Origin: Marine Group III euryarchaeote CG-Epi1
Lineage (GTDB): Archaea; Thermoplasmatota; Poseidoniia; MGIII; CG-Epi1
DNA length: 64,000 bases
Direction of reading: 5' to 3'
Assembly: GCA_001875345.1 (NCBI GenBank)
Contig: MIZA01000001.1
Span: 71,513 to 135,512 of the forward strand
Shown one piece after another: positions 1-64,000 of this stretch. Position 1 is the stretch's first letter; each line of letters starts with the position of its first letter. The notes beneath the pieces are model-generated. The model was not told where the DNA came from and searched no databases. It saw nothing but the letters and a program-made list of their open reading frames with translations. Made by a program: the position numbers and the translations under genes.

Positions 1-626
1 ATCTCAGACAGATCTGTCGATGGATTGTCTATAAGCATGACAAGAGAACTTATCACTTCGGACAAGTTGTGAGGTGCCATATTCGTAGCCATTCCAACAG
101 CAATACCTGATGAACCGTTAACCAATAAACCCGGAAGAAGACCTGGAAGAACTGAAGGTTCCTGTAAAGAACCATCGTAATTATCTGTGTAATCTACAGT
201 CTCTTCGTCAATGCCAGATAAAACTGTATCTGAAATTGTAGCCAATCGCGACTCTGTGTAACGCATGGCTGCAGCCCTATCTCCATCTATCGAACCAAAA
301 TTACCTTGACCATCTACCAAAGGATAACGTAAAGAAAAACTTTGAGCCATACGAACTAAAGTATCGTATATCGCTTGATCACCATGTGGATGATATTTAC
401 CCATGGTGTCTCCAACAATACGGGCAGATTTTTTGTAGGGCGAACGAGGGCCTGAACCCATCTCTTTCATTGCATAAAGAACTCTACGGTGAACTGGTTT
501 TAATCCATCCCTAGCGTCTGGAAGTGCTCTGCCTACAATAACTGACATTGCATAATCCAGATAGGATTTACGCATCTCTTTCTCTAAACTAATTGGCAGT
601 ACTGTGTCTGTATTTTCTTCCGTCAA
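1..626 (-). CDS. gyrA: DNA gyrase subunit A, N-terminal part (runs off window start)
   Basis: Not in the ORF track. Manual reverse-strand translation gives ...[34 protein letters not shown]...GKYHPHGD...[21 protein letters not shown] (catalytic Tyr)...[16 protein letters not shown] start at 626 is preceded by GGTGA; an alternative in-frame GTG lies at 635. Confidence 0.95.
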
Positions 627-658
627 ATTTTTCACCAAATTATTACTAAAGCTCATGA

Positions 659-1219
659 ATGTACCCCCTTAAAAGGGAGCCCCCTAGCCACATAGTGACA
701 CCTCCAGTAAACCTAGTTCTCATTAATCCCAAAAAAAATAGTGAAGTCGATGAAGATAATAGACGATTAATAGCAAGAGTTGCCCCTGTTTGCTTAGCTT
801 ATAATTTACACTTGTGGCTAGTTGATTTTGGAATAAAGGAAACGCCTCTTGACTTCGCCAGAGAAATTGCCCCTTCCACTTCAATTGGGAAAGGCGGTGA
901 AAATTTAATTAAATTGTGTGAAAAAGGAAAAGTAAAAATATCAAATTTACAGTTGCCGCAAAATATTGGATTGAAAATAATATGCACAAACCGGCCTGAG
1001 GGTGCTAGTGAGAAGGCTTTAGACGATATAATTGAGATATCCAGAGAAAAAACCATTTCTTTCATTTTTGGAACCAATAAAAGAACAAATAAAGTATTAA
1101 AAAAAATTAGAGATGAATCTTATGCACAATTAGATATTACCAAGAAAAGAATTGAATTAAGTTTGGATTCTGAAATTGGAGCCGTGTGTCACTCTTTCTT
1201 TAATTCTAGAAAAGCTTGA
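659..1219 (+). CDS. DUF531-family protein (predicted SPOUT-class RNA methyltransferase)
   Basis: [26 protein letters not shown] and [12 protein letters not shown] resemble archaeal DUF531. The true start may be GTG at 695. Confidence 0.65.
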
Positions 1220-1883
1220 GAGCTTCTTCCATTCGGCCTAATTCAACACCTGTACTCTGACGGCCACATACTGCACCATTAGAATTAGCAACTATACCTG
1301 CTCCAACTAATGGAAGACCGAAATTAACAGTTCCTTCCATCAATTCAATTTGGAACACCTCTTCCATTTTTTCTTTCTCAAATGAAGATATGTCTGGATG
1401 GTATAATCCACCTTTGTTAGTAATACACCCAATCATACCTAAAGTGTCCATGTCATTAATAGATTGTGAAACCAAATTTACTTTCAATATATCTTCAGCT
1501 TTATCTTTAGCTCTTTTACCAAGTCTCTCGTTCGAGAAACCGCCTGAATCATTAACTAAAAAATTATTTCCAATCGCATTTGACCTATCGGGAAGAACTC
1601 CAAAATTAATATTATATGATTTGGAAATTTTTGAAAATTTTTCCAATTCTAAATCTGTTACAATGTTAGAAACTAAAATACCACTGTTATTCATTGCAAT
1701 TAAAGTTCCCAAAACTCTACTGCCGCCTAGAGTTATAATTTCTAATTTAGTACCAAGAGCCTCTGAAAGCTCTTCCATGTCGTCTTTAGGTATGCCAGGT
1801 GGCACTAATGTCAAATTATCATTAGTAGCACAAAAAACACCTGCATAAGGACTGTTGAAAAGATCCTTCTGAACTAAAGCCAT
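1206..1883 (-). CDS. eif6: Translation initiation factor 6 (aIF6)
   Basis: SPYAGVF, GTVNFG..VGAGIVANSNGAVCG..STGVEL; follows rpl31e as in the conserved archaeal operon. Confidence 0.95.
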   Translation of the reverse strand: MALVQKDLFNSPYAGVFCATNDNLTLVPPGIPKDDMEELSEALGTKLEIITLGGSRVLGTLIAMNNSGILVSNIVTDLELEKFSKISKSYNINFGVLPDRSNAIGNNFLVNDSGGFSNERLGKRAKDKAEDILKVNLVSQSINDMDTLGMIGCITNKGGLYHPDISSFEKEKMEEVFQIELMEGTVNFGLPLVGAGIVANSNGAVCGRQSTGVELGRMEEALKLF

Positions 1884-1886
1884 TGC

Positions 1887-2213
1887 TTATTCTGCTAAAT
1901 GGACTATAACACTACCATCTTCGAACTTTAAAGCCCTTACACGTACTTTAGAAGGAGGCTTTTCAATTCCTCTTGACCAGATGTATTGATTAACGGGAGG
2001 ATCTATGAATAATTGTTTTTCTTCACCGCTTCCAGTTCGAGCTTCTTTTGAAGTCTTAAGAATTTCGCCTTCTCTCTCAGGCTTCATGTGTCTTACAATA
2101 AAATCTTCTACAATTCGCATGGCTACTGGTGCCCTACGTGTTCTTGTCACCTTGTGTAACTTACGTAGCGGAATCGTATACAATCTTTCTTGAATTAATT
2201 CATCGTCAGCCAT
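1887..2213 (-). CDS. rpl31e: 50S ribosomal protein L31e
   Basis: ERLYTIPL, RRAPVA, FIVRHMK, VNQYIWSRGIEKPPSKVRV; contains a short internal insertion. Confidence 0.95.
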   Translation of the reverse strand: MADDELIQERLYTIPLRKLHKVTRTRRAPVAMRIVEDFIVRHMKPEREGEILKTSKEARTGSGEEKQLFIDPPVNQYIWSRGIEKPPSKVRVRALKFEDGSVIVHLAE

Positions 2214-2218
2214 CTAAA

Positions 2219-2374
2219 TCACCTGTGTAACTTTCCTCTTCTCCAAAAATGACGTTTTGGATGATTGGTGAAACGTCTGTTTGTTCTTTGGATTACCCAA
2301 GCTGGAACCCTTCTGTTACGTTTAACTAACTTATTCAATCTTAACTTTTTACCAAAAACTTTTCTGCTGGACAT
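2219..2374 (-). CDS. rpl39e: 50S ribosomal protein L39e (51 aa)
   Basis: Not in the ORF track. Manual translation: [51 protein letters not shown]. Lies between rps19e and rpl31e. Confidence 0.95.
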
Positions 2375-2378
2375 TTGA

Positions 2379-2831
2379 TTAATACTTACTTAACGAAGTA
2401 ATCTCCTTTTGTAATACTTTTTTAACCTTGAAAGCGGTGTTATCTAGCATTGATTGGCCTTTAGGAGTTAAATTTCTACCACCTTTCTTTGCCTTTTCAA
2501 GAAAACCTGCAACCTCAAGTTGCTGCATAATTAATCTAAGAACTTTACGGCTACCATTTTCACTTCGGTTAGGTTTGCCGCCGCGATCTCTTGCTCCTGA
2601 ATAATGCCTTGACAAGCGCTCAGTGCCAATTGGGCCATTTACGCCGACTTTTCTCATAACTGAAGCTGTACGGAAATACCACCAGTCTGCCTGTGAAGGT
2701 GATTTCTCTTTATGGACAGCTGTTTTTGCAAATTCTGACCACTCTGGAGGTTGTATAGCGTCCTCGCTCTTAAGCGACTTTGCGAGGGCATTTACCAAGT
2801 GTTCGCCTGGAACGTCGTAGTGTGTTGTCAT
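2379..2831 (-). CDS. rps19e: 30S ribosomal protein S19e
   Basis: [45 protein letters not shown]. Confidence 0.95.
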
Positions 2832-2894
2832 GTACGAAACCTCTTACAGGGATGAGGCGCCACACGGAGTGTATTATAAACTTAAGCCTAATTA

Positions 2895-3332
2895 ATGCAA
2901 ATAATGAAAGAGATTAGTGAATTTATAGAAAAACACAATACTTTAACTTTAGCCACGGAAAAAAATCATGAAGTTTTTGCAGCAGCCCTATTCTATGTCC
3001 CAGTAGATAACGGAACATCGCTTCTATTTGTAAGTAACCCAAAATCAGACCACATTGCGAACTTAGAACATAATCAAAAATGTGCAGCAACTATTCAAGA
3101 AAATAATCTAGACTGGGAAAATATAAAGGGAGTTCAAATTAAAGGAGAAATTGAAGTTGCTAATGATAGCCATTGGGAAAGTTATCTAGGTGAATTTGAT
3201 TATATATCTAAGAGTGAAACTCTTACTAAGGCTATGAAAAAGGTTAAATTATATAGACTAAAAATTAATTGGGCAAGATTTATTGATAATGCAAAAGGGT
3301 TTGGAAATAAACTAGAGCAAAATTATACTTAA
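2895..3332 (+). CDS. Pyridoxamine 5'-phosphate oxidase-like FMN-binding split-barrel protein (YhbP-like)
   Basis: TLTLAT, SNPKSDHIANL, WENIKGVQIKG, FIDNAKGFG. Confidence 0.75.
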   Translation: MQIMKEISEFIEKHNTLTLATEKNHEVFAAALFYVPVDNGTSLLFVSNPKSDHIANLEHNQKCAATIQENNLDWENIKGVQIKGEIEVANDSHWESYLGEFDYISKSETLTKAMKKVKLYRLKINWARFIDNAKGFGNKLEQNYT

Positions 3333-3556
3333 TCTGCAAACAAATTATTATTGTGGAAATACCACACTTGATAAACAAATAGGAAAATTAAAACGGCTAT
3401 TATAACAAAACCTAAAGTATTACCTAGTAGAGGAAATAAAAATAAAACAAAAAGTCCAACTACTACAGTCCATAGAAGCAAATACATCAAATATGCATGA
3501 GGTGCAAGCTCAGGATCCCTAGCTGCCTTAAAGGATAGTAGACCGAGCCAATTCAT
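3329..3556 (-). CDS. Small membrane protein (2 TM)
   Basis: 75 aa with two hydrophobic segments; downstream of the larger membrane protein on the same strand. Confidence 0.6.
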   Translation of the reverse strand: MNWLGLLSFKAARDPELAPHAYLMYLLLWTVVVGLFVLFLFPLLGNTLGFVIIAVLIFLFVYQVWYFHNNNLFAD

Positions 3557-3577
3557 TAATCAATCATCACAAGTATA

Positions 3578-4864
3578 CTAATTATGCTTTGGGGAGCGTA
3601 TAGATTCTACAAATCCTTCTGAAATTAATCCTCTTCCAGTTAGTAGATTGTAATTAACAATCAAAAGAACTAAAATTCCACTTACCAGAACAATCATGTG
3701 TGCAATTCTAGAAACTCCCTTGATACCTCCAATTAATGAGGTGTCTGCTGTTGCTAGAAAGAAGTTACTTGCACCGTAAGCTATAGTAAAAGAAATTGAA
3801 TAAAAAATAACATTATGTCTACTCATTAAACCTGTTGCTTTGCCTATGTAATGATTTGTTGGACTTAAGTGAGCCCTACGCGCTTCACCTCTTAGGACAT
3901 TAGCTGATAGTGAGTAAATTACCAACATGATTGTAATTATCATAAAAACTAAATCATAAAGAAAACTTGGATCATTATACATTGAGTAGAGAAAAACACC
4001 TGCGTGGTAAGATAAAAATCCCCAATAGCCTAAAGCAAAATATCCTGAAAATGCAGCTACCTTAGAATCGTACAAGAACTCTCTATGCATATTTTTTAGA
4101 AAATAGAATGTGACACTGCCCATTAAGCTCATCAAAAGAATCCAAAATAAAATAAAAACCGAATCAAAATTATCTGTGAAGCTTGCTATATTTTGAGAAA
4201 CTAAGATGAAGCAAAGAACGCCGATTGCCATCCAAACTAAAGGTGACAAAAGATTAAGAATTATTCCGATTTTTGATGTACTATTTTCTTCTACTTTTGA
4301 CATTTGCCTTAAAGCAATCTCTTTGAATGGAACACGCATCCACCATGCTTGTGCAAATTGCCAAACTACAAAAATGAATATGTAGCCCCATGTGAGAAAC
4401 CTTTCCATATTCTGTCCGTATGTTTCATTGTTCAAAGCTGCCCAGAAGAAACTTGAAAATACTAATGAAAGAGATATAGGAAGAATTAAGCTTGTAAAGG
4501 ATTTACTACGAGATAAATTTTTAACTTCCTCGAATCTGTTAAGTGCTGCAGTGAAAAAATAACCTAATGAGCTACCATATCCAAAGATTAAAATTAATGA
4601 TGTAGCCAAGTCTGATTTAGTATAGCTAACTATTCCGAAGAAGGTTAACAAGAAAAAAAGTACAAGGACATGATAAAGTGTTTTTTTAGAAAATAAAATA
4701 GCAATTATCTCACGCTGTGAAACAAAAGTAGACTGATTTTTAATCTCTATTTTGTCTTCTTTTATATCCTGAAATTCTACATCATCTTCAGGTAAAATAA
4801 CAATCTGATCTTCATCGGGTTCGTCCGAAATCTCTAATGACGATTTTTCATCTGAAGTAGACAT
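3578..4864 (-). CDS. Polytopic membrane protein of unknown function
   Basis: 428 aa; acidic N-terminus followed by about 10 hydrophobic helices. Confidence 0.75.
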   Translation of the reverse strand: MSTSDEKSSLEISDEPDEDQIVILPEDDVEFQDIKEDKIEIKNQSTFVSQREIIAILFSKKTLYHVLVLFFLLTFFGIVSYTKSDLATSLILIFGYGSSLGYFFTAALNRFEEVKNLSRSKSFTSLILPISLSLVFSSFFWAALNNETYGQNMERFLTWGYIFIFVVWQFAQAWWMRVPFKEIALRQMSKVEENSTSKIGIILNLLSPLVWMAIGVLCFILVSQNIASFTDNFDSVFILFWILLMSLMGSVTFYFLKNMHREFLYDSKVAAFSGYFALGYWGFLSYHAGVFLYSMYNDPSFLYDLVFMIITIMLVIYSLSANVLRGEARRAHLSPTNHYIGKATGLMSRHNVIFYSISFTIAYGASNFFLATADTSLIGGIKGVSRIAHMIVLVSGILVLLIVNYNLLTGRGLISEGFVESIRSPKHN

Positions 4865-5484
4865 TACCTATTTCTCCTACTTAACTGGGAATTTGAGTAC
4901 GACTTCTCTGTAACATACTTACAAGTTATTCTTGCTATTTCAAAAGCAAAAGCGTTACTTACTGATTTTCCTCCATGCAAAGTTATACCAATCACTCGGG
5001 CTAAATTATCTTCTAATTTAACCTTCATTCCTTTGTTGAATTCTACATCAATTTCAAATTCTTCCTTGTAAGAATGAGTTTCCTCTCCGTCGTGAACTGC
5101 AAAACGAATTTTGGAATGTGTTGCCTTTTTAGCCCAAACAATTGGATTTTCTTGTGAATAAACCTGATCCAAACGTTTGTGAGGCAATTCTATTCCTGTT
5201 ATCAAAATCAATCCATCTGGATGAGGACGAGTCTGGCCTACTTCAATGAGCACACCCCTATCTACGGTTAGCGTATCATTTACAGTTTCATTATCTATAG
5301 ATATCCTCAACTTTAATGAGATGGGAGGCTCTTCATTGACTTCTTTTGAACTAGTCGTTTGACATTCCAAACACTTTACAACTCCTTGAAAGCTAAATCC
5401 TTTTTTCGCAGAAGTTCTACTCTTAAGAACCTCATGATTATTTTCTTCGTCGCATACCTCACAAAAAAGCCAGAGTTCTTCCAT
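4864..5484 (-). CDS. HVO_0476-family archaeal zinc-finger protein
   Basis: CEVC...HEVLK...CLEC N-terminus; VWAK; duplicated beta domains. Confidence 0.75.
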   Translation of the reverse strand: MEELWLFCEVCDEENNHEVLKSRTSAKKGFSFQGVVKCLECQTTSSKEVNEEPPISLKLRISIDNETVNDTLTVDRGVLIEVGQTRPHPDGLILITGIELPHKRLDQVYSQENPIVWAKKATHSKIRFAVHDGEETHSYKEEFEIDVEFNKGMKVKLEDNLARVIGITLHGGKSVSNAFAFEIARITCKYVTEKSYSNSQLSRRNR

Positions 5485-7037
5485 TAATGTTTAAAGTGCC
5501 TCATGCCTGTAAACAACATGGCGATGTTATGCTCATCTGCAGCATCAATTACTTCTTGATCTCTAACTGAACCACCGGGTTGTATAACTGCAGTTATTCC
5601 AACTTTAGCAGCCTCATCTATTCCATCTCTAAATGGAAAAAAAGCATCTGAAGCCATGACCGTACCCTTTGAGTCCGGAATAGATTTGAAAGTAGCTATT
5701 TTTACTGAGTCAATTCTAGACATTTGCCCGGCACCTATACCTACCGTTCTCTTCCTATCTGCGAATAAAATGGCATTGCTTTTAACGTGCTTAACAACTT
5801 TCCATCCGAATTCTAATCCTTCCAATTCTTCGTTCGTAGGCTTTCTTTTTGATACCACTTTGCAATCTGAAATTGATATGCTAACCTCATCTGCCTCTTG
5901 CAATAACCACCCCCCATCCAGGGAACGCAGTGAAGGACTCCTATGATAAGACTCTAAATTACCAGTTTCCATTATTCTCAAATTCTCTTTTGAAGAAAAA
6001 ATTTCCAAGGCTTCTTTTGAATAAGAGGGAGCAATTATACCTTCTTTAAATGAGGAAATTATTTCTTCTGCTAAGGAAGCATCTACCTCTCTATTGAATG
6101 AGATTATACCGCCAAAAGCACTTTGAGGATCTGTACTCATTGCACCATTAAAAGCATCTAATAAATTTGTTGAACTAGCTACACCGCAAGGATTATTGTG
6201 CTTAACAATAACTGCTGTGGGCTCATCAAACTCCATTACGATAGCTAGAGCTGCATCAAAATCTAAAAGATTATTATAACTTAATTGCTTTCCTTGCATT
6301 TGAGCTGAATTAGCTATAGATGGAGCTGAATGTAACAAATCTGAATAAAAAACAGAAGACTGATGAGGATTTTCTCCATACCTTAAAGGAGGGCTTCCGA
6401 TTCCCGTTAGATGTAAGGAGGAGGGAAGATCTTCCTCGCCAAATCTTTGCCCGAGAACTGATTGTATAATTGAATCATATTCAGCAGTATGTCTAAATGA
6501 TTTCAAAGCCAATTGTTGTCTTTGCTCAATTGTTAAACCACCTTTTGATACTTCATCTAATATCCAATTGTAATCTCCAGGATCAGTTACAACAGAAACA
6601 CGTGAATGATTTTTGGAAGCTGCTCTGAGCAAACTGGGTCCTCCTATATCTATTTCCTCAATTAAGGAAGATAAATCAACTCCTTTGTCAGCTGCGGACT
6701 TAAAGGGATAAAGGTTACAGATTACCATATCTATTGTAGCTATGCCGTGCTCTTGCATCTGTTCTTTATCTGAATCTCGGCCTAAAATCCCTCCAAAAAT
6801 TAGAGGATGAAGTGTTTTTACACGACCACCCATCATTTCTGGAAAATTCGTGACTTCTTCAACTGGACGAACTGAAATGCCTGAATCTGAAATTACTTTT
6901 GAAGTTCCGCCAGTTGAAATGATTTCAATGCCATTTTCAGATAAACCTTTAGATAATTCTTCAATTCCAGATTTATCACTAACGCTAATCAATACTCTTG
7001 ATATTGGGCGGCGAGATAAATTATCTTTTTCTTCCAC
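5484..7037 (-). CDS. purH: Bifunctional AICAR transformylase/IMP cyclohydrolase (bacterial-type PurH)
   Basis: LISVSDK, STGGT, GGRVKTLHP, IDIGGP, LRYGENPHQ, KHNNPCG, GQMSR, SDAFFPF, RHFKH. Confidence 0.97.
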   Translation of the reverse strand: MEEKDNLSRRPISRVLISVSDKSGIEELSKGLSENGIEIISTGGTSKVISDSGISVRPVEEVTNFPEMMGGRVKTLHPLIFGGILGRDSDKEQMQEHGIATIDMVICNLYPFKSAADKGVDLSSLIEEIDIGGPSLLRAASKNHSRVSVVTDPGDYNWILDEVSKGGLTIEQRQQLALKSFRHTAEYDSIIQSVLGQRFGEEDLPSSLHLTGIGSPPLRYGENPHQSSVFYSDLLHSAPSIANSAQMQGKQLSYNNLLDFDAALAIVMEFDEPTAVIVKHNNPCGVASSTNLLDAFNGAMSTDPQSAFGGIISFNREVDASLAEEIISSFKEGIIAPSYSKEALEIFSSKENLRIMETGNLESYHRSPSLRSLDGGWLLQEADEVSISISDCKVVSKRKPTNEELEGLEFGWKVVKHVKSNAILFADRKRTVGIGAGQMSRIDSVKIATFKSIPDSKGTVMASDAFFPFRDGIDEAAKVGITAVIQPGGSVRDQEVIDAADEHNIAMLFTGMRHFKH

Positions 7038-7045
7038 GTTAAACT

Positions 7046-7714
7046 TTAGGTACTATCTGGAAGCTGTTTCAGATGTTCTCCAGATAACTCTTTTGAAAGA
7101 TAAACCGTAGTTCCTGCTTTCATTATTTCATTACCGCCAGCTTCTGCTGATTTAACATCTACAAGTAATACTATTGGTTTTCCTATTATGTGTCTACCAG
7201 CTTCTAAAGCATTTAATCTTGTACTTGATAGATGAACCATATTTCTATCACCAGGGTATAATCCATGTTCTAGATATTCTTCTGCATCTTCTTTAGAACA
7301 TGCAAAATATAGATGTTCTGGATTGCTATCTGTAGGTAAGTCTAGCTCAAGATCAAGAGTATGTGCATAAGTCGCTCTTAATCTACCATTCTTTAATTGA
7401 TATCTACCTTTTGGATCTGTTTCAACTACTGCTTGCAAATGTCTGGTTTCCAAATAGTGAAAATGTCTTCGTTGAGATTTAACTGCTTCAATAAATTCTG
7501 AAGCCTCAACCCAACCTTGCTTATCCATCTCAAGATCAAATCGGTCCGGGAAGTGACGTAAAACTCCTGCCATCATCCTTCCAAACTGGTCCAAATGTCT
7601 TGGGGAAAGTACCAAAACGCCTTCTTCTCCACTGAGAGGGCACTTTTCACCTCTGAAAAAACCATGCCCATGCTTTACTTCTTCTTTTAATGGAACTGTT
7701 GGTTTTCTGCGCAT
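7046..7714 (-). CDS. kptA: RNA 2'-phosphotransferase (Tpt1/KptA)
   Basis: LRH, DPKGRY, RATYAHT, VHLS motifs; degenerate N-terminal HGFFRGEKCP. Confidence 0.9.
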   Translation of the reverse strand: MRRKPTVPLKEEVKHGHGFFRGEKCPLSGEEGVLVLSPRHLDQFGRMMAGVLRHFPDRFDLEMDKQGWVEASEFIEAVKSQRRHFHYLETRHLQAVVETDPKGRYQLKNGRLRATYAHTLDLELDLPTDSNPEHLYFACSKEDAEEYLEHGLYPGDRNMVHLSSTRLNALEAGRHIIGKPIVLLVDVKSAEAGGNEIMKAGTTVYLSKELSGEHLKQLPDST

Positions 7715-7756
7715 AATTTTCGCAATACGAAGGTGTGTATAATATTAGGGCTGAAA

Positions 7757-9355
7757 CTAATTTTTTCTGAACGTCGTCTGAACGCTCTCTCCGTTTTCTA
7801 GAAAATTTGAACCGGCTAATTCTTCGGTCGTAGGAACATCTATTTCTAACCTACCTGCTGCAAAAATATCTTGCATTTGCTGTTCTTTACCTCTACTACT
7901 CCAGAGTGCAGCCTCGTCTCGACTGCCTAGCGTAACAAAAATAAAAACTTCTCCTGGCCTATTTCTTCCTGTTCTTCCTCTCCTTTGAATTAGTCTGATT
8001 GCAGATGAAACAGGTTCATAAAAAATAACTGCGTCTGTAGAAGGAATATCTAAACCTTCTTCGCCAACTGAAGTCGCAACTAAAATATTGTATTCTCCAT
8101 TTCGAAACTGATCCAAGATTTCTTTCTGTTGCTTTTGAGTCATACCTTTATCACCTTCTCTTGAACCTTGACCGACGAAACGAACAGGGTGAGCTCCTTG
8201 AATTTTACTTAATTTTTCAACTATAAGAGATGCCGTATGCCTTATTTCTGAAAAGATAATGAATTTAGAAGTGCCTATTTCCAATTGTAATTCTACTAGT
8301 TCAACCAATCTAGACAATTTTGGATGATTTGCTTTATTTACCTTAGCAATTTCATGAGCGACTTTCCAATCACTATTGGTTGACAGCCATTTATTGGCTC
8401 TATTACTCTTCTTTGCTTTTGCTTCATCAATAATCCTACTACTATAATCTAAAAACTGGATTATTCCTTGAGTTTCAACTGTCAAAATTGCATGAGCTGT
8501 CTTCATTGCCATCGCTTGAGTTGTCATTAAGTTGAAAATATTTGGAGGTGTAGATGGTTTCGTTTGGGCAAATCGTCTTTGTAATTTTTTACCAGCCTCA
8601 AGAATCATAGTTGTTGAAACCTTACGGGGTCTGTCCAAAAAACCCCCTTTGTACAACTTGCCACAGAGATAATCTTGTAATTTCCTTAACTGGTTCGCAA
8701 TATCTTTGACTGCACCGGGCATGTCAATCTTAACCCAGCGAGTCTTAATTGGCTGAATGTATTCAGAAACATCAGAGTCACTTTCATCTCTATTTTCTAC
8801 TGCCGTAATACCCAAATCTCTGCACAATCTAATAATTTCAGGCTTAGAGCTCCCTGGCGATGCAGTCATTCCCGTTGACAAGTGATTCTTTGCTACTTCC
8901 AAATAATGTCTACCAATCTCAACATAGGCATAATTTCCAACTGCTCTATGTGCTTCATCGAATATAACTAAAGAAAAATCCTCTAATGAGGCTCTATTTG
9001 CCTCAATGTCTTTGCTTATAACTTGAGGTGTCGATATAATTATCTGTGAACTAGACCAGAGAGGTACTCGCTCTGATGGTGAGATAGCGCCAGTGAATAA
9101 ACTAACTTCAGCGTTCAAGAATTCGTTAAAAAAATCAAAATGTTGTTGAGCTAAAGGTTTTGTTGGAGCCATAAGGAGAATTTTTCCCGACTCCAAACGT
9201 TCGAGCATTATTCTCAAAGCCACTACTGTTTTCCCCATACCGGTTGGTAAAATCACCAATGTGGATTGCTCTAAACAAGCTTTAGATATATTTGATTGAT
9301 ATAATCTATCTTCTAAACCATCTACTTTTAAAAATTTATGAGTTATTGCACTCAT
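7757..9355 (-). CDS. Hef/FANCM/Mph1-family SF2 helicase lacking the ERCC4 nuclease domain
   Basis: RLYQ, LPTGMGKT, PTKPLAQQH, DEAHRAVGNYAY, TASPG, GMTQKQQ, SVGEEGLDIP, QRRGRTGR; ORF ends shortly after motif VI. Confidence 0.9.
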   Translation of the reverse strand: MSAITHKFLKVDGLEDRLYQSNISKACLEQSTLVILPTGMGKTVVALRIMLERLESGKILLMAPTKPLAQQHFDFFNEFLNAEVSLFTGAISPSERVPLWSSSQIIISTPQVISKDIEANRASLEDFSLVIFDEAHRAVGNYAYVEIGRHYLEVAKNHLSTGMTASPGSSKPEIIRLCRDLGITAVENRDESDSDVSEYIQPIKTRWVKIDMPGAVKDIANQLRKLQDYLCGKLYKGGFLDRPRKVSTTMILEAGKKLQRRFAQTKPSTPPNIFNLMTTQAMAMKTAHAILTVETQGIIQFLDYSSRIIDEAKAKKSNRANKWLSTNSDWKVAHEIAKVNKANHPKLSRLVELVELQLEIGTSKFIIFSEIRHTASLIVEKLSKIQGAHPVRFVGQGSREGDKGMTQKQQKEILDQFRNGEYNILVATSVGEEGLDIPSTDAVIFYEPVSSAIRLIQRRGRTGRNRPGEVFIFVTLGSRDEAALWSSRGKEQQMQDIFAAGRLEIDVPTTEELAGSNFLENGESVQTTFRKN

Positions 9356-11616
9356 TTCTTTTTAGGAGCCTTCTTTGGAACTTTCTTCTGAAGAATTGAG
9401 ATTAATTTACTTGCTGTACCACTTCTTCCACCTGATAATTCCGAAAAAGCAGATACCTCTACTAATTTACATGCAGATTCTTCGTCTAATTCTGCTTTAT
9501 TTGCTAAATTTTTAACAAAATTCATCTGCTTGACGCTGGTTGGCCTAGGCTTACTATCTGATAAATCTTTTAATTTACCAATTAATGTGCTTGCACTTCC
9601 TGATTTCCCGCCAGATAATTCTTCAAAGCTGGATATAGAAACGAGTTCACAGGCTTGAGATTCATTCATTTCTAAATTTTCAGCTAAACTCTTTATGAAT
9701 GAAACCTGCTTTGCAGTTGGTGGGAGTGACATACCTTCTGTTTCCTTCATCAAAGAATCAATGAGCTCCCCCATCATTTCACTATTGTATTTTAGAGGAT
9801 CATTGCCTTGTAACATTTCTTCAAGCCTTTCGGAAGAAACTAATGAAGCTAAACGCTCATAAAATTGTATTTGACGTTTGGTAGGGAATTCTTTTTTCTT
9901 TTTCAATGCATTATCGTGTAGCTCTCTAAAGTAGTTGAGGAAAGTTTCCCAAACTTCTGCTGCATCTCTTGAACCTGTTTCAATCTTATCTAAATCTGAT
10001 TCCATTTCTGATGTAAAATCGGTAGAAAATAAATTTTTGTCGTCCTGTTTATAAAATGGACTTACCTCATCCCAAAGTGTAATGCCGTTAGAGGTCGCCT
10101 TTAATCTCCCCCTATCATCACTGCAATATTTTCGATCTAATAATTTTTTTATTGTTGCAGCATACGTAGATGGTCGGCCTATTCCTTCTGATTTCATTAA
10201 TGCTACGAGACCGTGTTGAGTATACCTTGCAGGGGGCTTAGTCTCGTCTTCAATTAAATTAGGATTATTCTCTTTATCATCTAAGCTAAGAATTGAATTT
10301 TCCTTAATTTCAGGCTTTGGTGGAGAAGTCAAAGGTTTCTTGTCTATTTTTTCAAAGGCTGATTCCCAACCTGGAGAAGTCCTCCATTTAGTATCTCCAT
10401 CAAAAGGTTTCGGAAAACCTTCAGTTAATGCTTCAATCTTCATAGATGACCATTCCGAGTTAATCATTTGGCTACCAATAAATCGTGCCCAAATTAAACG
10501 ATATAACTTAGCCTGAGAACTATCTATTCCACTTGGAAGCTCTACGGAAGGATTTGTTGGACGTATCGCTTCGTGAGCATCCTGATCAGAAGACTTTTTG
10601 GCATAAACTACGCCTTTACCTATTTGATCAGCACCCCAAATTTCGGTTATTTTCTCTTTGGCTACTTGCCTCGATGAAGAACTTGTTCTGGTTGAATCTG
10701 TTCGCATATATGTTATGTGCCCAGCTTCGTAAAGTCCCTGAGCAAGTCTCATCGTGTTACTTGGTTTCCAGCTATATCTACTTCCTGCAGTTTGTAATAG
10801 TGTATCTGTGGTAAAAGGGGCCTTCGGACTCCTCTTGTATGATTTGACACTGACTTTACTTACTTTTATTGAACCATTTTTAGACAAAGATGAGAAACCT
10901 TGTGATGCTAAATCTGATACATTAGTTCTATGCGAATCAAACTTACCTTTTGAATCTCTCCAAGCATCATCATCATTCTTTTCGTGAAATTTTGCTCTAA
11001 AATCTATCCCTTGAGCTGTAGCCTGTAATGCCCAATATGGCGTAGATATAAAATTTGCAATTTCATGTTCCTTTTTTACTACAAAACCTAGTGCTGGTGT
11101 TTGAACTCTTCCCATTGAACTCAAATTCCAAGATCTAGAAAAGCGAGAAGCTCGATACCCTATGATTCGGTCCATAAATCTGCGGACCTTGGCAGCATCG
11201 ACCATTTTTGAATCAACTACTCCTGCAGAATTTAATGCTTGACGAATTGCATCTTTAGTGATTTCATTAAATGTAATGCGCTTTATTTCCCTAAATTCTG
11301 AGAAAAGTTCAGCTAATCTCCAAGCTATAAATTCGCCCTCTCTATCTGGATCAGTAGCTATTAGCACTCTTTCAACTTTTTTGCGACGGGAATCAGATAA
11401 TATACGTTTAATGTGATTTTCTGAGCGAGGAGTCCAACTCCAAGAAGGTTCAGGAAGCTGTGATTTTTTATTTGGCCATACCGCTTTACTGCCTTCTTTA
11501 CCTGAATTTGGTAAATCTTGAACATGCCCGTTAGAAGCTCTTACAATTACATTTTTACCTAGATATTTCTGAATAGTTTTTGCTTTCGCTCCGGACTCTA
11601 CTATCACCAAATCCAT
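9352..11616 (-). CDS. topA: DNA topoisomerase I, type IA (bacterial TopA-like) with C-terminal helical repeats
   Basis: LVIVESGAKAKTI, ATDPDREGE, GRVQTPAL, LYEAGHITYMRTDS (catalytic Tyr), QDAHEAIRPT, GIGRPSTYA. Confidence 0.95.
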   Translation of the reverse strand: MDLVIVESGAKAKTIQKYLGKNVIVRASNGHVQDLPNSGKEGSKAVWPNKKSQLPEPSWSWTPRSENHIKRILSDSRRKKVERVLIATDPDREGEFIAWRLAELFSEFREIKRITFNEITKDAIRQALNSAGVVDSKMVDAAKVRRFMDRIIGYRASRFSRSWNLSSMGRVQTPALGFVVKKEHEIANFISTPYWALQATAQGIDFRAKFHEKNDDDAWRDSKGKFDSHRTNVSDLASQGFSSLSKNGSIKVSKVSVKSYKRSPKAPFTTDTLLQTAGSRYSWKPSNTMRLAQGLYEAGHITYMRTDSTRTSSSSRQVAKEKITEIWGADQIGKGVVYAKKSSDQDAHEAIRPTNPSVELPSGIDSSQAKLYRLIWARFIGSQMINSEWSSMKIEALTEGFPKPFDGDTKWRTSPGWESAFEKIDKKPLTSPPKPEIKENSILSLDDKENNPNLIEDETKPPARYTQHGLVALMKSEGIGRPSTYAATIKKLLDRKYCSDDRGRLKATSNGITLWDEVSPFYKQDDKNLFSTDFTSEMESDLDKIETGSRDAAEVWETFLNYFRELHDNALKKKKEFPTKRQIQFYERLASLVSSERLEEMLQGNDPLKYNSEMMGELIDSLMKETEGMSLPPTAKQVSFIKSLAENLEMNESQACELVSISSFEELSGGKSGSASTLIGKLKDLSDSKPRPTSVKQMNFVKNLANKAELDEESACKLVEVSAFSELSGGRSGTASKLISILQKKVPKKAPKKK
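9375..9890 (-). repeat. Three degenerate ~55-60 aa repeats in the TopA C-terminus
   Basis: PTKRQIQFYERLA / PTAKQVSFIKSLA...ACELVSISSFEELSGGKSGSASTLI / PTSVKQMNFVKNLA...ACKLVEVSAFSELSGGRSGTASKLI. Confidence 0.8.
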
Positions 11617-11671
11617 TAAACCACCTTTTTGAAAGGCTCATTAAATATCTTTTTCTGAACCTTAAAATTTA

Positions 11672-11691
11672 CGGGGGACTATAGTCCCCCG
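11672..11691. promoter_or_regulatory. Perfect 20-bp GC-rich palindrome between divergent topA and the CoA-binding gene
   Basis: CGGGGGACTATAGTCCCCCG equals its own reverse complement; it lies just upstream of a TATA/BRE-like element (about 11639-11655, minus strand) of topA. Confidence 0.6.
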
Positions 11692-11777
11692 AGAAATATA
11701 ACTTAAAAAAAAGGAAATATTCTGTGTGTAGAAACTAATCTCAAACAATAAAAACTAAAGCTCACATGTAAATTTAG

Positions 11778-12161
11778 ATGGTACTCGAAAAATTAAAAGA
11801 GGAAAATACGGTTATTGCCTTAATTGGAGCCTCAAATGATAAGCAAAAATATGGTAACAAAATATACTGTGACCTCAGAAGTAAAGGCTACAATGTTGTT
11901 CCGATAAACCCAAAAGAAAAGCTAATTGAAGGCGATAAAGCTTATGCTTCGATAGAGGAAATGGAAAGCTTACCAGATATTGCCAATTTTGTAGTGCCTC
12001 CTCCGGTTGCTATGAAAATTACTCCACATATTTCTGAACTAGGAATTAAACACCTCTGGTTTCAACCTGGTTCTGAAAGTAAGGAATTGGAAACATGGCT
12101 AAAAAATACTGAAGGAATTAAATATTTAATTAATTCTTGTATAATGGTTGAAACAAGATAG
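11778..12161 (+). CDS. CoA-binding protein (YccU-like)
   Basis: IALIGAS, KYGN, PINP, LWFQPG. Confidence 0.9.
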   Translation: MVLEKLKEENTVIALIGASNDKQKYGNKIYCDLRSKGYNVVPINPKEKLIEGDKAYASIEEMESLPDIANFVVPPPVAMKITPHISELGIKHLWFQPGSESKELETWLKNTEGIKYLINSCIMVETR

Positions 12162-12163
12162 AA

Positions 12164-14878
12164 TTATACTATTAAATCCTTAATATTAGACAACACGGAA
12201 GATATTTTTTCTGAGCTGCAAGCACCTTGGGCGTATGAAGCTTTTCCGCCTCCACTACCTCCTGCTGAGTGTAAGGCCTCTTTCAGTACAGAACCGCAAT
12301 CAATACCTAGAGAATTAGAGCTCGCCAAAATTATTGAACCTTTTGCCCCTTTAGAAAAACCAATTGCTGCTAGGTTGCCATCGGTTGATGTAATTTTCCG
12401 AACTAATTTTTGAACTTCTCCCATGTCTGCTTCGCCTAAATTATCCATGTAGAAATTGATATTTCCTAGTTTTTCAAATTCAACTTTTGATGACTTAAAG
12501 GAAGCCAACTCCTTTTCTAATGAAGAAACTTTACTGCGCAAGTCTTTCCATTCTTTAACAAACTTATGTGCTGCATCTGGTGCCTGTTCTATTGAAACTC
12601 CGAGCTCTTTTGCAGTCTTTTCCAATAAAGCCCTTTCTCTTTGAGCAGCTTCAATTGCTGCAGGCCCGGCTGAGAATTCTATACGTTCCACTCCATCCTG
12701 TATCCGCTCGGTCCTCAAAACCTTAACTGCTTCAACTTTTAATGTTGAAGACACATGAGTTCCTGCACAAGCTTGCGCATCTATACTAGGAATTTCGACT
12801 ACTCTAACTTCCTTATATTTTGGAGCACCGCCTTGGTAAAGTGAATTTCCATACTTTAGATCTGCCTCCTCTCTTGAATAAAACTCTGTGTGTACTTTAT
12901 AATCTTCTAAAATTAATGAATTTACTCTAGATTCAATTAACTCTACAACTTCACGCGTTAGCCTTCTGTGGTGAGTTATATCTAATCTGGCTCTATCTGT
13001 TGACTTTGACGCTCCCGCTTGCCATACGTGAGAGCCTAATATTTCTCGACAGGCAGCCCCAATCAAATGAGTGGCTGTATGATGTCTGCTTAAGCTTGAG
13101 CGCCTATCATCATCGACTAAACCTACGATTTCTGTGCCTTCTGAAGGAACTTGACCTTCAAGCTGATGTAATACTACATCTCCTATTTTTTGAACATCAA
13201 TGACTTTACTCTTTATCCCATTCCATTGAATAGAACCTACATCCCCCAATTGACCTCCACCTTCGGGATAAAATAGGGTCATATCAAAAGCAACCTTTGA
13301 TTTTTCACAGTAAATGACTTTTGCAGAAAACTTACGTTTTTCCATATCTTGATAAAAAGATAACTTTGTAGGTGCTATAGGTATAATTTTTTGAGGTTCT
13401 TTTTTACTTTTGGAAGCACCTTCATGTCTATCTGCCACCATTGCTAAAAATCCATCGGGAACTTCAATTGAATGACCTTGCTCTTCAGAAAACTCGCTAA
13501 CTACTGATGGAGGGAGGCCCTGTGAATCATACAACTCAAGTAATTTCTCTTTGTCGATTCCGCCTGAATCTATTGCTCTTTTAACTGCCCTACGTCCTCT
13601 TTCCAATGTTTGTGTGAAGCGCTCAATTTCCAGATTAACCATATCAAGTATATGTGATTCATTTTGCTTTAATTCGGGATAGGTCTCTGAAAAATTATCA
13701 ATATGGTGTTTTACCATTTTAGGTAAAATATTCGGAACATTGATATCTTTAGATAATAACACTGTTCTCCTCAATACCATCCTCGCCAAATATCCGGCTT
13801 TAACATTACTTGGAACAATACCATCTCCGAACATAAATGCTAGAGCTCTGGAATGGTCTACTATCGCAAATAATTTTTCTAGAGGTTCTATTGTTGAAAT
13901 AAATTCAGGCAGAGATAAATCATATCCTTGAGAATTTAGTCTCTTTAGAACCATGTTTCGTAATTTTGTCAAATCTGAGCCATAATCTACAGATAATACT
14001 CCACATAATTTAGCATTTTCAGAAATTAACGCTCCAGATGATTTTAACTTTTCGACTAGATTAGCTTCTTTTGTTAAAAATGAAACTGCATCTGGAAAAA
14101 CCGATTCATAAATAGTTGAAGTACCCTGAGAGGCCCACACTAATCGCTCTAAACCATAACCTGTGTCTACGATTGATCTAGGCATTCTCTTGAATTTGAT
14201 ACCCTTAAGCTCTATTTCTCCCTCTGGATCTTCTTCAAGATCCATAAATACTAAAGTTGCTAATTCCAGACCGCCTGCTAAAACTTCAAGTGCTTCACCT
14301 CCATTTCCTCCTCCAACCCATGGATTTTCTTTGTAAGTTATTTTAGAACCGTCAAGACCTAATTCTGTATAAAATTCATGACAAAATCTGACAGTGTCAT
14401 TTTGCCAATAGTATGTCTTTTCATCATCGTTAAAGGCATGGTGAGCCATCATCTCAAAAGTAGTCAAATGTCTACCACTTCTACCTACTGATTCTAAATC
14501 ATTTAAACGAATGCAAGGTTGAGAAATGGTCAGAGGATTAGCTGGTGGATTTGAAGAGCCGCTTGTAACATGAGGTTGAAATACGGCGATTGAAGCTATT
14601 GAAAGATAAATGTCATTTCTCCAACGTGCAACTACTGAAGCCCTATCTACCCTCGTGTGTTTATTCTTTTCAAAGAACCTTAGAAAGGCTTCTCTGGCTT
14701 CATCTAAATTCATTGGTTTAGGAAATAAAGGCTTCCCGATGAACGAGTATTCTACGCAGGGTGCATCACCGCAAAGTTCGCTTTCAACTAAAGACCAAAA
14801 ATGGCATTTACACTTTGAACAAGTTTGCCTAATGAAACCTGACTCTTGAAAGAATTTTAGAGTTATGCCTTCGCTCAC
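12164..14878 (-). CDS. alaS: Alanine--tRNA ligase (archaeal type)
   Basis: CGDAPC, SIAVFQP, QPCIR, GRHLTTFEM, DTGYGLER, HTATH, CAGTH editing domain, GGSGGG. Confidence 0.97.
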   Translation of the reverse strand: MSEGITLKFFQESGFIRQTCSKCKCHFWSLVESELCGDAPCVEYSFIGKPLFPKPMNLDEAREAFLRFFEKNKHTRVDRASVVARWRNDIYLSIASIAVFQPHVTSGSSNPPANPLTISQPCIRLNDLESVGRSGRHLTTFEMMAHHAFNDDEKTYYWQNDTVRFCHEFYTELGLDGSKITYKENPWVGGGNGGEALEVLAGGLELATLVFMDLEEDPEGEIELKGIKFKRMPRSIVDTGYGLERLVWASQGTSTIYESVFPDAVSFLTKEANLVEKLKSSGALISENAKLCGVLSVDYGSDLTKLRNMVLKRLNSQGYDLSLPEFISTIEPLEKLFAIVDHSRALAFMFGDGIVPSNVKAGYLARMVLRRTVLLSKDINVPNILPKMVKHHIDNFSETYPELKQNESHILDMVNLEIERFTQTLERGRRAVKRAIDSGGIDKEKLLELYDSQGLPPSVVSEFSEEQGHSIEVPDGFLAMVADRHEGASKSKKEPQKIIPIAPTKLSFYQDMEKRKFSAKVIYCEKSKVAFDMTLFYPEGGGQLGDVGSIQWNGIKSKVIDVQKIGDVVLHQLEGQVPSEGTEIVGLVDDDRRSSLSRHHTATHLIGAACREILGSHVWQAGASKSTDRARLDITHHRRLTREVVELIESRVNSLILEDYKVHTEFYSREEADLKYGNSLYQGGAPKYKEVRVVEIPSIDAQACAGTHVSSTLKVEAVKVLRTERIQDGVERIEFSAGPAAIEAAQRERALLEKTAKELGVSIEQAPDAAHKFVKEWKDLRSKVSSLEKELASFKSSKVEFEKLGNINFYMDNLGEADMGEVQKLVRKITSTDGNLAAIGFSKGAKGSIILASSNSLGIDCGSVLKEALHSAGGSGGGKASYAQGACSSEKISSVLSNIKDLIV

Positions 14879-14957
14879 ATATTAGTTAAAGAGTAGGTGG
14901 TTAAAAAGTACGGAGGGGCATAAGCATTAATGTTACTGCCAAACTTGGAATGTCGTT

Positions 14958-17261
14958 ATGCCTTCAAATGCTGAACACAAGCCATACATTTCAGCCAAAA
15001 AAATTCTTCCTGAAATAACAACTAAAGGAATCATTTTAGCTATACTTTTAGGTTTTCTACTAACTGCAGCAAATGTCTATCTGGGGCTTTATGTTGGTAT
15101 GACTGTTAGTGCTTCAATACCTGCTGCAGTTATTTCTATGGCAGTACTCAGAAGCTTGGAAAAGGCTAATATTTCTAAAGGAACGAATATCTTAGAAAAT
15201 AACTGGGTTCAAACCGCAGTTTCATCAGGTGAATCTTTAGCTGCCGGTGTAATTTTTACTTTACCTGCATTAATAATAATGAATAGCCAAAGTAATGGTG
15301 AAATTGGATGGGCTGAATTTCCTTATCTCAAGACTGCAGTTATCGCTCTTGTAGGTGGAACAATTGGAGTTTTATTTTCTATCAGTCTTCGAAGAATATT
15401 CGTAGTTAAAGAAAAATTGCCGTATCCTGAGGGTGTCGCATGTGCAGAAGTTTTAGTTGCAGGTGAGAAAGGTGGAACTCAAGTTATGCCCATTTTTATT
15501 GGAATTGCTTTCGGAGCGTTGTACAAACTTTGCTCATCTGTGATTGCAAATGGAAAGCAAGTAAGTCTTGGATTATGGGAACACGGATGGGATGGATTTT
15601 ACACACTAACTGGAAAATTAGATCAATCCGTTGCTTATGCAAAATCTAAAACAACGTTCTACCTCGGTGCTGAATTATCGCCAGCACTTCTCGGAGTAGG
15701 GTATATCGTTGGACCTGGAATCGCAAGTTTTGTATTTTTCGGAGGGTTACTAGGTGCTATTTTCATAATGCCAGTGGCAAGTTCCATACTCAATCCTACT
15801 GATTTATTCATCAGCTATATTTCAAGCGAAGCTGCTAATGGAAATGTTGCAAATTATGGAGACTATGCTTCACATATGAATGAGCGCAGGCGAATGGCCG
15901 GAGTTGGCACAATGCTTGTTGGAGGTTTGTACACATTAGTGGTAATGCGTGAAGCTCTCATCAAAGGAATAACTGAGATGTTCGAAGCTACGAAACAAGC
16001 CGTGGATGAAAAAAAGATAGTTAGAACAGACAGAGATTTACCTGCAAAATCTGTTGCAATTACTAGCCTTGCTATGGCAGTTCCAATGTTCTTCATGGTA
16101 TGGCTAATTTCGGGGCTACTGCTGCCTGCTATTCTATCTCTTATTATTATTTTTACAGCTGGCTTTCTATTTTCTGCAGTTGCCGGGTACATGGCTGGTG
16201 TTGTAGGCAGTAGTAACAACCCTCTTTCTGGAGTAACCATTATCGTTGTAATATTAACTGCAACTACATTTGCCCTCCTCAACAGCTTTGTTTACAATGG
16301 AGAAAATACTGCTGATTTACAAGTTGCAGTCATCGGAGTTGCAGCGTTTGTAGCTTGTGCTGGTGCAATATCTGGGGATAATTTACAGGACTTGAAAACG
16401 GGATATATTTTGGGAGCTACACCTTGGAGACAACAGATAGGACAAATTGTAGGGATTACTGCAGGTGCACTAGCAATACCCTTGGTCCTAAATCTTCTTT
16501 CCGAACAGATATTAAACGGTGAACTTGCTGCACCTCAAGCATTTTTAATGTCGAGTATAACTACTGGGATTTTAGAAGGCGGTATGGACTGGGCTATGGT
16601 ATTCATGGGTGCTGGTATTGCCTTTTGTCTAATAGCATTAAGGCATACTGAGAATTATGTCAACTTACTTGTTTGTTCGTATTTTATATTCATAATTGGC
16701 GGATTTCTTGAAGGATCGATACCTGCATTCCTATTTGCTGGAAGTTTGCTAGTAGCTGCAACCCAATACTGGATTAAAGAAAATGGAGAGTTAGACATCT
16801 CAATAATGGCTGTAGCCGTAGGAATGTATCTAAGTCTTAAAATGACAATTCCAATTTTCATAGGAGGATTAATCAAAATGTATGTTGATAAAAGATTTGA
16901 AAAATCATTGAAAAAAAATAATCCGGATTTATTTGAGATCAAAAATAAAATGAAACTTGATGCAGTAAAAGAAAAGAGTCATGGACCTGGCATTCTCTTT
17001 GCTTCTGGATTAATCGCTGGAGAAGCTATCATGGGTATAGGGCTTGCTGCGATGGCAGTCTCCGGCATTTATCTCGGAATCATAAACGAGCCGTCAATTT
17101 ATCCAGGTATGGCTGTATTTGTTGGCTGTGCAATGTTAATGGCTAGGTTTAGCTTAAAAGGAACTGAAAATAACGATACATTGAAAACCGAAGAATGGAG
17201 CTTTGAAGAAGAGATACAAGAAGCTGAAATGGTAGAAAAGAAGTCTAAAAAGAAGAAATGA
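14958..17261 (+). CDS. OPT-family oligopeptide transporter
   Basis: YLGLYVGMTVSASIPAAVISM, LENNWVQT, LPYPEGVAC, GSSNNPLSG, QDLKTGYILGATPWRQQ, ASGLIAGE. Confidence 0.95.
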   Translation: MPSNAEHKPYISAKKILPEITTKGIILAILLGFLLTAANVYLGLYVGMTVSASIPAAVISMAVLRSLEKANISKGTNILENNWVQTAVSSGESLAAGVIFTLPALIIMNSQSNGEIGWAEFPYLKTAVIALVGGTIGVLFSISLRRIFVVKEKLPYPEGVACAEVLVAGEKGGTQVMPIFIGIAFGALYKLCSSVIANGKQVSLGLWEHGWDGFYTLTGKLDQSVAYAKSKTTFYLGAELSPALLGVGYIVGPGIASFVFFGGLLGAIFIMPVASSILNPTDLFISYISSEAANGNVANYGDYASHMNERRRMAGVGTMLVGGLYTLVVMREALIKGITEMFEATKQAVDEKKIVRTDRDLPAKSVAITSLAMAVPMFFMVWLISGLLLPAILSLIIIFTAGFLFSAVAGYMAGVVGSSNNPLSGVTIIVVILTATTFALLNSFVYNGENTADLQVAVIGVAAFVACAGAISGDNLQDLKTGYILGATPWRQQIGQIVGITAGALAIPLVLNLLSEQILNGELAAPQAFLMSSITTGILEGGMDWAMVFMGAGIAFCLIALRHTENYVNLLVCSYFIFIIGGFLEGSIPAFLFAGSLLVAATQYWIKENGELDISIMAVAVGMYLSLKMTIPIFIGGLIKMYVDKRFEKSLKKNNPDLFEIKNKMKLDAVKEKSHGPGILFASGLIAGEAIMGIGLAAMAVSGIYLGIINEPSIYPGMAVFVGCAMLMARFSLKGTENNDTLKTEEWSFEEEIQEAEMVEKKSKKKK

Positions 17262-17827
17262 TGGCTAAACGAAATTTCCTTATTATTGGTCATAGAGCGC
17301 ACACTGTAGCTGATTGGAAATTAGATGATATTTGCGGAGGTGCTGGGAGATTAGATGTTTTAGTAAGATCAATAACTGCTTCATTATGGAAATCACACGG
17401 AATTAGAAGAGACACTGACGTATGGCTCTCATTAAGAGGAAAACCTAAACCTGACATTACCATTCACTTTTCTGGTAAAAATATAAAATATCTAAATCCC
17501 GATGAAAGGTCAACTGCTGCATTGATACGTAATGGTTTAATTAAACTGAGTGAGAAGAAAGGCCCTCTGGAGACAAGTCCGGGCGTAACCATTCAAAGAG
17601 AAAGTTTTGAAGAACTAGTTAAAAAGCTACCAAAACCAGCTCTACTGAGTGAAAAAGGTGATAAAGAAGTTAAATCTAATTATGAAACATTTGTACTAGG
17701 CGATGACAGAGACCCTACTGATGATGAAATGGAAATACTCAAATCATTTGACAAGTTGAAAATCGGAGAAACTAGTCTATTAACTTCAGCCTGCATAACA
17801 TTAATACATCACTTCTTAGATGAATAA
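17258..17827 (+). CDS. trmY: tRNA (pseudouridine54-N1)-methyltransferase
   Basis: GGAGRLDVL, SHGIRRD, LNPDERS, FVLGD, CITLIHHFLD. Confidence 0.9.
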   Translation: MMAKRNFLIIGHRAHTVADWKLDDICGGAGRLDVLVRSITASLWKSHGIRRDTDVWLSLRGKPKPDITIHFSGKNIKYLNPDERSTAALIRNGLIKLSEKKGPLETSPGVTIQRESFEELVKKLPKPALLSEKGDKEVKSNYETFVLGDDRDPTDDEMEILKSFDKLKIGETSLLTSACITLIHHFLDE

Positions 17828-17832
17828 ATAAT

Positions 17833-18783
17833 ATGGAAGCTATAATCTTAGTTGGCGGTTTAGGTACAAGATTAAGACCTTTGACTAAAACTATCCCAAA
17901 ACCCCTGCTACCTCTTGTCAATATTCCAATGGTCGAGAGAATGATACGAAATCTTCCCGAAAAAATAGATACTGTAATTTTAGCTGTAAGTTATGGCCTG
18001 GAACAAATGCTTGAATATTTCAAAAAAACTAATGTAGGAAGAAAAGTCATAATTGTTCCAGAAAAAGAACCTCTTGGCACCGGAGGCGCTATGAAGAATT
18101 GTGAAAAATATATAACTGGAACTACCGCTGTTTTCAATGGAGATGTTGTAACTTCAATTAATTTAGACGAAATGATAGAATATCACAAATCAAAAAAAGC
18201 TAAAGGTACATTAGCTCTATGGGAAGTTGAGAATCCTAATAGATTTGGAGTTGTGAAGTTAGTAAAAGGTGAAATATTAAAATTCCAGGAAAAGCCTCCT
18301 AAGGGCGAGGAATTATCTAACCTAATAAATGCTGGAACTTATATTCTTGAGCCTGAGATAATTAGTATAATTCCCGAAAATGAAAAGATATCTATAGAGA
18401 GAGATATTTATCCTAAAATAGTAGGAAATGGGCTATATGGAATACCATTTGAAGGATATTTTATAGATGCTGGAACTCCTGAATCTTACTTAGAAGCAAA
18501 CTTCAAACTGTTAGATATCAATATCGAAAGTGAAAATAATGAATTAAAAAATAAAGTGCATATTCACGAAACAAGCAAAGTTGTAGATTCTATAATAGGG
18601 CCAAATGTAATAATTGGTCCAGATGTATTCATAGAAAAATCTGTGATTTCAAATACAGTAATACTTTCAGACAGCAAGATTTATGGATCTACAATTAACA
18701 ATTCTATTATTGGCCCTAATATTTCATTAAATCATGATGTCGAAAATACCATAATTGCGCCTGAAGGAGAAAAGATTTTTTAA
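17833..18783 (+). CDS. NDP-sugar pyrophosphorylase (mannose-1-phosphate guanylyltransferase-like)
   Basis: GGLGTRLRPLT..PKP, EPLGTGG, NGD, FQEKP, INAGTY; C-terminal hexapeptide repeats. Confidence 0.9.
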   Translation: MEAIILVGGLGTRLRPLTKTIPKPLLPLVNIPMVERMIRNLPEKIDTVILAVSYGLEQMLEYFKKTNVGRKVIIVPEKEPLGTGGAMKNCEKYITGTTAVFNGDVVTSINLDEMIEYHKSKKAKGTLALWEVENPNRFGVVKLVKGEILKFQEKPPKGEELSNLINAGTYILEPEIISIIPENEKISIERDIYPKIVGNGLYGIPFEGYFIDAGTPESYLEANFKLLDINIESENNELKNKVHIHETSKVVDSIIGPNVIIGPDVFIEKSVISNTVILSDSKIYGSTINNSIIGPNISLNHDVENTIIAPEGEKIF

Positions 18784-18785
18784 TT

Positions 18786-19427
18786 ATGTCTTTAAAAATT
18801 TTGCAGATTCCAGTGGGGCCTCTAGATATGAATGCAACTTTGGTAATGGATGAAGAATCAAAAGAAACTATATTCTTTGATCCTGGTGATGAAATAGAAA
18901 AAATAATAAATTTAGCCGATTTAGAAGGAATGAACATTACTCGCCTTATTGCAACACACTGCCATATTGATCACATTGCTGGAAGCAATGAAGCTATGGA
19001 AAGACTAAAACTAAAATTAGAAATTTCACCCCTAGGAGTTACTATGCTCGGCAACGTTGGGCCTATTGCTGCATCATTTGGATACAAAATCTCAAAGATA
19101 GAACATGGTGGATTTCTTAATGAAGGCGATAACGTAACAATAGGAAATACTACGTTTGAAATTTTACATTGCCCAGGCCACAGTCCCGATTCATTGTGCT
19201 TTTACACTAAAGGAGTACTAATTGGAGGTGATGTTGTTTTCAAAGGATCAGTAGGTAGAACTGATTTACCAGGAGGAAATCCTAATGAGCTTATGGAAAG
19301 TATAAAGCAAAAAATTTTACCGTTACCTGACAATACAACCATATATTCAGGACATGGACCTAAGACTATCCTTGGAGATGAAAAGAAAAAAAATCCTTTC
19401 ATTACAGGAAAAGTCAATTTGATGTAA
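18786..19427 (+). CDS. MBL-fold metallohydrolase (glyoxalase II-like)
   Basis: THCHIDH, PGHSP, GD, GRTDLPGG, GHGP. Confidence 0.9.
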   Translation: MSLKILQIPVGPLDMNATLVMDEESKETIFFDPGDEIEKIINLADLEGMNITRLIATHCHIDHIAGSNEAMERLKLKLEISPLGVTMLGNVGPIAASFGYKISKIEHGGFLNEGDNVTIGNTTFEILHCPGHSPDSLCFYTKGVLIGGDVVFKGSVGRTDLPGGNPNELMESIKQKILPLPDNTTIYSGHGPKTILGDEKKKNPFITGKVNLM

Positions 19428-19429
19428 GT

Positions 19430-20911
19430 ATGACATACAGGAACTATCACAAAAAAGTAGAAAAAATCTGTAAGATTATTGAAAAAAACAAGAATCTAAT
19501 TACAACGAGTAGAAAAGGGCATAATCATCGTGATTTACAATTCAAAATTAAGCAAACGAAAATTGAAACTGCACAACTTGATTCTATATTATCTATTGAA
19601 AAAGACTGGATAGATTGTGAAGCTTCAGTAAGCGTAGGGCAGATAAATAGAAAAACTATACCTAAAAAGAAAATGGTACCTTCATTACCTGAAGGTGATA
19701 ATTTTACAGTAGGTGGATGTTTAGGTGGATTAGCTTTAGGCTCTAATTCTTATATCCATGGATTTTTCAATAATAATGTTATAGATTTCGATATTGTGCT
19801 CGGTAATGGAGATCTTGTTAGAAATGTCTCAAAAAAAAATCATTCAGACTTGTATTACGGTATTGGAGGAACATATGGAACAATGGGAATTATCACAAGA
19901 GTCAAAATGAAGCTAATAGATTGTGAAAATTATGTGAAAATAAATTATCTACACTATAAATCTTTCAATGAATTTTATTCAGATTTTTCACTAAGGATAA
20001 AAGAACAAAAAGATGATTTCATTGAAGCTTTTGTAAATAGTAAAAATGATTTCACTATTGTATGTGCTAATTTTGTTAAAGAGATTAGAAAAGAAGAAAT
20101 ATTAATCATAAAAGATAAAAGTATTCTAAAACAAAGGCACATGTGCATTTATGCCCAGATAGCAAATAAAAAAGATTTTAACTATTTGAGACTCGTAGAT
20201 TATTTAGAAAGATACAGCTATTCTGCTTTTTGGGGCCATTATCTTTACACTCCATATAAGTTAAGAGATTATCTCTACGCAGGACTAGTTTATTCTTTAA
20301 TTCCTAGAAAAATGATTCAAGGAGACGGACTAAATGTTGGTAAATATTTCTTAGCTGCTAATCAAATTGTAGGAGATTATGCGAGAGACGAGCACGTCCT
20401 TACTACAGACATCGGCGTACCGCTATCTAATTTGAGGAAAGCTTTGGAATTAGTTGATGAAATGACTGAAACGTATCCTCTATGGATTTGTCCGAGTAAA
20501 GATAATTACCACCCTGATAAGACATTCAGTACAAGAAGAAAAGATATTTGTGAAGATAACATGATCATAGACGTAGGAATTTATGGCATTAAAAATAGTA
20601 ATATTGATTCAAAAATTATAAACCAGACCTTTGAAAAGTTTTCTTTTGCTAATGGTGTGTTTAAAGGATTTTTTTCAACGTGCTATTTTGAGTACAACCA
20701 ATTTTGGGAACACTTTGATAAAAATAAATATGACCAATTAAGGAAAAAGTACCACGCTAGTAGTAATTTTATGGATATCTATGAAAAAATTACATATAGA
20801 AATGACTCAAAGAAAATCGCCAAAAATACACTAAGAAGTAAACTCTTTACATTTTTTGGAAAAGGATATCTAAGACAAATAAATATGAATAAGAAAAAAT
20901 TAATAAAATAA
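19430..20911 (+). CDS. FAD-linked oxidoreductase, Delta24-sterol reductase (DHCR24)/BfaA-like
   Basis: PEGDNFTVGGCLGG, SYIHGFF, SDLYYGIGGTYGTMG, YPLWICP, IDVGIYG, FWEHFDKNKYDQLRKKY...DIYEK. Confidence 0.8.
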   Translation: MTYRNYHKKVEKICKIIEKNKNLITTSRKGHNHRDLQFKIKQTKIETAQLDSILSIEKDWIDCEASVSVGQINRKTIPKKKMVPSLPEGDNFTVGGCLGGLALGSNSYIHGFFNNNVIDFDIVLGNGDLVRNVSKKNHSDLYYGIGGTYGTMGIITRVKMKLIDCENYVKINYLHYKSFNEFYSDFSLRIKEQKDDFIEAFVNSKNDFTIVCANFVKEIRKEEILIIKDKSILKQRHMCIYAQIANKKDFNYLRLVDYLERYSYSAFWGHYLYTPYKLRDYLYAGLVYSLIPRKMIQGDGLNVGKYFLAANQIVGDYARDEHVLTTDIGVPLSNLRKALELVDEMTETYPLWICPSKDNYHPDKTFSTRRKDICEDNMIIDVGIYGIKNSNIDSKIINQTFEKFSFANGVFKGFFSTCYFEYNQFWEHFDKNKYDQLRKKYHASSNFMDIYEKITYRNDSKKIAKNTLRSKLFTFFGKGYLRQINMNKKKLIK

Positions 20912-20914
20912 ATT

Positions 20915-21523
20915 ATGGATGCACTAGTCGTAGGAAACAGGCCGCTGAGTAAAAGTATAATTGAATTGTCTAGGAATAAATTAATTGTTGCCGCTGACGG
21001 AGGCGCTGATAGACTTCTCGAGTATGAAATTTTGCCTGATAAAGTAATAGGTGATTTAGATTCGATTTCTGATAAAACGGCTACAAAGTTAGAAGATTGG
21101 TTAATATTAAACAAAGATATTCAAAAAACCGATTTAGAGAAAGCTGTAGAATATGCTATTGAAAGAGGTTCAAAGAAAATTCAAATTGTTGGGTGGTCAG
21201 GAGGAAGAATTGATCACACAATTGCTGCTTTAGGTCTAGCTTTTGACTCCAGAATTGAACTTATTGATGATAAATTCACCGTAAAATGTATTTCAGATTT
21301 AGAAATCATAGAAGATGAAAAAGGCACCTTATTTTCTCTAATTTCGGTCCCTGAAGCCAGAGTTAGTATCCAAGGGGCAAGATGGGAATTAGATCATGAA
21401 AAACTAAAAATGGGAGGAAGAGGAATTCATAATGAAATCGGCGAATCAGGAAAAGTAGAAATCCAATGTCACAGTGGAAATATACTCCTTATCCGCGGAA
21501 ATTTTGTTTTATTTCACCAATAA
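20915..21523 (+). CDS. thiN: Thiamine pyrophosphokinase
   Basis: AADGGA, GDLDSI, TDLEKA, GGRIDH, GIHNE. Confidence 0.9.
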   Translation: MDALVVGNRPLSKSIIELSRNKLIVAADGGADRLLEYEILPDKVIGDLDSISDKTATKLEDWLILNKDIQKTDLEKAVEYAIERGSKKIQIVGWSGGRIDHTIAALGLAFDSRIELIDDKFTVKCISDLEIIEDEKGTLFSLISVPEARVSIQGARWELDHEKLKMGGRGIHNEIGESGKVEIQCHSGNILLIRGNFVLFHQ

Positions 21524-21532
21524 TAAGATAGG

Positions 21533-22126
21533 CTATATCTTTGACAAATCAATCATTCTATCAGAAAAAAGCTTTGCTTCCTCTATGTTATGAGTTACTA
21601 ATATTGCAGGACAGCTACGATCTTTAAGCAAAGCTCTCACGTCATTTATTAATTTGATTGACATGTCTAAATCTAATGCACTAAATGGCTCATCTAACAA
21701 TAAGACATTTGGATTCGCAAGAAGAGCTCTAGCGAGAGCGACTCTCTGTCCCTCACCTCCTGACAAAGTATCTACATCTCTATCTTCAAAGTTAGGCAAA
21801 CCTACTTCGACAAGAGCTTTATCATGATTATTAAATGAAGCAAGTGAAAGATTTCCGGAAACTGTTAAATGAGGATAAAGAACCGGTTTCTGAAAAAGTA
21901 AACCAATACCACGCTCTTCTGCAGGAATTTTAGTTATGTCATCACCATTCAACAATATTTTGCCCGAATCTAACTCTTCAAGGCCGCAAATGCATCTTAA
22001 AAGCGTAGTTTTACCACAGCCCGAAGGACCTATTATTGCTAATATTTCTCCTTTTTCAAGATTTATGTTCAATTCATTAAAGAGAATTTTACCATATTTT
22101 TTAGACAAATTAAGACAGCTTAGCAT
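21533..22126 (-). CDS. thiQ: ABC transporter ATP-binding subunit (thiamine, ThiQ-like)
   Basis: GPSGCGKT, LSGGEGQR, LLLDEP, VTH; in an operon with thiB and thiP. Confidence 0.8.
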   Translation of the reverse strand: MLSCLNLSKKYGKILFNELNINLEKGEILAIIGPSGCGKTTLLRCICGLEELDSGKILLNGDDITKIPAEERGIGLLFQKPVLYPHLTVSGNLSLASFNNHDKALVEVGLPNFEDRDVDTLSGGEGQRVALARALLANPNVLLLDEPFSALDLDMSIKLINDVRALLKDRSCPAILVTHNIEEAKLFSDRMIDLSKI

Positions 22127-23796
22127 CAGAACATACCTCTGTCTTTAGTATTTCTAAATTTTTCAACTATCAAGAATAGAATCATTGTAATTAACATAAG
22201 AACCGTAGCAACTGCATTCGAAGATGGAACCGTAAGTGGATCTTTCATAGGTTTGCCTCTTAAAGAATCTATTAGTAAAGGAAGAGTTATCCATTCTGAA
22301 TTACGAGCAACAATAAAGGAAGCTCCAAATTCACCCAAAGACATAGCTAATGTAAAAACCGTAGCAACTAGAATGGAACCTTTCATTAACGGCAATTTAA
22401 TCTTAAAGAACCTGCTAAAATTACTCATTCCCAAGACTTTGGCATTCTCATCGTAACTTAAATCAAAGGAACGCAAAGCTGGTAAGATAATTCGTACTAC
22501 AAAAGGGACTGTGATTATAACATGAGCAAGAACTGGTAAAAAACGAAAATCATATGCTGCACTCGGATTAAGTTTGATTATACCTAACATGACACCTAAT
22601 CCAATCATAGCCGCACTTAGAGCAAAAGGTAACATTGTGTATATTTCTAATATTCTAGATAAATTAGAATTGTTTTCTTCAAGCTGGTGTATCGTTGATG
22701 CTAAAATATATCCTAAGGGTAATGCAATAATTAAGGTTCCAAATGAATAAATTAATGAGTTGAATAAAGCTTCCGAAAGCGGTGGGAATGAATATGATCC
22801 TTGGAATGCTTCATACCAGCCTTCTGTACTCCATTTAAATGAAATTGAATTCTCACTCACGTCTCTAACTCTAAATGAACCCAGAATTACTGAAATAATA
22901 GGTAATTGCACGAAAAAAATAGCTGGTACTAAAACAAACCAGCCTTTAGCATTTTTATTTTGAACAAATAATTCACTCGCTTGTTGCCATTTTGTTTGCC
23001 TCCTTTGCTGTAAAAAAGACATTAGCCAAAGAGATGCCAAAAGTACCAAAAATTGAATAAACGAGGCTCCAAGAACGATATCTGAAGATGACTCCATGTA
23101 GCCTTGAATTCCTGCTGAAGAAGATACTTCAGCCATGGTACTTTCAAGTGTTTTATCTCTGACTGTAATCCACTTAACAAGTGCGAAAGAAGTAAATGAA
23201 AAAACGAAAGTCATGCATGATGCTGCAGCAATCGAAGGCGTCAAAATAGGTATCCATAAATTTTTTAACCTTGAAAAAAAAGTAATGCCATTAGGTAATA
23301 GCAATAATTGTTCTTCAAAATTAGGATTTAAAGTCGATAAAACGGGTTCACAAAATCGAATTATTAAAGCAATATTAAACCAAGCATGAGAAAAAATCAA
23401 AGTCCACCACCAAGTAGATTCGTCAGTCCTAACGTCTAATCCATATGGTCCTGTAATGGTCAAAAAACCCATTGCTGCGATAATCGCTGGAATAACAAAA
23501 GGTAATGTTAGAATTGACCTCAAAAAAGCCTTGAATGGCCAACTGTATCTCCCTAAAACCCAAGCTACGGGAAAACCAATTAATACAGTTAGAATTGTTG
23601 AGAAAAAGGCCTGAACAAAAGTAAAAGTGATACTATTTTGTGATACGTAGTTTTGATCTAATGATTGAATCCATAATATAGGATTAAAGCCAGATACCAA
23701 AATTAGTCTATCTATGGCAAAAACAATTGGAATAATTGTAATTGCAGAATATATGAAAACTGCTAAAATGCTAAAAAACTTTTGAGTATTATTCAC
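22126..23796 (-). CDS. thiP: Thiamine ABC transporter permease
   Basis: Duplicated BPD_transp domains, LPFVIP, FSFTSF, SLGEFGA; context. Confidence 0.85.
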   Translation of the reverse strand: MNNTQKFFSILAVFIYSAITIIPIVFAIDRLILVSGFNPILWIQSLDQNYVSQNSITFTFVQAFFSTILTVLIGFPVAWVLGRYSWPFKAFLRSILTLPFVIPAIIAAMGFLTITGPYGLDVRTDESTWWWTLIFSHAWFNIALIIRFCEPVLSTLNPNFEEQLLLLPNGITFFSRLKNLWIPILTPSIAAASCMTFVFSFTSFALVKWITVRDKTLESTMAEVSSSAGIQGYMESSSDIVLGASFIQFLVLLASLWLMSFLQQRRQTKWQQASELFVQNKNAKGWFVLVPAIFFVQLPIISVILGSFRVRDVSENSISFKWSTEGWYEAFQGSYSFPPLSEALFNSLIYSFGTLIIALPLGYILASTIHQLEENNSNLSRILEIYTMLPFALSAAMIGLGVMLGIIKLNPSAAYDFRFLPVLAHVIITVPFVVRIILPALRSFDLSYDENAKVLGMSNFSRFFKIKLPLMKGSILVATVFTLAMSLGEFGASFIVARNSEWITLPLLIDSLRGKPMKDPLTVPSSNAVATVLMLITMILFLIVEKFRNTKDRGMF

Positions 23797-24898
23797 TTTT
23801 AATCATTGCTTCATTCCATTCTTCAAGCCAAATCTCCATATTTTTACCAATATCTACGTTAGATATGACTGCTGGATTAGACGGAATTATTGAATTAAAG
23901 CGGTAACCATTTTCTTCTGGTAAATTTTGTCCTTCTAAAACTGAATACATTAAATTTTCAACCGGCATTTGTGAATTAACTTCTGAAGAAATGAGATATT
24001 CAATAAACTTTTCTGCATTTTCTGAGTTTCCTCCCTTGATTGCTGAGGCGTACTCCACTTGGAAGAAAGCTGTCTTGTCAATATCAAGTGAGGCTGATTT
24101 TGTCCAGTTACCATTGTACCATGACTCAACGCCTGGAGAGTGACAATAAGATACTGTAATGTGTGCATCCCCGATATAACCTTCAGTATATTCTCCATAA
24201 CCTCCAGTATAATGTGTCTCATAAGCTTCTGACCAACCTGAGGTTATGATTGCATCATTGTCTTTCATGGCAGTCCACCAATTACTAAAATCATCGTCAT
24301 TATTTTGCCAGTCAAAATAATCAAGAGTCGCAAGCATAAATCCTCGTCCAGGACTACTTGTAATTGGCGACGGAAGTGCTACTTTTCCTTTCCATTCTGG
24401 CTCAGTAAGGTTCCACAAGCTTGTGGGTATTGTAAAGTTTAATCCATCAACAATGCTTGAATCATAATTAAGGCAGATAAACCCCATATCAAATGGAGTC
24501 GCTAAATTTCCATCATAGGGGCCCAGAGCTGGCATTTGACTAGATGAATTTCTTCCTGAAATTGAATCTTGTACAATGCTGACCTCTTCAAGAAGGTCCA
24601 ATTCAATAGCTGTTGGAAGATATGTATTGTCTAGGCCAATAGCCAAATCGACATTACCTACTCCTTTATTCTGAATCAAATAACTAAGGATAGATCCTGA
24701 ATCTTCAACCTTAATCATCTTAACTTCTAAACCTGTACTATTTTCAAACTTAGAGATCATGCTGTCAGATAAAGCATTAACATCATAAGTTAAGATAACT
24801 AACTCGTTATCACTCTTATCCTCTGAAATACAACCTGTAAAAGAAGGAAATAAAATTAAACAGGCAACCATTAACTTACTAAAATGTGGAAAATTCAT
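23789..24898 (-). CDS. thiB: Thiamine ABC transporter substrate-binding lipoprotein
   Basis: FTGC lipobox-like, GLDNTYL, SSPGRGF, GWSEAY, VSYCHSP, QVEY. Start chosen at the ATG overlapping the thiR stop, with GGTGA upstream. Confidence 0.9.
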   Translation of the reverse strand: MNFPHFSKLMVACLILFPSFTGCISEDKSDNELVILTYDVNALSDSMISKFENSTGLEVKMIKVEDSGSILSYLIQNKGVGNVDLAIGLDNTYLPTAIELDLLEEVSIVQDSISGRNSSSQMPALGPYDGNLATPFDMGFICLNYDSSIVDGLNFTIPTSLWNLTEPEWKGKVALPSPITSSPGRGFMLATLDYFDWQNNDDDFSNWWTAMKDNDAIITSGWSEAYETHYTGGYGEYTEGYIGDAHITVSYCHSPGVESWYNGNWTKSASLDIDKTAFFQVEYASAIKGGNSENAEKFIEYLISSEVNSQMPVENLMYSVLEGQNLPEENGYRFNSIIPSNPAVISNVDIGKNMEIWLEEWNEAMIKSE

Positions 24899-25710
24899 GC
24901 CATCACCCTCATTGAAGATGCTATATTTTCCACAATCTGACAAACTGTATCAGATTCTGAGCTAAAAATGTATAATGATGGTTCAAAACCATATCCACCT
25001 TCGTCTATCATAGCATTTGATTTTAAAACATTCTTACTAATTACTAAATCCTCATCATTTCTTTTTAGTTTAACGATTTTTAAATCTAGTTTCTCAAGTA
25101 CTTCTGATATCATAGGATCCCATCTAAGATTTATTATTGTAGATATTTTAGAATCCAGTTTCCTTAACTCTAGCAACAAATCCGATAAGTGAGAAGAACC
25201 TCCAAATTTTGGAGATGAAATAGGCCGTGCTTTGTTTCCAATCGGTGTTAAACGACCTGGGAATGCAGCAATATCGGATTTACTCACCGCATCATTAGAG
25301 GCCATTGCTATGTTAACACGCACCTGAGGAGAAAGTAAAGGTAAAGCAGATTCCAAACGCCGGCGCACTGCTGTTAATTGATTAAGAATTTGCTCTTTGT
25401 CATCTTGTAAAGGAAAATTAATACTGATTACTTGTTCGTCTACATTAATATTTAATGACCATTTAGATACTTCTTGAGATTTTAAAATATCTGCTAATGA
25501 TACAGAGGCTTCTTGCAAATTACTTTCTATTGGCTCGCTATATTTTTTAGGTAAAGTATGCAAATAGTTACCAGCCATTACCTGACTAACGCCTAAGGCT
25601 TTACCTAAGTTGGATTGAGTCCAGCCTTCATTTGACAAAATTCTACAAGTCCTTCCTCTCAACTCTTTAATCAAAGTTCCGTTTAATTCCACAGGCATCA
25701 TATTAATCAT
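24895..25710 (-). CDS. thiR: ThiR-like transcriptional regulator (XRE HTH + ThiN-like thiamine-phosphate sensing domain)
   Basis: N-terminal WTQSNLGKALGVSQ HTH; PQVRVNIAMA, DIAAFPGR, KFGGSSH, DEGGYGFEP; heads the thiBPQ operon. Confidence 0.8.
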   Translation of the reverse strand: MINMMPVELNGTLIKELRGRTCRILSNEGWTQSNLGKALGVSQVMAGNYLHTLPKKYSEPIESNLQEASVSLADILKSQEVSKWSLNINVDEQVISINFPLQDDKEQILNQLTAVRRRLESALPLLSPQVRVNIAMASNDAVSKSDIAAFPGRLTPIGNKARPISSPKFGGSSHLSDLLLELRKLDSKISTIINLRWDPMISEVLEKLDLKIVKLKRNDEDLVISKNVLKSNAMIDEGGYGFEPSLYIFSSESDTVCQIVENIASSMRVMA

Positions 25711-25771
25711 TTATATTAATTAATAACTTATTTATAAAATTATGTAAAGCTTTTTCAAAGGGCTGGCTTAA

Positions 25772-27106
25772 ATGAGAAATAGGAGAAAAAAATTGGCTGA
25801 AAATATTCCTTTAGAAAAACAACATTTAGATGATATTTTTAATGAAACTGGATTTAATTCAAAAAACTTATCTATTAGAGAAACTAATAGACTAGCTACA
25901 ATAATTAACAATAAACATAACATAGAATTTGTTAGGATGGAGATGGGAATTCCTAATATCCCTACTTCTGATATTGCTAAAGAAGCCGAAAAAGAAGCAA
26001 TCGATAAAGGATTACAAGGATTCTATCCTCCATTCGATGGAATTCCTGAGTTGAAGAAGGCAGGATGTGAATTTGCAAAAGCTTTCTTAGATTTAGACTT
26101 AGAAAATAAGCATATCATCCCTACATGCGGTTCACTACAAGGTGGATACATTTCTCAGGCGCTGGCAGGGAATATGATAAAGGGCAAAAAAACCATTCTT
26201 TACTTAGATCCTACATTCCCTGTAACAAGATACCAAGCTAAATTTTTGGGACTTGAGGCTATTGGAATTGATTTATATGACTACAGAGGCGAAAAACTAA
26301 TTAATGAGATAAAAAAGCATGTTGTAAATGGACAAATTGGTGGAATATTATGGTCATCGCCTAATAATCCTAGCTGGTCATGCCTTAATGATTTTGAACT
26401 AAAAGAAATTGCAGATATTTGCGATACTAACGAAATTCTTGCAATTGAAGATTTAGCTTATATCGGAATGGATTTCAGAAAGGACTACTCTGTCCCATTT
26501 TCTGAGCCATTTATTCCAACAATTGGAAAATACGGTAAGAATTGGATTACGTTGATATCTGCATCTAAAGCATTTTCATTTCCTGGACCAAGATGTGCTA
26601 TAGCAATAATTTCTCCTCATATCAACGAAAAAAAATATACTAACTTAAAAAAATTTTGCGACAGAGAACAATTTGGACATGCATTCTCCTTAGGCGGATT
26701 GTATGTTACTACCTCAGGAACAAGTCATACTGCTCAATATGGACTAGCTAAAATGCTAGAGGCTGCAACAAGTGGAGAATTTAATTTCATAGAAATTACA
26801 AGCGAATACGGAAGAAGAGCGGAAAAAGTAAAGGAAATATTCTTAAAATACGGATTCGAACAAGTTTACAAAAAAGATATGGATGAAACTGTTGGAAATG
26901 GTTTCTACTTGACAATGTCATATCCGGGATATGGAGGTAACGATCTTATGCTCGAATTATTAAGATATGGAATATCCACTATCACTCTAAAATCAACAGG
27001 TTCAGTTAGACACGAAGGGCTGCGCGTGTGTATTTCTTTTATAGGGCTAGACGAGATGCCAACATTAGAAAATAAATTACAAAAATTTATGGAAGACCAC
27101 AAATGA
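25772..27106 (+). CDS. PLP-dependent class I/II aminotransferase
   Basis: RMEMGIP, SSPNNP, EDLAY, SASKAFSFPGPR, GLRVC. Confidence 0.88.
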   Translation: MRNRRKKLAENIPLEKQHLDDIFNETGFNSKNLSIRETNRLATIINNKHNIEFVRMEMGIPNIPTSDIAKEAEKEAIDKGLQGFYPPFDGIPELKKAGCEFAKAFLDLDLENKHIIPTCGSLQGGYISQALAGNMIKGKKTILYLDPTFPVTRYQAKFLGLEAIGIDLYDYRGEKLINEIKKHVVNGQIGGILWSSPNNPSWSCLNDFELKEIADICDTNEILAIEDLAYIGMDFRKDYSVPFSEPFIPTIGKYGKNWITLISASKAFSFPGPRCAIAIISPHINEKKYTNLKKFCDREQFGHAFSLGGLYVTTSGTSHTAQYGLAKMLEAATSGEFNFIEITSEYGRRAEKVKEIFLKYGFEQVYKKDMDETVGNGFYLTMSYPGYGGNDLMLELLRYGISTITLKSTGSVRHEGLRVCISFIGLDEMPTLENKLQKFMEDHK

Positions 27107-28122
27107 AACCTGATGAAATTGATTATGATAATTTGACGTTTTCGTTCACCGAAACAAAATCAATGTATGTTTCAAAATGTAAACTTGGCGAAGATTGGAA
27201 AAAAGGACAGTTAATCCCTTTTAATGACATTAAAATTTCACCTGCTGCTACAATTCTAAATTATGGTCAAGGCCTCTTTGAGGGTATGAAAGCTTACCGA
27301 ACCAAAAACAATGAAATCATTATGTTCCGTCCTGAGGAAAATGCCAAAAGAGCTGCAAATGGATGTCTAAGATTATCAATGCCTGAAATTTCTGAAAGCG
27401 TATTCTTAGACGGGGTTACAAATGTCGTAAAAGATAACATTGATTATATTCCTAGTACGGAAAAGGGTGCACTCTATGTAAGACCAATTATATTCGGTTC
27501 TGGAGAAGGCCTCGGAGTTGCCCCTTCTTCGGATTACACATTCATGGTATACTGTTCCCCCGTTGGACCTTATTTCAAAGGAGGATTAACTCCGATTAAA
27601 CTTATAGTAACTAATGATTACCATCGTGCACCTTTGAAAGGAACTGGAGGTGTGAAGGCTGTGGGAAACTACGTTCCTGGAATGCTCCCAAGTGGAGTTG
27701 CTAAGAAACAAGGATATGCTGAAGTAATTTACCTAGATGCTGCAGAAGAAAAATATATTGAAGAAGTTGGAGCTGCAAACTTTTTTGCAATATTTGGAAA
27801 TAAATTAGTCACGCCAAACTTAACCGGTTCTATATTACCTGGAATAACAAGAGATTCAGTTCTATTTTTAGCTAAAAACGAACTAAATATGGATGTGGAG
27901 GAAAGAAGAATTAGTATTGATGAAGTTATGAAAGCAGATGAAATCTTCTGTGCAGGTACTGCAGCAATCATCTCACCAATTGGATCAATAAGATATAAAG
28001 ACAATAAGTACAATTTTTCTAATGGGGAAGTTGGTAAAATAACTAATAAACTATATAATTTTTTAACAGACATACAATTTGGAAACAGAAACGACGACTA
28101 TGGATGGATTAAAAAATTATGA
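27103..28122 (+). CDS. ilvE: Branched-chain amino acid aminotransferase
   Basis: LNYGQGLFEGMKAY, LYVRP, KAVGNY, EEVGAANFF, ILPGITR, GTAA. Confidence 0.95.
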   Translation: MKPDEIDYDNLTFSFTETKSMYVSKCKLGEDWKKGQLIPFNDIKISPAATILNYGQGLFEGMKAYRTKNNEIIMFRPEENAKRAANGCLRLSMPEISESVFLDGVTNVVKDNIDYIPSTEKGALYVRPIIFGSGEGLGVAPSSDYTFMVYCSPVGPYFKGGLTPIKLIVTNDYHRAPLKGTGGVKAVGNYVPGMLPSGVAKKQGYAEVIYLDAAEEKYIEEVGAANFFAIFGNKLVTPNLTGSILPGITRDSVLFLAKNELNMDVEERRISIDEVMKADEIFCAGTAAIISPIGSIRYKDNKYNFSNGEVGKITNKLYNFLTDIQFGNRNDDYGWIKKL

Positions 28123-29414
28123 AAGAAAATGTTCTTACTAAAAAAATAACTGATAAAAAAGCTATAATTGGAATAATTGGAATGGGGTATGTAGGAATTC
28201 CTTTGGGCATTGAATTTGCTCAAAATGGATTTGAGGTGTTGGGCTTCGATACCGATGAAGATAAGGTAAATGACATTAATTCGGGCAAACAAATAATGAA
28301 ACATATATCTACAAAAAAGATGAAAGGTTTCATTGAAAACGGAAGTAGGGCGACCTCAGAATTTAATGAACTGGAAACTGTTGACTGTATCTTAATGTGC
28401 GTTCCAACGCCACTAGATATCTACGAACAACCAGACATGTCGTTTGTTGAAAAAGCAACTACTACTATTTCTCAAAATCTTAAAAAAGGACAACTAATAA
28501 TTTTAGAATCTACCACTTATCCTGGAACAACGAAGGAAATTATTAAACCTATTTTAGAAACATCTGGTTTAGTTGCAGGCAAAGATTTCTTTTTAGCATA
28601 TTCTCCTGAACGTGAAGATCCTGGAAATAAAGATTTTTCAGTTTCTAGAATTCCAAAAGTAATTGGAGGATTAACGTCAAAGTGTCTTAATGTTGCAAAC
28701 GCCCTATATTCACAAATAATTGACAAAACCATTAACGTTAGCTCGCCTGAAACCGCGGAAGCTACGAAATTAATGGAAAACATATTTCGTGCTGTGAACA
28801 TAGCAATGGTAAACGAGCTAAAATTAATTTTTGAAAGAATGAATATTAATATTTGGGAGGTCATTGATGCTGCAGATAGTAAGCCATTTGGATTTATGCC
28901 ATTTTATCCAGGGCCGGGAATGGGAGGGCATTGTATCCCAATAGATCCTTTTTATCTTTCTTGGAAGGCAAAAGAATACAATACAGAGGCAAAATTTATA
29001 GAACTAGCTGGCGAAATAAATCGTAAAATGACTGAAAATGTAGCTCACAGAGTTGGAAAAGCTTTGAATGACCATTCTAAAAGTATACGAGATAGTAAAA
29101 TATTGGTATTAGGACTAGCTTACAAAAAAGATATTGATGATATGAGGGAATCGCCTGCATTAAAAATAATAGAGTTACTGAAATTTAAAGGTGCAAAAAT
29201 ATGCTATCATGATCCTTACATTAAAAATGCAACTAAAATCGAATATGCTGATTTAAGTAAAGATAATTTAGCCAAAGCTGATGCTGTTTTAATCACTACG
29301 GATCACTCAAATGTAGATTATGAAAAGGTAGGGAAATACGCTAAGCTAGTTATTGATACAAGAAATGTAATGGCTAGTGTAAAAAATCCAAAGGCTCATA
29401 TCTTAAGAGCATGA
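28119..29414 (+). CDS. UDP-N-acetylhexosamine 6-dehydrogenase (WbpA/WecC-like)
   Basis: GMGYVG, CVPTP, ESTTYPG, SPEREDPGN, GGHCIPIDP, DMRESP. Confidence 0.92.
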   Translation: MKENVLTKKITDKKAIIGIIGMGYVGIPLGIEFAQNGFEVLGFDTDEDKVNDINSGKQIMKHISTKKMKGFIENGSRATSEFNELETVDCILMCVPTPLDIYEQPDMSFVEKATTTISQNLKKGQLIILESTTYPGTTKEIIKPILETSGLVAGKDFFLAYSPEREDPGNKDFSVSRIPKVIGGLTSKCLNVANALYSQIIDKTINVSSPETAEATKLMENIFRAVNIAMVNELKLIFERMNINIWEVIDAADSKPFGFMPFYPGPGMGGHCIPIDPFYLSWKAKEYNTEAKFIELAGEINRKMTENVAHRVGKALNDHSKSIRDSKILVLGLAYKKDIDDMRESPALKIIELLKFKGAKICYHDPYIKNATKIEYADLSKDNLAKADAVLITTDHSNVDYEKVGKYAKLVIDTRNVMASVKNPKAHILRA

Positions 29415-30337
29415 ATAAACAAAAGCAAATTACTTTGCAAACAAGAATTGCTGAACGTTATGCCAGAATAGTCGACAATAAAGACGAGTTTTCTAGAAGC
29501 ATAAATCAACCCCTGAAACAATCATTTAGGATAAATTCTTTGAAAGGAGATACTGAAAAAATACTAGAAAGTCTAAGAAAATATGATAATTCTATTTCTC
29601 CTACAAATTGGTACGAGAATGGATTCACAACAAATTTAGATAATTTAGGAAGCAGTATAGAGCATTTTTCTGGCCAAATTTATATACAAGAACTAACGTC
29701 AATGATGCCTGCGTTATCAATCGCTGACGTCAATGAATCTAAAAGGATAATAGATTGTTGTGCTGCACCTGGATCAAAAACTACACAACTTGCTGAAATG
29801 ATGAAAAATAAAGGGGAAATTATAGCAAATGATAACAAACATTCACGGTTGAAGGCATTAAGAGGTAATTTAGACCGATTAGGAATAGTAAATACAACAG
29901 TCACCCTAAGAGATTTTAGGTCATTCCCGAATACCGAAGCTGACATTTATCTTGTTGATGCGCCCTGCAGTTCTGAAGGAACGATTCGTAAAAAAAATAC
30001 AATCAAAAGAAATCTCAAAGAAAAAGACTATGAAAGATTTTCAAAAATACAAAAAGGTATACTCAACAGAGCCTGTGAAATGGCTGAAAGAGGAGATCAG
30101 ATAGTCTATTCAACCTGTACTTTTGCTCCAGAGGAAAATGAACATGTTGTAAATTCAATATTAGAAGAACATTCTGTAAAATTAAATAATATAAACATAA
30201 AAAATCTAAAAATGGGAAAAGGAATTAAGAATTGGAAAGATGAAAAATTTGATAGTGAAATAGAAAAATGTAGAAGAGTCTGGCCACATCACAATGACAC
30301 AGACGGCTTTTTCATAGCGAGGATTGAAAAATGTTAG
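29411..30337 (+). CDS. RsmB/NOP2-family RNA m5C methyltransferase
   Basis: YIQE, CAAPGSKT, DAPCS, YSTC, DGFFIA. Confidence 0.93.
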   Translation: MNKQKQITLQTRIAERYARIVDNKDEFSRSINQPLKQSFRINSLKGDTEKILESLRKYDNSISPTNWYENGFTTNLDNLGSSIEHFSGQIYIQELTSMMPALSIADVNESKRIIDCCAAPGSKTTQLAEMMKNKGEIIANDNKHSRLKALRGNLDRLGIVNTTVTLRDFRSFPNTEADIYLVDAPCSSEGTIRKKNTIKRNLKEKDYERFSKIQKGILNRACEMAERGDQIVYSTCTFAPEENEHVVNSILEEHSVKLNNINIKNLKMGKGIKNWKDEKFDSEIEKCRRVWPHHNDTDGFFIARIEKC

Positions 30338-30786
30338 TTTTACTAAAAAAAGAAAAAAAAGAAATGCTAATTGAATACTGTGTAGAAAGATTCGGAATTT
30401 CTAAAGTGATATTTGAAAATTATCAATTGTATGAAGGAAGCAAGAACAAAATATACTTAATCAAAGAATTACTTGAATTAAGATTTATACCAGAAAGCTC
30501 TGGATTGTGTATATTTAGATTCGATAAAACTCCAAAACCTACTACTAATTTTCTCCAATTATTTAGCGCAGATATATCTAAAAATGTTTTAGATATAGGT
30601 GAAAAAGATTTAATAAATTACTGTAAAGGAAATGATTTACAAGTGCATTCTGGCTCTAACAAAATAGAGCCTGGATTTATTGCAATTAGATATAACAACA
30701 GTATTGTTGGATGTGCACATTGGAACAAAATTACCGTAAGAAATCAATTGCCTAAATCTAGAAGATGCAAAATAAACTATTACTAA
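30331..30786 (+). CDS. RsmF C-terminal/NIP7-like PUA-domain protein
   Basis: ERFGI, KPTTNFLQLF, NQLPKSR; overlaps the NOP2 gene. Confidence 0.65.
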   Translation: MLVLLKKEKKEMLIEYCVERFGISKVIFENYQLYEGSKNKIYLIKELLELRFIPESSGLCIFRFDKTPKPTTNFLQLFSADISKNVLDIGEKDLINYCKGNDLQVHSGSNKIEPGFIAIRYNNSIVGCAHWNKITVRNQLPKSRRCKINYY

Positions 30787-30826
30787 TCAGGCATCTAATT
30801 TAATTATTGGTCTTTATAGGCTATTA

Positions 30827-32956
30827 ATGGGTCAAATGACCTTTAATTTTGAAACTGAAGAAAAAAAGCCTGAAAAAAAACAGGACGTTGAGATTAAAGA
30901 AGAGAAGAAAATTAAAAATAAAGAGAAAGCTAATCATAACTCTAATGAAATTATAGAAAAGAAAGTTAAATCTAAAAGTGTAAAAAATAAGAAAAATAAA
31001 AAAACTAAAGCCCACCAAATGGCAAAAGAACAAAGAGACATACCTGTATCTGAGTTTTTTGAACAAAATAGACATATTTTAGGATTTGATAACCCCACAC
31101 ACTCTCTAATTACTGCAGTTAAAGAAGGAGTAGACAATAGTTTAGATGCATGCGAACAAGCCGGAATTCTTCCTGATTTAATTATCAAAATTAGAAATCA
31201 AGGAAAAGATGAATTAAGTATCTCAATTGAAGACAACGGCCCGGGAATTATAGAAGAAAATGTACCTAACGTCTTTGGTAGGCTCCTATATGGTTCTAGG
31301 TTTGGTAGCGGAAAGCAATCTCGAGGACAGCAAGGTATTGGTATTTCTGCTGCAATAATGTATGGTCAACTAACAACTGGACGTTCTGCAGTTATTTGCA
31401 CTAGAATTTCTAAAGACCATTTAGCTACGAAAATAACCATGAAATTAGATACTCGTAATAATCGAGGAAATGTTGAAAGAAAAGAAGATTTCATTTGGAA
31501 AGATGAATTGCAAGAAGCTAATGAAGATGGAATTTATCCTGAGAAAGAGCACGGAACTAAGGTTTCATTTTCAATTAAAGGTAGATATCGTGAAGCAAGA
31601 CCCTCTGTTCTTGAATATATCAAATCAACTTCAATCGTCAACCCACATGCTAAAGTTGTTTTCGTCAATCCTGATGAGAAAGTTTTCACTTTTGATCGTG
31701 CAATTTCAAAATTACCTAAGCTGCCTACAGAGGGCGTAAAACCTCATCCGCACGGAGTCGAGCTTGGCCAAGTAATGAGAATGGCGCAGCATAGCTCTGA
31801 ACATCAGATGGTGAAATTTCTTCGTAAAGATTTTTCTTCTATGGGTACAAAAAGTATAAGCGATGTTCTTAAAAAATCTAGAATTGCAAACATTGTAAGG
31901 CCTCAAGATTTAACTCGCATAGAAGCTAAGGCCTTAATTGAATCTTTCAAAAGTACAAGTATTCGTACTCCTACTAGTGGCATTTTAGTACCTATTGGAC
32001 CAAAACTGATTAAAATGGGTTTAAAGCAGGTTTTGGAAGAATATAGGCCTGATTTTTACACTCTACCAATTAGTCGTACACCATCTGTTTTCTCTGGGAC
32101 TCCGTTTTTAGTTGAAGTAGGCATGGTTTATGGAGGAAATTTACCTAAAGACCAACCTGTACAAATGCTAAGATTTGCAAATAGAGTGCCACTTCTCTAT
32201 CAAGCTGGAGGTTGTGCGATAACAAAGGCAGTACAGAGCATAAATTGGAGACTTTACGGTCTAGAACAAAAGGGTGGAAAGGGGACTCCAAGTGGACCAG
32301 CCATTATCTTAATTCATGTGGCATCAACGAATATACCCTTTACTTCAGAAGCTAAGGAAGCTATAGCTGATATTACTGAAATTAAAAAAGAAATTGTACT
32401 AGGATTAAGGAATAACGCAAAGACACTTGCCAGGCATTTGAAAAAGCAAAAAAAGAGAGCTAAGGTAAGTGAAAAATTTGATTTAGTTCAAAAAGTATTA
32501 CCCGCAATTGCAGAGAAAACTTCTAGTGTAGTTGGAAAGCCTGTTCCAAATTTAGACAAAGTAGTTGCTGCAATAATGGACGTAGTGTGGATTGAAGAAA
32601 GCATAGATTACGATAAAGAAGGAATTAATATTGAAGTTCAGATAACAAACTACAGGCTAAGATCTGCCAATTTCAAGCTTCGCGCAGAGGTGCCTGGACA
32701 TCAAATTAAGAATGCTGAACCCAGACCTGGAAAGCGTGTTGGAAACCAGGTAATATGGTCTGTTGGCCTACCAACTACTGAATCAACAAAGTACAAATTA
32801 AATATACCCGGAGGAACGCGAAGCAGCTTTGAAGGGCTTGAATTATGGATTGAAGGAATGGATTCTACCAATATAATCGGGGCCGAAGCATGGACTGGCG
32901 TCTCCGATCCTGGAATAAGCGAGGCAATGGAAGCTGAAAAACAAGGCCTTACCTAA
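30827..32956 (+). CDS. top6B: DNA topoisomerase VI subunit B
   Basis: SEFFEQNRHILGF, KEGVDNSLDACE, DNGPG, QSRGQQGIGIS, RFANRVPLLY, IPFTSEAKEAIA; Lys-rich N-terminal extension and extra C-terminal domain. Confidence 0.96.
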   Translation: MGQMTFNFETEEKKPEKKQDVEIKEEKKIKNKEKANHNSNEIIEKKVKSKSVKNKKNKKTKAHQMAKEQRDIPVSEFFEQNRHILGFDNPTHSLITAVKEGVDNSLDACEQAGILPDLIIKIRNQGKDELSISIEDNGPGIIEENVPNVFGRLLYGSRFGSGKQSRGQQGIGISAAIMYGQLTTGRSAVICTRISKDHLATKITMKLDTRNNRGNVERKEDFIWKDELQEANEDGIYPEKEHGTKVSFSIKGRYREARPSVLEYIKSTSIVNPHAKVVFVNPDEKVFTFDRAISKLPKLPTEGVKPHPHGVELGQVMRMAQHSSEHQMVKFLRKDFSSMGTKSISDVLKKSRIANIVRPQDLTRIEAKALIESFKSTSIRTPTSGILVPIGPKLIKMGLKQVLEEYRPDFYTLPISRTPSVFSGTPFLVEVGMVYGGNLPKDQPVQMLRFANRVPLLYQAGGCAITKAVQSINWRLYGLEQKGGKGTPSGPAIILIHVASTNIPFTSEAKEAIADITEIKKEIVLGLRNNAKTLARHLKKQKKRAKVSEKFDLVQKVLPAIAEKTSSVVGKPVPNLDKVVAAIMDVVWIEESIDYDKEGINIEVQITNYRLRSANFKLRAEVPGHQIKNAEPRPGKRVGNQVIWSVGLPTTESTKYKLNIPGGTRSSFEGLELWIEGMDSTNIIGAEAWTGVSDPGISEAMEAEKQGLT

Positions 32957-33540
32957 TGAATCTACCTAACTACCTTAGAAAAAAAAGAGGCTTATTACAA
33001 ATACGTAAGGATGGTGGATGGGATGTTTGGAATCCTTACCATTCCAAACTATCTGCCTATCTAGTTGCAGGTGGTAAAAATTGGCCATTTAAGAAAAACA
33101 GTAAAATACTATATTTAGGTTCTGCAGAAGGCAATACAATTAGTTATTTGAGTGAGATTTGTAAGACTAATAGCATCACTGCAGTTGAAATTTCACCTGT
33201 AGCTATGGCCGAACTATTAGTTTTGGCTAAAAAAAAAGATAACATTATTCCATGCTTGTGTGATGCTCATTTTCCTGAAAAATATAGAATTCAAGCAAAT
33301 AATCCTGAAATAATTTATCAAGATATTGCGCAAAATGATCAAGTAGATATTTTTATTCGAAATTGTGAATATTTCAAACCAAAACAGGCCTTTTTGATGC
33401 TTAAAACGCAGTCAATAGCCAAGAGAGATTTTGATATTTTTAAAAATACCGAAAAAAGATTAAGTGAAATATTTGAAAAAGTGGAAAGTGTCAACATAAA
33501 TAAGTGGGCTAAAGGACATTCCGCATATTTCATGGAATAA
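32956..33540 (+). CDS. flpA: Fibrillarin-like rRNA/tRNA 2'-O-methyltransferase
   Basis: WNPYHSKL, LYLG, NIIP..DA, YQDIAQ.DQ. Confidence 0.9.
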   Translation: MNLPNYLRKKRGLLQIRKDGGWDVWNPYHSKLSAYLVAGGKNWPFKKNSKILYLGSAEGNTISYLSEICKTNSITAVEISPVAMAELLVLAKKKDNIIPCLCDAHFPEKYRIQANNPEIIYQDIAQNDQVDIFIRNCEYFKPKQAFLMLKTQSIAKRDFDIFKNTEKRLSEIFEKVESVNINKWAKGHSAYFME

Positions 33541-33615
33541 TGGAGCCATCGGTGGGAATCGAACCCACGACCTGCGCATTACCAATGCACCGCTATACCC
33601 CTTAGCCACGATGGC
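33541..33615 (-). tRNA. tRNA-Thr(GGT)
   Basis: Reverse complement GCCATCG...GTGCA-TTGGTAA-TGCGC...GTGGGTTCGATTCCCAC-CGATGGC-TCCA; full cloverleaf with encoded CCA. Confidence 0.95.
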
Positions 33616-33721
33616 TCGAATTTAGACTAGAGGATGTCCTAAAAAGAGTTTATCATAAGCTTCTGTACAAAATCCACCCAAAGATTATTAGCCCCCATGC
33701 TAATGTCATGCAAATATTCTA

Positions 33722-36700
33722 ATGAAAAACATGGTAAAATACATTAAAGATAGAAAAAGTAAAGGAGAAATACTCAAAACTTTTGAACCAATAGTAAGGA
33801 AATGGTTTAATGAAAGATTTAACGACTTAACTCCTCCTCAGGCAATGGCCGTTCCTCTGATTAAAAATAAAGAAAATGTCCTTGTTTCAAGCCCTACTGG
33901 CTCAGGAAAAACTCTCACTGCTTTTCTAAGTATTCTAAATGATTTCTTTAAAAAATACAGAGAAGGAAATTTTGAAGAAGGCGTACATGCGATATATATT
34001 TCTCCTTTAAAGGCTCTTGCAAATGATATAGATAGGAATCTTAAACAACCTTTAGAAGAAATGATGTCATTAGCTGAAAAGCTGGAAATGGATGTTCCAG
34101 ACATTAAAGTAGCTGTAAGATCCGGAGACACCTCCTTAAAGGAAAGGGCAAGGATGGTTAGAAAGCCACCTCACATTCTAATAACTACACCTGAAAGTTT
34201 AGGACTCTTACTTTCCTCGAAAAAATTTCGCGATCATTTTAGAAAAACAAGATATATTATTTTAGACGAAATACACGATTTAGCAAATAACAAAAGAGGA
34301 ACTCATCTTTCGCTATCAGTTGAAAGGCTAGCCGAGATTATAGAAGAGGAACCTGTGCGGATTGGCCTCTCTGCTACCCAAGCCCCAATTGAAGACATAG
34401 CGGGCTTTCTAGGTGGATACGAGAAAAATAAACCAAGGCCCGTAAATATCGTAGACGTAAAGGAAAGAAAACATTTAGATTTGAAAGTATTGTGCCCTGT
34501 GGATGACTTGACTTTACACTCCACTGAAATCATTAATAGCAAAATGTACGACATGTTAGTTGATTTAGTTAAAGATCATAGGACCACTTTAATCTTCACC
34601 AATACAAGAGCTGGGACTGAGTCCATTGCCATGCAGCTTAAAGAAAGAGGAATTGAAAAATTAGCAGCTCATCACGGATCATTGTCTAAGGAAATGAGAT
34701 TTGACGTTGAAACAAAATTAAAAGCTGGTGAAATGGATGTAGTAATTTCATCGACTAGTTTAGAATTGGGAATAGATATAGGATATGTTGATTTAGTTGT
34801 CCAAATAGGCTCACCAAAATCAATAGCAAAAGGATTACAGCGAATTGGAAGAGCTGGACATGCCTTAAGAGCGATTTCAAAAGGTAGGTTAGTCGTTTTT
34901 GATTCCGATGATTTAATTGAATGTGCTGTCTTAGTTAAATCTGCATATGAAGGCCAAATTGACCGCGTTTCTATACCTGAAAAGGCAACAGATGTACTGG
35001 CTCAGTCAATCATTGGAATGTCCCTAGACAAACAATGGGAAACCGATGAAATGTATAAATTAATTTCATCTGCTTATCCTTATCGAAACTTAACAAAGAA
35101 TGAATTTTTAGATGTTCTAGATTTCCTCGGAGGTGATGCTTTAGAAAAACACGGAGTTTACCCTAAAATATGGTATGATAAAAATAAAAAAGAAATAGGA
35201 ATAAAAAGAGGTTCTAGACAAATTTACAACATGAACATTGGAACTATACCTCAGGAAATTAACTACGCTGTTGTTTTAGAAGGTAGAGGCATTCAATTAG
35301 GAAACCTATCTGAGAAATTCGTTGAAAATCTATCCAAAAATGATATTTTTGTACTTGGTGGAAGAACTTACCAGTACATAGAATCAGACAGATCTACTGT
35401 TGTAGTAAAAGATGGACTTGGTAGAAAACCAACCGTGCCCTCTTGGTCTGGAGAAATGTTGCCTCGCTCTTTTGACTTATCTGAATCTGTGGGCAAATTT
35501 AGAAATGAACTTGAAGAAAAATTAAAGAATAAAGATAACGATATTGAGGAATGGTTAAATGAAGTTTACAAATTAGATAGAGGGGCTGCGAGAACAGTGA
35601 TTTCTCATTTAGATGAACAGCGTAAACTTTGCGGATTCATACCTTCCGATACTAATTTACTCGTCGAAGGTTACATAGATAATAGAGGACGAAATGGAGC
35701 AATATTTCATTTTCCGTTTGGAAGGAGAGTTAACGATGCACTTTCAAGAGCTTTTGCATTTGAACTAGGTAAAGAAATTGGAAGCAGTGTAAGAATTTCT
35801 TTGAGCGATGACGCCTTTTTACTTACCTTTCCAACTAGATTAGCAATAGAAGGACTCGCTGAAAGGTTAATGCCTGAAAACTTAGAACCACTTCTAAGAA
35901 AAGCCATTACAAACACTGAAATTTTTGCTCAGAGGTTCCGTCACTGTGCAAATAGATCCTTTATGGTCTTAAGAAATTATAAAGGTAGAGAAATTTCACT
36001 ACCAAGGCAACAATTAAGAACTTCCCAAGTACTTGAAGCTATTAATGAAGTCGAAACTTTCCCAATGCTTGAAGAAGCTTATCGTGAAGTTCTTTTTGAT
36101 GCATTCGATTTAAAAAACGCACAACTTGTTCTGGATGAAGTAAGAAGTAAAAGACGTAAAATTAATTATCGAACTTATTCTCCAATTCCTTCCCCATTAG
36201 CACACGGACTGATTCTTTCAGGGCTGAGTGATATTGTGCTTATGGAAGATAGATCTGCGTTATTGCGGGAACTTCACTCACAAGTCCTTGGGAAAGTTTT
36301 AGAAGAAGATGGAGGAGATAAACCTAGATTTGAAAAAGAACTTATTGACAGTTATTTTAATGAAAAAAGACCGATAATTGGTGATGAGGAAAGTTTACTA
36401 GAGGCTGTAAAGCAAATTGGTGGATTATATTTATTAGATGACAAAGAAAAATCTGTTTACAGGATGTCAGACAGAGCGTCTTCTGAAATTCAAGAGTTAG
36501 CAAAAAGATTGATTGAGGATGGATCTGTAGAGTCTGTGTGGACTGGAACAAAAGAAACCTTGTATTCACTGCCTGAACTAGTTCCTTACTATAAAGCCAC
36601 ATACGGTAAAGATGAAAAATTGAGTGCTTCAGCAAAGAAAACATATTCTAAAATAAAAGAGAATACAAAAATAACTAGCAAAAAGGTAGCTGACGAATTA

Positions 36701-39067
36701 CACTCAAATTACTTAGTTTCTAAAAAAGTGGAAACTTTCGCAAAAAGAAATGTTGAAAAGACTCTAAATTATGAAAAATCATTAGATTGGATTATCAAAA
36801 AACACATCGGTTTTGTAGGACCTAGAGCTTCAGAAGAACTAGCCGTTGAATTAAATTTGCCTGAAGAAATAATTAACCAAACACTATACGAATTAGAAGA
36901 ACAAGGTATTGTTCAGGGAGGTAATTTTTCTCTCGGAAGGAAAATGCCCCAATATTTATTGGCTGAAGATGTAATTTATCTTGAAGCTCAATCTCATGGA
37001 GGATTAGAGGTTGTTTCTGAAGTTACTCTACGTGAGTACATTGATAAAAAATTATTCCGAAAATTTGACTCTTTACAGACTTTATTTGAACAATATACTG
37101 ATGTTTCATCTCCTAGAATTGTTTTCCACAGATTAAAAAATCCTAATTTAGAGGAATGGTGGGAATGGAGAGATTCAGATGCGATATTACAGGGGCGGTT
37201 CTTCGCAGGAAGACTAAGATATGTACCTGCAAATAAAATTGGAATGTACCAAGCCTTGTTCAAAAGGGAAGTAAAAGGAAAAGTCCAGAATCTAATTATC
37301 GATATGCTTAGAAGAAGCCCACCTATGACAAAAAGTGAGATTGCAAAAGAATTAGAAATAAAGACTGAAATTATTGATGGAGCTCTGAGGAGTTTGGAGG
37401 AAGGTTTAATCATCCATAGATACAATCGACATCGAAATCCATGGACTACGCATAACAGGTATAGACTATTAAGTGAATATGATCCTCCTGAAAATGTAAT
37501 TAGAAGCTTAATGGTTGATGTTTTGAGAAGCTCAGGGCCTTTGACCTTTGCCGAACTTCGCCGGGAATGCGGATTACCTTTGGATTCAGCTAGAAATATA
37601 ATCAATCAACTTCAAGAAGAAGAAATTATCTCTAGGATTATTGTAGTAGGAGCTACACGATTATTTACCTACTGTCTTACCGAAGAATTAGAAGAGATAA
37701 AAAACACTGAGGAAAAAAATGTAACACGCGTTATCTCATGGAGAGATCCTATGCTCACGCACATTAGAAGAGAAATGTATTCAAGTTATGGAGAGGCTTG
37801 GACAAATCCGGTTATCAAAGGAGGAATGGTCTCAGGATATCTCGAATCATGGGCCATGTCAGGGCTACTAGATGTAAGGGAAATTATTCTCGATGAAAAT
37901 GTATCCATTAGCGAATTCTTAGAAGGCTTAGATGAATTTTCACAGTACCAAGAAAACTTTCACAGCAATATAATTAGAATTAAAGTATTTGATGGTACGA
38001 AAGTACCTGATTTGGATGAAAAAATAATTGAACAGTTTATAAAATGTGGATATCAAAGAATAAGAGATTGGCTTGTGAAAGGACCGGTATTAGATTTATC
38101 TTATCAAGAAAGAGACATTTCGGGATATCTACTTTGGAGGCAAAGAATACATCCCGAAAGAAGATTCAGAAATGCCCACGAAGCGTTTAGAGAAATGGGA
38201 GGAATAAGATCCGAATACGAATTATCATTAAGAGTACAAGGAAGATTTTTCCATCCTAAAGATTACGGAAATGAAATGGAACTAGTGCAAGGAGTTATGA
38301 TACCAGGATACTCAACTTATTGTAATGTAAGAGATGCAATAGTTTACAGAGATGCAAGAAATGAACCTCCAAATCCTGATGATAGGAGGTTGCTTGCTTT
38401 AGCGATTGATTCAAAGGGATTACCACGTGAGGAACTCTACAGGAGAAGTGGAATGGATCCCGACTCGTTTAAGCAATCACTTGCAAGGCTTTACCAATCT
38501 TTGCACCTTGTTCGAACAACAAGAGGAAATTACAGAACTCTTCCTGTTAACAGACTCTATGAAGCTGAGAAAGCAAGATTTGTTGTCGTAAAAAGGTTAA
38601 TTGAATCATTTGGAATAGTCTCTGCTGAGGGGCTAGGAATGCTACTAAAAGGAGAAATTCCTATGGCTGAATTAAGAAAAATACTCTACGAACTTGAAGA
38701 GGATGAAGTATTAGTTAAAGGCTTTTTCAAGGAAGGAAGCGAAACACTTTACTGGCTTTTGAAAGACGACATAGATCTGGTAAAAGGCCATTTATTCCAA
38801 GGAAGTTTTGTTCTAAATCAAGCTGACAGATTGGCTCACTACCTTAATGAAGAAGTTAAACAAAAATTTGGACTCGGTGCATGTAATGTGATTTTTAACT
38901 CTACACGTATGACTGGTGCATTCAAAATGTCAAAAAGGGGAAAAGATGTCATTATTACTGAATTTGTTGGAACAAATCATGAAAGGCACGTCATAGAAGC
39001 TTGGTGCAGGCAGTGGAGATTATCTATTGATTGGGAATTAAAGTCTGATGAAAAAGTTGAAGTCTAA
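33722..39067 (+). CDS. lhr: Large Lhr-family SF2 helicase with extended winged-helix/AlkZ-like C-terminus
   Basis: SPTGSGKT, SPLKAL, ITTPESL, DEIH, LSAT, HHGSL, SLELGIDIG, QRIGRAGH, NIGTIP, FGRRVNDAL; about 900 extra C-terminal aa. Confidence 0.92.
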   Translation: MKNMVKYIKDRKSKGEILKTFEPIVRKWFNERFNDLTPPQAMAVPLIKNKENVLVSSPTGSGKTLTAFLSILNDFFKKYREGNFEEGVHAIYISPLKALANDIDRNLKQPLEEMMSLAEKLEMDVPDIKVAVRSGDTSLKERARMVRKPPHILITTPESLGLLLSSKKFRDHFRKTRYIILDEIHDLANNKRGTHLSLSVERLAEIIEEEPVRIGLSATQAPIEDIAGFLGGYEKNKPRPVNIVDVKERKHLDLKVLCPVDDLTLHSTEIINSKMYDMLVDLVKDHRTTLIFTNTRAGTESIAMQLKERGIEKLAAHHGSLSKEMRFDVETKLKAGEMDVVISSTSLELGIDIGYVDLVVQIGSPKSIAKGLQRIGRAGHALRAISKGRLVVFDSDDLIECAVLVKSAYEGQIDRVSIPEKATDVLAQSIIGMSLDKQWETDEMYKLISSAYPYRNLTKNEFLDVLDFLGGDALEKHGVYPKIWYDKNKKEIGIKRGSRQIYNMNIGTIPQEINYAVVLEGRGIQLGNLSEKFVENLSKNDIFVLGGRTYQYIESDRSTVVVKDGLGRKPTVPSWSGEMLPRSFDLSESVGKFRNELEEKLKNKDNDIEEWLNEVYKLDRGAARTVISHLDEQRKLCGFIPSDTNLLVEGYIDNRGRNGAIFHFPFGRRVNDALSRAFAFELGKEIGSSVRISLSDDAFLLTFPTRLAIEGLAERLMPENLEPLLRKAITNTEIFAQRFRHCANRSFMVLRNYKGREISLPRQQLRTSQVLEAINEVETFPMLEEAYREVLFDAFDLKNAQLVLDEVRSKRRKINYRTYSPIPSPLAHGLILSGLSDIVLMEDRSALLRELHSQVLGKVLEEDGGDKPRFEKELIDSYFNEKRPIIGDEESLLEAVKQIGGLYLLDDKEKSVYRMSDRASSEIQELAKRLIEDGSVESVWTGTKETLYSLPELVPYYKATYGKDEKLSASAKKTYSKIKENTKITSKKVADELHSNYLVSKKVETFAKRNVEKTLNYEKSLDWIIKKHIGFVGPRASEELAVELNLPEEIINQTLYELEEQGIVQGGNFSLGRKMPQYLLAEDVIYLEAQSHGGLEVVSEVTLREYIDKKLFRKFDSLQTLFEQYTDVSSPRIVFHRLKNPNLEEWWEWRDSDAILQGRFFAGRLRYVPANKIGMYQALFKREVKGKVQNLIIDMLRRSPPMTKSEIAKELEIKTEIIDGALRSLEEGLIIHRYNRHRNPWTTHNRYRLLSEYDPPENVIRSLMVDVLRSSGPLTFAELRRECGLPLDSARNIINQLQEEEIISRIIVVGATRLFTYCLTEELEEIKNTEEKNVTRVISWRDPMLTHIRREMYSSYGEAWTNPVIKGGMVSGYLESWAMSGLLDVREIILDENVSISEFLEGLDEFSQYQENFHSNIIRIKVFDGTKVPDLDEKIIEQFIKCGYQRIRDWLVKGPVLDLSYQERDISGYLLWRQRIHPERRFRNAHEAFREMGGIRSEYELSLRVQGRFFHPKDYGNEMELVQGVMIPGYSTYCNVRDAIVYRDARNEPPNPDDRRLLALAIDSKGLPREELYRRSGMDPDSFKQSLARLYQSLHLVRTTRGNYRTLPVNRLYEAEKARFVVVKRLIESFGIVSAEGLGMLLKGEIPMAELRKILYELEEDEVLVKGFFKEGSETLYWLLKDDIDLVKGHLFQGSFVLNQADRLAHYLNEEVKQKFGLGACNVIFNSTRMTGAFKMSKRGKDVIITEFVGTNHERHVIEAWCRQWRLSIDWELKSDEKVEV

Positions 39068-39885
39068 ATAAATTCCTTGTAGATAAAATCCGGTAAATCT
39101 GTATGTATCTTAGAAAATTGCTCCTCATCTATAATTCCTTCTTCAAAGGATTTCAATGTTTTTCTAGGTACTGTTTTTGGGCCTAAAACTGCTCCAGGTC
39201 TATTAGGGTCATCTAGGTAATCTGTTTCCAACATGTGGGAATGATTATGCTTAGATGCAAAAGCTATATTTTCATTAGATGCTAGAAGAGACACTGTAAT
39301 TCCATGACTGTTTTTTATTGAACCTATACCTCCATAATGCTTGACTAAACGAGATTTTGGAAAACTGGCTTTACTTGCGACATTAGCCAGATCTGCCATA
39401 ACTTCAGGAGTTCCTGTTTCGGTATGTAGAATTACAGAGGCATCAACTTCTTTAGCTCTTTTTAACGACTCTTGAAGAATGCTATTAGACAAATTCCAGA
39501 TCTCTTCATCTACTTCAAAGTGAGGGCGCCCTAGCTCTCCAAGCCCAACTATCTTTCTTTCTTCAACTAAGTTTGTACAGAAATCAACTGCTTCTAGATA
39601 TATTTCAGAAGCTTTTTTAGAATCATAATAATCCAATAATTTGATCAATTGAACAGGATGAGGTGAAGAAACGACTGCTACTTTTGCACCTTCCTTTCTT
39701 GCCTTTTCGGAAAGATTCAATGTAGTCTTGACTTGATCCTTAAATTGTCCTATCTTTTTCCATGGTGAATATGGTTTGTGAACCAGAACTAAGCGAGTAC
39801 CGCCCGAGTTCAAGAAAGCCTTCACTGCTTTCTCTTTTTGACCTGAGGGGTCCAAATGAAAATGATTATCTGTTATGTCCACCAC
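39064..39885 (-). CDS. TatD-family metal-dependent hydrolase (archaeal COG1831-like)
   Basis: DNHFH, GELGRPHF, LHTE, KHY, ETDYLDDPNRPGAVLGPKTVPR. Confidence 0.9.
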   Translation of the reverse strand: MVDITDNHFHLDPSGQKEKAVKAFLNSGGTRLVLVHKPYSPWKKIGQFKDQVKTTLNLSEKARKEGAKVAVVSSPHPVQLIKLLDYYDSKKASEIYLEAVDFCTNLVEERKIVGLGELGRPHFEVDEEIWNLSNSILQESLKRAKEVDASVILHTETGTPEVMADLANVASKASFPKSRLVKHYGGIGSIKNSHGITVSLLASNENIAFASKHNHSHMLETDYLDDPNRPGAVLGPKTVPRKTLKSFEEGIIDEEQFSKIHTDLPDFIYKEFI

Positions 39886-39965
39886 GTTATAGTTAGAAAC
39901 CCAATGTAATACTTTTGTCTTTGAGCATAAAATTTATATCAACTGCCGGTTAGAAGTATTTCTGT

Positions 39966-41987
39966 ATGAGCTACGTTAGGAATTTAATTCTATTCGCAAC
40001 TTTCATTTTTATTGGTATTTCTGCCTCCAATGCTTCTGCAGATGCTGATGATTTTAACTTAGATTATGATGATCCGGCAAATGGAGAGTCTAATGTTGAC
40101 CCTGAAAATATTATCGAAATGAAAGTACAAATCGAAAATGTAGTAAATCAGCCTATGTCTTTTGAAATGAAAATTTTAAATGATGACGATTTACAAAGTT
40201 CAGGTATAGATGTATGGTGGAGCCATAATGGAGATGATACTTTAACTTCAAAATCTGACACTATACCTAAAGTAGATGTTTCTGATAATTCCGTAAAAAA
40301 TGGAATAACAGTCTCAGTTGAAGCTACTGAAAATGCCGTTTATGGTGATTATCAAATTGAGTTAAGATGTAAAGACAAAGATTCGAATGAATTAGAAGAA
40401 CTAAGTTTATCTTTAACAGTCAATGAAAAAGCTGCTGTTTCACTTCAATTAACTGAAGGTGGAGATGCATTAGGATCCGTAGATATCGATAATCAAACCA
40501 CTTACGAAATACAAGTTAATAATGATGGAAATAAGCTAGATACTTTCTCACTGAGTGTAAATGGAAATGACTGGGAAACGGAATTTGAAGATTCTGAAGT
40601 TACCATTGAAGCTTTCACAAGCCAAATCATAATTCTAACTATTACGACTGATGATGATGTTAATTTTGGAGATGACGATAGTGTAACTATAACTGCAGTT
40701 TCTCAGAATGATCCTAGTATAGATGATGACCTTAGTTTAACCACTCAAGTAAGAGTGAAATATGGTTTATTGTTTGATACTGCATCAAGCTCTAACAGCG
40801 TCAGCGGGGAGCCTGGAGCAACGGTTTCTTTTAATTTTAATCTTGTAAACAAATGGTCTGAAAGTATAAACTACGAGGTCAAGAAGAAAGATTGGTATCG
40901 AGGTACTGAAGGAAATCGACCTGAAGGCTGGAGTGATTCTACAGGTACTGGAACGCTCGATGGATTTCAAGAAACTAATTCGGCAAGATTCTCAGTTACT
41001 ATTTCATCAGGTGCAGATGCTGGCGAAGTTGTCACAATTATTGTAGAAGCAATAGCAAGTGATGACCAAGGAAAAGGGGAATCTGTTGTGATGGAAGTAG
41101 AGGTACGTGTTGAAGGCGACTATAACGTACAATTGCTAATGCCCGGCTCAAATGAAATTAGCGTAAATGCTGAACAACTTGTGCCTATTTCATCTTATAT
41201 CAAGGTTAAGAATCTTGCTAAGGTCAACGATTTGATTTATGTAACTGCTGAATGGGAACTTGGCGGAAATGATTGGACTTTGGAGACGCCTCAGCCTATT
41301 AGCTTAGCTTCAAATGCTGAAAAATCACTTTTTATAAGTGTTAAAGCTCCAAAAGCTGATGCTGGTGGCCAAGCTACATTGAAAATACGTGTTGAATCTG
41401 GAGGAGATAGCTCAAAGTACGATGAACAAAACATAATTTTTAGAGTTAATACTGCCCAAGATTCAAGTGGACCTCAAACCGAAGAATTGGGAGAAGAAAG
41501 TGACTTTCCAGTCGATCCCATTTGGATTGTTTCTATTGTTTTAATAATTGGCCTTGGAAGCTCAGCTGCATTTATGCTAAACCAGAGATCTAAAGGTGCA
41601 TTCGGAGGTTCAGGAGAAAAAACCGAAGACTTTAGTGATGAATGGGCTGGAATGGAAGGTGCAGCAGCACCTCCAATGACACCCGCTCAAACCCCTCCTG
41701 CTGCAGCTCCACCAGTTACACCTCCTCCACAACCTCAAGCCCCTCCTGCCGCAGCTCCTCCACCTCCTCCACAACCTCAAGCTCCTCCTGCCGCAGCTCC
41801 TCCACCTCCTCAACCGGAAGTGCCTCCTGCTGCAGCTCCAGCTGCTCCTACCGTTCTAACTATCACTGTACCAGAAGGAGTAATGGCCGGCCAGCAAATC
41901 CAAATTAAGGCTCCAACTGGTCAATTAGTTAACGTTAAAGTTCCTGAAGGATGTGGTCCTGGATCACAATTTAAGATTCAAATTTAA
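39966..41987 (+). CDS. Secreted acidic Ig-like-repeat membrane-anchored protein with Pro/Ala-rich tail
   Basis: Signal peptide; about four beta-rich repeats (e.g. VNNDGNKLDTFSL); TM helix PIWIVSIVLIIGLG; PPAAAPPPP tract; small terminal domain. Confidence 0.85.
   Translation: MSYVRNLILFATFIFIGISASNASADADDFNLDYDDPANGESNVDPENIIEMKVQIENVVNQPMSFEMKILNDDDLQSSGIDVWWSHNGDDTLTSKSDTIPKVDVSDNSVKNGITVSVEATENAVYGDYQIELRCKDKDSNELEELSLSLTVNEKAAVSLQLTEGGDALGSVDIDNQTTYEIQVNNDGNKLDTFSLSVNGNDWETEFEDSEVTIEAFTSQIIILTITTDDDVNFGDDDSVTITAVSQNDPSIDDDLSLTTQVRVKYGLLFDTASSSNSVSGEPGATVSFNFNLVNKWSESINYEVKKKDWYRGTEGNRPEGWSDSTGTGTLDGFQETNSARFSVTISSGADAGEVVTIIVEAIASDDQGKGESVVMEVEVRVEGDYNVQLLMPGSNEISVNAEQLVPISSYIKVKNLAKVNDLIYVTAEWELGGNDWTLETPQPISLASNAEKSLFISVKAPKADAGGQATLKIRVESGGDSSKYDEQNIIFRVNTAQDSSGPQTEELGEESDFPVDPIWIVSIVLIIGLGSSAAFMLNQRSKGAFGGSGEKTEDFSDEWAGMEGAAAPPMTPAQTPPAAAPPVTPPPQPQAPPAAAPPPPPQPQAPPAAAPPPPQPEVPPAAAPAAPTVLTITVPEGVMAGQQIQIKAPTGQLVNVKVPEGCGPGSQFKIQI
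41692..41840 (+). repeat. ~42-bp coding tandem repeat (PPPQPQAPPAAAPP)
   Basis: cctcctccacaacctcaagc(c/t)cctcctgccgcagctcctcca occurs at 41721 and 41763, with degenerate flanking copies. Confidence 0.85.
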
Positions 41988-42063
41988 GCAGGCGTGGTCT
42001 AGTCTGGTATGACTAGGGGTTTCCAACCCCTCAACCTGGGTTCAAATCCCGGCGCCTGCACCA
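41988..42063 (+). tRNA. tRNA-Gly(TCC)
   Basis: GCAGGCG...AGGGG-TTTCCAA-CCCCT...CTGGGTTCAAATCCCGG-CGCCTGC-ACCA. Confidence 0.95.
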
Positions 42064-42108
42064 CCTCCTTTGCACAATTCATTTATAATAGGCATTAAAT
42101 TTAGTAAT

Positions 42109-43167
42109 ATGAAATACATTTCATTAATAATTACAGGTTTAATGATTTCTTCGGGATGTCTGGACTTTTTAGATGAGGAAACTACAAACGGACCACCCGT
42201 TGCTGTAGCTGGCTTTGTTGGTAACGGACCTTTTGAACCTGATGAAATTATTACCTTCACTGGAAAAGACAGTAGTGACCCCGATGGAGATACTCTTGAA
42301 TTTTATTGGGATTTTAACAGTAATGATGGAAACGATGAAAGTGTTAGGGGAGACATCTCAAATAATGGGAAAATAACTCACTCCTATACATCTGAAGGAA
42401 CCTATACCGTAACATTGACAGTAACTGATGGAGAAAACACAAATTCAGCAACTGTAAAAGTTAAAGTTGAGAAGGAAAGTAGTGAAATTCGTGCTATCGT
42501 AACTACTGAAGATGAGTTAAACTCTGAAGTAGACAACTCTGGAAAAATAGAATATTCTTTTTCAGCATCTGAATCTATCTCAGAAAGTAGAATTACAAAA
42601 TATGAATGGGATTTTTCATACGATTCTAGCGAAGGATTTCAGGTAGATGGAGAATCTAATGAGGCTGAAATTTCATTTGAATTTAATTCAGGAATATATA
42701 CGGTCAAAGTTCGAATAACTAATGAAATGGGAGAAACAGATGAAGCTAGCTATTCTGATGATGTTGAATTAAAAATCAATTATAAATATACAGATACAAG
42801 AAATATTGATTCTGGAAATCAAGAACATTTACTACAGGTATATGGTATTCCTGCAAGGTACATTAAAGCTACACTAGAATATGAAAGTAATTCAGTTCAC
42901 ACTAAAGATTTAGATTTATATATTTACAATCACAGCCAGCAGAGAAATCCTGATGATGGGGATAGTGAATATGTGGCAGTAAATGATACACATGATAACG
43001 GAAATATAGAACAAATAAATTACATAGAATTGGATTACTATAATAGTACAGATAGGGCTTGGTTTGATGAAATACACGAACTTGGTGAATGGGGAGTAGT
43101 TGTAGATCATGAAAGAACTGGAAGCAATGAATATACAGTAAAAATTGAAGTAATATATTGGGAATAA
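42109..43167 (+). CDS. PKD-domain lipoprotein
   Basis: MKYISL...SSGC lipobox-like; SSDPDGD..YWDF, GTYTVTLTVTDG; second PKD-like domain. ATG 42109 follows a TATA-like TTTATAAT. Confidence 0.85.
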   Translation: MKYISLIITGLMISSGCLDFLDEETTNGPPVAVAGFVGNGPFEPDEIITFTGKDSSDPDGDTLEFYWDFNSNDGNDESVRGDISNNGKITHSYTSEGTYTVTLTVTDGENTNSATVKVKVEKESSEIRAIVTTEDELNSEVDNSGKIEYSFSASESISESRITKYEWDFSYDSSEGFQVDGESNEAEISFEFNSGIYTVKVRITNEMGETDEASYSDDVELKINYKYTDTRNIDSGNQEHLLQVYGIPARYIKATLEYESNSVHTKDLDLYIYNHSQQRNPDDGDSEYVAVNDTHDNGNIEQINYIELDYYNSTDRAWFDEIHELGEWGVVVDHERTGSNEYTVKIEVIYWE

Positions 43168-43440
43168 GTGTTTGAACTAGTAAAGCCTTGCCAAAATTGT
43201 AAATCTTATATTCTTAAACCAAAGAATAAATCAACTTTTGAACTAGATGAAATTGTAAAAAAAATAGAAAACTTTTCGTTTGAAATTTTAGCTTTCACGG
43301 GCTCTATGCTCTCTTTAAAAAAAGATTGTAAAATAAACATTTATGCTTCTGGTAAAATAGCAATTATAACTAAAGACTTAAATCAAGTTAAGGAGTTAGC
43401 CTCTGACCTAGAAAATGTTTTAAACATTAAAAAAAAATAA
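43168..43440 (+). CDS. Small hypothetical protein (CxxC plus TBP-like half domain)
   Basis: 90 aa; KPCQNC; INIYASGKIAI. Confidence 0.6.
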   Translation: MFELVKPCQNCKSYILKPKNKSTFELDEIVKKIENFSFEILAFTGSMLSLKKDCKINIYASGKIAIITKDLNQVKELASDLENVLNIKKK

Positions 43441-44463
43441 TTGGTGATAAAATTGGAAAGTATACCCTTTGTATCTATAGTAATTCCTACAACAGGTAAT
43501 GTGAAATTCATCAAGGGTCTAGTTGAAAGTGTTAGCAAATTAGATTACCCAAAAGACAAATTTGAATTAATTTTAATTGGGGATGAAGAAACCGAATTAT
43601 TGAGTCTGAATTCCAAAAGGGCTAAAGAATACGGAATAAAGACTACCGTAAAATATGAACCCTTCGCAGCAGGTAAAAAACGCAACATTGGGGTAGAATT
43701 GGCCAAAGGAGAGATTATCGCATTTACGGATGATGATACAATTCTAAAAGAAGATTGGATAAGTAACGCGGTTAGACATCTAAACGACAACAATGAATAC
43801 GTAGGTGTTGGAGGGCCTAATTTTACACCTAGAGAAGGGCTACCTTTCGCTAAGGCTGTAGGTAGAATCTTCGGTTCAAAATTTCTTTTTTCATTTAGAT
43901 ATACTATTGGACATGCAAAACCAAAAGAAATCGAACATAATCCTACTTGTAATTATATTATAAAAAAAGAAGTATTCAAAACTGTCCAATTTCATGATAC
44001 TCTATGGCCCGGAGAAGATGCTGAATTTGATATTCGACTCATAAAAAATGGATTTAAAATTCTATATGCACCGGATGTTATTGTATGGCATCATAGAAGA
44101 TCTAGACCTATTCCATTTCTAAAACAGATGTTCAATTATGGTAAAACTCGAGCTCAAGTAACAAGGATGCATCCTGACAGCTTTGATATTCGATATTTTG
44201 CATTCATTAGTGCTTTTATTTTCTTGATGGCTTTATATTCTATTTCACTATCTGAAATTGAATTGCCTGTAATAGGAAAATTAGATTTAATGATACCTAT
44301 AATCCTAAATTTAGCATATTTCACTGTTATTAGCATTGCTGGTATTCTAGTGGGCATTCAAACTGGTAAAGTAAAACAAGGCCTTTATGCACCATTAGTT
44401 TTATTCATACAACATTTTGGATTTTCAATCGGTTTACTTTATGGATTCATCAGAAAACCATAA
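43441..44463 (+). CDS. GT2-family glycosyltransferase
   Basis: VSIVIP, RNIG, FTDDD, GED, VWHHRR..F.KQMFNYG; C-terminal TM helices. Confidence 0.92.
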   Translation: MVIKLESIPFVSIVIPTTGNVKFIKGLVESVSKLDYPKDKFELILIGDEETELLSLNSKRAKEYGIKTTVKYEPFAAGKKRNIGVELAKGEIIAFTDDDTILKEDWISNAVRHLNDNNEYVGVGGPNFTPREGLPFAKAVGRIFGSKFLFSFRYTIGHAKPKEIEHNPTCNYIIKKEVFKTVQFHDTLWPGEDAEFDIRLIKNGFKILYAPDVIVWHHRRSRPIPFLKQMFNYGKTRAQVTRMHPDSFDIRYFAFISAFIFLMALYSISLSEIELPVIGKLDLMIPIILNLAYFTVISIAGILVGIQTGKVKQGLYAPLVLFIQHFGFSIGLLYGFIRKP

Positions 44464-44497
44464 GGAAAGTTTTTACAAGGGCTCGATTTGGGATGAT

Positions 44498-44920
44498 GTG
44501 GATTTAGACTACGAAAAACTATTGGAAAGGGCAAGAGAAGGCTTGGAAGATGTAATGGAAAACTCTGAAAGATTTACTCCGCCTGTCCCTGAAGTATTAC
44601 ACGAAGGAAGTAAAAAAACAATAATACGTAACTTTACAGAAATTCTGGACATTTTGAGAAGAGAAGAAAATCATTTGTATAAATTTCTACTACAGGAACT
44701 AGGAACTGCAGGATCTATTGACAATAGAAGATTAGTCCTCCAGGGTAGAGTTCCTGAAAAGAAAATCAAAGAACGCGTTAAATTGTACATAGACACTTTT
44801 GTTATTTGCCAAGAATGCAACAGACCTGATACGGATTTTATTAAAAGAGGTAGAACCTTATTTTTAGATTGTCAAGCATGTGGAGGAAAGAGACCAATAA
44901 GAACTAAACTTATTGCTTGA
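44498..44920 (+). CDS. eif2b: Translation initiation factor 2 subunit beta (aIF2-beta)
   Basis: DYEKLLERA, TIIRNF, ELGTAG, CQECNRPDT...CQACG. GTG at 44498 is preferred over the ORF-track start at 44417. Confidence 0.93.
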   Translation: MDLDYEKLLERAREGLEDVMENSERFTPPVPEVLHEGSKKTIIRNFTEILDILRREENHLYKFLLQELGTAGSIDNRRLVLQGRVPEKKIKERVKLYIDTFVICQECNRPDTDFIKRGRTLFLDCQACGGKRPIRTKLIA

Positions 44921-44947
44921 TAATTGAAAATATCTTACGTTAAAAAT

Positions 44948-46492
44948 ATGAAAAAAATTCAAAATATCTGTATTGCTCTAGCTATTGTAGCCATATGCTT
45001 TAGTGGATGTCTTGGAGAGAATGAAGATTCTGATAAAAATACTGCACCTGAGGCATTAATTATGATGCCTAGACAGGCTGACATTGTTGAAGCTGGAAAA
45101 CCTTTCACTATAGACGGGTCCGCTTCTAAAGATGCAGACGGAGATGAATTACAATACAAATGGACACTTTCTGGACTAGGGAGCCCTATTGATTTGAGTA
45201 ATAAAGTATCTGACACAGTTATCATAGATAACGCTGGAAAAGATTTGGTACTAACTTTGCTTGTTCAAGACCCAGGAGGATTAACTAGTCAAGATATAGT
45301 TGTAATTACTGTAGAACCTGGCAATAGACCCCCTACTGCGATAATTACAACCCCAACTAATGGAGGTGCCTATTCCGAAGGAAACGAAATTGTATTCAGC
45401 GGATTGGCAAGTAGTGACCCTGATAATGATTTCTTGACTTATACGTGGGATCTATCGGAAGCTGGGGGACCAAGCTATACTGCATCAAAGCAGAGCAAAT
45501 TTTCATTAGACTTGAGTGAAGGTCAATACTCGATTAGTTTAACCGTGGAAGATCCTGATGGAGAAAGCAGTACAGCTACTCACTCGTTCACTGTTACTAA
45601 TTTACCGCCAGTATCAAAGATTACAAGTGACGTAAATTCCCTATTTGTGGGTGAAAACATACAACTTTCTGGAGAGGACTCGTATGATCCTGAGGGCGGA
45701 GCCTTAGATTTTCTTTGGAATTTTGGTGATAATAAAACCTCATCACTTAAATCTCCAGAATATAGTTGGAATTCTCCAGGAACGTTTACAGTATCACTTA
45801 CCGTTGAAGATGGTGAGGGACAGGAAACTACCTCAACAAAAGATATTGAGGTTAAATCCTTAGGGCCTGTTGCCAGCTTTACTTTTTCATCTGGTGAAAA
45901 GATAAGAACCGATGATAATGTAACACTGGATGCGAGCGATTCATCAGCGCTTGGAGCTCCAATCAAAGAATACAAGTGGAACTTTGGCAATGGAGATGAA
46001 TTAACTACAAATGAATCTAGTGCTGAATATTCATGGAATTTAGGAGGATACTACAATGTAACTCTTACAGTAATTGATGATGATGGAGAAACTGGAGAAG
46101 TTACTAAAATGTTGCAAGTAGTTCCAGAGGATTATGTGGATGAAGGGCAAGGAAATGAGCTAGTTGATGGAAATGAGGATACAGTGAGTTACAATCTACC
46201 AGTTCAAATTTTTGTTTCATCTCTACAGATAGAGTTCACAGATATAGGGTGTGTAGGATTAGGTGGAGCTCTAAGCTACGTTATTACACTTCAAGATTCA
46301 GACGGAAATCAAATAGCTGAAGAAAATGGAAATGTAGCTTGTGGGGAAAGTGCAAGTTGGAACGAAATTATATCCAATGATGATAATTCAATGGTTCTAG
46401 GAGATTACCAAGTTGCTATAGAGCTAACTAACGGAGGAACTCCAGTTCAAGCAAACTGGAATTACCGTTTTGAAATAATTTATAATTTTTAA
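44948..46492 (+). CDS. Multi-PKD-domain lipoprotein
   Basis: FSGC lipobox-like; four PKD-like repeats (SKDADGD, SSDPDND, SYDPEGG..WNFGD, WNFGNG). Confidence 0.88.
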   Translation: MKKIQNICIALAIVAICFSGCLGENEDSDKNTAPEALIMMPRQADIVEAGKPFTIDGSASKDADGDELQYKWTLSGLGSPIDLSNKVSDTVIIDNAGKDLVLTLLVQDPGGLTSQDIVVITVEPGNRPPTAIITTPTNGGAYSEGNEIVFSGLASSDPDNDFLTYTWDLSEAGGPSYTASKQSKFSLDLSEGQYSISLTVEDPDGESSTATHSFTVTNLPPVSKITSDVNSLFVGENIQLSGEDSYDPEGGALDFLWNFGDNKTSSLKSPEYSWNSPGTFTVSLTVEDGEGQETTSTKDIEVKSLGPVASFTFSSGEKIRTDDNVTLDASDSSALGAPIKEYKWNFGNGDELTTNESSAEYSWNLGGYYNVTLTVIDDDGETGEVTKMLQVVPEDYVDEGQGNELVDGNEDTVSYNLPVQIFVSSLQIEFTDIGCVGLGGALSYVITLQDSDGNQIAEENGNVACGESASWNEIISNDDNSMVLGDYQVAIELTNGGTPVQANWNYRFEIIYNF

Positions 46493-47187
46493 ACCTTAAT
46501 TGAAAAAGATACTGTACTATTATTTATAGAAAGTAAATCTTTGAGCCTAACTATTTTTGGATTAAGAGAGGAAAGTTTTGATTTCATACCGTCAACATGT
46601 CCTTCTCCTACTATTGCGACTATTCGACTATCATGATTATTCCTCAATATTTTAACCAAATTCTTTGACATATAAGTATCTCTTCTGTCTATTAAATGAG
46701 ATTTAATAGAAGGATAATTGACTGAAAACTCCCTTAATTCTTTAGTAAAATCACCTGATACCATACTGTCTCCAAAATTTGTATCACTTCTACCTACGAA
46801 AGAAAAAATAATATCTTTAATTATTCTCCACAATTCAATCCAAGGCATATTTTTCCAAGCGTCTCTTATTGTGGCTAATATCGGTTTATCTATCAATTTT
46901 ATATCTGCACCTAAAGTTCTTGCAATCTTACCTGCAACAAGCATTTCCGAACCTGGGGAACTACCGAAAGACTCACCTAAATGCTTCTGGATTCGAGATA
47001 AAATCCTCAAAAAAAAAGGACCTCCTGAACTTTGAGAATTAGTTTGTAAAGCTATCCACCTTTCCCGGTCTAATTCCAAAGCAATACAGGTCGGACTAAA
47101 GTCTCTTATGTATACTTCAAGAGGTGATGATAAATCTATTACATGGGCAGTTCCGATTATCATTAATGAAGACATAATTAGTGTCAA
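46489..47187 (-). CDS. TraB/PrgY-family protein
   Basis: IGTAHV, LELDRER, PGSEM, LIDRRD, AIVGEGH. Confidence 0.88.
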   Translation of the reverse strand: MTLIMSSLMIIGTAHVIDLSSPLEVYIRDFSPTCIALELDRERWIALQTNSQSSGGPFFLRILSRIQKHLGESFGSSPGSEMLVAGKIARTLGADIKLIDKPILATIRDAWKNMPWIELWRIIKDIIFSFVGRSDTNFGDSMVSGDFTKELREFSVNYPSIKSHLIDRRDTYMSKNLVKILRNNHDSRIVAIVGEGHVDGMKSKLSSLNPKIVRLKDLLSINNSTVSFSIKV

Positions 47188-47229
47188 TTATGTAGAGACA
47201 TATTAAATAACAATGCTCATTAGTAATTT

Positions 47230-47430
47230 ATGTTCAGTTCAAAGGAAGATCCTGATGCACCTTCGAAATGTCCCTACTGCAATAAAGATATTGGAGTAGA
47301 CGGTAATACTTACAGATTTCAAGTCGTAGATTTTACTGCTGAAACCTCAGGAAATCAGAGAAATGCGGGAAGAGTTATTGCAGTATCTTGTTCAAATTGC
47401 AAAAAAGTCTTAGGATTTGTGAATCAATAA
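47230..47430 (+). CDS. Small zinc-ribbon protein
   Basis: CPYC...CSNCKKVLG; 66 aa; fills the gap between flanking genes. Confidence 0.7.
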   Translation: MFSSKEDPDAPSKCPYCNKDIGVDGNTYRFQVVDFTAETSGNQRNAGRVIAVSCSNCKKVLGFVNQ

Positions 47431-47432
47431 AA

Positions 47433-48344
47433 TTATCTCAAAAATATAATTAAAAACATCAAAGTTGCTGCGGCTTCAAAAGTTGCCAGAATTATGGAAC
47501 CCTTTGCAACTGTATTGTATGTAGGCTGAGGGGAAATTGGCAAATAGATGTAATGAACTAAGATTTCTAGTATTAAGAGCCACCCAGTCCAGATGAATAA
47601 TTCATAGTTCCAAGGGAAAATTTCAAAGTAGCCTGAAAATAATAGAAGAAATACTCCACAAATTGTAAAGAACCACGATAATTTCATAGTAAACTCTGCA
47701 CCAAATTTAGTTGCAAATGTTTCTATTCCGAAACTTCTGTCAAACTCCACATCAATTGCCATAGTTGGACAGTAAAGTGCTAAAAGATAACAAATAGTAG
47801 ATAAGAAAAAAAGTCTTGGAAAATCAAGAAGAGGCTGCTCTATTGACCATGCAGCTAAAGGAATTAGAAAACCTAAACTGATTCCGTTACTCAGCAAGTC
47901 TAAGCCAGGTCGGGACTTAAATCTAAAAGGTTCCATATTATAAACAAAAGATATAGCAGTTAAACCCAATATGCAATATACAAACTCTAAGTTGTACCTT
48001 AATGATAATAATACGCAAGATATTTGCAAAAACCAGAACAAAATCCAAGATTGCTTTAAACTAACTGTACCACGAACAAGTAAACTAAATTCTTTTCGAG
48101 GATTTTTCTTATCTAAGTCAATATCACAAATATGATTCAAAACAAAAGTGGAAGAAGTAAGTAGAGCTATTATCAGAAATCCATAAAATAAATCAAAACT
48201 GTATAATTCTCTAGAAGAAATTACATAACCAATGAAAAAAGGAGTAAAACCAACCATCCAAAACTCAAACCCAATGAATCTTAGCCAAGTAAGTCTTGTA
48301 AATATTTTATTATTAATTAGACGTTCAAAAGTTAAATTTGCCAT
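47433..48344 (-). CDS. UbiA-superfamily prenyltransferase (LyeJ/CrtEb-like features)
   Basis: NHICDIDLDKKNPRK, YNMEPFRFKSRPGLDLLSNG, DVEFDRSFGIETFATKFG; multiple TM helices. Confidence 0.85.
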   Translation of the reverse strand: MANLTFERLINNKIFTRLTWLRFIGFEFWMVGFTPFFIGYVISSRELYSFDLFYGFLIIALLTSSTFVLNHICDIDLDKKNPRKEFSLLVRGTVSLKQSWILFWFLQISCVLLSLRYNLEFVYCILGLTAISFVYNMEPFRFKSRPGLDLLSNGISLGFLIPLAAWSIEQPLLDFPRLFFLSTICYLLALYCPTMAIDVEFDRSFGIETFATKFGAEFTMKLSWFFTICGVFLLLFSGYFEIFPWNYELFIWTGWLLILEILVHYIYLPISPQPTYNTVAKGSIILATFEAAATLMFLIIFLR

Positions 48345-48401
48345 TTTTGTATATTTGTGTTAGGAGCCCAACCTTAATATCTTTAGGCTGTATAATAAAA
48401 T

Positions 48402-51431
<3,030 letters not shown>

Positions 51432-51468
51432 TTAAGTGTACCTCACAAATACTCAATATATTTGCAAT

Positions 51469-52032
51469 TTACAGCGTTTTCCGACCTGGACGCCAACCAG
51501 CAGGACAAGACTTCCCAGATTGCAGTGCTTGTAACGTTCTTACTGTTTCATCAACACTGCGCCCAATCCAAGCTGGATTTACTGCCATTGACATCAAAAT
51601 TCCTTCATCATTGATTATGAAAGTTCCCCTTAATGCTTGGCCTAAAGAACGCTGAAGAACTCCATAAGAAGTAGAAATTCTAAGAGAGGGATCAGCCATT
51701 AAAGGATATGATAATTTATCAATTCCTCCTTTTGTTCGTGGCTTTTCCATCCAAGCCTTATGTGAGTTTTTTGAATCTGTAGAACATCCTATCAAAACGC
51801 AATTGGCCCTTTCAAAATCCTTTATCCTACGATTAAATGAGTGAATTTCAGTAGGGCATAAATCAGAAAAATCTCTTGCATAGAAAAAAATAACTGCCCA
51901 CTTTTTTTCTTCAATTATTTTATTTAGAGAAATTTTGTCAAAGAATATTTGTTTTTTACGAGAATCAAATCTTACAACATCAGCTTCAAAGAGTGGAGCT
52001 GGTTTACCTAATCTGGGGAATGAATTTGACAA
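51469..52032 (-). CDS. 2-Cys peroxiredoxin (AhpC/Prx1 family)
   Basis: FFYARDFSDLCPTE, STDS..SH.AW, ALRGTFII, GRSVDE..R, CPAGW. Confidence 0.9.
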   Translation of the reverse strand: MSNSFPRLGKPAPLFEADVVRFDSRKKQIFFDKISLNKIIEEKKWAVIFFYARDFSDLCPTEIHSFNRRIKDFERANCVLIGCSTDSKNSHKAWMEKPRTKGGIDKLSYPLMADPSLRISTSYGVLQRSLGQALRGTFIINDEGILMSMAVNPAWIGRSVDETVRTLQALQSGKSCPAGWRPGRKTL

Positions 52033-52129
52033 AAATACGACCTCAGGAATAACATTTGAACAAAATGTATAAAGTTATGCCCAAAAATACGAACCTATAG
52101 TTCTAAATTTAATTAATTATCGGAAAAAA

Positions 52130-53191
52130 TTAATCAAAAAAAGCTTTTATTGAGGAAATTACTTCAAAAACATCTGAATCTGAAAGGGCTGGATGTACTG
52201 GTAAACTCAACACTTCTTTAACCAAAATTTCCGCATTAGGGCAACTTGATTGGTACTCTTTCATGGAAGGGTAGGTATACAGTAAGCTAGGATAATATAT
52301 TCCAGTATTTATCTTTCTTTCCAATAAAAATTCTCTTAATTCATCCCTCTTATCAGAACGAATAGTATATTGATGAAAAACATGTCCTCTCCTATTTTTT
52401 GGAGTAATCACTAAGTCTGAAAGTTCAGAATTATATCTTTCAGCTATTTCTCTGCGTCTAGCATTAAAATTTGGTAACTTTTTAAGTTGCTCACGTCCAA
52501 TTGCTGCTGAAATATCAGTCATACGATAATTATATCCAAACTCAGTATGCTGATATTGTGCAGACATACCGTGCGCACGAATTATTTTACATTTATTAGC
52601 AAAATCTTCATCATTTGTTGTTATGATTCCACCTTCTGAGGTAGTCATATTTTTTGTTGGATAAAAACTAAACCAACCGGCTTTTCCAAAGCTGCCGGCA
52701 TTTCCATCCCAAGAATTTGCACAATGAGCCTGAGCTGAATCTTCAATTAAAAGCAAATTATTTCTTTTAGTAATTTCCATAAATGAGGGCATATCTGCCA
52801 ACTCTCCGTAAAGGTGAACTGGATGAATGGCTTTTGTTTTATCCGTAATTGCAGCTTCAACTTTACTAGGATCTAGACAAAAACCGTCTTCTTCAACATC
52901 TACAAAAACAGGTTTGGCCCCAGCCATTATGACTACTGAGGCTGTGGCAAAAAAAGTAAAAGGAGTTGTGATTACTTCATCACCAGGCCCTATGCCGCTT
53001 GCTAACATTACTAGATGGCCAGCTGTTGTTCCGTTACACGCTGCTACTGCATATTTGACTCCACAAAGCTTTGCAAATTCTTTTTCAAATTTAGCTACTT
53101 CCGGACCTTGTGCAATAATGCCTGAACGTAAAACTCTATCCACTGCCTCTCTCTCTTCTTTACCTATCTGTGGACTAGCTATCTGAATCAT
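52130..53191 (-). CDS. DegT/DnrJ/EryC1/StrS-family sugar aminotransferase
   Basis: NGTTA, PVHLYG, EDSAQAH, FSFYPTKNMTTSEGG, GYNYRM, LSLPVHP. Confidence 0.93.
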   Translation of the reverse strand: MIQIASPQIGKEEREAVDRVLRSGIIAQGPEVAKFEKEFAKLCGVKYAVAACNGTTAGHLVMLASGIGPGDEVITTPFTFFATASVVIMAGAKPVFVDVEEDGFCLDPSKVEAAITDKTKAIHPVHLYGELADMPSFMEITKRNNLLLIEDSAQAHCANSWDGNAGSFGKAGWFSFYPTKNMTTSEGGIITTNDEDFANKCKIIRAHGMSAQYQHTEFGYNYRMTDISAAIGREQLKKLPNFNARRREIAERYNSELSDLVITPKNRRGHVFHQYTIRSDKRDELREFLLERKINTGIYYPSLLYTYPSMKEYQSSCPNAEILVKEVLSLPVHPALSDSDVFEVISSIKAFFD

Positions 53192-53248
53192 ATCTTCTTA
53201 GTCACAAGTAGGTATTAAAAGCAAGACCCAATGAAGATATGAGATTAT

Positions 53249-53866
53249 ATGTTTGAAAATACAAATTGGAAAGCTGTAAGCGCCGAAATAATGGGAACTT
53301 TTTTCTTAGTTTTTTTCGGAGTTTCATCGTTAACAAATAATGCAGGCGTTGTAAGTGAAGGCGATGGAACATTACATATTTTAATTGGATTAACTACTCT
53401 TACTTTGACTCTTTTTGTTCTAGTACATATTCTTGGACCTGTCTCTGGATGTCATCTTAATCCAGTAATAACTATTCCAACGTATCTTTCAGATAAAATG
53501 GATAGAGATACTACTGTTGCTTACATTGGAGGTCAGATTATTGGTGCATGTCTTGGATTTTATTTGTTTGATTTAATTAATCCTGGAACAAGTAATTCTA
53601 TTCTAGATGGAGATTCAGCATTATTATTGGCTGCAATGGTAGGAACAACATTCTTTGTAACTTCTCTTTTAACTTCACAAGATCCTGGCTCAATAGCTGC
53701 AACGCTGTTCATTGTTTCAAGTACTGCATTTGGGGATGTTAATCCCGGTGTTTCACTAGGCAATATGATAGCTACTGATGTAGAATTCATGTTCTTTGGA
53801 ATTGTTGGGTCTTTAATTGGATGTATTGTTGGCTGGGGAATTAAAGAAAATATTATTGATCAGTAA
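53249..53866 (+). CDS. MIP/aquaporin-family channel with non-canonical NPA boxes
   Basis: AEIMGTFFLVFFG, GPVSGCHLNPVIT, YIGGQIIGA; second box VNPG. Confidence 0.85.
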   Translation: MFENTNWKAVSAEIMGTFFLVFFGVSSLTNNAGVVSEGDGTLHILIGLTTLTLTLFVLVHILGPVSGCHLNPVITIPTYLSDKMDRDTTVAYIGGQIIGACLGFYLFDLINPGTSNSILDGDSALLLAAMVGTTFFVTSLLTSQDPGSIAATLFIVSSTAFGDVNPGVSLGNMIATDVEFMFFGIVGSLIGCIVGWGIKENIIDQ

Positions 53867-54277
53867 TTACAGAAGCTGTGTGACTTCTTCTACTGAACGG
53901 AGTTCTTGGAAGTAAATTTGTTCAATAGAGTCGTACATTTCTTCATCATCTTTAATCAAAGCGAGAACTTGTTCATATCCTTCAGCAGCTTTTTGCTCCG
54001 TTTTTAGAGATTCTTCCAGCATTACCTTGTAATCTGTTGTGTGAACTATCTCTGTTGGATCTCTGTCCGTAACTGCAGTACCTCCGAGTTTAACAATTGC
54101 AGATCTAACCATTTCAGCATGAGTATGAGATTCAGTGGCTTCTTCATCAAAGAAAGGTTTGAGATGTAGTCTGTGAATTCCCTTAACATACGCGGAATAA
54201 TGCGAATAAAGGGCAGCTGCACGTAATTCCCAGCCTAGCCCACCGTTCAACTTTTCTATTAATTCAGTGCTTGACAT
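53867..54277 (-). CDS. Ferritin-like (bacterioferritin-like) protein
   Basis: ELRAAALY, EEATESHTHA..IVKLGG, EQKAAEGY four-helix-bundle pattern. Confidence 0.85.
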   Translation of the reverse strand: MSSTELIEKLNGGLGWELRAAALYSHYSAYVKGIHRLHLKPFFDEEATESHTHAEMVRSAIVKLGGTAVTDRDPTEIVHTTDYKVMLEESLKTEQKAAEGYEQVLALIKDDEEMYDSIEQIYFQELRSVEEVTQLL

Positions 54278-54336
54278 AGATTAACATTGATGGTTGGGAT
54301 AAAAAAACTTAGCCAATGCCCAAAAAGAATATTGCT

Positions 54337-54798
54337 TCACCGCGGTTGAACTGGTAAAATGGCAGTTCGCGTCATAATTATCTTTTGCTTGATATTATCA
54401 TCAAGACTAATATCAATATCCTTAGCTAAAGTAGAAAAATCATAATTTTTAATTGAAATAACTGAATCATCTTCGGAAATAATTTCTGATAAATCTGGAG
54501 AAGGCTCGCCAAAATAGACCCACCCTACAGCTTTTGTATCTTTATTAATTCCGGCCAATTTTAATGCTTTTGATATTTGCCTGAGTGAAGTTAAGTATAG
54601 TAAAACTTCTGTAGATTTATCTTTTGATAGATTAAAACCATTATCGTGAGATGATAGAGAAAGAGTTGCAGCTTGATACAAATGTTCAATTCCGCAAACA
54701 CTTTTTGAGTCTACAATGGTTAAATTTGAAGTTACAAAAGATAAAATTTTATCCAAATCATTCGTTCTCAAATTACCGCAGCCTACAGTTAATTTCAC
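54337..54798 (-). CDS. cgi121: KEOPS complex subunit Cgi121
   Basis: VCGIEHL..A, NLSK...EVLLY....RQISKAL..AG. Confidence 0.85.
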   Translation of the reverse strand: MKLTVGCGNLRTNDLDKILSFVTSNLTIVDSKSVCGIEHLYQAATLSLSSHDNGFNLSKDKSTEVLLYLTSLRQISKALKLAGINKDTKAVGWVYFGEPSPDLSEIISEDDSVISIKNYDFSTLAKDIDISLDDNIKQKIIMTRTAILPVQPR

Positions 54799-54860
54799 AA
54801 AATCTAATCGACAGAGGAGATTATATAATAGGTAGCGCGGTCTGAAACATAGAGTTTAGT

Positions 54861-55565
54861 ATGAGCGCTGAGTTAGAAGAACAAATTGCACAGCTTGAAA
54901 ACAGCTTGGGTCAAGAACAACAGAGACTTGAAAAGTTATGGGATGCTTATGAACAACAGGAAAAAGATTTGAATGCATCTTTGGACAGAATTAATTACTT
55001 AGAATCTGATATTGAAACCAGGCAAACAATGATAACTTCTTTACAAGAATTACTTACTGAAAGAGATGCAAAGCTCCGCGACCTTGAAATTCAGAGACAA
55101 AGGCAAAGTAAAATTGCTGCCGAATATGAACCTAAGATTAAAGAAATGCAAGGAATAATAGAAGATCAAACCGAAAAATATGAACGATTATTATCCATTA
55201 CTCAGGAAATGGAAGATGAACTTGATTTAGCAAGACAATCTTTGCATGCAAGAGATGGTTGGTTTAACGCCAACATTAGTAGTTTAGAATCAGTTTCTGA
55301 AATTATTAAAGAATGGAGAAACATACAAGGTGGAAAATTCCCTGAAGTTAAGGAATCAAGTGGACCTGGTGGAGGAAAAAGTGCATTCGTTTCTTCTGTT
55401 GCAAAAATAAAAGGTTTAGGAGCTGTAAAAGCTGAAAATCTATATGATGCTGGATTCCATACTGTTAATGATTTGAAAAGTGCATCTACAGAAGATATTG
55501 CAAGTGTAGTTGGATTTACAAATCTAAGCGCAAGTAAAGTAGTAAAAGGCGCTAAAGAACTTTAG
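54861..55565 (+). CDS. Coiled-coil protein with C-terminal helix-hairpin-helix domain
   Basis: About 130-aa heptad-rich region, Gly/Ser linker, IKGLGAVKAENLYDAGF...IASVVGF. Confidence 0.8.
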   Translation: MSAELEEQIAQLENSLGQEQQRLEKLWDAYEQQEKDLNASLDRINYLESDIETRQTMITSLQELLTERDAKLRDLEIQRQRQSKIAAEYEPKIKEMQGIIEDQTEKYERLLSITQEMEDELDLARQSLHARDGWFNANISSLESVSEIIKEWRNIQGGKFPEVKESSGPGGGKSAFVSSVAKIKGLGAVKAENLYDAGFHTVNDLKSASTEDIASVVGFTNLSASKVVKGAKEL

Positions 55566-56098
55566 ATTAGTAGAAAATTAGTAATTATTTCCTGATTTCT
55601 TACCTCTGGATGAAAAGAGACTCCAAAAACATTAATCTTTTTGTGGGATATCATTTGTATTGTATTTTCACTTTTAGCTAGAACATTGAAAGAAGTGACT
55701 TCATCTACCGAAAAATTATGCATATTATATGCCTGAAAATTTCCACTTGCTAAGGGATTCTTAATCTGTGTCTCAACATTTATCATGCCTATTTCTTCTT
55801 GAACTATAATTTCCTCATCAAACATGCTGCATATTATTTGAAAGCCTGAACATATCCCCAATATCTCTTTTCCGTGATTTTTTAATCTATTAAAATCGAA
55901 TAAATAATTCAAATAATCATTATCTTGAAGAGAGGTTCCACAAATTATTACCTTATCATATATTTGAAAATCCAAAGTTTCTAAGTTTCTGTAGTTAATA
56001 ATATCATAATCAAAAGATTTAATTATTTCAATAATTGGCTTAACAAATTCATATTCACTCAATTTCTCTTTGCAAGTTGATATTAACAATATTTTCAT
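55562..56098 (-). CDS. Class I glutamine amidotransferase (stand-alone)
   Basis: Nucleophile elbow ILGICSGFQ and FHPE give an intact Cys-His-Glu triad. Confidence 0.85.
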   Translation of the reverse strand: MKILLISTCKEKLSEYEFVKPIIEIIKSFDYDIINYRNLETLDFQIYDKVIICGTSLQDNDYLNYLFDFNRLKNHGKEILGICSGFQIICSMFDEEIIVQEEIGMINVETQIKNPLASGNFQAYNMHNFSVDEVTSFNVLAKSENTIQMISHKKINVFGVSFHPEVRNQEIITNFLLI

Positions 56099-56769
56099 TT
56101 GAGTTTAGCCTCTTTTATTTCTAGACGACCTGAAAAATTAGAATAGTGAATTTTTGAAGATAGTACCTCTAACTTTTTTGAAAACATAGGTGCATTAATT
56201 ACTAAAGATTCAAATTCTCCTCCTTCACCAGCAGGATTAATTCTATACTTTTTTGAATATAATAATAACTCATTAATTGTAGAAGAATCAATCTCTTTTC
56301 CCAACCAGGATTCATCAAATGGTTCCGCTGCGATTCCTGTAATAATTGAACTAATATTGTAAGTTTTAAGTTTCTCTAATAATTTTTCTTGAGATAATTG
56401 CCATATTGGATTGAAGCACCATAAATCCAATCTATTGCAAATCTTTTGTATTCTCGTTGATTGGTATGTTGATGCTAATGCTCCTGTAACTATTCCTTCA
56501 ATTGAGTATTCTTTTTTTGCCTTTTTGATTAAAGTAATTAAATCGTCTAATTCATCGTCTTGAATCCCTTCAGTTTCTTGAATAACTTGTGGAATACCCA
56601 GAGATTCTGCTTGTAATTTTGTCCATGTAATTGCTGGAGTGTGAAACATCCAGCTGTCTTGGTTTGAAGAGTTAATTGTTAGCAAACATGATATTTCGTG
56701 GTCTTCTGAAGCTAAATGCATTGCAAGATATGAATCCTTGCCGCCTGAGAATAATATTCCTAATTTCAT
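56095..56769 (-). CDS. dph6: Diphthine--ammonia ligase (Dph6/MJ0570 PP-loop ATPase)
   Basis: FSGGKDS, DSWMFH, GALASTYQ, PIW, GEGGEFES. Confidence 0.88.
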   Translation of the reverse strand: MKLGILFSGGKDSYLAMHLASEDHEISCLLTINSSNQDSWMFHTPAITWTKLQAESLGIPQVIQETEGIQDDELDDLITLIKKAKKEYSIEGIVTGALASTYQSTRIQKICNRLDLWCFNPIWQLSQEKLLEKLKTYNISSIITGIAAEPFDESWLGKEIDSSTINELLLYSKKYRINPAGEGGEFESLVINAPMFSKKLEVLSSKIHYSNFSGRLEIKEAKLK

Positions 56770-57356
56770 CGACGTTTCCGCTTAGCTATCAAGTATACTT
56801 CGCTAGATTGTTTACGTGATGCTTCAGGCGATAATGTTCTTACAGAACCAAATTCATCAATTACTGCCTTTCTGTATTCTTGGAAATCTGCACCTTCAAA
56901 AACCTTGACAACAAATGCTGAAGCTTTCCTTTCGGCCGCAATCTCTAACGCTAATGATGATAATTCAACCGAACGCGCTTGATCTACCGAATAATTTCCT
57001 GATAAATTAGGGCTCATATCTGATATCACTACATCTGCCTTGGGCATCAATTCCTGTAATTGCTCTCTTGTCTCCGACTCACGTAAATCTCCCTGGATGA
57101 AAATAGCACCAGCCAACGGCAATATATGTTGTAAATCCACTCCAACAAGTTTGCCTTCTTCTCCTATAAATTCTAATGCAACCTGTGACCAGCCACCAGG
57201 TGCGGCTCCTAAATCTAAAACTTTATCCCCATTCTTAAAAATCTTACTTCTCTTTTGTATATCTTTCAACTTATAAGTTGATCTTGCCCTATAGCCCTCA
57301 CGACGAGCTTTCCGTTGAAAAGCGTCACTCCGGCCCTGACGGCCTTGTCCTGGCAT
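56766..57356 (-). CDS. rlmE: 23S rRNA Um2552 methyltransferase RlmE/FtsJ
   Basis: GYRARSTYKL, DLGAAPGGW, SDMSPN, KVF, ASRKQSSEVY. Confidence 0.95.
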   Translation of the reverse strand: MPGQGRQGRSDAFQRKARREGYRARSTYKLKDIQKRSKIFKNGDKVLDLGAAPGGWSQVALEFIGEEGKLVGVDLQHILPLAGAIFIQGDLRESETREQLQELMPKADVVISDMSPNLSGNYSVDQARSVELSSLALEIAAERKASAFVVKVFEGADFQEYRKAVIDEFGSVRTLSPEASRKQSSEVYLIAKRKRR

Positions 57357-58412
57357 TTATTTTCCGCCAGCCTTTTTGTAAGCCCATTCTGCAGCTTGAC
57401 AAATATTTCTATCTGCACCAGTAGTTGTTCTGTTCTTAATAATTGGTAAATGGGGCTTGACCAAAGTAGGCTTGTTTGATCCAATGTAGCCTAAAGCTTT
57501 GACAACTTCAGTATGTACATACCAATCATCATTTTTCAGTACTTTAGCTAATTTAGGAACTGCATGGAAAACAACCATTGCATCTTTACTACCTATTCTT
57601 CCTACTGCCTTAGCTGCCGCTTTACGTAATTCAGAAGATTTACTTTCGATTCCTTTAATCAATCCTGGAACTGCACCCTTGACTGAATGGGGATCTGCTA
57701 ATCCCAACATTCCTAGACAATCTGCAGCTCTTTCCTTCAGCTTTTCACCTGAATTAAAAGCCGAAACTACCTCTGGAGCCAAAGCTACTGATGGCTTTGG
57801 ATATTTTTTAGCAAACTCTGTTAGAAGCACGATTGAATGGTAAACTACCCTCCAATCGTCATCTCGAAGTGCTTGTTTCAAAGCTGGAAGTGCTGCTTTA
57901 GGAATCGTATTCATAATCTTTGATAATGACTCCTGAGTTTGGTATCTCACATCTTTATCATCATCACTAAGCATTTCAAATAAATCTGCTATGGTATCAC
58001 TATTCTTTGCTTTGGATTTTAATGAAAAAGTTGTCCAAATATCTATTACTCTTGAACGAACTGACGGATAAGGGCTATCTAAAGCGGATTGCATGCCTTC
58101 AAAAATCTCTTTTGCTCTTTTGGGCCTTACTTTTCTCAGTTCCATCAACCCTTCTATCAAGGCTTCTTGTGGAGATTCCATTTGATCTGGTAAAACTCGA
58201 AGAAATGAATCTATAATGGGGTCAAGCCATTTCTCTTCAGTCTGTGCTTGAATAACTAGGGCCTTAATTGCAGCAGTTCTTTGAATCTCAGTACCTGCTG
58301 ACATTTCGGTAAGGTTTTTTTCTATTTTATTGTCCTGAGAACCTCCGGCAGCACCATCTGCCCACTGACCTACGGAATCCTTCAAATTCTGTAATCTGTC
58401 TCTGAAACCCAC
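57357..58412 (-). CDS. HEAT-repeat protein
   Basis: Repeated L.D.D..VR..A..AL units (LSDDDKDVRY, LRDDDWRVVY, LKNDDWYVH). Confidence 0.85.
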   Translation of the reverse strand: MGFRDRLQNLKDSVGQWADGAAGGSQDNKIEKNLTEMSAGTEIQRTAAIKALVIQAQTEEKWLDPIIDSFLRVLPDQMESPQEALIEGLMELRKVRPKRAKEIFEGMQSALDSPYPSVRSRVIDIWTTFSLKSKAKNSDTIADLFEMLSDDDKDVRYQTQESLSKIMNTIPKAALPALKQALRDDDWRVVYHSIVLLTEFAKKYPKPSVALAPEVVSAFNSGEKLKERAADCLGMLGLADPHSVKGAVPGLIKGIESKSSELRKAAAKAVGRIGSKDAMVVFHAVPKLAKVLKNDDWYVHTEVVKALGYIGSNKPTLVKPHLPIIKNRTTTGADRNICQAAEWAYKKAGGK

Positions 58413-58461
58413 ACTTAGCTTACGGGGATGATAGTAATAAACCTCACCTCAGTGTAGGACT

Positions 58462-59727
58462 ATGCCTAAGTTGGCCGAGAAATTTATTAGTGATAATGGC
58501 GCAAACATTTATGATAAAGTAAAGATTACAAATAAAGACCAAACTTTCGAAGGAATTATCATGCCAAGAAATAATTTTTCTGGAGAACATATTGTTGTCA
58601 TAAAACTCGATAATGGATATAATATTGGAGTCTCTACCGAAGATGCTGAAATGAATGTTATTGAGAAAGCAAAAGAAAAACCAAAGAAAGAACTTAAAAA
58701 CAAAAAAAATAAAAATCTAAAAGATATCACCATATTAGGAACTGGTGGAACTATTGCCTCATTTGTAGATTACAAAACTGGTGCCGTAAGTCCAGCGATT
58801 ACTGCTGAACAGCTTGTAAATTCGGTCAGTTCATTAAAAGAAATAGCTAATATTGAAGCTGAACCTCTATTATCTTTAGCATCTGAAGACATGGAGCCAA
58901 AGCATTGGGAACAAATGGCTGTAAAAGTAGAAGAAATACATTCAAAGAAAGACCATGGAATAATAGTGGGTCATGGGACTGACACTATGGGATATTCTGC
59001 CGCTGCTCTTTCATTCCAATTACCTGAATTGTCTAATCCAGTTATCTTCACAGGATCTCAAAGAAGCCCTGATAGACCTTCAAGTGACGCACATCTAAAT
59101 TTGGAAGGGGCTGCAAAAGCTGCTATGACAGACTTAGGAGAAGTATCCATAGCTATGCATGAAACAACAGATGACGTGGGCGTAGCTATCTGGCGAGGAA
59201 CTCGAACTAGGAAAAATCATTCATCAAAAAGAAATGCTTTCACTTCATTGAACGATGAACCTATAGGAATTGTAAACGAAAAGATTGAATGGAAAGGAAA
59301 ATACAAACCTATTTGTGATAAAACTACTATAAAACCGGGATTTGACGAGAATATAGCTATGGTTTGGGCACATCCTGGATTTAAAGCTGAGGATTGGGAA
59401 AACACAATTACTTCAAAAAAAGGAGTCGTGATTGCTGGAACTGGACTGGGACACATAAATTCAAACTTACTAGATTCAATAGGTAAAACGGCAAAGGATA
59501 TCCCTGTTGCAATGTCTACACAATGTTTAGCTGGAACTACCAATCTTAATGTTTACAGAAACGGAAGAGAATTAATAGAAAAAGGGGTTGTGGAAACTCA
59601 CGATACATTACCTGAAACTTCACTAGTAAAAATGATGTGGCTGACAAAACATGAGCCAAATAAAGTCGGTGAGTTAATGGGCGTAAACCTTGTTGGTGAA
59701 CTGTCGAATTCAAGAAAATTAATTTGA
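58462..59727 (+). CDS. gatD: Glutamyl-tRNA(Gln) amidotransferase subunit D
   Basis: KLDNGYNIG, GTGGTIAS, HGTDTM, GSQRSPDRPSSDA, GTGLGH. Confidence 0.95.
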   Translation: MPKLAEKFISDNGANIYDKVKITNKDQTFEGIIMPRNNFSGEHIVVIKLDNGYNIGVSTEDAEMNVIEKAKEKPKKELKNKKNKNLKDITILGTGGTIASFVDYKTGAVSPAITAEQLVNSVSSLKEIANIEAEPLLSLASEDMEPKHWEQMAVKVEEIHSKKDHGIIVGHGTDTMGYSAAALSFQLPELSNPVIFTGSQRSPDRPSSDAHLNLEGAAKAAMTDLGEVSIAMHETTDDVGVAIWRGTRTRKNHSSKRNAFTSLNDEPIGIVNEKIEWKGKYKPICDKTTIKPGFDENIAMVWAHPGFKAEDWENTITSKKGVVIAGTGLGHINSNLLDSIGKTAKDIPVAMSTQCLAGTTNLNVYRNGRELIEKGVVETHDTLPETSLVKMMWLTKHEPNKVGELMGVNLVGELSNSRKLI

Positions 59728-59763
59728 GAAAAGCTCTTTAGACTACTGCTCAATTGTGTTAAT

Positions 59764-60879
59764 ATGATTCATTCACAATTTGAAAAATTAGCTGATTTGC
59801 TAATCAACCATTCTTGCACATTAGGCAAAGGTGAAAAAGTATTGATTGAAGCTTTTGATATTCCTCAAGAAATGGTAATCGCTACCATTAGAGCTGCACG
59901 TAAAGTTGGAGGAATCCCCTTTGTTACTTGGAAAAATAACTTGATTCTAAAAGAACTAATCTCTGACACTACACAAGAACATATGGGATTAATGGGTGAT
60001 GTAGAAAAGTTTAGAATGAAGGAGATGGATGCATATATTGGACTTAGAGGAAGTCTCAATATTTCTGAAATGTCTGATATTGAATCCGGAAAAATGGCCA
60101 TTTATCAATCTGAACTTCTACAAAAAGTTCATTTCAAAGAGCGTGTTGCAAACACAAAATGGGTTGTTTTGCGATGGCCGACACCATCTATGGCACAACA
60201 AGCTAATATGTCTACAGAAGCTTTTGAAAAATTCTACTTCGACGTCTGTTGCTTAGATTACAAGAGGATGGATGAGGCAATGAAGCCATTAGAAAAATTG
60301 ATGACTGAAGCTGATAAAGTTCATATTAAAGGACCAGGAACAGATCTGAGATTTTCAATTAAAAACATTCCGGCAATAAGATGTGCCGGCGAACGAAATA
60401 TTCCTGATGGCGAATGCTTTACAGCTCCAGTAAAAGATTCTGTAGAAGGACACATCCAATTTAATGCCGAAACATTGTATCATGGAACAGTTTTCAATGA
60501 TATAAGATTAGAATTTGAAAAAGGTAAGGTTGTTAAAGCAACTGGAAGTGATGAAGAAAAATTAAACTCAATTCTAGACACTGATGAAGGAGGTAGATTC
60601 ATTGGAGAGTTTGCAATTGCCTTTAACCCATACATAACAGAACCAATGAGAGATATTTTGTTTGATGAAAAAATAGCTGGTAGTTTCCACTTTACACCAG
60701 GAAACGCCTACGATATTGCAGATAATGGAAATAGATCGGACATACACTGGGACATGGTACTAATTCAACGCCCAGATTACGGCGGCGGTGAAATCTGGTT
60801 TGATGATGTTTTAATTCGGAAAGATGGAATGTTTGTTATTCCTGAACTAAAAGGATTAAATCCCGAAAATCTAGTATAA
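59764..60879 (+). CDS. M29-family aminopeptidase (AmpS/AmpT-like)
   Basis: [33 protein letters not shown]. Confidence 0.93.
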
Positions 60880-62003
60880 TGGCGAATGAAAAGAAAATAA
60901 ATGCAATTGCCGACGCAGAGCAAGCTGGACTATACTATTCTAGTAACACTGAAGAAGGATTTACTCGTAAAATGGAAGGGGAAAATCAAATTTTTCTGAA
61001 TTCTAAAGGAAAGCCAATTAAAGGAAAACGAGATCTCAAAAGAATTGAAGAAATGAGAATACCTCCTGCATGGACTGATGTTTGGATTTGCACGGAGAAA
61101 AATGGACATTTACAAGCTACTGGAATTGATGCAAAGAAGAGAACGCAGTACATTTATCACCCAATTTGGACCCAATTAAGAAGTGAAGCTAAGTTTGATA
61201 AGATGTCTCTTTTTGGAAGAACTTTACCTAAAATAAGAGAACAATATTTTGAGGATTTGGCTTCTGAAGGTAATGAAAAACAACATGACTTACCTTATGA
61301 AAGAGTAATGGCATTAATCGTTAGGTTACTAGATACTACATTTATTCGAATTGGAAATGAAACTTCAAGGGATGATAAGGAGACTGCAACATATGGCTTA
61401 TCAACAATGCAAGACGAACACATAGATTTTGAACCTACGGAAATAACAGACGACCATGATAAGTGGTATGATTCACAAGTTGGTGGAAAATTTACATTTG
61501 TTGGAAAAAGTAACAAAAAACATGAAATTGAGATAAATGACGAAGAAATTCCTGATTTACCTGCATTAGTAATGATGTGTAAAGATGCGAAAAAAGGGAA
61601 AGGAGATGATTTATTTTTATTCTTTGATGAAGATGGAAATCCTCAAGATGTAAAAGCATATCACGTTAACGAATATATCCAAGAAGCATCTGGTGAAAAA
61701 TTTACAGCTAAAGATTTCAGAACTTGGGGCGGAACTAAATTAGCTGCAGAAGAAATTACTCAATTCAAGAAAAAAGATGATAAAAAACAAAGAAAGAAGA
61801 ACATTACTAAGATGGTTAAAGGCGTTGCAAAAAGATTGGGAAATACTCCTGCCGTATGCAGAGGGTCATACATTCACCCGCGATTTATCAACGACTACCT
61901 AAAGGGCTCATTCTTTAGATTGTGGAAAGAAACATTAGGTGACCAAATGTATCCTCTAAGTGAAAGCGAGAGTCACGTTATTAGATACTTAGAAAATAGT
62001 TAA
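60879..62003 (+). CDS. DNA topoisomerase IB, bacterial/poxvirus type
   Basis: IPPAWTDVWI, GHLQATGID..R.QYIYH, IRIGNE (R), FVGKS (K), KDFRTWGGT (R), LGNTPAVCRGSYIHP (N and catalytic Y). Confidence 0.93.
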   Translation: MANEKKINAIADAEQAGLYYSSNTEEGFTRKMEGENQIFLNSKGKPIKGKRDLKRIEEMRIPPAWTDVWICTEKNGHLQATGIDAKKRTQYIYHPIWTQLRSEAKFDKMSLFGRTLPKIREQYFEDLASEGNEKQHDLPYERVMALIVRLLDTTFIRIGNETSRDDKETATYGLSTMQDEHIDFEPTEITDDHDKWYDSQVGGKFTFVGKSNKKHEIEINDEEIPDLPALVMMCKDAKKGKGDDLFLFFDEDGNPQDVKAYHVNEYIQEASGEKFTAKDFRTWGGTKLAAEEITQFKKKDDKKQRKKNITKMVKGVAKRLGNTPAVCRGSYIHPRFINDYLKGSFFRLWKETLGDQMYPLSESESHVIRYLENS

Positions 62004-62032
62004 GTTTAAACACCCTCTATCATTAGATAAAT

Positions 62033-62251
62033 ATGGCGCTAAGTGATTTAGATGCAAATGACAAAAAAGTTTATGAATATCTAAAATTGTATGATTTCGT
62101 TGAAAATCCTTGGTCAACAAAAAAAGCTGCAAAGGCCTTGAAAATGAAGGAAGATGACGTATATGAATCTCTATCTAATTTAGCCGAATACATGAGAAAT
62201 AACATTCACATTCATTACAAAGACGGCTCCATACGAATTGGAGCAAATTAA
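62033..62251 (+). CDS. Small winged-helix-like protein
   Basis: 72 aa; WSTKKAAKALKMKEDDVYESLSNL followed by a beta-hairpin. Confidence 0.6.
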   Translation: MALSDLDANDKKVYEYLKLYDFVENPWSTKKAAKALKMKEDDVYESLSNLAEYMRNNIHIHYKDGSIRIGAN

Positions 62252-62553
62252 TCACTTAGTGTAAAGAGCTGCCAATCTCCTTTCCCATCTAAATATCCTA
62301 ATCTTACTCCACAATCTATCCAACCGTGTGCATAATTAACGGCTGCAAAAGCATCATCTCCTCTACCTTCGCTTAAGAAAAACTTAGCATCTGAATGATA
62401 TGCATTGACCATTCCCAAAATATCTTCAGCTTTAGCAAAGCCTTCAGTTCCTTCATCAGCAATTATTGAAACTTTTGCAACTGCTTTTGCAGTCAAATCA
62501 AGATATTTATTGATTCTTTCAAGTGTCACTAGATATTCGGCCATAATATACAC
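62248..62553 (-). CDS. DUF357-family protein
   Basis: AYHSDAKFF...AFAAVNYAHGWIDCGVRLG. Confidence 0.88.
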   Translation of the reverse strand: MYIMAEYLVTLERINKYLDLTAKAVAKVSIIADEGTEGFAKAEDILGMVNAYHSDAKFFLSEGRGDDAFAAVNYAHGWIDCGVRLGYLDGKGDWQLFTLSD

Positions 62554-62613
62554 TAAGGCTCTCTTTTATATTATTCACCGAAACTTATTAAGTATTCAGC
62601 ATTATAGGATAGT

Positions 62614-63693
62614 GTGAAAAAAAACAATATCACTGCAATAGTAGCCACGATTTTATTGATCTCAATGATTTTCTTTGTACCTAATTCTACCGCAAATAAA
62701 GAACTAACTGGAGGAATGGCACCAGTTCATCTTAATATGAAAGAAGCTTCAGGCATCTCTGCTGAAACGTGGGGAGATATATCTAGAGAAGCTGTGAAAG
62801 ATAACCCTCCTAGATCTTGGACTTCAACACCAGGAACTGCGGATCAATTGCGAACAAGAGAATGGAAAGATGTAGGTACTTGGACCTCAGCAAGTGGAAT
62901 AGAGTTTGATATTGGGTTAAGCGGGCCCGTAAAGTTCAATTTGTGGTGGAGAGAATCTGATCAAGGACAAAACGATGATTATGATGCTCAAGTTCAATAT
63001 CGTATTAGACTAAACATAGATGGAGTGGATTCTGCGTATTATACTGATGAGGACTCTGGTATGCAGCATGAATGTGCAGAGTCTAAACCTTGCCAATGGA
63101 CTGGCGATACAAATGACCTCAATGTTTCATCTGCTGCAAAAGGTACCATATTTGAAATTGAAATCGAATATTGGGCTTATTCAGACATTGAAGTTTACTA
63201 TGATAACTCTTCATTAGATAGTGGAGTAATGTTTGATTCAACGGGAATAAAATTTGGAAATAGCCAAATTAATGGACAGGAGATTAATTTTAACTTTGTT
63301 CAAACATGGAATGCAGACATAGAAGAAGCTATAACTGGAAACTTTCTAACGTTAACATTAGCTGGTGTAGACTTAATAAATAGTGAGCAGAGAAAAGGCT
63401 ATCCAAAAATAGAAGAAGGAATTACTTATGATTTCAATGGTAGTGATATTAAATCTACAAAAATTACATGGTATGTTGATGATGAATATGCTAAGTTGGA
63501 TCAGGCAGTTATTTCTTTTTCTTTAGCAAGAGTTGGTTCTGTAACTCCTCAAATACAAATTAATGTAGCTGATATTTTAATTGAGGGAAGTGCTGCTGCA
63601 GAAGACGAGGGCATACTAGGATTACCAGGTTTTGAATTTGCTGTAGTGATTTCAGCCCTTATATCTACGAGTTATATCAGAAGAAAAGTTTAA
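62614..63693 (+). CDS. Secreted protein with PGF-CTERM-like sorting signal
   Basis: Signal peptide; C-terminal GLPGFEFAVVISALISTSYIRRKV. Confidence 0.82.
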   Translation: MKKNNITAIVATILLISMIFFVPNSTANKELTGGMAPVHLNMKEASGISAETWGDISREAVKDNPPRSWTSTPGTADQLRTREWKDVGTWTSASGIEFDIGLSGPVKFNLWWRESDQGQNDDYDAQVQYRIRLNIDGVDSAYYTDEDSGMQHECAESKPCQWTGDTNDLNVSSAAKGTIFEIEIEYWAYSDIEVYYDNSSLDSGVMFDSTGIKFGNSQINGQEINFNFVQTWNADIEEAITGNFLTLTLAGVDLINSEQRKGYPKIEEGITYDFNGSDIKSTKITWYVDDEYAKLDQAVISFSLARVGSVTPQIQINVADILIEGSAAAEDEGILGLPGFEFAVVISALISTSYIRRKV

Positions 63694-63721
63694 TAAAGAA
63701 AACTCGAAGTGATAATCTCCT

Positions 63722-64000
63722 ATGAGACAAATATTAGTCTTCACAGCATTGGCAATCGCTGCAATGTTTATGCTATCTAGCAATGTCACTGCAGAACCTG
63801 AATATGAGAATCCTGACTTACAATTAAAATTCAACTGGAAAGAAGAAGGAGATATGCTCTCTCCACAGACTAAGCTTCCTAGTGATCCTGAAGCTCAAAA
63901 AACTGTAATGGCTGATTATACAAACACATTTGGCCTAGCCAAAACAGATAGACAACCTGTAAACGTAGGAACTTGGACAAGTGAGGCTGTAGAATTCGAT
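63722..64000 (+). CDS. Secreted protein, 5' part (truncated by window end); probable paralog of the upstream gene
   Basis: Manual translation MRQILVFTALAIAAMFMLSSNVTAEPE...RQPVNVGTWTSEAVEFD; signal peptide; open to the end of the window. Confidence 0.75.
   Translation, partial: MRQILVFTALAIAAMFMLSSNVTAEPEYENPDLQLKFNWKEEGDMLSPQTKLPSDPEAQKTVMADYTNTFGLAKTDRQPVNVGTWTSEAVEFD

Follow-up and report, generated by a model that had tools for sequence, protein, structure and literature searches.

Short type IB topoisomerases (TopIBs) are known from poxviruses and giant viruses, and the poxvirus enzyme, which has a His at the fourth position of its catalytic set, cleaves at a pentamer site. In the TopIB of Deinococcus radiodurans, residues 137, 174, 239, 280 and 289 are, we assume, the ones proven to be catalytic. 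Poseidoniia, the class of marine planktonic Thermoplasmatota archaea studied here, are among the most abundant archaeal groups in the surface ocean. The active site of human TopIB is formed by R488, K532, R590, H632 and Y723, according to the legend of Figure 3 in PMC4824112. The accessible parts of reviews of archaeal topoisomerases report type IB only for Thaumarchaeota and relatives, and the Thermoplasmata rows in the accessible part of Table 1 of PMC8185306 are without type IB. Likewise, the available portion of PMC11894792 does not mention a type IB topoisomerase, and we found no paper on a short TopIB of Poseidoniia.

Here we describe such a gene (topIB) in the window, i.e., the whole stretch of 64,000 nucleotides of Poseidoniia DNA that was analysed. 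The gene and its immediate surroundings contain the following features:

59764..60879, plus strand: M29 aminopeptidase gene, directly upstream of topIB (PF02073, E 1.9e-49)
60879..62003, plus strand: topIB, with an ATG start, encoding a 374-aa short TopIB of the bacterial/poxvirus type (ORF listing, Pfam, PDB and Foldseek)
60993..61130, plus strand: N-terminal beta-sheet domain of the bacterial TopIB type (residues 39-84, PF21338)
61176..61859, plus strand: catalytic core (residues 100-327, PF01028; the whole-genome search gave the identical stretch)
62033..62251, plus strand: conserved 72-aa gene downstream of topIB, part of the locus and not of topIB

The original prediction had described a complete, short TopIB of bacterial type, and both the open reading frame and its class stand as described. 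The product matches PF01028 (Topoisom_I, residues 100-327) with an E-value of 6.3e-34 and 117.8 bits (cut-off 23.7) and PF21338 (Top1B_N_bact, residues 39-84) with an E-value of 1.2e-20 and 73.4 bits (cut-off 27), and PF02919 is absent from the Pfam families reported for it at E <= 0.01; NCBIfam gave no match for TopIB or three neighbour proteins. The closest solved relative found by phmmer among PDB chains is D. radiodurans TopIB (2f4q, E 1.7e-40), whereas the long 539-aa chain 6z01, which we take to be an archaeal enzyme, gave an E-value of only 2e-5 in the sequence search of PDB chains. An AlphaFold2 model of the protein (pLDDT 90.3) has predicted strands at residues 27-33, 36-40, 66-71, 78-83 and 89-93 in the N-domain region. 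Its top Foldseek matches are 3m4a_A (9e-20) and 2f4q (2.5e-19), followed by variola (chain 2h7f_X, E 7e-13) and human enzymes, and by these matches the model has the two-domain clamp fold of the solved bacterial and poxviral enzymes. An identity as a tyrosine recombinase or integrase was considered and rejected: XerH (5jjv_B), the top match among recombinase chains, has an E-value of just 5e-3 versus 9e-20 for TopIB, and there is no integrase context. A search of the whole host genome revealed one copy of topIB. Judged by its sequence, the window protein is a short bacterial-type TopIB with predicted catalytic competence. The protein name is already in databases, and the enzyme class is well understood and the enzyme itself ordinary.

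The catalytic set is encoded at the following positions:

61347..61349, plus strand: codon of R157, the first catalytic Arg (aligned with 2f4q_A residue 137; R in 157/157 rows)
61506..61508, plus strand: codon of K210, the catalytic Lys in the FxFxGK motif (invariant alignment column; K in 157/157 rows)
61719..61721, plus strand: codon of R281, the second catalytic Arg, in AKDFRTW (aligned with 2f4q_A residue 239; R in 157/157 rows)
61842..61844, plus strand: codon of N322, an Asn where eukaryotic enzymes have His (aligned with 2f4q_A residue 280)
61869..61871, plus strand: codon of Y331, the nucleophilic Tyr in SYIHP (aligned with 2f4q_A residue 289)

All five residues (R157, K210, R281, N322 and Y331) are intact, in agreement with the R-K-R-N-Y set, with Asn for His, that had been read from the sequence beforehand. 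Four of them (R157, R281, N322 and Y331) are paired with 2f4q_A by the phmmer alignment, and K210 was placed by the FxFxGK motif. The set is near-invariant over the 157 aligned TopIBs: N occupies the fourth position in 152, with H in four and a gap in one, and the catalytic Tyr is present in 156, the single gap belonging to a truncated row. N322 and Y331 are nine residues apart, the window TopIB has no linker, and Tyr331 lies just past the end of the PF01028 match (residue 327).

The protein differs from bacterial TopIBs by three insertions:

61431..61478, plus strand: acidic insertion i (residues 185-200), at the tip of a hairpin ahead of K210
61584..61604, plus strand: insertion ii (about residues 236-242)
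61272..61289, plus strand: six-residue insertion specific to the window's family (about residues 132-137)

The acidic stretch EPTEITDDHDKWYDSQ, which occupies residues 185-200 and had been noted before as an acidic insertion, is a true insertion: the spacing between H181 and G209 is 27 in the window TopIB and 27-28 throughout its family (9/9 rows); the remaining Poseidoniia rows (21/21) have 15-34, and 78/78 bacterial and 4/4 nearest-outgroup rows have 13. At insertion ii, the K210-F246 spacing is 35 in the window TopIB and 31-34 in other Poseidoniia rows, compared with 29 in 78/78 bacterial, 4/4 outgroup and 9/9 other Thermoplasmatota rows. At the family-specific insertion, the spacing from L127 to A145 is 17 throughout the window's family (9/9 rows) versus 11 in 78/78 bacteria. 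Thus, every Poseidoniia row (30/30) has extra length at both sites (i and ii), which is seen in no bacterial (0/78), sister-group (0/4) or other Thermoplasmatota row (0/9). The insertion lengths are unequal between the two Poseidoniia orders (27-28 versus 15-34), and independent lengthening of a permissive loop is therefore possible. Insertion i is poorly modelled by AlphaFold2 (block mean pLDDT 77 and 57), and its pN within the genus (0.061, against 0.090 and 0.147) is not above that of the rest of the protein.

As predicted, the ATG of topIB has one base in common with the stop codon (TAA) of the M29 gene (sequence ...GTATAATGGCG...), and topIB is probably co-transcribed with the M29 gene upstream. 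Within the genus, all of the loci (14/14, in 13 genomes) keep the order M29-TopIB-small gene, and the M29-TopIB adjacency is also present in the sister genus (two loci). In addition, two near-complete genomes of the sister genus (G034 and G036) contain an empty site, in which the 72-aa gene directly follows M29; since topIB is absent from an otherwise identical locus, the gene cannot be essential. Three further genomes (G005, G033 and G041) are uninformative on absence, their contigs stopping within or just after M29. The prediction that a small winged-helix gene follows topIB was borne out only in part: the gene is present and its protein is conserved (64-92% identity across 12 orthologues), but the winged-helix label is tentative, the protein having no Pfam match, a model pLDDT of 72 and a best Foldseek E-value of 0.26. 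The top Foldseek rows, all of them weak, are mostly HTH or winged-helix DNA-binding domains, and hint at a possible HTH-like fold. Among the 16 loci of the other order, none has the neighbours of the window's gene, and only scattered neighbours are common among themselves; no conserved partner gene for TopIB was found across the class.

Two explanations would deny that topIB is a resident gene of its host. When bacterial-type genes turn up in archaeal bins, contamination is the classic suspicion, and the assembly consists of 25 contigs and is 87% complete, so that a piece of a bacterial contig might have been mis-assembled or mis-binned into an archaeal genome. Against this, the estimated contamination of the assembly is 0.83%, and topIB lies inside a contig of >135 kb, where it is flanked by archaeal genes such as GatD and DUF357 and its start overlaps the M29 stop. 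Moreover, its base composition is that of the host (topIB GC 0.345 and GC3 0.245; M29 0.359 and 0.255; window GC 0.356), and the arrangement recurs in all 14 loci mentioned above. The 2.6-kb stretch is nearly whole in 14 DNA runs from seven studies, among them perhaps the source itself, and DNA contigs of two studies span both topIB junctions with 0-5 differing letters, which leaves the artefact so improbable that it can practically be neglected. In RNA-library contigs of two studies, parts of topIB are covered while some bins are not, and the M29/topIB junction is bridged; these contigs are assembled and may include DNA, and they show neither strand nor level of expression. Alternatively, topIB could belong to, and serve, a provirus or other mobile element, in line with the short TopIBs of poxviruses and giant viruses, its patchy presence among relatives and the existence of an empty site. 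However, no integrase, transposase or other mobile-element family was found by Pfam among the eight neighbouring proteins, and there are no tRNA genes between 50 and 64 kb in the window, as the original prediction had it for mobile-element genes. Besides, the block missing in G034 and G036 carries, as read from its sequence, PCD-like and MscS-like genes, which are not viral; TopIBs of 32 loci from viral collections (best 38% identical) do not group with the Poseidoniia clade; and the position of topIB has been fixed since before the split of the two genera. A mobile element is, hence, very improbable. The median dN/dS of topIB is 0.06 over 25 usable pairs of 78, the remaining pairs being saturated at synonymous sites. 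With this value, host-like GC and GC3 and fixed synteny, the gene is domesticated, as had been proposed, and the chimera or contamination that had been named as grounds for abandoning the proposal is excluded.

The survey of relatives that had been suggested as a check found PF01028 in 156/401 Poseidoniia genomes, against Top6A in 374/401; in the genus of the window it occurs in 24/31 genomes and is about as frequent as Top6A (25/31). topIB is stably kept under selection in some four in ten of the Poseidoniia genomes sampled. We also considered a trade-off between TopIB and Topo VI, and rejected it, because Top6A is found across the class, and in 74/76 high-quality genomes, regardless of TopIB, and there is no complementarity. 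In trees that included 78 named bacterial sequences and left out long thaumarchaeal, eukaryotic and DPANN TopIBs, and that were rooted with giant-virus sequences, the Poseidoniia TopIBs and four unnamed proteins (P0101, P0102, P0104 and P0105) form one clade nested among bacterial TopIBs. Support for it is 100/99 (32 rows, careful tree), 93 (67 rows, quick tree) and 99 (157 rows, FastTree). This placement agrees with the horizontal origin that had been predicted. A eukaryote-like grouping, named beforehand as a contrary outcome, was not seen by domains and by similarity to solved chains. The unnamed sister group may be bacterial, on the thin evidence of one 11-kb metagenome contig with 66% GC and DUF3300 and DUF2950 neighbours, plus Atlas look-alikes. 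A viral origin of the Poseidoniia TopIB was rejected, as none of the 32 relatives from viral collections falls inside the clade. None of the three trees resolves the three-way split between the window's family, the remaining Poseidoniia and the unnamed sister group, and an AU test did not reject the Poseidoniia as a single clade (p 0.40); the case for a single acquisition thus depends chiefly on the insertion sites that the Poseidoniia share and on this non-rejecting test. Two families are intermixed within the TopIB clade of the second Poseidoniia order, which we take to be MGII, pointing to gene exchange inside the class, to mis-binning or to limited resolution. We read the whole as one ancient transfer of TopIB from bacteria to archaea followed by many losses; as far as the sequences indicate, the transfer would be old and class-wide, and not particular to the window organism.

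The host genome possesses GyrA, GyrB, Top6A and a type IA topoisomerase beside TopIB, and three of these lie on the same contig as topIB:

1..530, minus strand: GyrA, the part of the PF00521 match that is inside the window (E 7.2e-161; 863-aa open frame; contig 70723-72042)
9952..11214, minus strand: type IA topoisomerase (PF01131, E 4.8e-97; 761-aa open frame; contig 81464-82726)
50223..50732, minus strand: GyrB domain match (PF00204, E 1.6e-64; 650-aa open frame; contig 121735-122244)

The GyrA match runs on upstream of the window start, and the window coordinates of GyrB are contig positions converted by the offset between the two. The host is thus gyrase-containing, as predicted. By analogy with its family, the enzyme would clamp duplex DNA, after which Tyr331 would attack one strand and form a 3'-phosphotyrosyl link, with R157, K210, R281 and N322 stabilising the transition state and the leaving group. 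Swivelling of the cut strand about the intact one would follow and the nick would be resealed, so that both positive and negative supercoils would be relaxed without ATP or Mg. A bacterial TopIB would have entered the Poseidoniia once, near their base, gained the two class-specific insertions, and then been retained in some genera, including that of the window, and lost in many others. In a cell that also has gyrase, Topo VI and type IA, its most likely cellular role, at a guess, is that of an auxiliary, energy-free swivel that eases the torsional stress of transcription and replication and offsets gyrase.

The number of acquisitions and the job of the enzyme could both be viewed differently. 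Each Poseidoniia order might have taken TopIB from related bacteria, or the orders might later have exchanged copies. The window TopIB (P0001) shares 43-49% identity with bacterial or unnamed proteins and only 31-38% with most MGII TopIBs (up to 44% for the L020 lineage), other Thermoplasmatota acquired short TopIBs in at least two separate events, and the three-way split, the intermixed families and the 16 other-order loci with none of the window's neighbours are compatible with two or more events. Nevertheless, the lengthening of both insertion sites in every Poseidoniia row, and in none of the bacterial, sister-group or other Thermoplasmatota rows, together with the strong support for the whole group and an AU test compatible with one clade, makes multiple acquisitions distinctly unlikely. 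A somewhat less unlikely, but still doubtful, alternative is that the acidic hairpin and the insertions confer a restricted job other than bulk relaxation, such as poxvirus-like site-specific cleavage, the processing of damage or cooperation with a partner protein. It would fit with the insertion next to the catalytic Lys being at least as constrained as the rest of the protein, with the dispensability of topIB in relatives, and with Topo VI being near-universal in the class with or without TopIB, which implies that bulk relaxation would be independent of TopIB. On the other hand, all catalytic and most DNA-binding core columns match those of ordinary bacterial TopIBs, and no conserved partner gene accompanies TopIB across the class. 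We consider it quite probable that the joint reading is right, namely that this is a competent short TopIB and a resident gene, derived from one early bacterial transfer with later losses, and acting as an auxiliary swivel. A bolder version, in which the Poseidoniia enzymes constitute a distinct archaeal short-TopIB subfamily whose conserved acidic hairpin next to the catalytic Lys adapts a bacterial swivel to a gyrase-run cell without a bacterial TopA-type enzyme, so as to offset gyrase, seems to us improbable.

What is new here is the distribution and evolution of the enzyme, and not its mechanism. With TopIB, a gyrase-bearing archaeal kit would gain a fourth relaxing activity, and the gene would offer a clean example of a DNA-topology gene that passed from bacteria to archaea long ago, with the shared insertions as its mark. 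Near relatives with and without topIB at one locus, in the sister genus G037 and G042 against G034 and G036, allow comparison. If the subfamily version were true, presence or absence within genera would mark lineages with different supercoiling set-points, and the subfamily, taken with the short TopIBs that other Thermoplasmatota acquired separately, would imply that a recurrent bacterial import is missing from the textbook archaeal kit.

In comparison with known systems, the window TopIB is closest to D. radiodurans TopIB (2F4Q, 3M4A) and the bacterial short family, with which it has PF21338 plus PF01028, the R-K-R-N-Y set and the fold (Foldseek E 9e-20 and 2.5e-19) in common. The D. radiodurans enzyme is 346 aa long versus 374 aa, the identity is only 31-33% over the structural alignment, and the window TopIB differs by an archaeal host and by three insertions absent from 78/78 bacterial rows. 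The short architecture and fold are also common to poxvirus TopIB (variola 2H7F and 3IGC; vaccinia 1A41; E 7e-13, TM by target 0.75), and by analogy so would be the chemistry, at an identity of 18%; the giant-virus relatives are the outgroup in our trees. With the long eukaryote-like thaumarchaeal TopIB (PMC4824112, PMC2621148) it has in common the PF01028 core, the swivel mechanism and the R/K/R/Y residues. However, it is unlike this long type in having a bacterial N-domain, no linker, no Pfam match to that type's long Topoisom_I_N domain and only 374 aa, and it carries Asn322 where the human enzyme, in the figure legend of PMC4824112, has H632. The short TopIBs of other Thermoplasmatota (loci L033-L041) are of the same bacterial short type and come from the same host phylum, but lack both class-specific insertions (9/9 rows) and occupy several places among bacteria, outside the Poseidoniia clade; by their sequences, they are separate acquisitions.

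The gene under study is a genuine, selected, bacterial-type TopIB. Its features and those of its neighbours are as follows:

59764-60879, M29 aminopeptidase gene, upstream neighbour of topIB (PF02073, E 1.9e-49)
60879-62003, plus strand, topIB ORF with ATG start and 374 codons (ORF listing and translation)
TopIB residues 39-84, Top1B_N_bact domain (PF21338, E 1.2e-20)
TopIB residues 100-327, Topoisom_I domain (PF01028, E 6.3e-34)
62033-62251, plus strand, gene of 72 aa, no Pfam family
62614-63693, plus strand, signal-peptide protein gene, no Pfam match
63722-64000, plus strand, signal-peptide protein gene running off the window end, no Pfam match

The complete ORF is as described in the original prediction: it starts on the final base of the M29 TAA stop, an overlap of 1 nt. 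Both Pfam domains score far above their curated cut-offs, and an NCBIfam search of the protein gave no model reaching it. By sequence, the closest solved structure is the TopIB of D. radiodurans (2f4q/3m4a, E 1.7e-40), with weaker matches to variola TopIB (1.4e-6) and to 6z01, a long chain of 539 aa (2.1e-5). The AlphaFold2 model, made from a 68-sequence alignment, has a mean pLDDT of 90.3 and a pTM of 0.81; pLDDT falls below 50 at residues 1-4 only and dips around residues 181-200 (10-residue block means of 77 and 57). Foldseek against the PDB ranks 3m4a_A (9.2e-20) and 2f4q (2.5e-19) at the top, with variola enzymes at ~1e-12, human Top1 at ~1e-10 and tyrosine recombinases from 5e-3 only.

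In a pairwise alignment, R157, R281, N322 and Y331 pair with residues 137, 239, 280 and 289 of 2f4q_A, which we take to be the residues proven to act in catalysis in the Deinococcus enzyme. An insertion throws the catalytic Lys out of register in this alignment; two MAFFT alignments put K210 within the invariant FxFxGK motif. R157, K210 and R281 are each kept in 157 of 157 rows of the TopIB alignment and Y331 in 156, the sole exception being a truncated row, while at the fourth position (N322) 152 rows have Asn, four have His and one has a gap. The intact R-K-R-N-Y set that had been claimed is confirmed. The human equivalents are R488, K532, R590, H632 and Y723 (PMC4824112).

Trees were built from 41 archaeal loci, 78 named bacterial loci plus 2 archaeal records, 32 viral-collection loci and metagenome proteins; the 157-row tree omits nine near-duplicate genus loci, the partial locus L047, 20 redundant viral loci and metagenome proteins shorter than 300 aa. 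In all three trees, every Poseidoniia TopIB falls into a single clade with four metagenome proteins (P0101, P0102, P0104 and P0105), with a support of 99 in FastTree (157 rows), 93 in a quick IQ-TREE under LG+C20 PMSF (67 rows) and 100/99 in a careful IQ-TREE (32 rows). When the trees are rooted on giant-virus sequences, this clade is nested among bacterial TopIBs each time, which bears out the horizontal bacterial origin proposed from the sequence. Within the clade, support is 100/96 for the window's family and 100/97 for the other Poseidoniia; the branching order among these two groups and the four metagenome proteins has no supported resolution, and a tree constrained to unite all 16 Poseidoniia rows was not rejected by an AU test (delta lnL 0.91, p 0.40). 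The four proteins are probably bacterial, judging from the contig of P0104 (11 kb, 64-70% GC, DUF3300 and DUF2950 neighbours) and from its Atlas look-alike clusters, in which Bacteria make up 97-100%, mostly Pseudomonadota. The nine TopIBs from other Thermoplasmatota take several separate positions among bacteria, outside the Poseidoniia clade. These nine (L033-L041), short and without the Poseidoniia insertions, branch with different bacteria; they occur in 5/9 genomes of family f11, 2/3 of f27 and single genomes elsewhere.

Two indel sites back a putative common origin of the Poseidoniia TopIBs.

Residue spacing at the two indel sites (H181-G209; K210-F246)
Bacteria (78): 13; 29
Four metagenome proteins: 13; 29
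Other Thermoplasmatota (9): 13-14; 29
Window's family (9): 27-28; 35
Other Poseidoniia (21): 15-34; 31-34

The predicted acidic insertion, residues 185-200, turned out to be an enlarged form of the first one, with a spacing of 27-28 in the window's family versus 13 in the 78 bacteria, and makes up the low-confidence tip, in the model, of the hairpin leading into the catalytic Lys. Its constraint inside the genus is at least as strong as elsewhere in the protein (mean pN 0.061, against 0.147 in the N-domain and 0.090 in the catalytic part). Many TopIBs of the other Poseidoniia order (L014, L017, L018, L019, L022, L023, L025 and others) have an additional insertion, located after the second catalytic Arg and before the Asn, with a W283-V316 spacing of 38-89 residues versus 32 in bacteria and the window's family; its position differs from that of the eukaryotic linker. 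The gene is best read as belonging to an old import into Poseidoniia that was class-wide and is recognisable by shared insertions.

The distribution of TopIB was counted by PF01028 matches, with Top6A (PF04406) as a core-gene yardstick.

Genomes or genera with TopIB; with Top6A
Own genus: 24/31; 25/31
Own family without the host assembly: 29/42; 35/42
Second family of the window's order: 0/2; 2/2
Class Poseidoniia, sampled genomes: 156/401; 374/401
Class, high-quality genomes: 27/76; 74/76
Genera of the class: 18/30; 30/30

By this yardstick, TopIB is practically a core gene in the window's genus, and its patchiness elsewhere is real. Across the class, the genus-level distribution is bimodal: TopIB is almost always present in some genera (g8 41/51, g16 21/25, g22 10/11, g27 5/5), others never have it (g9 0/21, g12 0/24, g13 0/12, g23 0/14), and a few are mixed (g7 19/59, g3 5/9). 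A PF21338 search of a phylum-wide sample was positive in 43/401 genomes; ten of these, nine with scores above the cut-off, belong to none of the three main Poseidoniia families. Two families, f4 and f3, contain near-identical sister TopIBs (L014 in G047 and L027 in G397; support 98-99), G397 being the only TopIB-positive genome among 18 in its genus; the pairing suggests either that the gene recently moved from one family to another or that a contig was mis-binned.

For the window itself, a chimeric or contaminated assembly had been a concern, and it is cleared by host-like GC, conserved synteny and junction-bridging contigs from other runs; the locus is neither an artefact nor a recent arrival. 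The host assembly (1.18 Mb, 25 contigs, 87% complete, 0.83% contamination) holds one PF01028 match, and close homologues share 76-93% identity at 373-379 aa. The window covers positions 71513-135512 of its contig C1. The host is probably a member of the MGIII order of Poseidoniia; its order comprises only 45 species genomes, and genomes of its family are small. TopIB has a GC of 0.345 (GC3 0.245), M29 0.359 (GC3 0.255) and the window 0.356. The gene order is FtsJ, HEAT-repeat protein, GatD, M29, TopIB, 72-aa gene, DUF357 and secreted protein. All 14 genus loci, which come from 13 genomes, keep the stretch that runs from M29 to the 72-aa gene, the last two genes follow in every genus locus long enough to include them, and the genes upstream of M29 are visible only in the two longer genus loci; two sister-genus loci retain the M29-TopIB adjacency and the upstream genes. 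Among 78 orthologue pairs within the genus, the 25 with usable synonymous distances have a median dN/dS of 0.06 (range 0.016-0.108). A 2.6-kb stretch is present nearly whole (0.91-0.96 of sampled words) in 14 marine DNA runs from seven studies of 2014-2025, one of which may be the assembly's own source. A 4003-nt contig of run X2 covers 59700-61852 with one differing letter, and contigs of run X4 bridge 60879 and 62003-62033. The M29/topIB junction is also crossed in RNA libraries by a 417-nt contig (X15, 60530-60946, 0 differences) and a 711-nt contig (X16, 60492-61202), the latter from a relative because it has 33 differences; additional contigs cover other parts of topIB. These are compatible with joint transcription with M29, DNA carry-over being possible for such contigs.

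The M29 locus was inspected in five genomes of the family that lack a TopIB match. Two of them, G034 (97% complete) and G036 (94% complete), have 76 bp and no TopIB between M29 and the 72-aa gene, so topIB is dispensable, and the 72-aa gene, retained in both, is a component of the locus and not of TopIB. In the other three (G005:C102, G033:C34, G041:C64), the contig breaks off within M29 or just past it and is uninformative; with breaks in 3/5 relatives, counts of TopIB absence are upper bounds. The breaks may reflect strain variation at the locus. TopIB-bearing sister-genus genomes have two extra genes between TopIB and the 72-aa gene, which by their sequence appear PCD-like and MscS-like. 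The resulting block of ~2.9 kb (TopIB, PCD-like, MscS-like channel gene) is present in loci L013 and L029 versus cleanly absent from those of G034 and G036 (L180, L181), a presence/absence polymorphism at one locus inside a genus. The small wHTH gene predicted after topIB stands as a gene, with 35 invariant columns in 13 sequences; the wHTH label is weak, the model being a three-helix bundle of pLDDT 72 with weak Foldseek matches, mostly to HTH or winged-helix DNA-binding domains. Further downstream, the two signal-peptide proteins have a 'VGTWTS' motif in common, and relatives L030 and L031 show the first such gene followed by a second, weaker copy.

The host genome also encodes GyrA, GyrB, a type IA enzyme and Top6A, the first three on the topIB contig and partly or wholly inside the window, in agreement with the predicted gyrase-containing host:

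1-530, minus strand, GyrA match at the window edge
9952-11214, minus strand, type IA topoisomerase match
50223-50732, minus strand, GyrB match

All these matches and TopIB thus lie in or at the edge of a single 64-kb window, with gyrA and gyrB ~50 kb apart and not adjacent. Because TopIB belongs to a well-studied family, Tyr331 would make a 3'-phosphotyrosyl link, the broken strand would swivel, and supercoils of both signs would be relaxed without ATP or Mg. Since the cell also has gyrase, Topo VI and a type IA enzyme, and some relatives have an empty site, the likeliest role, which we hold loosely, would be an auxiliary one: TopIB would act as an energy-free swivel that relieves the stress of transcription and replication, and would counterbalance gyrase.

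Databases already name close homologues, e.g. 'DNA topoisomerase IB [Candidatus Poseidoniales archaeon]'. In the main text of the open-access papers searched, we found no publication on TopIB in Poseidoniales or Thermoplasmatota, and topoisomerase IB and Marine Group II are co-mentioned there in unrelated places only. Of the representatives in Table 1 of a 2021 review (PMC8185306), Nitrososphaeria are the only ones given a type IB enzyme, and a 2024 review (PMC11894792) yielded no mention of type IB under four spellings. The short TopIB form has been placed in bacteria and viruses (2008, PMC2621148; 2016, PMC4824112), and PMC4824112 reports that type IB enzymes, its own archaeal one included, relax both supercoil signs without ATP or Mg.
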